Shown here: positions 1 to 37,109 of the stretch, one piece after another
Layout: every line of letters starts with the position of its first letter
How positions within the stretch are numbered: the first letter of the stretch is position 1
Virus record (IMG/VR): IMGVR_UViG_3300035676_000024
Coordinates: 1 to 37,109 of that record
Length of the DNA stretch: 37,109 nucleotides
Reading direction: 5' to 3' (one strand)
From: a virus
Taxonomy: Duplodnaviria; Caudoviricetes
The notes under the pieces: model-generated
What the model was told of the DNA's origin: nothing
The model's database searches: none
Seen by the model: the letters and a program-made list of their open reading frames with translations, nothing else
Made by a program: the position numbers and the translations under genes

Positions 1-127
1 ATCCCAGACCCTTACTCTAATCCTTACTAATCATGGCAGCAGCAGAGCAAAAGAAGTCCTATGCTGTCATCAAGAATTTTAAGGGTCTAAACACCAAGGC
101 CAACAGGACAGCAATCGACGAGGCAGA
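1..127. repeat. Terminal direct repeat, copy 1 (circular-assembly overlap)
   Basis: 1-127 is identical to 36983-37109. The gene ending at 37012 runs into the start of the 33..2249 gene across the join. 127 is a common assembler k-mer size. Confidence 0.95.
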
Positions 128-2249
128 GTTCTCGTGGATTGAGAATGCTATGCCTATCGGTTTTGGCAACATCAAGATTGTCAAAGCCCAGACCAAAATC
201 ACGACCGGCGCTGGAGCAAACATTGTTGCCTCCAACACGGTCACAGCACTAGAGTCTGCTAACCTAAACGGTGGAGACTACCTGCTTGCTTTTGAAGACA
301 ATGGCAAAGCAGAGTATGTCAACATCAGCAGCAGCACTTCTGGCAATGTTGCTGTTGCTGGAACCTTCTCCAACTCAGGCGTTACCACCGCTCAGTACAA
401 CGATGAGCGCATCATCATTGGCGACCCGAGCAAAGGACTGTTTAACTGGGATGGAGCCAACCTTGTCAGCATCGGCTCTGTTGGCGTAATCGGCATCACA
501 AATCCAGGCTCAGGCTATGTCAGCGCCCCTGCCGTCACTATCTCTGCACCCAACGATGCAAACGGTGTGCAGGCTACGGCAGTGTCCACCATCAGCACAG
601 GCTCCGGCGGCATTGCAAGCATTGACGTAACTGCGGCAGGTTCAGGCTACACTTTTGTCCCCGGCGTCACTATCGGCCCACCCGACCAGACTGGCGGCAC
701 ACAGGCACAGGCATTTGCCACCATTGCTAGCGGTGCTGTTGTAGCCGTTACTGTCACCAACTCTGGCAGTGGCTACACAACTGCTCCGACCGTAACCTTC
801 TCGTCAGGCTCTGCGACAGCCAACGCAGTTGTTGCTACAGGTCAGGTCAACAGCATCACTTTGACAAATGCTGGTACGGGGTACACATCTTCTCCGACCA
901 TCACGATAGCAGCGCCTCCTAGCGGAACGACTGCTACTGCCATTGCCAACTACAACACGTTCAAGACCGGCACGGTTGCTGTAACCATCACCAACGGTGG
1001 GTCTGGGTATATCAACGCAGCCAACACGGTTGTTACCATTTCCGGCGCAGGCTCAAACGCAGCAGGTACTGCCATCCTTTCCGGCGGTCAGGTCACTCAG
1101 GTCATCATGACCAACCCTGGCAGCGGATACTTGGCAAACACAACTGTCGCCATCACAGGTGGTGGAGCCACAAACGCAGCTACTGCCATAGCCGCTGTAA
1201 ACCTTAACGACATAGTAGACGTAGCCACGTTCTCAGGCCGCGTATGGGTGGCGGCAGGGCGTACCGTTTACTACACCGCTGCTGGCTCTTACAGTGACTT
1301 CACAAGCGTTAGCGCCGGAAGCTTTACGCTTACAGACTCAACGCTGCACGGCAACATCCGTGCGATTGTCTCTGCCAACAACTTCCTCTACATTTTTGGT
1401 GACGACAGCATCAACGTCTTTTCTGACCTTCGTGTCACCAGCACGGGCAGCACGTTGTTCACAAACACAAACGTCAGTGCCAGCGTAGGTACTCGCCGGA
1501 TCAAAGCCATCTTTCCGTACTTCCGTTCTGTCTTGTTTATGAACGACTACGGGGTGTATGCCCTAGTTGGATCAACCACAAGCAAGCTGTCAGACCCGCT
1601 AGATGGCATCTTCCCGAACATTGACTTCTCTTTGCCGGTCACAGGTGGGCAGGTTCTGCTCAACAACATCCTGTGTGCGGCTTTCAACTTCACATACGCA
1701 CCTGCTGGGGAGACTCCTAGACAGTTGCAAGCGGTGTTTTTTGACAAGAAGTGGTTCTTGACTAGCCAAGGTGCGCTTGATCTGGTCACATCTTTGCCTG
1801 TTGCTGGCCTTATCAACCTGTATGCGGTAGATGACAAGGACTTCTACAAGCTCTACAACAGCAGCACAGCCGCTATTAACAGTCAAATCCAGACTGCGCT
1901 TAGCCCTATGCAGGACACCATCCGCACCAAGCAGGCGCTGAAGTTTGGTGTGGAGGCTATTCTTGGTCAGGGCGCTACGTTTACTATCACTGTGGACAGC
2001 GAGGAAGGTTCTAGCCCTCCGTACACGCTCAACAACTTTGCCCAGTGGATCAACAATTCTAGTCAGGTCATTCCGTGGATCAATAACAGCAGTGTTGTGA
2101 TTGGGTGGACGACGACAAATACCTATTTCCTTTACAAGTCAGACGCGCAACAATACGGAAAGTATTTAGGTCTGACGTTGGAAAGCTCTGACCCGAACTT
2201 TGTGGTCAGCACGTTTGAGATGGAACATGAATTGAGAGTGAGGTTCTAA
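33..2249 (+). CDS. Tail tubular/nozzle (tail stabilisation) protein with an inserted array of GSGY repeats
   Basis: 738 aa directly after the putative tail adaptor gene. N- and C-terminal parts look beta-propeller-like (F-x-GLNT start; GRVWVA, NNFLYIFG). The centre has repeated IT-x-x-GSGY-T-x-x-P-x-(V/I)T units. Confidence 0.7.
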   Translation: MAAAEQKKSYAVIKNFKGLNTKANRTAIDEAEFSWIENAMPIGFGNIKIVKAQTKITTGAGANIVASNTVTALESANLNGGDYLLAFEDNGKAEYVNISSSTSGNVAVAGTFSNSGVTTAQYNDERIIIGDPSKGLFNWDGANLVSIGSVGVIGITNPGSGYVSAPAVTISAPNDANGVQATAVSTISTGSGGIASIDVTAAGSGYTFVPGVTIGPPDQTGGTQAQAFATIASGAVVAVTVTNSGSGYTTAPTVTFSSGSATANAVVATGQVNSITLTNAGTGYTSSPTITIAAPPSGTTATAIANYNTFKTGTVAVTITNGGSGYINAANTVVTISGAGSNAAGTAILSGGQVTQVIMTNPGSGYLANTTVAITGGGATNAATAIAAVNLNDIVDVATFSGRVWVAAGRTVYYTAAGSYSDFTSVSAGSFTLTDSTLHGNIRAIVSANNFLYIFGDDSINVFSDLRVTSTGSTLFTNTNVSASVGTRRIKAIFPYFRSVLFMNDYGVYALVGSTTSKLSDPLDGIFPNIDFSLPVTGGQVLLNNILCAAFNFTYAPAGETPRQLQAVFFDKKWFLTSQGALDLVTSLPVAGLINLYAVDDKDFYKLYNSSTAAINSQIQTALSPMQDTIRTKQALKFGVEAILGQGATFTITVDSEEGSSPPYTLNNFAQWINNSSQVIPWINNSSVVIGWTTTNTYFLYKSDAQQYGKYLGLTLESSDPNFVVSTFEMEHELRVRF

Positions 2250-2250
2250 C

Positions 2251-4161
2251 ATGACGGTCCCATATGCTTTTAGCGCAGCAACAAGCGCTATTCCGCTGTC
2301 CCAGTTGGACGACAACTTCAACACGACTATCACTCTTGGCAATACGGCTATCCAGCTAGGGAACACTGTCACCACGCTCAACAACATGACGTTGGCGAAC
2401 GTGACCATCTCTAGCGGTAACGTGACCATCACGAACGTGACGGTGACTACGGCAAACGTGACGACAGTCAACGCAACCACGGTGATTGCTACGACTGCCA
2501 ATGTCACCAACCTTATTAGCGGCAATGTTGCGCTTACAGGTGGCGCTATCAGCAACACTACGTTGGGAGCTTCTACTGCCTCTACCGCAAATGTAACCAC
2601 GCTGACCGCCTCCAGCACAGTCACGCTTAACGGAGGCTCAGCAAGTGGTGTTGCTTATCTAGATGGCTCCAAAGCCCTGACCACTGGGTCTGCGCTGACG
2701 TACAACGGTGTCGGCTTGGGTATTGGTGTTGCGTCTGCAACGCAGCTTCTAAACCTAAGTGGTTCTGGAACAAGCAACATTCAATTAGTTAGCACTGACA
2801 GCGGTGGTAAGAACCTGCTTATTTCAGTGTCCGGGTCACTGGCATCCTTGCGTGAACTGAACGGCAACCCACTTGCGTTTGACATCGGCGGCTCCGAACA
2901 AATGCGCCTGACCAGCACAGGGCTGGGGATTGGGACGAGTACACCGGGGCAAAAGCTGGATGTGAATGGTGCAATTCGCGTAGGCAACGGGACTACGGTT
3001 GGTGTTTATGACATTAGCCGAAACACCTCCACGGGTCTGCTTGAATTTTACGGCAACCAATCCAGTTTTACTGGCTACGTTTTTGGCGGGGTTGACGGGA
3101 CGAGAATGACCCTCGACGCCTCCGGCAACCTCGGCTTGGGGGTGACGCCGAGTGCTTGGCAAACAATTAAGGCGCTGCAAGTAAATCAAGCGTCTTTTGG
3201 CGGCTACTCAAACGACTTGTATGCATACGCAAATGCTTACTACGGGTCAGGTGGCTGGAGGTATATAAACACCGCCGTCGCGTCGGGGTACGAGCAAGTT
3301 TCTGGTGCCCACAAATGGTACACCGCAGCCTCCGGCACAGCAAACACCGCCATCACCTTCACGCAGGCAATGACGCTGGATGCGAGTGGGAATTTGGGGT
3401 TGGGGGTAACTTCACCAGCCGTCTACACGGCCAACAGCCGTCTGCTGCAAATTGACGGCGGCGCAAACGCAACTGAATTAAAGCTGACCAACAGCACTAC
3501 GGGACCAACTGGCGGCGACGGTACGCTGTTTCAGTTGAATGGCTCAGCGTTCTACTTGTGGAATTTGGAAAACAGTTTTATCTCTTTCGGCACCAACAAC
3601 ACCGAACGCGCCCGTATCGACTCCAGTGGGAATTTGCTGGTGGGGACGACGAGCCAAATTCAAGGAACTGCTCGTGTTGTTTCGGACACTACAGGATTGG
3701 GTATCGTTTCTCGCACTAGCGCAGGGGATGCTCAAGCCTGTATGTCGGCATGGAACTCGGCAACCACGGGCAATAACCAATTTCATTGGTTTTACACCGA
3801 TGGAGGCCCATCTTTCCGTGGGTCTATTGAATACAACCGTGGCGGCGGCGTGGTTGCTTACAACACCACTTCAGACTACCGTGCCAAAGACATCCTTGGG
3901 CCTGTTGCCGACCCCGGCGCGGTCATCGACGCGCTGAAGGTCTATACCGGCAAGATGAAGGGCGCAACAATTGAGCGCCCAATGCTGATTGCTCACGAAG
4001 CACAGGATGTTGCTCCATACGCAGTTACCGGGGAAAAAGACGCCGTGAACGAAGACGGCTCGCCAAGATACCAGCAGATGGATCATCAGGTTCTTGTCCC
4101 ACTGCTGATTGCTGAAATCCAATCGCTACGCAAGCGCGTGGCACAACTTGAAGGAGCCTAA
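2251..4161 (+). CDS. Tail fibre/spike with C-terminal intramolecular chaperone (peptidase S74-like)
   Basis: Thr/Gly-rich, with repeated RMTLDASGNLGLG modules. The C-terminus TTSDYRAKD...LIAHE...LLIAEIQSLRKRVAQLE is typical of autocleaving chaperone domains. Confidence 0.85.
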   Translation: MTVPYAFSAATSAIPLSQLDDNFNTTITLGNTAIQLGNTVTTLNNMTLANVTISSGNVTITNVTVTTANVTTVNATTVIATTANVTNLISGNVALTGGAISNTTLGASTASTANVTTLTASSTVTLNGGSASGVAYLDGSKALTTGSALTYNGVGLGIGVASATQLLNLSGSGTSNIQLVSTDSGGKNLLISVSGSLASLRELNGNPLAFDIGGSEQMRLTSTGLGIGTSTPGQKLDVNGAIRVGNGTTVGVYDISRNTSTGLLEFYGNQSSFTGYVFGGVDGTRMTLDASGNLGLGVTPSAWQTIKALQVNQASFGGYSNDLYAYANAYYGSGGWRYINTAVASGYEQVSGAHKWYTAASGTANTAITFTQAMTLDASGNLGLGVTSPAVYTANSRLLQIDGGANATELKLTNSTTGPTGGDGTLFQLNGSAFYLWNLENSFISFGTNNTERARIDSSGNLLVGTTSQIQGTARVVSDTTGLGIVSRTSAGDAQACMSAWNSATTGNNQFHWFYTDGGPSFRGSIEYNRGGGVVAYNTTSDYRAKDILGPVADPGAVIDALKVYTGKMKGATIERPMLIAHEAQDVAPYAVTGEKDAVNEDGSPRYQQMDHQVLVPLLIAEIQSLRKRVAQLEGA

Positions 4162-4164
4162 ACA

Positions 4165-4488
4165 ATGACCACCCCTGTCATCACTTGGACCATCACCGCG
4201 ATGGACGTTTATCCGCAAGAAAACGGAAATGCAGATGTTGTCTTTTGTGCCCACTGGACCTGCTCTGGTACTGACGGCACTTACAACGCCTCTGTGTACT
4301 CCACCTGCAACATCCCCTACACCGGCACTTCTTTCGTTCCCTACGAAGACCTGACTCAGCAGCAGGTCTTGGATTGGGTCTGGGATAACGGTGTAGACAG
4401 GTTTGCTACAGAGATGGCTGTTGTTCAGCAACTGGAAAACCAGATCAACCCGCCTGTTATCACACCGCCTCTTCCCTGGGCTGCATAA
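4165..4488 (+). CDS. Small tail-fibre-associated protein
   Basis: 107 aa directly after the fibre. The F(V/I)PYEDLTQQQVLDWV...LPW pattern is typical of phage fibre-adjacent proteins. Confidence 0.7.
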   Translation: MTTPVITWTITAMDVYPQENGNADVVFCAHWTCSGTDGTYNASVYSTCNIPYTGTSFVPYEDLTQQQVLDWVWDNGVDRFATEMAVVQQLENQINPPVITPPLPWAA

Positions 4489-4490
4489 AC

Positions 4491-4820
4491 ATGGTCAACT
4501 CACCTTTCACCCCTAGTGGTAACACAGTGGTCTTTACTGCTGCTACCACTGCTCCTACGCCCGTACAGGCTGTCTCTACCACTCTGGGTGGTAATCAGTA
4601 CCGTGTGCTTAACGCAGGCTCTGTGACTGTGTTTATGGGTATAGGTGCTACTGCTGACACTGCCAACAGTGCCGCTGTTGTGGCAACTACCACCGCAGCA
4701 TCCATCCCGCTGCTCGCTGGTACTGACGAAATCTTGACCTTCCAGCCTAACGCATACTTCACTGGCGTAACTGGTAGCAGCACTGCTGTTGTTTACATCA
4801 CGCCCGGAGACGGTAGCTAA
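4491..4820 (+). CDS. Structural protein, paralog of 14123..14449
   Basis: 109 aa Thr/Ala-rich; colinear similarity to 14123..14449 (FTP-GN-VVFTAA-TAPTPV, GG-QYRV, YFTG, PGDGS). Confidence 0.75.
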   Translation: MVNSPFTPSGNTVVFTAATTAPTPVQAVSTTLGGNQYRVLNAGSVTVFMGIGATADTANSAAVVATTTAASIPLLAGTDEILTFQPNAYFTGVTGSSTAVVYITPGDGS

Positions 4821-4822
4821 TC

Positions 4823-5695
4823 ATGCTCAAGACTGTCAGCTCCTTCCAAAACGCTATAGGCGCTCTTGTCTACAAGGGCACGTGGGATGCATCCACGAAC
4901 ACGCCTACGCTTACGTCTGGAGTTGGCAACAAGGGTGATTACTACGTTGTCTCTGTCGCTGGCACGACCAATCTTGACGGCATCACAGATTGGCAGGTCA
5001 ACGACATAGCCCTGTTTAACGGTAGCGTCTGGCAGAAGATTGACAACACAGACGCCGTTTTGTCTGTCAACGGCAAGACTGGAGTTGTTGTTCTCGGGCC
5101 TACAGATGTAGGGGCAGCTCCCAATACTGCATTCGTCGTTGCTGGTACTGGACTGACAGGCGGTGGTCAACTTACAGGCAATGTCACAGTAGCACTGGCA
5201 GACACTGCTGTATCTGCTGGGACTTACGGCTCTGCAACACAAGTCTCGCAGGTCACTATAGATGCACAGGGACGGATTACCAGTGCTTCTAATGTTTCGA
5301 TAGCAATCAGCAACGCTGCTGTCTCTGGTTTGGGTACGATGTCCACCCAGAATGCAGACAACGTAGCCATCACTGGCGGCAATGTGACCGGCATTATTGG
5401 CAACGTCACTACTGCTATTCCTAACGGCAGCGTGACGAATGCTCTGCTTGAGAACAGCACAGCGACTCTAGGAAACACAACCATCACGCTAGGCTCTGCC
5501 ACAACTACTGTGGGCAACCTGACGCTTGACAACGTGATTGTTGGCAGCGGAGAGATTACTGCCAACATCTCTGTGACGAACACAACCGATGCCGGTGCAA
5601 CATTTGCAACATCTAGCTTGCCGCTAGTCCCAGAAGGCTACGTTGTTATCAGCATCGGTGGCGTTCTTAAAAAAATCCCTTATTACGGAGTTTGA
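4823..5695 (+). CDS. Second fibre-like structural protein
   Basis: 290 aa; YKGTWDASTNTP-L...GDYYVVS-AG, SVNGKTG-VVL and AGTYGSAT...DAQGRITSA motifs seen in phage fibres. Confidence 0.75.
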   Translation: MLKTVSSFQNAIGALVYKGTWDASTNTPTLTSGVGNKGDYYVVSVAGTTNLDGITDWQVNDIALFNGSVWQKIDNTDAVLSVNGKTGVVVLGPTDVGAAPNTAFVVAGTGLTGGGQLTGNVTVALADTAVSAGTYGSATQVSQVTIDAQGRITSASNVSIAISNAAVSGLGTMSTQNADNVAITGGNVTGIIGNVTTAIPNGSVTNALLENSTATLGNTTITLGSATTTVGNLTLDNVIVGSGEITANISVTNTTDAGATFATSSLPLVPEGYVVISIGGVLKKIPYYGV

Positions 5696-5696
5696 A

Positions 5697-5930
5697 GTGG
5701 AGAACCAGCAGCTCTTCAACATGGTCATTGCGGCATCTGGCGCACTCGGTGGCTGGATGCTCAAGGTCATCTGGGATGCTATTCGTGACCTGAAGTCAGA
5801 TGTGCGCGACATCAGTCAGACCATGCACAACGACTTTGTACGCAGAGAAGACTTTTCAGATGCGGTCAAGCGGATCGAGTACATGTGCGAGCGCATCTTT
5901 GACAAGCTGGACGGGAAGGCTGACAAGTGA
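5697..5930 (+). CDS. Membrane-anchored coiled-coil protein (possible lysis accessory)
   Basis: GTG start at 5697 with GGAG upstream, preferred over the track start at 5643. One N-terminal hydrophobic helix followed by a charged helical tail. Confidence 0.6.
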   Translation: MENQQLFNMVIAASGALGGWMLKVIWDAIRDLKSDVRDISQTMHNDFVRREDFSDAVKRIEYMCERIFDKLDGKADK

Positions 5931-6265
5931 ACTTCGAGGTTTTGTCCTACGTGAAGTTTGGGGACAGAGATGGACTGCAAGAGTTCCTGTTTGAGAACGG
6001 GGTGCAGCATCAACTGTTCTACGAAATCCTTGCTGACCGTGGACAACTCATTCCTAAGTACCCCATCACTGATGCAGACATCTCAAACCTTGATGACTGG
6101 CTTTTTGTTCACAATCAGGAGCATGAGGCTCTGGCCTCAACGCTAGGCTTGGACAACCCGTTCCAGTTGCTCGACAGTGACTGGAATGTTGAAGAAGACT
6201 TTTACGACTGGATTGGTGTGCATCAGACCATCCATCAACAGATAGCTGCGGCTTTGGGAGTGTGA
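5927..6265 (+). CDS. Hypothetical protein (His/Asp-rich, possibly metal-binding)
   Basis: 112 aa; GTGA overlap with the upstream stop; H-x3-H motifs (HNQEH, HQTIH). Confidence 0.7.
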   Translation: MNFEVLSYVKFGDRDGLQEFLFENGVQHQLFYEILADRGQLIPKYPITDADISNLDDWLFVHNQEHEALASTLGLDNPFQLLDSDWNVEEDFYDWIGVHQTIHQQIAAALGV

Positions 6266-6266
6266 G

Positions 6267-8021
6267 ATGAGTTTTTTAAATACGAAGTACACAACAGAGC
6301 AAGTTAAAGCAGTTCCTGGCTTGTGGGAAGATTTGATGAGTGTTGCGTCAACGGAAGGATTTACGCCTCCACAAAGGACGCAAGCCATGCGTGTCACGCT
6401 AATGTCAGTGATGAACGACCCTGTTTCTTATGTTGAAAACAATCTTTCAACGGCAATATACAATGATTTTTTTAATAAAAACAACAATTTAGTAAACGAA
6501 TATATTTCTTTTTTGAGTGCAAACGGCAGAAACCCTGAACAAATTCAACAAAAGTATTACGAGGCGGTTCCTGCCGCTCAAGATCGCATATCTAATAGAA
6601 ATAAGGGAATAACAGGGGATTTGGTTTCTGCGTTGGCTATTGGATTGTCTTTGTTTGCCCCTGGCATTGGCGCTGCGGTTGGTTCTGTTTTAACTGGAAC
6701 AGCAGCAACAACACTTGCATCTCAGGTTGTTGGTAACGCAATCGTTCAAGGTGTTCTTGCAGAAACTCAAGGCGGTGACTTTCTAGATGGCGCTATCAAG
6801 GGCGCTGTCACTGCTGGCGTTGCTCCTGCTGTTGCTAACACTGTTGGTCAAAGTGTTGCTACCGCGATGGCAGATTCTGCTGTCAAGAATGTTGTTGCCA
6901 ACGCTGTTGCCTCTTCTGCAACATCTGCCGTAACTGCGGCTCTGACTGGTGGCGATGTTGAAAGCGCAGCTCTTACAGGCGCTCTAGCGGGTGCTGGTGG
7001 CTCTGTTGGTAGAGAGCTAGGCATTGCTACTGACTACGGAACAACGCCTTTTTCAGAGCAAACACAGATGCTTGCCGGTCAAGAGGTAGGCTTAGGTGGT
7101 GCTGGAAGCATTGGGGCGAACTTGGGTCAGGCTGCTGGCGCTATTGCAGGTGGTGCTGAGGCAGATCAAGCTCTTTTAAGCGCTCTTTCCAAGATTGCAG
7201 CGGAGTCTGCTGCTGCCAAGCCCACTTCTGGCAGCTCAACAACCGCAGAACCCCCTGTTTCACCCCCTTCAGAGGCCGAAAAACAACCTGTTTTGTTTCC
7301 AGAAACAGCCCAAATTTCCGATATTGGCTTGATGGACGGCGTTGCGGGAACCATTCCTGAAATAAGTGCGCCCTCCACCCAAGAAAATGCAATACCCGAC
7401 CAAATTACTCAAGAATTAGCAGGGGTACAAGAAGGTGAATCGCCTCTAGACGTTTTGGGTCAGCCGCTGACGCCAGAAGCGATGGACATTGAGCCTATTC
7501 CGCAAGACCCACTGCTAGGTTTGTCTGCTCCGGCTGTCGGAGAAGGTGAACAAGAAGCAATAGACTACCAAGCCCTAGAAGATTTGTCGTCTGCTGAAGT
7601 TGGCTTGGGCGAAGAAGAGGCCATAGATCAAGCAAATCTAGATGCTTTAGGCGAGTTGTCATCTGCCGAGGTTGGAGAAGGCGAACAAGAGGCTATTGAC
7701 AGGCAAGCTTTGGAAGAACTTTCCTCCGCTGAAGTCGGGGAAGGCGAAGAACAAGCCATACAAGACAGTGAAGTTGAAGTAAGTACGATTCCATTTATTA
7801 GGGATACGTATTTGGCTACTGGTCGCAGGCGTTCTGATTTTGGGCCAACAGTTACGACTTTAGGTCAGGCTTTGCAGGCTCCGTTCTTCTCAACGTCTCC
7901 TGTTTCTAGTTTGACTTCTTACCGTGGTGCTGGTGAAATTGAGGGGCAGAGGACCGGCAAGCCCCGCAGAAACGTATGGAATGAATCTTCTTTGCGTCTC
8001 AAAGATGCGTTAGGACTGTGA
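6267..8021 (+). CDS. Putative internal virion/ejection protein with glycine-zipper segment and acidic repeats
   Basis: 584 aa; Gly/Ala-rich hydrophobic central region and very acidic C-terminal half; first of four large genes after the tail cluster. Confidence 0.6.
   Translation: MSFLNTKYTTEQVKAVPGLWEDLMSVASTEGFTPPQRTQAMRVTLMSVMNDPVSYVENNLSTAIYNDFFNKNNNLVNEYISFLSANGRNPEQIQQKYYEAVPAAQDRISNRNKGITGDLVSALAIGLSLFAPGIGAAVGSVLTGTAATTLASQVVGNAIVQGVLAETQGGDFLDGAIKGAVTAGVAPAVANTVGQSVATAMADSAVKNVVANAVASSATSAVTAALTGGDVESAALTGALAGAGGSVGRELGIATDYGTTPFSEQTQMLAGQEVGLGGAGSIGANLGQAAGAIAGGAEADQALLSALSKIAAESAAAKPTSGSSTTAEPPVSPPSEAEKQPVLFPETAQISDIGLMDGVAGTIPEISAPSTQENAIPDQITQELAGVQEGESPLDVLGQPLTPEAMDIEPIPQDPLLGLSAPAVGEGEQEAIDYQALEDLSSAEVGLGEEEAIDQANLDALGELSSAEVGEGEQEAIDRQALEELSSAEVGEGEEQAIQDSEVEVSTIPFIRDTYLATGRRRSDFGPTVTTLGQALQAPFFSTSPVSSLTSYRGAGEIEGQRTGKPRRNVWNESSLRLKDALGL
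7521..7766 (+). repeat. Four imperfect in-frame repeats of 63-72 bp (LSSAEVGEGEQEAID...)
   Basis: Units start at 7521, 7584, 7656 and 7719. Confidence 0.85.
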
Positions 8022-8022
8022 A

Positions 8023-9060
8023 ATGTCTCAAGTAAAAAAACTCACTCGCCTTGGTAGCGATACTCGCAAGATTGCCGCCCTGCTGCAAGCAAAAGCTCCT
8101 AAAGGGGAGATGCTTGCCTACATCAATCCACAAGAGGCAGCTCTTCTAAAGTCCCGTGGTGGTTCTGGCAAGCCCCATGCTGATACTGGCATCCCATCAT
8201 TCCAGGTTGAGTCGGACTTTTCAGAGGCGTACATGGCAGACATGGGCCGCTCTGACTTTGAGCCACAGGGTTCTGTCATGTATCTACAGGGCGGTCCAGC
8301 AGCAGACTACCAGATGGGCTATCCAGAGCCTACGTTTATGCAGCCTGCTCCGACTGTCAGCGCACCTCCTGCGGATATGGCTCCTGCCTTTATGCCTGCT
8401 GCGTTGCCAGAGATTCCTGCCGTACCGCAGCCTCTGCCAACACCGTCAATGCCGTCATTCCTGCCACCTGCTGTTGAAGGCTATCAACTAGGCGGTATGG
8501 AAACAGGTCGTGCGGGTGAGCAACCCTCTGCTCTCAACAAGTTGGCTAGTGCGCTCAACATTGATAAGGGAGACCTTGCCAAGTTCGGTCTTGCTGGTTT
8601 GCAAACCATCCTAGGTAGTCGTCAGGCACGGCAAGCTACGCAGCAAGGTCAGCAAGCTCGTCGTGAGATGGAGGCTATGGCTGCTCCCTATCGCCAAAGA
8701 GGTGAGCAGTTGCAAGCTCAGGCAGCGCGAGGAGAGCTTACCCCGCAGGCTCAGCAATCACTGCAAGCAGTGCAGGCGCAAGCGGCTCAAGGTGTTGCCA
8801 ACAGAGGTGGTGTTGGCGCTAACCAAGCAGCAGCACAGGTAGAGGCAGTGCGTCAACAACTGTTGCAGACGCAAGCTGACTACGGACTCAAGCTTTCTGG
8901 CATAGCAGACCAGATTGTTACTGGTGCTATTCGTGAAGGATTGAGGGCTGACCAGTTCGTGAACCAGCTTACTAGCTCTTACATGAACAACATTATGCGA
9001 ACTGTTGGCGGCATGGCTACCCAACAACAGCAACCGAATGTCACGGGTGGAGGTCGCTAA
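8023..9060 (+). CDS. Putative DNA ejection/pilot protein
   Basis: 345 aa; LAYINPQEAALLKSRGGSG N-terminal motif, Pro-rich linker, Gln/Ala-rich helical C-terminus. Confidence 0.6.
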   Translation: MSQVKKLTRLGSDTRKIAALLQAKAPKGEMLAYINPQEAALLKSRGGSGKPHADTGIPSFQVESDFSEAYMADMGRSDFEPQGSVMYLQGGPAADYQMGYPEPTFMQPAPTVSAPPADMAPAFMPAALPEIPAVPQPLPTPSMPSFLPPAVEGYQLGGMETGRAGEQPSALNKLASALNIDKGDLAKFGLAGLQTILGSRQARQATQQGQQARREMEAMAAPYRQRGEQLQAQAARGELTPQAQQSLQAVQAQAAQGVANRGGVGANQAAAQVEAVRQQLLQTQADYGLKLSGIADQIVTGAIREGLRADQFVNQLTSSYMNNIMRTVGGMATQQQQPNVTGGGR

Positions 9061-10403
9061 TGGCTGAAGACGCAATCAAAGAATTGGCGGGGATGCAGCA
9101 GTATCCCATCCAACTCAAGCCTTACGAGGAAAACCTGATTAAGGCTTCCGAAGCCAAGGGTGAGCTTGCCGGTTTGCAGGCCGGTATGGAAGCAGAACGA
9201 TCTGTTGCCAAGCAGAAAGCTTTGTCAGCAACTGGAGAAGAGTTCGCTCAAAAAGTAAGAGAGGCTCCGCAGCGTAAGCAGCTAGAAGAGGTCTCTACGC
9301 AGATGGGCACTCCTTTCATTCCGACTCAAGAGAACGCGCAGAACCTGGGTAGCATCTTTGCGCTTGTCAACATCGCTGGCTTTGCATTGGGTGCTGGTGG
9401 TAAGCGCAACTCTATTGGCGCTATGTCTGCCATGAACGGTATGCTCAAGGGCTACCAACAAGGAAGGCAAGACTTATACAAGAAAGAAAAAGACGTTTTC
9501 GACATCAACATGAAGCAGTTGAAAAGCCGCTATGACATGTTGGACAAGCAATTGAAAGATGCTATCGAGACGTACAAGACCGACAAGCAAGCAGGTATTC
9601 AAGCAGCAGAGTTGGCTTACGCAGAAGCTGGTGCTGACTTTATGAAGCGGCATTTGGAAAAGTTCGGCCTTGCCAAGAATTACGACACGTTCAAAGACAC
9701 GTTCCAGATTCTCAACAGAGCAGATGCGGAACGAGTTAGAGAAGAACAACGAGCAGAAGCACAGAGAGCTAGAGAGCAACAGGCTCGTGAAACGCTACAG
9801 TTCCGCAAAGACCAAGCTGCTAAGGACTTGATGCTTCGCAGAGAAATGCTCGCTTTGCGGAGAGAAGGCATTGAATCGACTCGTCAGAAACGAGAAGAAC
9901 GTGATGCAAAGTTAAGCCCTGTTGAGCGTAAAGAGGTTCGTGGATTTGAGAACTTGCAAGACGAAATCACTTTGCTTAAGCAGACGTTCAAGCCTGAGTA
10001 CGCAAACTTTAAGGCAGATGTTGTCGGTGATGTAGCTTCCAAGTTTAAGGCCAGATTTGAAGACAATCCAGAGATGGCAGAGTGGTGGAGACGTTACGAA
10101 AACGTGGCTTTGCCAGAACGACACTCTCTGTTTGGAGCTACCTTGACTGGTGGTGAACGAGATTCATGGCGCAAGGCCAGTATTGGCCCGGGCAGCTCTG
10201 ACAAAGAGGTTGCAAGCTGGATTGCCGACAAAGAGCGTGTTCTCAAGATGAAACTTGATCGGTATGACAGAACGGCTGGTTCTGCTGGTGGCGCAGGACA
10301 GACTCCAACACCTTCTTTCAACTCTATTGAAGAGGCAGAAAAAGCAGATCTACCAAAGGGCACGAAAATCATCGTCAATGGCAGAAAAGCAGAGGTGATG
10401 TAA
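9060..10403 (+). CDS. Putative internal virion/ejection protein
   Basis: 447 aa helical and coiled-coil with one Gly-rich hydrophobic patch; translationally coupled (TAATG). Confidence 0.6.
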   Translation: MAEDAIKELAGMQQYPIQLKPYEENLIKASEAKGELAGLQAGMEAERSVAKQKALSATGEEFAQKVREAPQRKQLEEVSTQMGTPFIPTQENAQNLGSIFALVNIAGFALGAGGKRNSIGAMSAMNGMLKGYQQGRQDLYKKEKDVFDINMKQLKSRYDMLDKQLKDAIETYKTDKQAGIQAAELAYAEAGADFMKRHLEKFGLAKNYDTFKDTFQILNRADAERVREEQRAEAQRAREQQARETLQFRKDQAAKDLMLRREMLALRREGIESTRQKREERDAKLSPVERKEVRGFENLQDEITLLKQTFKPEYANFKADVVGDVASKFKARFEDNPEMAEWWRRYENVALPERHSLFGATLTGGERDSWRKASIGPGSSDKEVASWIADKERVLKMKLDRYDRTAGSAGGAGQTPTPSFNSIEEAEKADLPKGTKIIVNGRKAEVM

Positions 10404-10405
10404 TC

Positions 10406-13159
10406 ATGGCTATCAAATTCGTTGACGAGCCAAAAAAAGAATCAAGCATCCGTTTCGTTGACGATGCTGCGACAACTCCAGAGCCAAAGGTTTCTGTTCC
10501 TGAGCCTGTTGCCTCTGCTGAGCCTAAAGACGGCAAAAAATATGACTTTGTGCAGGGTGCAGCAGATGTAGCAAAGTCCACAGGGTTTGGCGCTCTTGCT
10601 GGCGCTTTTGCTCCAGAACTGGTTACTGCACTGGGTGCTGGCATGATGGCGACTCCATTAGCACCATTTGGTCCACCAGTTATGACTGCTGGCAGAGCAA
10701 TGCGTGGTCAGCGTATTGCAAGCGGTGTGTCTGGTGCTTTTGGCGGTGCTGTTGGAGAGACAGCAGGGCAAGCCGTAGAAGCAACTGGAGGAGGCAAAGC
10801 TGCTGCTGAAACCGCTAGGTTTGTTGGCGGCATGTCTAGCCCTGAGCTTGTTCGTCAAGCCGTAAAACCTTTTGCAAAAGCTGGTGGTTATGGCCTGTCT
10901 ATTCTTGCAAACAAGGTCTTGCCTGGACTTGGTACGTCTGCACGAACACTGGGTCAACTGTTGAAGGAAGAAGGCCCAGCAACAGCAAACCTCACAGATG
11001 CACAGCGCAGGTTTGTAGAAGACAAGTTGCGCTCTATCCGTGGTGGTGAGCAGTCTTTCCAGCCTATGCAGGACATCTATGCCGTCTTGCGTCAGGGCGC
11101 TCAGAAAGCAACTTCGATGGCAGATCAAGCGGCATCTGCATTGGAGTCAGAAGCTGGACGCATCATTGCAGAAGCACAGACTACTGCTGGTCGCATTCCA
11201 GGTCAGTTTGAGGCTCGCATAAGCAACCTGCAAAGCCAGTTTGAGACATCTGCTGACAACATCAGGAGAGCGGCAGCAGAACACGCCTCCGCAATCCGCG
11301 CTCAGTCTGAATCAGCGGCAGAAGCCATCCGGCAACGCGCTGCTGTACAAGGTCCAGAGATGCAGGCGGCTGCTCGTCTACAAGCAGACCAAATCATTGC
11401 AAACGGTAGGCAGCAGGCAGACAGCATCTTGTCAGAGGCATCTACTCGCGTAGGTCGTCTGCGCTCTGTTTCTGACAGGTTGAGGGCAAGTGTGCCCGGA
11501 CAGCAGGCTAGAGCAGCACAAGAGCTTGGCGCTGTCGGCCCTGCTGCTAAACCCACAGACATCGGCAACCAGATTCGACAGCAGTTCATGAACAAGCTGG
11601 ACGAATTGAAGGGTGTGCGCGAGAAGAATGTTGAGCGACTAAAAACCGCAGCCTTTTCGGATGCTCAGCAGAAAGAGCTTGCTGGTCAGCGCTACCAGTC
11701 TACAAAGGCTTACAGCGAGGCTGTCAGGAACATTAGCCGAGAGATTCAGAATCCTGAAACCAAGCTGCTGAACGTGCCAGAAGGTGAGATTCGTCAGTCT
11801 TTGGTAAAGGTCATAGACCAGCTTCAGTCTGGGCAGATGAGCTTTCAAGGTTTGGAGACTCTGCGCCGGTCTTTGAGAGACAGGGCGTTTGGTTTGCCAG
11901 CAGAAGGCTATGACGCTATTGGTCAGCAGCAGGCAGGTCGTCTTGCAGACTACGTTGAGGGCATCCAGAAGGAGTTCTCGCCTGGATTTGAGAAGTACTT
12001 GCGTCAGTACTCAGAAGACTCAAAGCCGCTGAACGAGTTCAAGAATCGTCTTGGGAAAGCCATTGTCGGAAAAGAAGAGTTCGACATGAGCATGTTCAAG
12101 ACTGACCCTGCGGCTCTAGGCAAACAGGCATTCTCTACTGCCAGCACTGTTGACCAGCTTGTTAAGACGGTAGGACCACAGCAGGCTGAGCGTCTTGCCC
12201 GTATGTTCGTAGCAGATGGTTTGCGAGGCGGCTCTGCCAAGGATGTTGCCGACACCATCAAGGCGAACAGGGACTGGCTAGACCAGTTCCCGCAGCTTGC
12301 CCAGCAGTTGAATCAGACCGCTGAACGGCTTGGAGTGACAGAAAGAATCATTTCCAAACGTGGCGCACTGTCTAAGGCTCTGCGAACAGAGATGGGCGCT
12401 ATCCCTGGCAAAGCACAGAGGCTTGCGGCTAGGGGAGAAGAAAGTGCCGCCACTGCTGCTAGGAGGGCAGAAGAGGAAGGCGCTCGTCAAGTCCGTGCAT
12501 TGGAGAAGACGGCGGAGTCACAGGCGGCTAAGGCTGTTGGTGCTGGTGAAGCTGAAGCTGCGGCTAGGCTTGCAGGAGCAGAACAGCAGATTGCCTCTTC
12601 AGCCAAGTCTGTTGAGCGTCAGCGTGAAGCTTTGCAAAAAGAAGCTGAGCAAAGGGCAAAAGGTATTGTTGGTCAGGCAGAGGCACAGGCTGCTCCGCTT
12701 ACCGCTCAAGCGCAGAAGCTTCGTAAAGAGGCGCAAGACAAGGCAAACATCATTCTTGGCAGGGAGACTGACGAGAAGCGTGTGATGAACTTCTTGCTGG
12801 GTGCAAAGGCAGATGAGTGGGATGCTATTTCTCCCATCATTGCAGCAGCTCCAGGAGGAAAGGAGCGGCTTGCAGACGCAGTAGCGCAGACAATCGCACT
12901 ACGAGCAAACGCAAGTCTCAAAGGCGCGATAACAGACATGCAGCTCATGTCTGAGAACCTTGTGCGGAACAACTTGATGTCTCGCGCAGATGCTGACCAG
13001 CTTGTGCAGAAGTTGCAGGATGTGTTTGTTGCACCTATCAGCAGCATTCAGAAGTCTACGTTGAGCCAGCGTCTTATTCGTAACGCCGTCATCGGGTATG
13101 CAGTCCCCGGTGCTGAGCGAGGGGTTGAGGGTGTTGTTAACTTTTTTGGAGAACAGTGA
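10406..13159 (+). CDS. Large putative ejection protein
   Basis: 917 aa, Ala/Gln-rich coiled coils with an N-terminal glycine-zipper region; largest gene, in the position typical of podovirus core proteins. Confidence 0.6.
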   Translation: MAIKFVDEPKKESSIRFVDDAATTPEPKVSVPEPVASAEPKDGKKYDFVQGAADVAKSTGFGALAGAFAPELVTALGAGMMATPLAPFGPPVMTAGRAMRGQRIASGVSGAFGGAVGETAGQAVEATGGGKAAAETARFVGGMSSPELVRQAVKPFAKAGGYGLSILANKVLPGLGTSARTLGQLLKEEGPATANLTDAQRRFVEDKLRSIRGGEQSFQPMQDIYAVLRQGAQKATSMADQAASALESEAGRIIAEAQTTAGRIPGQFEARISNLQSQFETSADNIRRAAAEHASAIRAQSESAAEAIRQRAAVQGPEMQAAARLQADQIIANGRQQADSILSEASTRVGRLRSVSDRLRASVPGQQARAAQELGAVGPAAKPTDIGNQIRQQFMNKLDELKGVREKNVERLKTAAFSDAQQKELAGQRYQSTKAYSEAVRNISREIQNPETKLLNVPEGEIRQSLVKVIDQLQSGQMSFQGLETLRRSLRDRAFGLPAEGYDAIGQQQAGRLADYVEGIQKEFSPGFEKYLRQYSEDSKPLNEFKNRLGKAIVGKEEFDMSMFKTDPAALGKQAFSTASTVDQLVKTVGPQQAERLARMFVADGLRGGSAKDVADTIKANRDWLDQFPQLAQQLNQTAERLGVTERIISKRGALSKALRTEMGAIPGKAQRLAARGEESAATAARRAEEEGARQVRALEKTAESQAAKAVGAGEAEAAARLAGAEQQIASSAKSVERQREALQKEAEQRAKGIVGQAEAQAAPLTAQAQKLRKEAQDKANIILGRETDEKRVMNFLLGAKADEWDAISPIIAAAPGGKERLADAVAQTIALRANASLKGAITDMQLMSENLVRNNLMSRADADQLVQKLQDVFVAPISSIQKSTLSQRLIRNAVIGYAVPGAERGVEGVVNFFGEQ

Positions 13160-13311
13160 TGAAAGAAGAAAGTCTTGAGCCACGTGATACCCGCATGGGT
13201 GGTGAGAACGAGATGCGTGGTAGCCGCGATGCACAACGTGCGCTTGCCAAGCAGCGTGAGATGGATCGTATGCAAGCTGCTCGTAAGCAGATGCGTAAAC
13301 CCAAGCGTTGA
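13159..13311 (+). CDS. Small Arg/Met-rich protein (50 aa, not in ORF track)
   Basis: TGATG coupling; MKEESLEPRDTRMGGENEMRGSRDAQRALAKQREMDRMQAARKQMRKPKR. Confidence 0.7.
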   Translation: MKEESLEPRDTRMGGENEMRGSRDAQRALAKQREMDRMQAARKQMRKPKR

Positions 13312-13320
13312 GGTGCAGCC

Positions 13321-13461
13321 ATGCCGTTGAAACAAGGTTTTTCGCAGAAGACCATCAGCAAGAACATCAGCAAAGAAGTTCGCCGTGGTCGTCCTCAGAA
13401 ACAGGCTATTGCTATCGCGTTGAGCGTGGCACGTAAGGCTAAGCGTAAAGACAAGCGATGA
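13321..13461 (+). CDS. Small basic protein (46 aa, MPLK...QAIAIAL type; not in ORF track)
   Basis: GAGGT RBS; [46 protein letters not shown]. Confidence 0.8.
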
Positions 13462-13658
13462 GCAGGAAAAAGACAGGCATCAATCCTGAGCTTGAGAAGC
13501 ACATAAATCAGCTTCTGAGCGCAGTCATGAATGACGGTACTGCCAGCATCACAGAGAAGATGAAAGTCGTTGACCGCGCTCTAAAGCTAGAGCAGTTGAA
13601 GGCTAAGATTTCTGATGATGAGTGGGGTTCTGGCTTCATGATGGAAGATGACGATTAG
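13458..13658 (+). CDS. Hypothetical helical protein
   Basis: 66 aa, ATGA overlap, acidic tail. Confidence 0.7.
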
Positions 13659-13676
13659 GATAAGTGATGATATGAT
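13648..13676 (+). promoter_or_regulatory. Candidate sigma70 promoter for the membrane/lysis block
   Basis: ATGACG-N17-TATGAT with TGn extended -10, in an AT-rich gap before 13709. Confidence 0.4.
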
Positions 13677-13708
13677 TATTCCGCTATATCAACATAGAGG
13701 GTGTAATC

Positions 13709-13936
13709 ATGGACGCACAGGTATTGAGGTTTGTCAGGCTCGGTCTTGAGGTAATCACGGACCGGCTCATCACCATCTTGGCGCTGCTTAGCAGTGGTGG
13801 GCTGGCTTGTTGGGTAATGTGGGGGCCAGAGTGGGAGCGAGTCTCCACTCTTGCTATTTATGTCCTTTTTGCATATCTTGTAGTCCGAGCAAAGGAGAGT
13901 AGAAATGAAGCTGATACCAAAGGTAAAAACGGTTAG
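13709..13936 (+). CDS. Small two-TM membrane protein
   Basis: 75 aa, GAGGG RBS, two hydrophobic helices, charged C-terminus. Confidence 0.7.
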   Translation: MDAQVLRFVRLGLEVITDRLITILALLSSGGLACWVMWGPEWERVSTLAIYVLFAYLVVRAKESRNEADTKGKNG

Positions 13937-14120
13937 TAGCTATGCCGAGGTTGGCACTGGCGTGATTGAGAACAAGCTGTGTGTGCCTGGGGAGTACACC
14001 CCTGGCAAGATGCCTGCTGGTGGGTTCCAAGCTGTCTGGAACTTTAAAAACAACCAGCCCAACGACTACTTCACCCGCAAGATGTCTCCGACTTCTGGTG
14101 GTGGCAAGAAGGTGTACTAA
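13905..14120 (+). CDS. Hypothetical protein
   Basis: 71 aa, AAGGAG RBS. Confidence 0.7.
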   Translation: MKLIPKVKTVSSYAEVGTGVIENKLCVPGEYTPGKMPAGGFQAVWNFKNNQPNDYFTRKMSPTSGGGKKVY

Positions 14121-14122
14121 TC

Positions 14123-14449
14123 ATGGGAATCATGGCTTTTACCCCGATGGGGAATGCAGTAGTGTTTACTGCTGCTGTCACGGCTCCCACTCCGGTAAGA
14201 GCCTTGTCCACGACCATCGGCGGCACTCAGTACCGAGTCCACAACACGGGCAACGTGGTCGTCTACATGGGCGTTGGTGACACTGCCAACTCTTCTACGT
14301 CACAAGCAAACGTTTCTCTGAATGGGGCGACAATAAGCCTCATGCCAAACTCTGTAGAAGTGTTCACCTTTAACGCGAACCAGTACTTCACAGGTGCTAC
14401 TGCCAGTGGCACGGCTGCGGTTACTGTTGTTCCTGGGGATGGTTCGTAA
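14123..14449 (+). CDS. Structural protein, paralog of 4491..4820
   Basis: 108 aa, colinear similarity including the identical terminal PGDGS. Confidence 0.75.
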   Translation: MGIMAFTPMGNAVVFTAAVTAPTPVRALSTTIGGTQYRVHNTGNVVVYMGVGDTANSSTSQANVSLNGATISLMPNSVEVFTFNANQYFTGATASGTAAVTVVPGDGS

Positions 14450-14958
14450 TGTTACGTACAGCCGGTGGACTGACGGTTAACCAGACGACCCAGTTTGCTG
14501 GCTACTATGGCTCCTTCTACAGCAGCCTAGACCAGACAGACGGCACAACCCCGCATCTGATGTTCTGCGAGAACACCGCAGACGCAGATGGTGTGAGCAT
14601 GGAGCTTGGTGATGAGGCCACAAAAAGCCAAATTACTTTTGCTCACACCGGAACGTACAACATCCAGTTTTCCGCACAGCTACACAATACAGGTGGTGGT
14701 GGGTCAGGAAACACAACAAATATCTGGTTCAAACTTAACGGCAACAACATTGCGAACTCTGACACCAAGGTCACGGTTCCGAGCAATGCGCCCTATGTCG
14801 TTGCAGCTTGGAACTTCATTGTCAGTGTTGCTGCTGGGAACTATGTAGAGATTGCATGGCTTGCTGACAACAACAACATCATTCTTGAACACGAACCATC
14901 TGGCACGTACAACCCCGCGATTCCATCTGTCATCATCACTGCTGTACAGGTTAGGTAA
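14449..14958 (+). CDS. C1q/TNF/BclA-C-like beta-sandwich protein (putative spike or decoration)
   Basis: 169 aa; GTYNIQFSAQL, IWFKLNG, AAGNYVEIAW pattern. Confidence 0.6.
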   Translation: MLRTAGGLTVNQTTQFAGYYGSFYSSLDQTDGTTPHLMFCENTADADGVSMELGDEATKSQITFAHTGTYNIQFSAQLHNTGGGGSGNTTNIWFKLNGNNIANSDTKVTVPSNAPYVVAAWNFIVSVAAGNYVEIAWLADNNNIILEHEPSGTYNPAIPSVIITAVQVR

Positions 14959-15368
14959 TGGAACCTATCGACATCAAAGTGTTTAAGGCTCAGGCCCAGG
15001 CTGAACTAAACCGACTAGAGGCGCAGAGTACGGCAAAAGAAGTTGCAGGCAAGGCTATTGGCAAGCATGGACTTGCCTACATCACTGCCATAGTGATTGT
15101 TGGCGTGGGTGCTAGCCTGATGCTGGAGGAGTCCAAGATTGCCGCTGTTATCGGCTTGGTAAGTGCTGCTCTAACCGCACTCATCGCCATGCTTAACGGC
15201 ATTGCTGGGGCTACTCCAAAACAAGAAAAGCCGGAGTTTGAAGTCATCAAGTCTCTGATTGACAAGCTGGACAAGCTAGACCGGTCTGAGCAACCTATGC
15301 AGGTCATTGTTGAGGACAAGGTTGTCAAGGTCACTAAAGGTGAAAGCACAGTCACCACTGCGAGGTAA
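14958..15368 (+). CDS. Two-TM membrane protein
   Basis: 136 aa with two hydrophobic helices, upstream of holin and endolysin. Confidence 0.7.
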   Translation: MEPIDIKVFKAQAQAELNRLEAQSTAKEVAGKAIGKHGLAYITAIVIVGVGASLMLEESKIAAVIGLVSAALTALIAMLNGIAGATPKQEKPEFEVIKSLIDKLDKLDRSEQPMQVIVEDKVVKVTKGESTVTTAR

Positions 15369-15370
15369 GC

Positions 15371-15868
15371 ATGGATTGGCTTAAACAGATTGCTCCTACC
15401 GTAGCCACTGCTCTGGGTGGCCCTCTTGCTGGGATGGCTGTGTCTGCCATTTCCAAAGCCATAGGTGTAGATGAGGACAAGGTAACTGACATCATCTCCA
15501 GTAACAAGCTCACGGCAGATCAAGTAGCCCAGATCAAGATTGCAGAGATTGAGCTTGCTCGGCAGGCGCAGGAGCTTGGCCTGAACTTCGAGAAGCTGGC
15601 AGTAGATGACCGCAAGAGTGCTAGAGAGATGCAGGCTACTACCCGCTCTCTGATGCCTCCAATCCTTGCTGGCACAGTCACAGTTGGTTTTTTTGGCATC
15701 ATGGTCATGATGTTCTTCAACCAAATTGACAGCAACAACTCAGCCATTCTGATGATGCTAGGCTCACTAGGCACAGCTTGGACTGGCATCATCGCCTATT
15801 ACTTTGGCTCCTCTGCTGGCTCTCAGGCAAAGACAGACCTTCTCTCTAAGGCTTCGCCAATCAAATGA
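15371..15868 (+). CDS. Holin-like protein (3TM, GTA-holin type)
   Basis: APTVATALGGPLAG start, DRKSAREMQ, two C-terminal TM helices ending YYFGSSAGS; adjacent to the endolysin. Confidence 0.75.
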   Translation: MDWLKQIAPTVATALGGPLAGMAVSAISKAIGVDEDKVTDIISSNKLTADQVAQIKIAEIELARQAQELGLNFEKLAVDDRKSAREMQATTRSLMPPILAGTVTVGFFGIMVMMFFNQIDSNNSAILMMLGSLGTAWTGIIAYYFGSSAGSQAKTDLLSKASPIK

Positions 15869-16380
15869 AACACAACTGGGACGAAGCTCTCAAACATGTT
15901 CTCAGGTATGAGGGCGGCTATGTCAATCATCCTTCTGACCCAGGCGGGATGACCAACCTAGGAGTGACCAAACGTGTTTGGGAGGAATGGATTGGACGAC
16001 CAGCAACTGAGCAGGACATGCGCTCCCTCACCCCTGAACTCGTTTCTCCGCTGTACAAGAAGCGTTACTGGGACGCTGTTCGCGGTGATGACCTTCCTTC
16101 TGGTGTTGATCTGTGCGTGTTTGATTGTGCCGTCAATGCTGGTGTTGGTCGGGCTAGTAAATTTCTACAACAAGTTGTTGGAGTGACTGCTGATGGGCAG
16201 ATCGGCCCAAAGACAATCGCAGCCGTCACAGCCAAACCCGCTGACGAGGTGATTGAAGCCTTCTGCAATCTACGTGAGGCACACTTCAAGTCTCTGTCTA
16301 CCTTTCCTACGTTTGGAAAAGGATGGATGCGTAGGCTAGACTCTGTTGAAGAAGAATGTAAGGGGATGTGCGATGCCTAG
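15865..16380 (+). CDS. Endolysin, glycoside hydrolase family 108 with PG-binding domain
   Basis: EGGYVNHPSDPGGMTNLGVT catalytic motif, FDCAVNAG, DGQIGPKT, FGKGWMRR. Confidence 0.92.
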   Translation: MKHNWDEALKHVLRYEGGYVNHPSDPGGMTNLGVTKRVWEEWIGRPATEQDMRSLTPELVSPLYKKRYWDAVRGDDLPSGVDLCVFDCAVNAGVGRASKFLQQVVGVTADGQIGPKTIAAVTAKPADEVIEAFCNLREAHFKSLSTFPTFGKGWMRRLDSVEEECKGMCDA

Positions 16381-16609
16381 TAAGAAGTTTCCAAACCTAT
16401 CTGTAGGCAGAGGTGAGAAGTTGCCTGTCAGTCGTGGGGCTGGTTTGACTGCCAAGGGTAGGGCTAAGGCTAACAGGGCTACTGGCAGCAAGCTCAAAGC
16501 TCCAACCAAAGACCCTAAGAACCCTCGTCACAAGTCTTTCTGTTCCCGTAGCAAGTCATGGAAAGGTGAGCGTGGCAAGGCTGCTCGTAAACGCTGGGGA
16601 TGTCGGTGA
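16373..16609 (+). CDS. Small basic protein (DUF6321-like)
   Basis: ATG at 16373 with AGGGG RBS; GLTAKGRA...LKAP...R-KSFC-R...RWGC. Confidence 0.75.
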   Translation: MPSKKFPNLSVGRGEKLPVSRGAGLTAKGRAKANRATGSKLKAPTKDPKNPRHKSFCSRSKSWKGERGKAARKRWGCR

Positions 16610-17121
16610 GCCACCCAGCACAAGTAAATTTTGTTTCCAGAGTTCAGCAACAGTTCCCACAGTTATTTGCTGGCAAACGAGTGCTGGAAGTTGGCAGTTT
16701 GAACATCAATGGTTCCATCCGTCAATTTTTTTCTGACTGCGATTACATTGGTGTAGACATTGGCCCTGGGCCATGTGTAGATGTTGTATGTGCGGGTGAG
16801 GACTTGTCTTACCCTGACAGCAGCTTTGATGTTGTAGCGTCTTGTGAGTGTTTCGAACACAACCCTAACTGGGTACAGACGTTCAACAACATGGCTAGGA
16901 TGAGCAAAGAGCTAGTGTTCTTCTCTTGTGCAACCACTGGTAGGGCTGAGCATGGTACGCGCAGGAGTAACCCGCAAGATGCTCCCTACTGCGGTGACTA
17001 CTATGCCAACATCACAGAAGAAGATGTAAGGTCTAGTTGTGACCTAAGTGTGTTTAGCCAGTACGAGTTTGAAGTTAACGATCAGGCACATGACCTGTAC
17101 TTCTGGGGAGTCAAGAGATGA
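16606..17121 (+). CDS. Class I SAM-dependent methyltransferase
   Basis: VLEVGS motif I, Y-GVDI, FDVV-SCECFEH. GTG start (MSHP) overlaps the upstream stop; the track start is 16600. Confidence 0.85.
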   Translation: MSHPAQVNFVSRVQQQFPQLFAGKRVLEVGSLNINGSIRQFFSDCDYIGVDIGPGPCVDVVCAGEDLSYPDSSFDVVASCECFEHNPNWVQTFNNMARMSKELVFFSCATTGRAEHGTRRSNPQDAPYCGDYYANITEEDVRSSCDLSVFSQYEFEVNDQAHDLYFWGVKR

Positions 17122-17267
17122 AGAAGACACCTAAAGCTAAGCGCGGCCTGTACTACAACATCAACCGTAGGCGAGAGCTAGGCTTGCCAGCGAAGAAGCC
17201 TGGACAGACTGGATATCCTACTGCCCAGGCTTTTCGCAGGTCTGCACGTACTGCTAAGAAGCGTTAG
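17118..17267 (+). CDS. Small basic protein (49 aa, not in ORF track)
   Basis: GGGGAG RBS, ATGA overlap; MKKTPKAKRGLYYNINRRRELGLPAKKPGQTGYPTAQAFRRSARTAKKR. Last gene of the + arm, overlapping the convergent gene by 14 nt. Confidence 0.75.
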   Translation: MKKTPKAKRGLYYNINRRRELGLPAKKPGQTGYPTAQAFRRSARTAKKR

Positions 17268-18009
17268 GCAGCAAGCCGCCTTCGAACAGGTACGATCCAA
17301 AATGCCCCAGGTTGACCCAGGGTGCAGCGTAAATCTTGATACCCATCTCTCTGGCTTTCCAGCAGAAGTAGTAGTCTTCTGACAGGAGTCTCTGCACTCC
17401 TGGCTCTATAGCGCAGGCGAAGTACTCGGTAATCCAGTCTGTGATTTCACCGGACAGCACCTTCACATCGTTGCGGTAAGCAGGCAGTTGCTCCTTCATC
17501 TTCACAAGAACTTCCTTCTTGATAAGCATGAAGCCTGTGCCACCATTCCAGATTTCCAGAGGCTCGTTAGCAGGCACTGTGACCTGCCCTTCGTAGCCTA
17601 CAAGGTTGACCACCATCGAACCAGTCTTGTTCTTGAGTTGGTCTACAGGAACGCCTTCTTTGACTGCTTGCTCAACTGTGTGCCAGTTGATTTCTTTCTT
17701 AGGGTAGATGCCGCAGATGATGTCCTTGTCTGCCCTGAGCATGTGAACGATGTCAGCAGGGTTGAACTTGATGTCTGCATCTATGAACATCAGGTGAGTA
17801 GCCGCCTCGTTTTGCATGAACTGGTGAGCTAGCAAGTTCCTGCCACGCTGTATCAGGCTCTCGTTGAAGAGGAAGGATACAGACAGGTCTATGTTGTTGT
17901 CAGACAGAACCTTGGTTGCTGTGATGAGGGACTGCGTGAAGAACCCTGTACACATGCCACCATACATAGGCACTGCCAAGAATACGTGAGGCTTCTTTTC
18001 TTCTTCCAT
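17254..18009 (-). CDS. GT-A fold glycosyltransferase-like protein
   Basis: VFLAVPMYGG, ESLIQRGRN, HLMFIDADI (DxD), GTGFMLI, LSEDYYFC, LGHFG. Confidence 0.8.
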   Translation of the reverse strand: MEEEKKPHVFLAVPMYGGMCTGFFTQSLITATKVLSDNNIDLSVSFLFNESLIQRGRNLLAHQFMQNEAATHLMFIDADIKFNPADIVHMLRADKDIICGIYPKKEINWHTVEQAVKEGVPVDQLKNKTGSMVVNLVGYEGQVTVPANEPLEIWNGGTGFMLIKKEVLVKMKEQLPAYRNDVKVLSGEITDWITEYFACAIEPGVQRLLSEDYYFCWKAREMGIKIYAAPWVNLGHFGSYLFEGGLLPNAS

Positions 18010-18018
18010 GTTTACTCC

Positions 18019-18074
18019 GAGTTAGGTAGGGTGGTGGAGGCCAGTACCGCTGTCCACCGGCAGCGTCCTAACTC
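18019..18074 (-). ncRNA. Candidate pseudoknotted cis-regulatory RNA in the 5' UTR of the glycosyltransferase
   Basis: Minus strand: outer stem GAGTTAGG/CCTAACTC; inner stem CGCTG/CAGCG whose loop GGTGGA is complementary to downstream TCCACC. Confidence 0.45.
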
Positions 18075-18077
18075 CCC

Positions 18078-18260
18078 TCATTGCGAGGGTGCATCTACTG
18101 GCTGACTAAGCTGCGCTACAGCATCCTCGTAGCCGGATGTGTACGCGATGTTCCACAGTTGCTGTAGGCTCATGTTGATAAGGTTCTGGCTGTACTCTAC
18201 AGCACTGCGACCTTTTTCCAGAGACTTCTGTGATGGTTTTATTTCAACTTGTTGCGTCAT
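18078..18260 (-). CDS. Hypothetical protein (60 aa)
   Basis: ATG at 18260 overlaps the nuclease stop; GAGG RBS. Confidence 0.7.
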   Translation of the reverse strand: MTQQVEIKPSQKSLEKGRSAVEYSQNLINMSLQQLWNIAYTSGYEDAVAQLSQPVDAPSQ

Positions 18261-18580
18261 GATATGTCTTCCTCTCTTAAAACGTAGCGCCCTGTCTTTG
18301 CAGACTTGCGCCAACCTTGTACTACAACTCTGATACCAGCATCTCTGACGAGAGCTAGCGTGTCAGATGCCATGATTTTCTTTATCCTGTCGCTGACAGC
18401 AGAGGCTGTGACCTGCACTGCCAGGACTTCTCCTTTACGGATGGCAAGGATGTCGCACCACCCCCACAGGTCTTTACGCTGTTTCGTGAAGCTGTTCCAC
18501 TTCTCCACCACCTCGCAGTGGTATCCCTGCTCACGCAGGTAGGCTAGAGAGCGCTGTGTGGGTGATGTCTTTGTTGCCAT
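18257..18580 (-). CDS. PD-(D/E)XK nuclease (resolvase/VRR-NUC-like)
   Basis: LREQGY-CEVVE, DLWGWCDILAI, LAVQVT pattern. Confidence 0.7.
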   Translation of the reverse strand: MATKTSPTQRSLAYLREQGYHCEVVEKWNSFTKQRKDLWGWCDILAIRKGEVLAVQVTASAVSDRIKKIMASDTLALVRDAGIRVVVQGWRKSAKTGRYVLREEDIS

Positions 18581-18650
18581 AAAAGGTTGGCCTACTCGCT
18601 ACGTCCGGCCCCCGCTACGCAGTTGCTCAGCATCCGCTTTCGGCCTTATC

Positions 18651-18800
18651 TCAGTAGCAGTTGGTAGAGCAGTTGCCGAAATAGCAACAGGTCGTGCATG
18701 TCACCATGCGTCCACCAGATGTGATTGTGTGGGTAGAGCAGGATGCCCAAGCACCAGTGGTGACGAGAGCGATGCTAATTGCTGCGAGAAACTTCTTCAT
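18651..18800 (-). CDS. Secreted six-Cys miniprotein (49 aa, not in ORF track)
   Basis: AGGAG RBS; MKKFLAAISIALVTTGAWA (signal peptide, A-x-A site) followed by SCSTHTITSGGRMVTCTTCCYFGNCSTNCY. Confidence 0.8.
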   Translation of the reverse strand: MKKFLAAISIALVTTGAWASCSTHTITSGGRMVTCTTCCYFGNCSTNCY

Positions 18801-18814
18801 GATTTACTCCTGTG

Positions 18815-19249
18815 TCAGAACATTTCTTTCAATTCTTTGTGTCTTTGTTTGTGGCATGGTTGGCACAGCCACATAACCTCAAGTGGTTTATCGTAATCTT
18901 CATGATGTGCTACTGATTTCTGATTTCCGCAACGTACACATGGAAGCCGAACAAGTTTTCCTTTTTTTATCGCATATGAGACTCTGCTGTGTGCGATGTT
19001 TCTGCGTTTATCTTCTGCTCTCCAAGCTCTATTAACCTCAGTGTTCGCTTTTATGCGCTCTGAAATTTTTCCTCTTGCTCGGTCATATGCGCGAATCTTG
19101 TCAATGTTTTTGTTCCTGTGTTCAGTTGCATCATTCTTGGTGCACTCCTTACATTTGTTGAGATGCCCGTCAGCCATCATTGAATGCTTGTAGAACTCAG
19201 TGAGTGGCTTGACGGACTTGCACTTAAAACACTCCTTAGAACGAACCAT
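18815..19249 (-). CDS. HNH endonuclease with N-terminal Zn-finger (putative free-standing homing endonuclease)
   Basis: CxxC...CxxC N-terminus; CVRCG...AHHEDYDKPLEVMWLCQPCHKQRH; visibly more AT-rich than its flanks. Confidence 0.8.
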   Translation of the reverse strand: MVRSKECFKCKSVKPLTEFYKHSMMADGHLNKCKECTKNDATEHRNKNIDKIRAYDRARGKISERIKANTEVNRAWRAEDKRRNIAHSRVSYAIKKGKLVRLPCVRCGNQKSVAHHEDYDKPLEVMWLCQPCHKQRHKELKEMF

Positions 19250-19293
19250 GCCGTACTCCTGTGCTATGGATGTACGACCATTATAGGCCCGTT

Positions 19294-19605
19294 CTAATTA
19301 AAAGGTACGTCATCATTCTTAGGCCGATACGCATAGTCGTTGTTCTCCCTGCGTTGGTAGCCTGACCGCACCTCTCTGGGTGTTTCCTTTTGCTTTCGTG
19401 CCCAGTTGTCTTCTGCCAGAGACAGCAGGCTGTAGCCCATGCTGGTTGGCTTTTCCCATGCGCTGAGCTTGAGTTTGTCACCAGCCTTGTAGTCCATCTC
19501 CAGGACTAGGAAGCCCTTGTAGTCCGGGCCTTTCTCGCTCTTACGCTTGGCCTTCTCTTCGTAAAACATGACGCCCTTTCCGGGCATCTCTTTATGTTCA
19601 GCCAT
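19294..19605 (-). CDS. Putative single-stranded DNA-binding protein
   Basis: Start at 19605 (AAGGA RBS) rather than 19743; PDYKG, LSAW motifs and an acidic DDVPF(N) tail; located next to RecT and the exonuclease. Confidence 0.65.
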   Translation of the reverse strand: MAEHKEMPGKGVMFYEEKAKRKSEKGPDYKGFLVLEMDYKAGDKLKLSAWEKPTSMGYSLLSLAEDNWARKQKETPREVRSGYQRRENNDYAYRPKNDDVPFN

Positions 19606-19615
19606 CACTTTCCTT

Positions 19616-19846
19616 TCATGGTTGATAGTGGTATCTGGCAAAGACCGACCCACCCTGACTAACATTCTCTGTAAAGATTCGATGTCCCTGCCGTCTAAGG
19701 ACTTCGATATGTGCTGCAAGCCTTGTGTCCCTGTAAAGCTCATACGACTGCTTTTGTGTCAGCGGTCCTACTTCTCGGAGGTGTCCGAGAATTCTGGATC
19801 GTTTTGTAGCGAATCCATACCTGACGGGGACATCTGCGACTTTGGG
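19616..19846 (-). CDS. Winged helix-turn-helix domain (HTH_39-like) in the -1 frame of recT, with no start codon of its own
   Basis: Translates PKVADVPVRYGFATKRSRILGHLREVGPLTQKQSYELYRDTRLAAHIEVLRRQGHRIFTENVSQGGSVFARYHYQP*. There is no in-frame ATG/GTG/TTG back to the previous stop, and the frame fills the gap to the SSB RBS. Confidence 0.75.
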   Translation of the reverse strand, partial: PKVADVPVRYGFATKRSRILGHLREVGPLTQKQSYELYRDTRLAAHIEVLRRQGHRIFTENVSQGGSVFARYHYQP

Positions 19847-20634
19847 TTGGTTTGCCCTCCAGACTTGACAATCTCCCCTTTCAGCTTGACCTTGTGAAGG
19901 CTACTAAAACCCTCTACAACGTCTTTATTTGCTTCTTGCAGGGCCAAGTACTTGTTCGTCTTCTCAGCCCATGTAACCTTGTCAGAAGAGGCTATACGGG
20001 CAATGAGAGAAGAGTAGCCAGCAATCCATTCATCCTCGGTGTAGTAGCTGCTGTGTACCTTGTCGCCAGGAAGGTGAAGCTTGAACGCCCCTTCCTCTTT
20101 CTGTTCCACAACATCTACCCGCTCTGCCATACCCATGTCTACAGGTGCAGCAGGTTTGGCAGGCTCAAAGTCCTGTACCTCCTCAGGAGTGTAGACACCC
20201 ACAACTACGCCAGGGTAGACGGCACGGATGCCTTCTGACAGCACCCTAGCCCTGAGCATGGCACGAGGGTAGTTGCGCCAGTTGTCTTTATTGGCAATTC
20301 CTATCGACTTAGCCTGACCGATAGTCCATGTCACTTCTAGGCTACCGCCTTGAGGGTGAGAGAACAGTCCCGTGACCTGCTCGTCTGTGTAAACCTTCCA
20401 CTCAACCCTACCGCCAGCAGCCTGAAACCGTGCAAGCATGGCATCTGCTTTCAGGGCAGGACGGCCTTGGATCACATGGTAATCACGCATGGCTACAGCA
20501 GGATGCAGGTTCTCTGCTTGGCACAGGAGCATGATCGACATAGCTTCTTCTGGTGTTTTGAACCCGAACAGCTTTGACTGTGCTGCTACTTTACCCATGT
20601 TCTCTATGTCTGAGAAAGGTACGATGTTGCTCAT
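19768..20634 (-). CDS. RecT/Red-beta-like single-strand annealing protein
   Basis: HVIQGRPALKADAMLARF and NWRNYPRAMLRARVLSEGIRAVYP-V--GVYTPEE signature; paired with a YqaJ exonuclease. Confidence 0.8.
   Translation of the reverse strand: MSNIVPFSDIENMGKVAAQSKLFGFKTPEEAMSIMLLCQAENLHPAVAMRDYHVIQGRPALKADAMLARFQAAGGRVEWKVYTDEQVTGLFSHPQGGSLEVTWTIGQAKSIGIANKDNWRNYPRAMLRARVLSEGIRAVYPGVVVGVYTPEEVQDFEPAKPAAPVDMGMAERVDVVEQKEEGAFKLHLPGDKVHSSYYTEDEWIAGYSSLIARIASSDKVTWAEKTNKYLALQEANKDVVEGFSSLHKVKLKGEIVKSGGQTNPKSQMSPSGMDSLQNDPEFSDTSEK
19840..19860 (-). promoter_or_regulatory. Putative -1 programmed ribosomal frameshift signal
   Basis: In-frame X_XXY_YYZ heptamer C_CCA_AAG (19846-19840), with GGAGG (19860-19856) 9 nt upstream. 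Confidence 0.7.
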
Positions 20635-20897
20635 TTCACATCCTTTGCATCTGCTGTTTGTGCTTTGAAAATTGCGTGTTCTGCTGATGTTGACGGGCCT
20701 ACCTCAAGTGTGATTTTGATAGGTGGGTTGTCATCAATCCAAATCGGCATGGTTATCTGACTGTTGTCCATATCCTTGCCTGCACTCTTGCTGGCCTTCT
20801 TTGCCGTCTCTAAGATGGCTTTAGCAGCCAAGTACAAGACATGGATAGGATGCCTTTGTGGGTCAGCAGGCTTGACTGTTGATTTACTCCAAGTCAT
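20631..20897 (-). CDS. Hypothetical protein
   Basis: 88 aa, GGAG RBS, ATGA overlaps at both ends. Confidence 0.7.
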   Translation of the reverse strand: MTWSKSTVKPADPQRHPIHVLYLAAKAILETAKKASKSAGKDMDNSQITMPIWIDDNPPIKITLEVGPSTSAEHAIFKAQTADAKDVK

Positions 20898-21070
20898 TTC
20901 TTGGCTCCCTTCTTAACCCCAGGCTTTTTCCTTGGTGTGCCATCCTTACATCTTCCATAAGGTGCTGGCAACATTAGCCTATTCAAACACTCGATCATGT
21001 AGTCGTAGCTGTTTCTAAGCTCAGCAATCTTCTTGTGTATATCTTCTTTCTCTGCTTTCGAGATAAACAT
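20894..21070 (-). CDS. Small protein with basic APYG-KDGTPRKKPG tail (58 aa, not in ORF track)
   Basis: GGAGGTTTCC-ATG start; MFISKAEKEDIHKKIAELRNSYDYMIECLNRLMLPAPYGRCKDGTPRKKPGVKKGAKK. Confidence 0.75.
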   Translation of the reverse strand: MFISKAEKEDIHKKIAELRNSYDYMIECLNRLMLPAPYGRCKDGTPRKKPGVKKGAKK

Positions 21071-21079
21071 GGAAACCTC

Positions 21080-21979
21080 CTACTTGATTAAAAATTTCCT
21101 GGGGCCAGGAACCTCACGCACAAACTGCTTGTAGATGTCTGGCATAGCCTGCTGAAAGAGCTTTTGGTCAAACTTCATGCTTGCCTTGTCGTTCTTCCAC
21201 GTAGCCAGCACGTTGCCTGCAATGTCAACAAGAGCAGACTTGTTCTGCATCCTTTGCTGGATTGCAGCTTTTAGCTTGTCCTCTTCTGTCTCCAGTTGCT
21301 TTCGCTCTGCGTTGACACGGAAGAGTTGAGAGGCCAGTTCTTCCAGCGTAGAGTCAGCCAGAACAGTTGTGTCTGGTGCTGACGTTGGGAACATGAGCTT
21401 GGCTTCGTTGGTAGACGCTGCTGGCAGGGGAGTCCTGCTTTGCACTGCCGCCCAGTAGACAGCCATCTGCTTTATCAGGTCTTCCTTTTGTTGGTCAGCG
21501 ATTGTGAAAGGCGCAAGGAAGAACTCCTGACCGCCGAATAGGACTGCCAGATAAACCTTCTGTACGCCGAACACTGTTGCTTCGTGTACAAGTTGCGCCA
21601 TGTCAGCAGCAGGTATAACTCCAGCTTCCGCATCAAACTTACTACGCACAGCAGCGTTGTAGTTCTTGCATTCAACCAGAATCGTCTGACCATCTTGCAC
21701 CCCGGCAAAGTCAAAGTGGCTACGCAACCAAGACTCTTTCGGGTGAGTCCTGAACTCTTCTACCTTTGTAAGCTGTACGCCTAGCTTCTGCTCAGCAAGC
21801 CTGCCGATAACAGGCTCCATCACATGACCCATCTGCACAGCCTCGTTGTCAGACAGGTCTTCTACCTCCATCATGTCTAGCTTTTGGAGGATGACTTCGT
21901 TGGCTTTGCCGTTGACAGCCCTGCGGGTATCGCCTGACCACCATGCTTGCTTACGGAATGAGTGGTCAAAGTCCGACAT
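21080..21979 (-). CDS. YqaJ-like (lambda-Exo family) recombination exonuclease
   Basis: MGHVMEPVI, HP---WLRSHFD, LVECKN, Q-VHE, LAVLFGG motifs. Confidence 0.88.
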   Translation of the reverse strand: MSDFDHSFRKQAWWSGDTRRAVNGKANEVILQKLDMMEVEDLSDNEAVQMGHVMEPVIGRLAEQKLGVQLTKVEEFRTHPKESWLRSHFDFAGVQDGQTILVECKNYNAAVRSKFDAEAGVIPAADMAQLVHEATVFGVQKVYLAVLFGGQEFFLAPFTIADQQKEDLIKQMAVYWAAVQSRTPLPAASTNEAKLMFPTSAPDTTVLADSTLEELASQLFRVNAERKQLETEEDKLKAAIQQRMQNKSALVDIAGNVLATWKNDKASMKFDQKLFQQAMPDIYKQFVREVPGPRKFLIK

Positions 21980-22208
21980 TGCCGTCCTCCTTGGCTACCC
22001 AGTACTTGCCTTCAGAGCCACAGTAAGTCTGTCCAGCAGGGGCTAGGCGCGTCCTGACGACCTTGGCCCACTGCCACCTACGTCCGTCTTCGTGTTCGCC
22101 CGTAACAGGGTCTCTATCGTTGTCTACACGGCTGCACAGCCCCAGGTCAGGGCGATGTTCCAGCTTGTCTTGCAGGACAAAGTTGGCACAGTTAACACAG
22201 AATTTCAT
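21966..22208 (-). CDS. Cys-containing (Zn-binding) hypothetical protein
   Basis: 80 aa, CVNC...C...CGSEGKYW; GGAGGTTTCC-ATG start. Confidence 0.75.
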   Translation of the reverse strand: MKFCVNCANFVLQDKLEHRPDLGLCSRVDNDRDPVTGEHEDGRRWQWAKVVRTRLAPAGQTYCGSEGKYWVAKEDGNVGL

Positions 22209-22241
22209 GGAAACCTCCAGTTGAGTTAGGATGAGATGAGA

Positions 22242-22270
22242 AGATTAGATGATTAGAAGCGGCTTGTCAA
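22242..22270 (-). promoter_or_regulatory. Sigma70-type promoter for the recombination operon
   Basis: TTGACA-N17-TAATCT; overlaps the direct repeats GATGAGA x2 and GATTAGA x2. Confidence 0.65.
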
Positions 22271-22401
22271 GTGTTTCTTTCTCCTTTCGTTGCTTGTATC
22301 GCTAGTGCCCAGGTGAGCATAAAGATGTTGAAGTCTTCCTGCGTAGGTTCACCTAGAACTTCTTGAACTATGAGCCATGCCTTTTGCATTTTTACGTTCA
22401 T
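22267..22401 (-). CDS. Hypothetical protein (44 aa, not in ORF track)
   Basis: MNVKMQKAWLIVQEVLGEPTQEDFNIFMLTWALAIQATKGERNT; fills the gap between neighbours. Confidence 0.5.
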   Translation of the reverse strand: MNVKMQKAWLIVQEVLGEPTQEDFNIFMLTWALAIQATKGERNT

Positions 22402-22407
22402 GGCAAG

Positions 22408-22623
22408 TCACCCGTTGCTGTCAGGCATAGATCCAGGATGTTCCGGGGCAAGAACTGTCCGTCTTTCACGCTGTCCAGCATCTTGTTCGCTGTCGATCTG
22501 TCGTAGGACAAACCGTTCACGGATGTGCATAGCTTCGTTGTAGCGGTGCAGCCAGCGAATGTCGGCTGTTTCCTTGTATCGCTGTCTGAGTTCTTGCACT
22601 CGTTCATCTATGTAGTCTTTCAT
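22408..22623 (-). CDS. Hypothetical protein
   Basis: 71 aa, AAGGA RBS, ATGA coupling; overlaps the alternative frame 22398..22607. Confidence 0.6.
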   Translation of the reverse strand: MKDYIDERVQELRQRYKETADIRWLHRYNEAMHIRERFVLRQIDSEQDAGQRERRTVLAPEHPGSMPDSNG

Positions 22624-22772
22624 GGTTGTCCTTTCTTAGGGCAGCTTCTGCCCTGATTGCAGTCATGGTTGCATCCTTCACAGGGGTGGTGGTCATCTAT
22701 TTTCATAGCCACCCAGACAGCTAGAGACAGTCCTGAGATGGTCAGGAATACATCCCACCATGATGCGTTCAT
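22620..22772 (-). CDS. Small membrane protein with Cys cluster (50 aa, not in ORF track)
   Basis: MNASWWDVFLTISGLSLAVWVAMKIDDHHPCEGCNHDCNQGRSCPKKGQP; ATGA overlaps at both ends. Confidence 0.7.
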   Translation of the reverse strand: MNASWWDVFLTISGLSLAVWVAMKIDDHHPCEGCNHDCNQGRSCPKKGQP

Positions 22773-23017
22773 ATGTTCCACCTTGTCTCATAGTAGCCCT
22801 CCTTGAGCATTACGGCGTCTGGGTAATCGTCCTGAAACCACTTCCACATCTGGGCGCGTTCGTCCTTAGCCTCTGCCCACAGAAACAAACAGTGCCAACT
22901 CCACACTTCGTCGTTTATGTCATAAGACTTTTCAGCCACCAGTCGGTGAGACGTAATAGAGACGTTGATGCTCAGGTAACTGAGCAGCGCCTGTAGCTTG
23001 TCCTTGTGGGTTCTCAT
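22769..23017 (-). CDS. Hypothetical protein
   Basis: 82 aa, ATGA coupling, GGGG RBS. Confidence 0.65.
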   Translation of the reverse strand: MRTHKDKLQALLSYLSINVSITSHRLVAEKSYDINDEVWSWHCLFLWAEAKDERAQMWKWFQDDYPDAVMLKEGYYETRWNI

Positions 23018-23562
23018 GCTTCCCCCTTAATGCCGTGCGCGGCTTCGATGGCACGGGCCAACTGAAGCCTGCCAGCAACGCTATCGAGACAGTTCGCCGC
23101 CAATTCCCATACCCGCTCATCCGTCAGCGGCTGGCGCTGTGCTGCGGGTGGGGTAGCGTTCTTCTTACGCAGAATGGCATCGGCCCATGCCATACCCTTA
23201 AGAAAAAAATCATGGTCATACATAGGGTCATCGCCATCAGGCATGTCGCTTGGTTCTAAGCCAAGCCACGCCACCGGCTTTTGCTTTGCTGGCTGTGCGG
23301 GTGGGGTGGTGTAGAGGGGTGTCTTAGACCAAGGCATTCGTTTGTTGTTGGTGTGCGTAATGTCTCCGTGCTTGTTGATGTTGGCCCACGCCACAGGCTC
23401 CTGCTTCTCAGCCTCTGCGATGGCGGTGCGTAGGGCGGTGATGGTCTGATTGATGAAATGCTCTGGACGACTCATCACCTCCTCATGGGCGCGTCTGTCG
23501 AAACAAGTCGATACCGACCTCTCCAGCGCCTCCAGCGCCTGTTTCATTACGGTGATGCTCAT
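23014..23562 (-). CDS. Mosaic accessory protein with EPVAW/PLYT-PP modules
   Basis: MKQALEALE...EPVAW...PLYTTPP...PLTDE...ARAIEAAHGI, a common accessory family of proteobacterial phages. Start probably at 23562 (GGAG RBS). Confidence 0.75.
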   Translation of the reverse strand: MSITVMKQALEALERSVSTCFDRRAHEEVMSRPEHFINQTITALRTAIAEAEKQEPVAWANINKHGDITHTNNKRMPWSKTPLYTTPPAQPAKQKPVAWLGLEPSDMPDGDDPMYDHDFFLKGMAWADAILRKKNATPPAAQRQPLTDERVWELAANCLDSVAGRLQLARAIEAAHGIKGEA

Positions 23563-23765
23563 TCTCCACTCCCCCTGATCCACACAGCAGTGCCGCCAGT
23601 GTGTTCAAAGTCTTCCGTCTTCAGACGGATGTAAGCCTGCCCGTTCACACCCGCATTCTGGACGTAGCCTTGGACACCCCACGACTTGACCTCAGTGACC
23701 ACAACCATGCAGCCACCGAACGTTTCTTTTTCAGGATTGACCTGAACGATATCTCCGATGTTCAT
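23559..23765 (-). CDS. Conserved-looking small phage protein (SH3-like)
   Basis: 68 aa, GDIVQVNP...FGGC-VVVTE-KSWGVQGYV; GGAGG RBS. Confidence 0.75.
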   Translation of the reverse strand: MNIGDIVQVNPEKETFGGCMVVVTEVKSWGVQGYVQNAGVNGQAYIRLKTEDFEHTGGTAVWIRGSGE

Positions 23766-24004
23766 TTCATCCTCCTTGCTCTTGCTTGCAATGTCTTCTT
23801 GTGTACCGGCATAACCGGCATCTCTGTTACGTAGTCCTGCGGCACACCACCGCGACTATTGGCATAGGGCGATGACGGCTCAAAGCCTTGCTTGCGCTGT
23901 TCGTTCACATGATGGCTTACTTGGTAGGAAACCTTCCGGGCCATCTCCCTGTCCCTCATGCTGATTTGAGGCTTGTAGTTTTTCCAATCAAAAGGGTTGT
24001 TCAC
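23762..24004 (-). CDS. Hypothetical protein
   Basis: 80 aa, GTGA overlap, GGAGG RBS. Confidence 0.7.
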   Translation of the reverse strand: MNNPFDWKNYKPQISMRDREMARKVSYQVSHHVNEQRKQGFEPSSPYANSRGGVPQDYVTEMPVMPVHKKTLQARARRMK

Positions 24005-24210
24005 TCTGTCCTCCAGCAGCGATAAGACCCGTCTGGCATCTTGCGGGTGATGAACTTTTTGTTTGTCTTGTTCCCGTACCTTGTGGCCGCAACAGAAGCT
24101 GTTGTGCGCTGCACATCTGGGGGAATAGCAAAGCTGTCTCCGACTTTCATTTGTTCGAAAGGGAATCGGCTAGGCAGTGGGATTGCTTTGTCAATAGGGA
24201 GCGGGTTCAT
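24001..24210 (-). CDS. Small putative DNA-binding protein, paralog of 26867..27091
   Basis: FPFEQMKVGDSF...RCWR versus YPYEEMDVGDSF...RVWR. Confidence 0.75.
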   Translation of the reverse strand: MNPLPIDKAIPLPSRFPFEQMKVGDSFAIPPDVQRTTASVAATRYGNKTNKKFITRKMPDGSYRCWRTE

Positions 24211-24298
24211 AGTCGTCCTTGCTGGGGTTGAACTTGTCCGGGCCTGGGGCTTGCCCAGGTCGGTCTAGGGGGTTGGGGAATGGGGGGAAAGGCCACAT
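24191..24298 (-). CDS. Pro-rich peptide (35 aa, not in ORF track)
   Basis: AAGGAGGTTTCC-ATG start; MWPFPPFPNPLDRPGQAPGPDKFNPSKDDYEPAPY. Confidence 0.65.
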   Translation of the reverse strand: MWPFPPFPNPLDRPGQAPGPDKFNPSKDDYEPAPY

Positions 24299-24755
24299 GG
24301 AAACCTCCTTCTATACAAAAGTTAGTCAAGTTATCTTTCCCTGATAACTTTGCTAATTTGACAATACAAGGGCCACAATAGGGATGATGATAGGATTGGG
24401 CCTCATCTCTACTGTCAACCTTACTCACAGGTTGTCCACATTGGGGTTCTACCCTTAATGTGTTCTGCTGCTTTATTTATCGACCCCGCTAATCTGTAGC
24501 GGTCACAGTCCTATGTCAGCCTACTGGTCGTTTATCGCTTGGGGCAGAACCCTCGCGCAGCCGTTCCCCTTGGGTCAAGCTGATCCGCTTTTCTTCCGCG
24601 CCACCACAGACATGGGTGCTTGCTATCGTGCGGAGTACGGTTGACGTAGGGGCAACAAAAAAGCCGGTTACTACTGCCCTTGGTAGGAACCCCCCGCTAA
24701 GCAGTGGGCAAGAGCATGAGTAACCGGCCTTAACTTGTCGCTTCCTACGGCAACG
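24299..24755 (-). ncRNA. Candidate long structured non-coding RNA and/or replication origin region
   Basis: No credible ORF; lies downstream of a good promoter; 5' hairpin/pseudoknot; DnaA-box-like 9-mers near 24422-24441. Confidence 0.4.
24657..24728 (-). terminator. Long hairpin followed by T6 (terminator/attenuator-like)
   Basis: GCCGGTTACT/AGTAACCGGC (10 bp) plus TGCTCTTG/CAAGGGCA, then TTTTTT on the minus strand. Confidence 0.6.
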
Positions 24756-24761
24756 GTTTGC

Positions 24762-24791
24762 AATGTATCAGGGGACTTTGGGGCTTGTCAA
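24762..24791 (-). promoter_or_regulatory. Sigma70-type promoter
   Basis: TTGACA-N18-TACATT with TGn extended -10; shares TTGACAAGCC with the 22270 promoter. Confidence 0.65.
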
Positions 24792-24988
24792 GCCCACACA
24801 GCCATCCCGGTTAAAAAACCCACAGCAAAAGCACAGCCCAGCATGATCCAGATGTCCGGGTCTGTCCTGTCATGCGGGGGCTGGTACAGGGGATCGAATT
24901 GTTCCCTGTAGTTCTGAGGAAAAGCCTCTGCCAGAGTGCGGGGGAAGCGCTTGTAGGTGTCTACCCTGGGTTCGTGTTTCATGGTCAT
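24788..24988 (-). CDS. Small C-terminally anchored membrane protein
   Basis: 66 aa, RFPRTLAEAF motif and one C-terminal TM helix. Confidence 0.75.
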   Translation of the reverse strand: MTMKHEPRVDTYKRFPRTLAEAFPQNYREQFDPLYQPPHDRTDPDIWIMLGCAFAVGFLTGMAVWA

Positions 24989-25176
24989 GCCTCTGTAGTT
25001 GCTTGTTTTTTCTGTTGGTCTGTTGGGTCATTCAGTGCCCACCACTCTAGACAACCATACCTAGGGTTAACCTTGCACACATCGTAAAGCCAGACATTGT
25101 TGGCATGGGGTGAGCGAAATTTGACGATCTGGCCCTCGTAAAGTGGCTTTGACCGTGCATTTGTGCCTGTGAACAT
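24985..25176 (-). CDS. Hypothetical early protein
   Basis: Start probably at 25176, after AAGGATGTTTCCC. Confidence 0.7.
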   Translation of the reverse strand: MFTGTNARSKPLYEGQIVKFRSPHANNVWLYDVCKVNPRYGCLEWWALNDPTDQQKKQATTEA

Positions 25177-25250
25177 GGGAAACATCCTTCTAAAACGGGT
25201 TTAAACGGCCCCAGACGGGTTTTATTGCCTGGGGCTGGGGTTAGGTAGCG

Positions 25251-25547
25251 TCAGACTGTTTGAAGCTCTTCCTTGGCAAAGTAGATGCCATCCATGTACG
25301 CATTGATAAGGTCGTACAGGTGTCGTTTAGTGGTGTGGTAGCTAATGATGGGTGTGCGAACACCGCCAGACTCGTTAGCCATGCGATGCAAGCAAACACC
25401 ACCATAAGCGTGTGACAGGTGGAAATTGCCAATGTTGGCGACATTCTTCCCGTCTACTGTTGACCAGGGAGTCAGGGGAAAGCCTGTAAGCTCGTTAAGA
25501 CGGCGGACACGGGCCTGAAGCATTGAGTCAGTGATACGGTCAGACAT
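25251..25547 (-). CDS. Hypothetical early protein
   Basis: 98 aa, GGAGGTTTCCACC-ATG; GNFHLSHAYGGVCLHRM-NE-GG motif. Confidence 0.8.
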   Translation of the reverse strand: MSDRITDSMLQARVRRLNELTGFPLTPWSTVDGKNVANIGNFHLSHAYGGVCLHRMANESGGVRTPIISYHTTKRHLYDLINAYMDGIYFAKEELQTV

Positions 25548-25627
25548 GGTGGAAACCTCCAGTAGTTGAGTTAGGGTCTTGATGCTAGCGCATCTTGTAG
25601 GGGCTGTGCAAGCCCCTAGGGGATGGG

Positions 25628-25807
25628 TTAGGCTTGTTTGTAGGCTTTGGCGTGTTCGTATTGCTGGCTAGCCCATTTGTCGATAGCCACAATGTCCCTG
25701 TCGTATTGCTCTTGGGTGATTTGGTTTGTCAGCAAGTGCCTGTCCAGTCGGTCAATTGCAACCTCTACCCTATGCTCGATCTGATCTTCTGTCAGTACGT
25801 CAAACAT
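25628..25807 (-). CDS. Hypothetical early protein (59 aa, not in ORF track)
   Basis: GGATGTTTCCATC-ATG; MFDVLTEDQIEHRVEVAIDRLDRHLLTNQITQEQYDRDIVAIDKWASQQYEHAKAYKQA. Confidence 0.75.
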   Translation of the reverse strand: MFDVLTEDQIEHRVEVAIDRLDRHLLTNQITQEQYDRDIVAIDKWASQQYEHAKAYKQA

Positions 25808-25834
25808 GATGGAAACATCCTTTGTGTGTGTGTT

Positions 25835-26011
25835 TCAGGCTTGCAGATCGAAGTAGTGTTTAAGCCCGTTCTCTTTCACAAAGACAGGCTCTATAGCCAT
25901 ATCTATGGCATTGGCTAACCATTCACCGATAAGGCCAGGACAGTCCTCAGACCCGAGATATCTAGCAGTGTTAGGCATAGTCATAGGCGTGGCAGGGTAA
26001 TGTGGAATCAT
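25835..26011 (-). CDS. Hypothetical early protein (58 aa, not in ORF track)
   Basis: GGAGGTTTCCACC-ATG; MIPHYPATPMTMPNTARYLGSEDCPGLIGEWLANAIDMAIEPVFVKENGLKHYFDLQA. Confidence 0.7.
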   Translation of the reverse strand: MIPHYPATPMTMPNTARYLGSEDCPGLIGEWLANAIDMAIEPVFVKENGLKHYFDLQA

Positions 26012-26084
26012 GGTGGAAACCTCCGTCTAGTTCGCTGCGACAGTACAGCCCATAGCACCCTCTAGGATGCTACAGGCTGGATTG

Positions 26085-26243
26085 TCAGATATCAGAGTGA
26101 ATCACAATCCACTCGATCAAATCAAGCACAGGCTCATAGATGCTAGCGATAGAGTCGAGAGCCTCTTGCTTGGCATAGCCCAGGCCCTCACCCTCACCAT
26201 AGCCAATCTCTGAGCCTTGATAAACAGCCGTCACTTGATACAT
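26085..26243 (-). CDS. First early gene, acidic 52-aa protein (not in ORF track)
   Basis: GGAGGTTTCC-ATG; MYQVTAVYQGSEIGYGEGEGLGYAKQEALDSIASIYEPVLDLIEWIVIHSDI. Confidence 0.7.
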   Translation of the reverse strand: MYQVTAVYQGSEIGYGEGEGLGYAKQEALDSIASIYEPVLDLIEWIVIHSDI

Positions 26244-26289
26244 GGAAACCTCCGATTAAGTTAGGACACTGCGTCTTGCAGTGACATCT

Positions 26290-26317
26290 ATTCTACACAT
26301 CTTTTCTAGTGTGTCAA
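26290..26317 (-). promoter_or_regulatory. Major early sigma70 promoter
   Basis: TTGACA-N16-TAGAAT, ~45 nt upstream of the first early ORF. Confidence 0.7.
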
Positions 26318-26339
26318 CACCCTAGACACAATTATTTTC

Positions 26340-26752
26340 TAGGTACAATCCCCAGTGTGATTAGGTACAGTGATTGCGATAGACTATAGACTACAATAGT
26401 CTAATGACTATAGACTATGATTATGTTAGTAGGTGTTAACATAGTAGTCTAAAGCACAGTCAAAGGGACAATGTACAAACAGGTTAGACTGTCACCCTCC
26501 GCCCCCTTGGGCGACAATGTAAATAGACTAGGGTTAGGGCGACAATCAGGGTAGTAGGCACGGGCTGTGCTTACGTCAATCAGTCCGGTCTGGTCTGAGC
26601 AGAGTCTAGGCTCAGGCTTGGGAAATGGGCAGGCAAGCAAGCCATCCGATCAGTCATCCCGTCATCGCGCCCAGGGAATGGGTTTTGAGGTGGTGTTTTG
26701 TGTGCCCCCCAACATGAACCCCCCATAAAAAAATTACGTTTTCCTGTAGACT
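26340..26752. repeat. Non-coding region with clustered TAGACT/AGTCTA hexamers and short direct repeats
   Basis: GACTATAGACTA at 26382 and 26406; TAGGTACA x2; GGGCGACAAT x2; about nine TAGACT/AGTCTA copies. Confidence 0.7.
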
Positions 26753-26799
26753 TGTTTTGATTGCAGTTGCCTATGCAATCAGGGAGTCTTCCTCCACTT

Positions 26800-26832
26800 A
26801 GACCAGCCACCACTTGTGCTGGTCTTTTTTTT
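26800..26832 (+). terminator. Rho-independent terminator-like hairpin ahead of the late arm
   Basis: AGACCAGC...GCTGGTCT followed by a T-run. Confidence 0.7.
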
Positions 26833-26866
26833 GTCTTAACATGAGGCTATATGTAGAGGTAGCGAG

Positions 26867-27091
26867 ATGACGATAGCTGCGATAGAGAAAGAAGTTGGAG
26901 TTGGTATGCCCAAGCCTCGGGTGGTGTATGCCTACCCGTATGAGGAGATGGATGTGGGTGACAGTTTTGTTGTTCCTGTGGTGGCTAGGGCCAAGGTCTT
27001 GAATGCGAACTACAGGGCTGGTAGGCGGTTGGGGTGGCGGTTTGAGGCCAGGACTGAGGGTGATGTTGTGCGGGTGTGGAGGGTCAGGTGA
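26867..27091 (+). CDS. Small putative DNA-binding protein, paralog of 24001..24210
   Basis: 74 aa, GAGGT RBS, YPYEEMDVGDSF...VRVWRV. Confidence 0.8.
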   Translation: MTIAAIEKEVGVGMPKPRVVYAYPYEEMDVGDSFVVPVVARAKVLNANYRAGRRLGWRFEARTEGDVVRVWRVR

Positions 27092-27315
27092 CTAGCTTGT
27101 TGTGGATGGATGAGGAGGAGTTACGGCAGATGTGTCATTTGCTGATGGCTAACCTTGTTTATTCGCAGGCCAAGCAGGAGATGTTGGTAAGGCAGGTTCA
27201 GGAGGCTGCGGCTGATGGCTACAGGATCGGATATGGAGATGCGGTGGCAGACCGAGCTTTACGACTCCCGCAAGCGTTTGCAGATGGAGTTGAAGAAGGC
27301 TTTGCTCTGCACTAA
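27088..27315 (+). CDS. Hypothetical protein
   Basis: Probable GTG start overlapping the upstream stop; GYRIGYGD motif. Confidence 0.6.
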   Translation: MTSLLWMDEEELRQMCHLLMANLVYSQAKQEMLVRQVQEAAADGYRIGYGDAVADRALRLPQAFADGVEEGFALH

Positions 27316-27469
27316 GAAGCGGGAGAAGATTGAGTTAGCTGCGAGGTGGAAGCAGGAGTACAGCGAGAACTTTTACAAGGAACTTATCCGCTGTGCCAAG
27401 AACAAGTCTGTTGCTGGCGACATCATTGAGTGGAATCTGGATGAGTTTGATAACAAGAAAACAAGATGA
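27233..27469 (+). CDS. Hypothetical basic helical protein upstream of terminase
   Basis: Stop overlaps the terL ATG; the start is uncertain (27215, 27233 or 27239). Confidence 0.6.
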   Translation: MEMRWQTELYDSRKRLQMELKKALLCTKKREKIELAARWKQEYSENFYKELIRCAKNKSVAGDIIEWNLDEFDNKKTR

Positions 27470-29223
27470 ACTTTGACCTAAAGAAGTTTTACAAGTTCTG
27501 CTCTGAACTCAAGATTGAGACGAAGGAGGAGGGCTTGAAGAAGATGGGTACGCTGCTGGGGACGCAGACGTATGTGATGGAGGAGATTCAGAAAGGGCTA
27601 GAGGAAGATGTTCACTTCTTCGTCATCCTCAAAGGCAGGCAGTTGGGTATCACGACTATTTCCCTGGCTCTCGATCTTTACTGGCAATTTACGCACCCCG
27701 GCTGGCAGGGAACGCTGGTTGCAGATACAGAGGAGAACCGAGACATGTTTCGGTCAACTCTTGCTATGTACATGGAAGGGTTGCCCAAGGAGTACAAGAT
27801 TCCGCTGGTGGCCCACAACAGGAACCAGATGGTTCTCAAGAACAGATCGCGTCTGTTCTACCAAATCGCTGGCAATAAGTCTCGTCTGGGGCAGGGTAAA
27901 GCTATCACTTACCTGCACGGTACAGAAACGGCATCATGGGGTAATGAAGAGGGTCTGGCTTCCTTGATTGCTTCTCTTGCAGAAAAGAACTCTGAACGGC
28001 TCTACATGTTTGAGTCCACAGCTCAGGGCTTCAACATGTTCCACGACATGTACAAGACTGCCAAGCGAGCAAAGACGCAGAGGGCAATCTTCTGTGGCTG
28101 GTGGCGTAACGAGTTCTACTCTGTTGCTGGTGACTCCCAGATTTACAAGGTGTACTGGGATGGCAAGCTCAAGTCAGAAGAAAAAGAGTGGGTCAAGGAA
28201 ATCAAGAAGCTCTACGGCGTAGACATCAACTCTAGGCAGATGGCGTGGTGGCGTTGGAAGATGCACGAGGGAATCAAGGATGAAACCTTGATGTATCAGG
28301 AGTTTCCTCCTACTGAAGACTATGCCTTTGTGATGACTGGCACAAGCTTCTTCTCGCACACGAGATGCACAGAAGCTGCCAAGCAAAGCAAGAAGAGGGA
28401 CTATGAAGACTACCGCTACAGTTTTGGTCAGTTGTTCCAAGACACCGAGGTGCTTAGAAGTACAGAAAGACTGTCTACGCTTCGCGTGTGGGAGCAACCC
28501 ATTGACTCGGCTTACTACGTTATTGGAGCCGATCCAGCCTACGGAAGCTCAGACTGGGCAGATAGATTTTGCATACAGGTGTTCAGATGCTACGCTGACG
28601 GCCTTGACCAAGTAGCAGAGTTTGCAACCAGTGAACTCAACACCTACCAGTTTGCGTGGGTCATTGCTCACCTTGCTGGAGCTTACAAGAACTCTACGCT
28701 TAACCTAGAGGTCAACGGCCCAGGTCAGGCAGTCATCAACGAGATACGCAACTTAAAACGCATGGCAAGCTCTATGGGTGGTCCTATGGGGCATGGCTTG
28801 ATGGATGTGCTTGGTTCTATGCAGAACTACATCTGGAGGCGTAACGACACCCTTGGTGGCCTGTCTAACAGTCTTGGCTACGTCACCACAGCATCGTCCA
28901 AGGAGAGGATGCTCAACTACATGAAAGACTATTTTGAGCGAGACATGATGCGTGTCTACAGCATGGAGTTGCTGGAGGAGATGAAGGGCATTGTGCGAGA
29001 CAGTGGCTTCTTGGGCGCTCCTGGTCGTGGCAAAGACGATAGAGTCATTGCTACTGCCCTTGCCAGCGTTGCCTTTGCAGAGCAGTTGCAGCCTCGCCTG
29101 ATAGCGCAGAAGATTACCCGCGACATCAGCAAGGCGCAGGAAGATTACACGCCTGAGCAGATTGCTGTTGGCAGAAACGTCAGCGACTACCTCAAGCGCA
29201 TAGGTTTGTATGGAACACAGTAA
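27466..29223 (+). CDS. terL: Terminase large subunit
   Basis: ILKGRQLGITT (Walker A), LHGTE (Walker B), ESTAQG coupling motif, nuclease residues IGADPA, LEVN, KDDRV. Confidence 0.93.
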   Translation: MNFDLKKFYKFCSELKIETKEEGLKKMGTLLGTQTYVMEEIQKGLEEDVHFFVILKGRQLGITTISLALDLYWQFTHPGWQGTLVADTEENRDMFRSTLAMYMEGLPKEYKIPLVAHNRNQMVLKNRSRLFYQIAGNKSRLGQGKAITYLHGTETASWGNEEGLASLIASLAEKNSERLYMFESTAQGFNMFHDMYKTAKRAKTQRAIFCGWWRNEFYSVAGDSQIYKVYWDGKLKSEEKEWVKEIKKLYGVDINSRQMAWWRWKMHEGIKDETLMYQEFPPTEDYAFVMTGTSFFSHTRCTEAAKQSKKRDYEDYRYSFGQLFQDTEVLRSTERLSTLRVWEQPIDSAYYVIGADPAYGSSDWADRFCIQVFRCYADGLDQVAEFATSELNTYQFAWVIAHLAGAYKNSTLNLEVNGPGQAVINEIRNLKRMASSMGGPMGHGLMDVLGSMQNYIWRRNDTLGGLSNSLGYVTTASSKERMLNYMKDYFERDMMRVYSMELLEEMKGIVRDSGFLGAPGRGKDDRVIATALASVAFAEQLQPRLIAQKITRDISKAQEDYTPEQIAVGRNVSDYLKRIGLYGTQ

Positions 29224-30052
29224 CCTGACCGTAGTGGCGGTGTACGGGCATAACGATGGCACAAGCGCCATAGCAAGCCTTGTCAAAAGCTCAACACAGT
29301 TACCGGGAAGTAAAGCTCTACTGCTAAGCCCTAGCAGGCCACCTACTTTGCCTTGGTTTGTGGAACACAAGGGAATCTTTCCGCTGGACTACTTCCAGTA
29401 CTCGTGGTTCATGATGTACGCCCTGCACAACTTCATAGACACAAGCCACGTTCTTGTGGTGCAGGATGACGGATGGGTAATAGATGGCAACAACTTCAAG
29501 CAAGACTGGTACAACTACGACTACGTAGGCGCTCCTACGCACTCTGCATTGACGGCAGACAAGTACTTCTACAACTGGACTTGGCAGCAAGAGCCTGACC
29601 CTAAACACATCATCCAAAACGGTGGCTTATCCCTGCGAAGCAAGAAGATGCTGCAAGCCCCAGGCAAGTACGGCGTGATGCACAAAGCGTTCAATGTTCA
29701 GCCGTTTTGTAACGAGGATGTGCAGCTAACAGGGTTCATGCGAACAGAGCTAGAACGGTGCGGAATCAGGTACGCTCCAGACCAAGAGGCCAAGTATTTT
29801 TCTGTAGAGTATTTCGGCCCTGGCTACCATGATGACTTTGACCTTGACAAGCTGTTCGGTTGTCACGGCCCTACCCGCAAGTTGGTTGATGGTCGCAAGC
29901 TCAAGATAGACACGACCAAGTACGAACCGCAGAACATGCACAAGGAAATGGCGTTTCTGGAATACCTGTTGAAGAAGGGGTACGAGATTGAGTACTTCAA
30001 ACAACCCGCTGAGCAAGACGGAACTCAAAAAGCAGATGCGCCGGTTTTATGA
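29210..30052 (+). CDS. DUF5672-like, glycosyltransferase-related protein
   Basis: HVLVVQDDGWV, YDYVGAP, NGGLSLRSKK, NEDV, FSVE, FGCH motifs. Confidence 0.75.
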   Translation: MEHSNLTVVAVYGHNDGTSAIASLVKSSTQLPGSKALLLSPSRPPTLPWFVEHKGIFPLDYFQYSWFMMYALHNFIDTSHVLVVQDDGWVIDGNNFKQDWYNYDYVGAPTHSALTADKYFYNWTWQQEPDPKHIIQNGGLSLRSKKMLQAPGKYGVMHKAFNVQPFCNEDVQLTGFMRTELERCGIRYAPDQEAKYFSVEYFGPGYHDDFDLDKLFGCHGPTRKLVDGRKLKIDTTKYEPQNMHKEMAFLEYLLKKGYEIEYFKQPAEQDGTQKADAPVL

Positions 30053-30389
30053 TGACAAAGACCGTGGCATTTCCATAGAACGTTTCTGCGAACTTGCTGG
30101 CATCTCTCTTCGCATGTTTCACTCTGTCTTCGTTTACGAGGAAGAGCCTCTGTCAGAGTACATCCAGATGCGTGTCAACAAGGCATACGCGCATTGGAAG
30201 GAAGGTTCTGTCCGTGTCATGCGTGACCAGAACCAGCGGCGCTACGTTGAGTACAGGCGCGTTCCTGAGCCGCCCATCATGAGGCAGATGAAACTACAGG
30301 TCACTCCAGAAGGCGTGAAGGTCAAGGTGGGCCTCGTCAACCGCCATGACTACAGCAATCCAAGTTTTGACGAGCAACTAAGAGGGTAA
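29988..30389 (+). CDS. Hypothetical protein with N-terminal HTH-like segment
   Basis: GISIERFCELAGIS motif; start uncertain (TTG 29988 or ATG 30036). Confidence 0.65.
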   Translation: MSTSNNPLSKTELKKQMRRFYDDKDRGISIERFCELAGISLRMFHSVFVYEEEPLSEYIQMRVNKAYAHWKEGSVRVMRDQNQRRYVEYRRVPEPPIMRQMKLQVTPEGVKVKVGLVNRHDYSNPSFDEQLRG

Positions 30390-30391
30390 AA

Positions 30392-30895
30392 ATGGCTGTC
30401 TTGAAAGACTATCACTGCGATATTCACGGTATTTTTGAAGCATGGGAACCCAAGTGCCCCATGAAAAACTGCAAGGGAGAACTCAGCGTAGTCTTCCTCA
30501 AGCCTGTCGGCCTCAAGTCAGACAAGACCAAGCGCACGGACAAGACCGTCAAGCAGCTTGCTATCGACTACGACATGACCGACATCAAGACAACCAGAGA
30601 AGGTGAACACCAGACCGGCTACCTCAAACGCCACAACCAACTGTCTGACAAACAGTTTGCAGAAGCAGATGCCGTCCTCAAAGAGCAGCAAAAGCAACAA
30701 GGACCGCGCCCTGGAGACCAAGCTATCTGGGGTGGTGGCGGCAATATCAGCATGAAATCCGTCATGGCAGGCCAATTTAAGCCCGTAAAAGACGAAGTAG
30801 TAGGTATAAACCCCAAGTCAGCAGGAAATTTGACGGGTCCAAAAGCCAGCGTTATCATGCAGGACCATGAGAACCTTCAGGTTAGCAAGCCATGA
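30392..30895 (+). CDS. Zinc-ribbon (FmdB-like) protein
   Basis: DYHCDIHGIFE...CPMKNC N-terminus; GAGGG RBS. Confidence 0.7.
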   Translation: MAVLKDYHCDIHGIFEAWEPKCPMKNCKGELSVVFLKPVGLKSDKTKRTDKTVKQLAIDYDMTDIKTTREGEHQTGYLKRHNQLSDKQFAEADAVLKEQQKQQGPRPGDQAIWGGGGNISMKSVMAGQFKPVKDEVVGINPKSAGNLTGPKASVIMQDHENLQVSKP

Positions 30896-32517
30896 GAATT
30901 CCAACTAATCCGATAGAGCGCGAGGATTTTTACCTTGAACTCATTGAGAAGTGTTTGGTTTCGCGTGAGCCGCGCAAGGTTGACTATGGTTCTTTGCGTA
31001 GTTGGTACTTGTTTGGCAATGGCCCTGATGAAGCGCCTGCCCTGTACAACAAAATCTACCCCCACATTGACCAGCTAACCAGCTTTTTGTACTCGGCAGA
31101 GACAACTCGCTTTAGCATCAACCTCGGGGCAAGCGTTCCTCCACAAGAAAACCACAAGGTTTCGGTGCTAAACCGCGCTCTCAATGACCGCTGGCTAGAC
31201 ACCAACGCAGACCAGAAGTTTTCCCTGGCTACAACTTGGTCACTTTGCTACAACAGCGGGTTTATCAAGCTAGTCATGAAGGGTAAAACCCCTCATCCGC
31301 ACTACGTAGAACCTGCTTGTATCGGCGTTTTGCGGGAAGACATCCCAGGTTTGGACAACCAAGAAGCCTTTGTCCACACCTACTACATCACAAAGTCTGA
31401 GCTTTACAGTCAGTTGTGGAGCCATCCGCAGCGAGAAGCCATCGTAAAGCGTGTTTCTGCCATGCCTCATGACCGTACCGACATCGCAAACGGTATTGAG
31501 CGCATCATCATGAACCAGACAAATCCAACTTTGTATGGCAACGTCAACCTAGATTTGGGTGGGATGAGTCGCTACAAAGCTGAAGTCGCAGAAGAAACCA
31601 TCGAAATGACTGAGTTGTACGTCTGGAATGACGACATTCAGGACTATCAAGTGGTGACAAAGGCCGATCCAGACGTAATCATCTACGACAGAGCTAACGA
31701 AAGCCTGTTCCTCAAGGGAGAAATCCCGTTCGTGCAGATTTGCCCGAATCCGCTGTACGACTACTTCTGGGGAATGTCAGAGGTTCAGCGTCTGGTCTTC
31801 CTCCAGCAGCTTCGTAACAAGCGAATGGCAGAAATCCTAGACCTGCTAAGCAAACAGGTCTCGCCACCTACTGCTCTGATCGGCTTTACCGGCATTCTGG
31901 ACGAAAAGAACTTCGCTCTTAACCGTGCAGGTGGTCTGCTGGCATCTGACATGCCAAACGCCAAGGTTGAGAAGCTAGCTCCGCAGATTCCTCCTGATCT
32001 ATTCCGCGAAATTGGCGAAATAGACAACATGTTTGAAGAAGCCAGTGGCATCGTCAATGTTTTGCAGGGTCGTGGCGAATCAGGCGTGAGGTCGTCAGGT
32101 CATGCTTCCCAGCTTGCCCGTCTTGGCTCCAGCCGTGCCAAGAAACGCGCCCTCGTCATTGAAGACTCACTGGAGAAAATGGCGACTTTGTACCTGCGCT
32201 GTATGCAAGAGTACGATGACACGCACTACGTTGACGACAACGGCAATCCTTTTATCGCAGCACAGTTCACCAACGACTACGTGGTGAAAGTGGACGCTCA
32301 CTCCAACAGTCCTATCTTCATGGAAGACCTGAGGACTTTGGCGTTTAGCTTATTCAATGCACAGGTTATCGACAAGGAATCCCTGCTAGACATGGTTGAC
32401 CCGCCCATGAAGCAGACCCTTAAAGACCGTCTAAAGAAGATGGAAGAGAAGCAAATGATCGAAAAGGCATTGGCTCCTCAACCAGAAGGTAGACCTCAAC
32501 TTAAACAGGTGGGATGA
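30892..32517 (+). CDS. Portal protein
   Basis: 541 aa between terminase and scaffold/capsid; P22/T7-like motifs IPFVQ...FWGMSEV--L--LQ and SGI---LQG.... Confidence 0.85.
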   Translation: MRIPTNPIEREDFYLELIEKCLVSREPRKVDYGSLRSWYLFGNGPDEAPALYNKIYPHIDQLTSFLYSAETTRFSINLGASVPPQENHKVSVLNRALNDRWLDTNADQKFSLATTWSLCYNSGFIKLVMKGKTPHPHYVEPACIGVLREDIPGLDNQEAFVHTYYITKSELYSQLWSHPQREAIVKRVSAMPHDRTDIANGIERIIMNQTNPTLYGNVNLDLGGMSRYKAEVAEETIEMTELYVWNDDIQDYQVVTKADPDVIIYDRANESLFLKGEIPFVQICPNPLYDYFWGMSEVQRLVFLQQLRNKRMAEILDLLSKQVSPPTALIGFTGILDEKNFALNRAGGLLASDMPNAKVEKLAPQIPPDLFREIGEIDNMFEEASGIVNVLQGRGESGVRSSGHASQLARLGSSRAKKRALVIEDSLEKMATLYLRCMQEYDDTHYVDDNGNPFIAAQFTNDYVVKVDAHSNSPIFMEDLRTLAFSLFNAQVIDKESLLDMVDPPMKQTLKDRLKKMEEKQMIEKALAPQPEGRPQLKQVG

Positions 32518-32684
32518 TGGCACAAGCACCCGGAACTTCGACCATGACCGCCCCCAAAGCTGACCAGCCACGGGTGGAAACGCGACAGTTGACCAAAGGC
32601 GAAGCAAGTCCTAACTTGACAATGCGTCAAACTGGGTTTAAAACCTACACCGGGCGTAGTCAACGTGACTACAACCGTCGATAA
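32517..32684 (+). CDS. Small protein (55 aa, not in ORF track)
   Basis: TGATG coupling; MAQAPGTSTMTAPKADQPRVETRQLTKGEASPNLTMRQTGFKTYTGRSQRDYNRR. Confidence 0.65.
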   Translation: MAQAPGTSTMTAPKADQPRVETRQLTKGEASPNLTMRQTGFKTYTGRSQRDYNRR

Positions 32685-32693
32685 GGAGCCATC

Positions 32694-32738
32694 ATGTACG
32701 GACGTAAGATGAAGCGTAGTCGCAAGACTCGTCGTTAA
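32694..32738 (+). CDS. 14-aa Arg/Lys-rich micropeptide (not in ORF track)
   Basis: TAAGGAG RBS 6 nt upstream; MYGRKMKRSRKTRR*. Confidence 0.6.
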   Translation: MYGRKMKRSRKTRR

Positions 32739-32745
32739 AAAACTG

Positions 32746-32784
32746 TCTGCAAAGGGCTGACATAAAATGCCCTTTACAGATTTT
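32746..32784 (+). terminator. Hairpin with short T-run (weak terminator/attenuator or processing site)
   Basis: TCTG-C-AAAGGGC / GCCCTTT-A-CAGA, then TTTT abutting the next RBS. Confidence 0.45.
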
Positions 32785-32795
32785 CAGGAGTTGTT

Positions 32796-33272
32796 ATGAG
32801 TGTGCCAGCAGATAAGTTGATGGAGTTGATGCGGGGAACCCGTTCGGCAGGTGCTGCTATGCCTGCACAGACCCCTGCTGTCGGTGAGCCTGAAGCGCCA
32901 CTGTCTCCTGCTGATAACGAAATTCCTCCGATCGCTGCCCCGATGTCCACTCCCGAACCCAAGATGGGTAGCCGGGAAGCTGCCATGATTAACATCAGCA
33001 TGGCGATGGACTTGCTGGAACAGTCTCTTCCCGCTCTTGGCGCAGATTCGGCAGAGGCACAGAAAGCCATGACTGCCATTCGCTCTCTGACAGAAGTGCT
33101 TGGTCCACGTAAAGGTCAGGTCAACGAACTACAGCAGTCTGAAATTCTTCAGATGCTGCAATCTCTCCCTCAAGCCGGTGGTGCAACGCCTGAAGGGAAA
33201 GCTCTAGCACAAGCACCCGTCCCCGGTATGCCCCCGCCTGCTGGCGGTATGCCGCAACCCACCCAAATGTAA
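32796..33272 (+). CDS. Pro/Ala-rich head morphogenesis-region protein
   Basis: 158 aa, AGGAG RBS. Confidence 0.75.
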   Translation: MSVPADKLMELMRGTRSAGAAMPAQTPAVGEPEAPLSPADNEIPPIAAPMSTPEPKMGSREAAMINISMAMDLLEQSLPALGADSAEAQKAMTAIRSLTEVLGPRKGQVNELQQSEILQMLQSLPQAGGATPEGKALAQAPVPGMPPPAGGMPQPTQM

Positions 33273-33282
33273 GGAGTCCAAG

Positions 33283-33465
33283 ATGGAACTTTTTAAGCCC
33301 CGTGGCAACGCCGCTCCGCGCCGTCCCACTGACAACAATCAGCAAAACGGTGTTGTCACCAACACTCCCCGTTATTCTGAACTCGGCGGTCTGACTGGCC
33401 CCAACAAAGTTGGCAAGTCCAGCATGGCAGTCAAGAAGCCCGGAGACGGTAAGCGGGTTATCTAA
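33283..33465 (+). CDS. Small basic protein
   Basis: 60 aa, AAGGAG RBS. Confidence 0.75.
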   Translation: MELFKPRGNAAPRRPTDNNQQNGVVTNTPRYSELGGLTGPNKVGKSSMAVKKPGDGKRVI

Positions 33466-33485
33466 TCTAAGTAAGAGGGTACATC

Positions 33486-34016
33486 ATGTCACTAGAAAAT
33501 CTTTCTCCAGAAGCACGAGACGAGTTGGCTGCACTGGCTCAGCGCCTTGCAGACAATCCTGAGACTCGTAAAGACTTCTTGCGTATGACCAAGAAGGTCA
33601 ATCCTAGCCTTCCTATTCCTGAGCTTGAGATTGAAGAAAAAACAAGCTCTGCTCTGGATCAGATGCGCCGGGAAAACGATGCTATTCGCGCAAAACTTCA
33701 GGCTAAAGAAGCCCAAGAAATGCTCGATAAGCGCCGTCAGTCTTTGGTGAAGAAGGGTCTAGTTGACAATGAAGACGAGATTGATGCCGTGGAAAAACTC
33801 ATGTTGGAGAAGAAAATCGCCGACCATGAGACTGCGGCACAGTATCACCAGTGGATGAAGCAAGCAGCAGTGCCGACTCCTTCCGGTTATCAACCTTCAG
33901 CAGTCAAATCTTTTGACCTGAACAAGTTCTGGAAGAACCCCGGTGTTGCCGCTCGTGAAGAAGCGGTGAAAGCACTCAATGAGCTGCGTAAACCTATGCG
34001 GCCTATTGGTTTGTAA
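33486..34016 (+). CDS. Putative scaffolding protein
   Basis: 176 aa charged helical protein immediately upstream of the capsid gene. Confidence 0.65.
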   Translation: MSLENLSPEARDELAALAQRLADNPETRKDFLRMTKKVNPSLPIPELEIEEKTSSALDQMRRENDAIRAKLQAKEAQEMLDKRRQSLVKKGLVDNEDEIDAVEKLMLEKKIADHETAAQYHQWMKQAAVPTPSGYQPSAVKSFDLNKFWKNPGVAAREEAVKALNELRKPMRPIGL

Positions 34017-34045
34017 AAGAGGGTATTTTTTCATAGGAGAGAACC

Positions 34046-35047
34046 ATGCCTATTGGTGGCGGTATTCTTCCAGCAACAGGGTCGAGTCAGTTCAATGAAT
34101 TGACTTACGTCACTCGGCGTGCGTTTATCCCTAAGCTGGTTGTTCAACTTTACAACTCGACTCCGCTGATGGCGGCTCTGATTGCAAACAGTCAGCAAGC
34201 CAGCGGTGGTGTGTCGTCCGTGACCGTGCCCGTCCAGGGCGCTCAGTTCGTGAACGCACAATGGTCAGACTACAGCGGCTCGTTCGCTCAACCGTCTGTC
34301 CAGCAGGGCGCTTACAACGCTGAGTATGACCTCAAGCTGATGATTTCTCCTGTGCCGTTCCTCGGCATGGAAGGCGCAGTTCAGCAAGACGCTGCCATTA
34401 TTCCTCTGATCGAGGCGCGTATGAATGACGCGACCAACGTCATGATGGACGCAATGGCTACGGCTCTGTACAACAACTCTACCAACACCCAGCAGTTCAT
34501 CGGTCTGCCTGCTTCTGTGAGCGCTTCTGGCACTTACGGAAACATTGACCGCTCGACCTATAGCTGGTGGCGGTCGAAAGCGTACTCGGCAGGCTCCGTC
34601 AACCCGACCCGTCAGAACATCTTGCAATACATCTCCGGCACTGTGAAGAACGGCGCTGAGATGCCTTCGTTTGGTGTCTGCGGTTTTGGTACTTGGACTC
34701 TGCTGGCTCAAGACTTTGTTGGTCAAGAGCAGTACGTCATCACCCCTGGCTCTGGTTTTGATGGCGACCCCAATGGCCCACAGGCTGCATTCCGCGCCCT
34801 GATGGTTGCCGGTGTGCCGATCTATCCTGACCCGTACTGCCCAGAAGGTACGGTGTACTTCCTGAACACCAACTACCTGTCGCTCTACATCCACGAGCAG
34901 GGTTCGTTTGTGTTCACGGGCTTTGAGTCCACCCTCCCGAACTGGCAAATTGGCTATGTCGGCGCTGTTCTGATGATTGCAGAACTCGTCAACGTCAAGC
35001 CAAAATCCATGTCTGTGGTCAGCGGCTACAACTACCTCTCGCTGTAA
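34046..35047 (+). CDS. Major capsid protein
   Basis: 333 aa, AGGAG RBS, codon usage of a highly expressed gene; YGNIDRSTYSWW and GVPIYPDPYCPEGTVYFLNTNYL motifs typical of HK97-fold capsids. Confidence 0.88.
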   Translation: MPIGGGILPATGSSQFNELTYVTRRAFIPKLVVQLYNSTPLMAALIANSQQASGGVSSVTVPVQGAQFVNAQWSDYSGSFAQPSVQQGAYNAEYDLKLMISPVPFLGMEGAVQQDAAIIPLIEARMNDATNVMMDAMATALYNNSTNTQQFIGLPASVSASGTYGNIDRSTYSWWRSKAYSAGSVNPTRQNILQYISGTVKNGAEMPSFGVCGFGTWTLLAQDFVGQEQYVITPGSGFDGDPNGPQAAFRALMVAGVPIYPDPYCPEGTVYFLNTNYLSLYIHEQGSFVFTGFESTLPNWQIGYVGAVLMIAELVNVKPKSMSVVSGYNYLSL

Positions 35048-35057
35048 GGAGTAGAAA

Positions 35058-35384
35058 ATGTCTCTGTCTACAAACAAAATCATCCTGTCGAACGCAACTA
35101 CCAACACGGCTGGTGCGTATTTCCTGACGACCACTGTTACCGCAGTCAATACCGGCAACGGCACTGTGATTCCGGCTGGCGTGTACCTGATGTTCCCGCA
35201 AGCGAACACCAGCGTTATCGCCTACAACGGAAGCGCAAACGCTACGCTGGTTGCTGCCAACACTGGTGGCGTCATCATGAGCGATGGCGTGAACGTGTAT
35301 GCCAAGTCCACTGCGGCTAGCGATACCGTGACTCTGCTGGCTACCAATGGTGGTCTGAGCGCGTCCGGCACGTACAACACCTGA
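35058..35384 (+). CDS. Putative capsid decoration/minor structural protein
   Basis: 108 aa Thr/Asn/Ala-rich beta protein after the capsid gene; AAGGAG RBS. Confidence 0.65.
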   Translation: MSLSTNKIILSNATTNTAGAYFLTTTVTAVNTGNGTVIPAGVYLMFPQANTSVIAYNGSANATLVAANTGGVIMSDGVNVYAKSTAASDTVTLLATNGGLSASGTYNT

Positions 35385-35396
35385 TAGGAGTCGGTA

Positions 35397-35810
35397 ATGA
35401 ACGCGAATCATGTAGGCGCTCTGTACCCTGACCAGTTCGGCAACTTTGTCGTTGCACAGGCAACCGGCCCGATTTACCTCGGCGCTACTGGCAATGCTGT
35501 TGCTACGCTGGCTCAGAACAACAATAGCAGCTTCATCGTTCGCCGCATTACCGTAGCCAACGCAAATGGTAGTGTTGCTGCTGCAAACGTGACTATTCTC
35601 ACCACCAGTGATGGGAATACGAGCAATGCAGTAAGCAACGCAGCCACCTTGACTACCGTTACCGGAGCCACGAAATTCCAAGACCTGCCGCTTTCAACTG
35701 CGGCAGCGTCTACGGTTTACTCTGGCTCCCTCTACGTGTATGTTGGCACAGCAGCCGCAGCAAACAATGCGGTTGACATCACGGTTTACGGTGACGTTGT
35801 GACGCTATGA
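35397..35810 (+). CDS. Putative minor structural protein
   Basis: 137 aa Thr/Asn/Ala-rich; AGGAG RBS. Confidence 0.65.
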   Translation: MNANHVGALYPDQFGNFVVAQATGPIYLGATGNAVATLAQNNNSSFIVRRITVANANGSVAAANVTILTTSDGNTSNAVSNAATLTTVTGATKFQDLPLSTAAASTVYSGSLYVYVGTAAAANNAVDITVYGDVVTL

Positions 35811-36151
35811 CAGACCTCGTTCATGTGACCAATCGTAGTGATAAGGCTTTGACTTTTGTCTACGCCTTCAAAAGCTACGAGCTTCCGGTGGGCAAGTCAG
35901 TCCAAATCCCGCTCAAAGCGGCAAAGGAAGTGTTCGGTCATGGCGATGTCAACAAGGAACCGTATCTGGCTCACCTGGGCTGGATACGGCTCCACTCTGA
36001 TTTAGAACAAGGAATGGAGAGGCTTGCTCAGTTCATCATCTCTGATGAGCCTCTTATCGAAGAGAACCGCTCGTTACCCTCGGCGGTCGGTGTAGTACCC
36101 CTGCATGTTGAAAAACGTGCCGGGGGAAGCACTCGCCAGCGGGTTGCGTAA
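35807..36151 (+). CDS. Hypothetical protein
   Basis: 114 aa, ATGA overlap. Confidence 0.7.
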   Translation: MTDLVHVTNRSDKALTFVYAFKSYELPVGKSVQIPLKAAKEVFGHGDVNKEPYLAHLGWIRLHSDLEQGMERLAQFIISDEPLIEENRSLPSAVGVVPLHVEKRAGGSTRQRVA

Positions 36152-36166
36152 AAAAATGGAACGTAG

Positions 36167-37012
36167 ATGGCTACTCTTGCTTCCTACCTTACGGAAGTCC
36201 GTAGGCTCTTGCATGATGCCAACGGTGTCTTCTGGTCAGACAATGAGCTGACAGACGACATTAACGCTGCGAGAGAACGCACTGTAAGAGACACTGGCTG
36301 TCTACGTAACCTACAAATCACTTCTACCCCGCTGTCGTCCACAGGCGTAGCGGCAGTAAACTGGGCAGAAGGTCTAGCTGTAAGCACAGGTCAATTTGTC
36401 TTCAGCAACATCTTTATCTACCAAGTCACTAATAACGGTGTGCTTGGTACTACTTCCCCTCCTTACCCGAGTGGGAACAACGTCTACCCGCCTTCCACTC
36501 CGTTTGCAGACGGAACCGCCACTCTTCAGTACGACAGTCCCTGCGAAATAATCAGTCTGTCTGCTCTCCCAGGCGGTACGCAAACGCTGGACGTTTTGAA
36601 CGTCAACATCTTTTGGGGTAATAGCCGAATTCCTCTGCGCTACCTGCCCTGGTCAAACTTCAACGCTCAGTTGCGCTACTGGCAAAACTACGTTGGCAGA
36701 CCCGTGTGTTTTAGCATGTACGGGCAAGGTCAAATCTACATCGGGCCAGTGCCTGACCAAGCCTACCCGTGCGAGATTGACACAGTGATTCTTCCGCAGC
36801 CGCTGTCTTTGTCTGCCACCACTCAGGTAGACGAGATTGTGGACCCCTACACAACGCCTGTAGCTTTCTACGCTGCGTACAAAGCCAAGTACAAAGAGCA
36901 AAGCTACGGTGAGGCTGAAATCTACAAGCAGGAGTACGCCAAAAACGTACAAGCTGCTTTGAACAGCACGTACACGCGCCGTATCCCAGACCCTTACTCT
37001 AATCCTTACTAA
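36167..37012 (+). CDS. Head-tail adaptor/tail tubular protein A-like, with small inserted beta domain
   Basis: TLASYLTEVRRLLHD...WSDNELTDDINAA and IYIGPVPDQAY...FYAAYKAK pattern; precedes the nozzle gene across the join. Confidence 0.7.
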   Translation: MATLASYLTEVRRLLHDANGVFWSDNELTDDINAARERTVRDTGCLRNLQITSTPLSSTGVAAVNWAEGLAVSTGQFVFSNIFIYQVTNNGVLGTTSPPYPSGNNVYPPSTPFADGTATLQYDSPCEIISLSALPGGTQTLDVLNVNIFWGNSRIPLRYLPWSNFNAQLRYWQNYVGRPVCFSMYGQGQIYIGPVPDQAYPCEIDTVILPQPLSLSATTQVDEIVDPYTTPVAFYAAYKAKYKEQSYGEAEIYKQEYAKNVQAALNSTYTRRIPDPYSNPY

Positions 37013-37109
37013 TCATGGCAGCAGCAGAGCAAAAGAAGTCCTATGCTGTCATCAAGAATTTTAAGGGTCTAAACACCAAGGCCAACAGGACAGCAATCGA
37101 CGAGGCAGA
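36983..37109. repeat. Terminal direct repeat, copy 2
   Basis: Identical to 1-127. Confidence 0.95.

Follow-up and report, generated by a model that had tools for sequence, protein, structure and literature searches.

The window analysed here, a stretch of 37,109 nucleotides, is a complete phage genome of 37.1 kb with terminal repeats. Its minus strand, to which all features of the region described below belong, carries a recT-like gene (19768..20634) for a single-strand annealing protein with a 0-frame product of 288 amino acids. The protein matches the Pfam RecT profile PF03837 with 31.9 bits against a cut-off of 24 (E 1e-7) as well as phrog_561 in a PHROG scan (E 9e-23), and its AlphaFold model (pLDDT 85.9) comprises an annealase domain, a linker, a folded C-terminal domain (CTD) and a low-confidence tail beginning at residue 258. 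The N-terminal domain, approximately residues 1-155 (20170..20634), is modelled with the RecT/Red-beta/RAD52 fold; in fold searches it matches the Red-beta N-terminal domain 7ujl with a Z of 7.5 and an rmsd of 3.2 over 127 aligned residues, and also RAD52, Sak and LiRecT, and we predict from sequence and model that the protein is an ssDNA annealase. The CTD, residues 184-257 (19864..20085), is a beta-hairpin with helices modelled at a pLDDT of 94-98, for which searches of solved structures and of the Atlas yielded nothing clearly similar. Upstream in the same operon lies the partner gene for a YqaJ/RecE-like exonuclease (21080..21979; Pfam and PHROG), while an SSB-like gene (19294..19605; weak phrog_18154 match, E 0.005), whose product has an acidic tail ending in DDVPFN, follows downstream. 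PHROG and Pfam scans gave no match to an initiator, helicase, primase or polymerase among the scanned ORFs of this genome.

The sequence-only reading of this DNA had proposed that a start-less frame, lying at -1 and overlapping the recT 3' end, encodes a winged helix that is fused to RecT by ribosomal frameshifting. The elements it named are present: the frame is open from 19900 to 19616 and contains no ATG, GTG or TTG, and recT reads AAC CCA AAG where Pro264-Lys265 are encoded, giving a perfect X_XXY_YYZ heptamer in the 0 frame, C_CCA_AAG (19840..19846). This slip site is situated immediately past the folded CTD, and an SD-like GGAGG (19856..19860), which sequence and family enrichment mark as a likely frameshift stimulator, precedes it with a 9-nt spacer. 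Shifting at this position would replace the acidic 0-frame tail of 23 codons (19768..19839; pLDDT 56-60 in the model) by a basic -1 extension of 74 codons without a start codon (19616..19840), composed of a linker and an HTH_39 winged helix, the stop of which directly precedes the SSB-like gene. The predicted shift product has 265+74 = 339 amino acids, compared to 288 for the unshifted RecT.

The winged-helix assignment of the sequence-only reading is borne out by a profile scan and by structure prediction. The 76-residue peptide of the -1 frame matches HTH_39 (PF14090) with 31.6 bits against a cut-off of 21.3, and its predicted model (pLDDT 84.5) shows helices at residues 15-25, 31-38 and 43-53 followed by a beta-wing at 57-74. 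This model is closest to free phage HTH proteins (BFVD, E 2e-5, TM 0.76-0.84) and weakly resembles the generic wHTH regulators AspA and Stf76 (all E > 0.03). Across the family the 0-frame tail has a mean net charge of -2.7 versus +5.4 for the -1 extension, which carries +3 to +7 in all 175 loci, and an RLA motif in the recognition helix is invariant. Basic charge together with this motif is typical of nucleic-acid binding, and the HTH_39 extension is probably a DNA-binding domain, as predicted from sequence and model.

Coupling of the slippery site to the winged-helix frame

We compared related loci in a set recovered exclusively by RecT queries and chosen without reference to the slip site. 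It comprises the best 80 of 157, 30 of 30 and the best 80 of 106, i.e. 190 loci, of which three incomplete ones were dropped, leaving 125 distinct 3' ends. Fifty of these bear the HTH, in each case at -1, and an in-frame C_CCA_AAR is present within the last 35 codons in 49 of the 50 compared to two of the 75 HTH-less ends, being absent from the other 73. These counts refer to related loci and hence not to independent events, which deprives a Fisher value of its meaning here; on a quick tree of the annealase N-domain with 77 rows, the HTH label changes eight times, at least four of the changes being forced by well-supported branches, and HTH-less rows are nested within HTH-bearing ones. The lone HTH-bearing exception (L346) has A_AAA_AAG, the dnaX heptamer, within the last 20 RecT codons, and its -1 frame is open from two codons ahead of this site. 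In two further loci (L305 and L349) heptamer and SD are retained and the -1 frame ends in a stretch which by eye looks like a degenerate HTH without the wing. From their sequences, the three exceptions support the frameshift reading.

A second set, anchored on the HTH (best 80 of 313, best 80 of 225 and the earlier loci, four rows dropped), is biased since it was ranked against a query beginning with Pro-Lys; in it the heptamer lies 37-42 codons before the recognition helix in all 148 distinct loci, and its last codon is AAG in 135 and AAA in 13 of them. The first C of the heptamer is invariant in 148/148 although the codon to which it belongs takes 11 forms encoding 11 amino acids. For Pro, CCA is used throughout, compared to a background of 30%. 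Pro-Lys pairs elsewhere in the same ORFs are spelled C_CCA_AAR in only 3 of 191 cases. Among the ten closest records, nine show an identity of 93-100% for the HTH frame and of 71-95% for RecT; in the tenth, L005, the values are 78% and 81%. In the RecT-like ends of L262 (C_CAA_AAG) and L274 (C_CCA_AAG) the site forms the last two sense codons before TAA, so that there the 0-frame tail is absent. On these comparative grounds, the slip-site nucleotides are conserved beyond the need of the protein and tied to the -1 ORF. HTH-bearing homologues share the heptamer and the start-less -1 HTH frame which the sequence-only reading had suggested looking for, and the SD is enriched without being universal.

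Candidate stimulators of the shift

Upstream pairing to the anti-SD is stronger than in amino-acid-preserving codon resampling in 67 of the 76 distinct contexts, the mean excess being -1.9 kcal/mol compared to +0.17 in control windows. Among 30 representative contexts the SD exceeds the codon-resampled null in 23 and is weak or absent in seven, the latter including most of a Rad52/Sak-like clade. The motif is kept via differing residues, i.e. Gly-Gly, Met-Glu-Glu (MW202825.1) and Ala-Glu-Glu (L074). SD stimulators of -1 shifts act at a spacing of 9-14 nt (PMC5009743, in part).

Regarding a 3' stimulator, the region in which the sequence-only reading had proposed a possible stem-loop folds with a z of -2.2 in this genome (19762..19836), and this possible RNA structure is not conserved in its relatives. 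RNAalifold, which does not consider pseudoknots, found 0 consensus pairs in 35 sequences, and the folding of the individual loci has a mean z of -0.48 versus -0.18 and -0.23 in the controls. Given that no conserved 3' stimulator was detected, the efficiency of the shift may be low or modest. Transcriptional slippage as a source of the frame change was rejected, as the longest run at this position is AAA and such slippage involves runs of nine A or T (PMC5009743, in part).

Distribution of the cassette among annealases

The CTD travels together with the slip site and the HTH and is common to divergent N-domains. The cassette formed by these three elements is also found behind the divergent RecT N-domains of L196 and L282 (27-29% identity) and on Rad52/Sak-like N-domains (L261, L268, L270, L274, L286, L291, L299). 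For the latter clade none of three members scanned has a PHROG match, and L261 and L270 match Pfam Rad52_Rad22 with E 0.04 and 0.0009, which is below the cut-off, rendering the Rad52/Sak-like assignment tentative. Genomes recovered in the cassette search contain exactly one PF14090 match in 29 of 30 cases (19 of 20 near-complete ones) and never a second copy, the exception (L244) being a pattern match in which no HTH was found. Matches from MAGs show no HTH cassette save the degenerate one of L305, and they look like stray phage contigs.

Records devoid of the cassette contain a free HTH in 14 of 45 cases (mostly fragments; nine above the cut-off) and in one of five, the strong free HTH_39 genes being located upstream of the exonuclease gene; HTH_39 was not found in three of the four complete genomes without the cassette. 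The existence of sister phages with a free HTH_39 or none shows that the fusion to RecT is not universally needed. In Bcep22-like phages, HTH_39 heads an initiator-DnaC cluster (PMC9144972). Within a cassette-less group (L357), loci L425-L429 have, downstream of the SSB-like gene, a divergent HTH_39-like gene equipped with both an ATG and an SD. A database example of the overlapping frame is L242 (MW202825.1, 3343-3555), for which the GenBank annotation shows no more than an HTH stub of 37 aa starting at an internal ATG; the complete HTH frame extends from the slip site, and it is followed by two tandem SSB-like genes.

Proposed mechanism, alternatives and known systems

The comparisons lend strong support to the proposal of the sequence-only reading that a recT frameshift fuses RecT to a winged helix, by the conservation of the heptamer, the start-less HTH frame and the presence of the SD in most lineages. 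A programmed -1 shift yielding a 288-aa RecT and a 339-aa RecT-wHTH is very likely on this sequence evidence, and from sequence and its analysis we regard it as highly probable that the shifting is real and selected, proceeding by an SD-aided tandem -1 slippage of tRNA-Pro and tRNA-Lys. In the proposed mechanism, both tRNAs would re-pair from CCA/AAG to CCC/AAA, assisted by SD:anti-SD pairing 9 nt upstream, and a fraction of the ribosomes would make the 339-aa RecT bearing the winged helix in place of the acidic tail. RecT-family proteins form oligomers. Short and long subunits may co-assemble into one annealase oligomer, in which a minority of winged-helix subunits would tether it to double-stranded phage DNA, and such tethering could assist recombination by exonuclease, RecT and SSB or recombination-dependent replication. 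For mixed oligomers tethered to dsDNA by their long subunits, which are less well supported than the shift itself, we see the case as evenly balanced. A wider proposal, according to which a mobile cassette of CTD, slip site and winged helix has spread over annealases of both the RecT and the Rad52/Sak type in abundant aquatic phages, with mixed filaments binding a specific phage DNA site and turning the annealase into a site-targeted initiator of recombination or replication where the phage has no recognisable initiator, appears unlikely at present.

An origin of the frame relation in an assembly indel, or in the decay of a once in-frame fusion, has a negligible probability. Its one point of support is a protein from a single contig, P0003, in which RecT and HTH share one frame with a garbled middle resembling an upstream indel; we rejected it as a natural fusion since it looks like an indel chimera. 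Against this origin, two of eight other runs compared at the level of contigs (X5 and X6) span the site with 0 gaps; X1, X2 and X3 contributed no contigs, and X8, with a hole at the site, is uninformative. A stronger argument is that the same frame relation recurs across independent assemblies: in the pooled set of 253 3' ends, which is partly circular because one contributing search required the heptamer, the HTH frame is at -1 in 177/177 HTH-bearing loci, and the HTH is strongly conserved. Natural in-frame fusions, envisaged in the sequence-only reading as a possible find in related phages, were encountered neither among 190 RecT proteins (273-298 aa) nor among the best 150 of 12,465 HTH matches, which, both being top lists, is weak evidence of absence. 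Another explanation is that the HTH is made separately, by re-initiation or from a near-cognate start, with the heptamer being a by-product of Pro-Lys conservation. Several loci offer a start codon: 18 of 148 have an ATG that coincides with the RecT stop or immediately follows it, TTG is found at the conserved Leu20 of the HTH frame in 76 of the 148, and in three of 175 loci, all Rad52/Sak-like, an ATG overlapping the stop occupies the start position of the free genes, where relatives have Leu. In those loci with an ATG near the RecT stop or at the native start, coupled re-initiation may also give free HTH, and we infer that the pattern suggests a translationally coupled HTH gene whose start disappeared after the shift had captured it. 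Yet the genome studied here has neither these ATGs nor the TTG, which would cut helix 1; between heptamer and first helix 169 of 175 loci lack ATG, GTG and TTG, and 17 of the 175 have a -1 frame that is open for no more than two codons ahead of the heptamer. By comparison, the free HTH_39 genes of sister phages (L415-L424) carry an ATG together with an SD-like motif immediately ahead of helix 1 in 10/10 strong matches. The near-cognate ATT at 19792 was discarded as a start, since the codon varies between ATT, ATC and GTT in relatives and has no SD, and no promoter-like site was found within 19200-21200. Furthermore, the nucleotide spelling of the heptamer is invariant, unlike that of other Pro-Lys pairs, and the heptamer is lost where the HTH is lost, leaving separate synthesis very improbable.

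Two further explanations accept the shift and assign the winged helix a different task. The shift might be regulatory, delivering a low, fixed dose of HTH_39 to which the RecT part adds avidity, so that the product acts as a multivalent repressor or regulator of early genes. In sister and Bcep22-like phages HTH_39 acts as a small protein on its own, the single PF14090 match per genome in nearly all cassette-search genomes looks as though the fused and the free form had the same task, and the weak likeness to AspA and Stf76 fits a regulator as well; on the other hand, there is no candidate operator common to the family, the motif GGA[GT]GTTTCC, present in eight copies in the window, being RBS-like and occurring in the available upstream sequence of only 9 of the 177 HTH-bearing loci, and the cassette stays joined to annealases of different families. 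We consider a regulatory task possible and rather doubtful. A GGAGGTTTCC repeat considered as an HTH operator was rejected, being confined to the nearest clade when 0.1-2.5 kb upstream of each locus was examined. Alternatively, the winged helix could dock a protein such as SSB, the exonuclease or a host replisome protein in place of DNA. wHTH domains can serve as docking modules, e.g. RPA32C, and here the domain replaces an acidic disordered tail in a gene situated between those for exonuclease and SSB; the strongly basic extension and the invariant RLA motif of its recognition helix speak against docking, making it distinctly unlikely.

The proposed recT shift combines features of several known systems. 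C_CCA_AAG is described as highly shift-prone in E. coli (PMC5009743, in part), and E. coli copA, whose -1 shift gives the CopA(Z) chaperone, has the identical heptamer, also read Pro-Lys, at the RefSeq two-piece join. Shifting in copA shortens the product with the aid of a 3' pseudoknot (PMC6182138, in part), whereas the recT shift would add a domain with a 5' SD as the likely stimulator. With E. coli dnaX and IS elements it shares an X_XXY_YYZ heptamer ending in A_AAG and an SD 9-14 nt upstream (PMC5009743, in part), the relative L346 even carrying the dnaX heptamer itself; it differs in affecting a phage annealase gene, in having no conserved 3' stem-loop and in its longer shifted product. 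Phage frameshifts are described for the G-T tail chaperones and for capsid/tail Ig-domain proteins (lambda, T3, A2, A118), the Ig-like domains being mobile (PMC5009743, in part). As in these, a minority of the subunits of an oligomeric phage protein would gain a C-terminal domain, but they concern virion or assembly genes and here a winged helix would be added to the product of an early recombination gene. RecT/Red-beta and Sak/Rad52 proteins have in common with the protein studied here the N-terminal annealase fold, a linker, a small helical CTD and exonuclease and SSB neighbours, the differences being a predicted recoded second product with HTH_39 and a CTD without a clear structural match. 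The free HTH_39 proteins, e.g. gp18 of Bcep22-like phages, are of the same family and fold and also located in recombination/replication modules; the domain described here differs in having no start codon and being reachable only through recT. The function of HTH_39 (Bcep22-like gp18) is given as unknown (PMC9144972, in part).

In the open-access literature covered, we found no description of frameshifting within the annealase gene of a phage, nor of an annealase-wHTH fusion. The PRFect and bioRxiv 10.1101/2025.10.02.679949 texts contain no word starting with 'RecT', and in passages on GeneTack the string matched only inside other words. What we see here is very likely an established mechanism acting in a class of genes new to it and giving a new domain architecture; it is widespread, the slippery sequence recurring in many aquatic phages, and apparently undescribed. 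It extends conserved phage frameshifting, so far described mostly for virion genes, to a recombination gene and exposes a protein that gene callers miss or shorten, such as in MW202825.1, in a family whose RecT homologues number thousands in databases (6873 matches). The natural comparisons of fused, free and absent HTH_39 and of C_CCA_AAG and A_AAA_AAG are useful for finding the role of HTH_39. Should the domain direct the annealase to sites on DNA, this would bear on recombination-dependent phage replication as well as on tools for recombineering.

Further features of this genome deserve mention. Eight early genes on the minus strand (26253, 26024, 25820, 25560, 25187, 24308, 22218, 21080) have an RBS motif, GGA[G/T]GTTTCC(N0-3)ATG, in which pairing of GGA with TCC could enclose the SD, a hint that their translation is controlled in common; of 253 related loci, 9 contain GGA[G/T]GTTTCC, nearly all of them from the nearest clade. 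A 360-nt ORF-free stretch of the early region (24430-24790, minus strand) contains a 23-nt inverted repeat (24660-24731) with a T run behind it and is a possible terminator or structured RNA. Glycosyltransferase-like genes at 17254-18009 and 29210-30052 (phrog_1574/34859; DUF5672) flank the modules, and their sequences suggest a possible glycosylation of DNA or virion.
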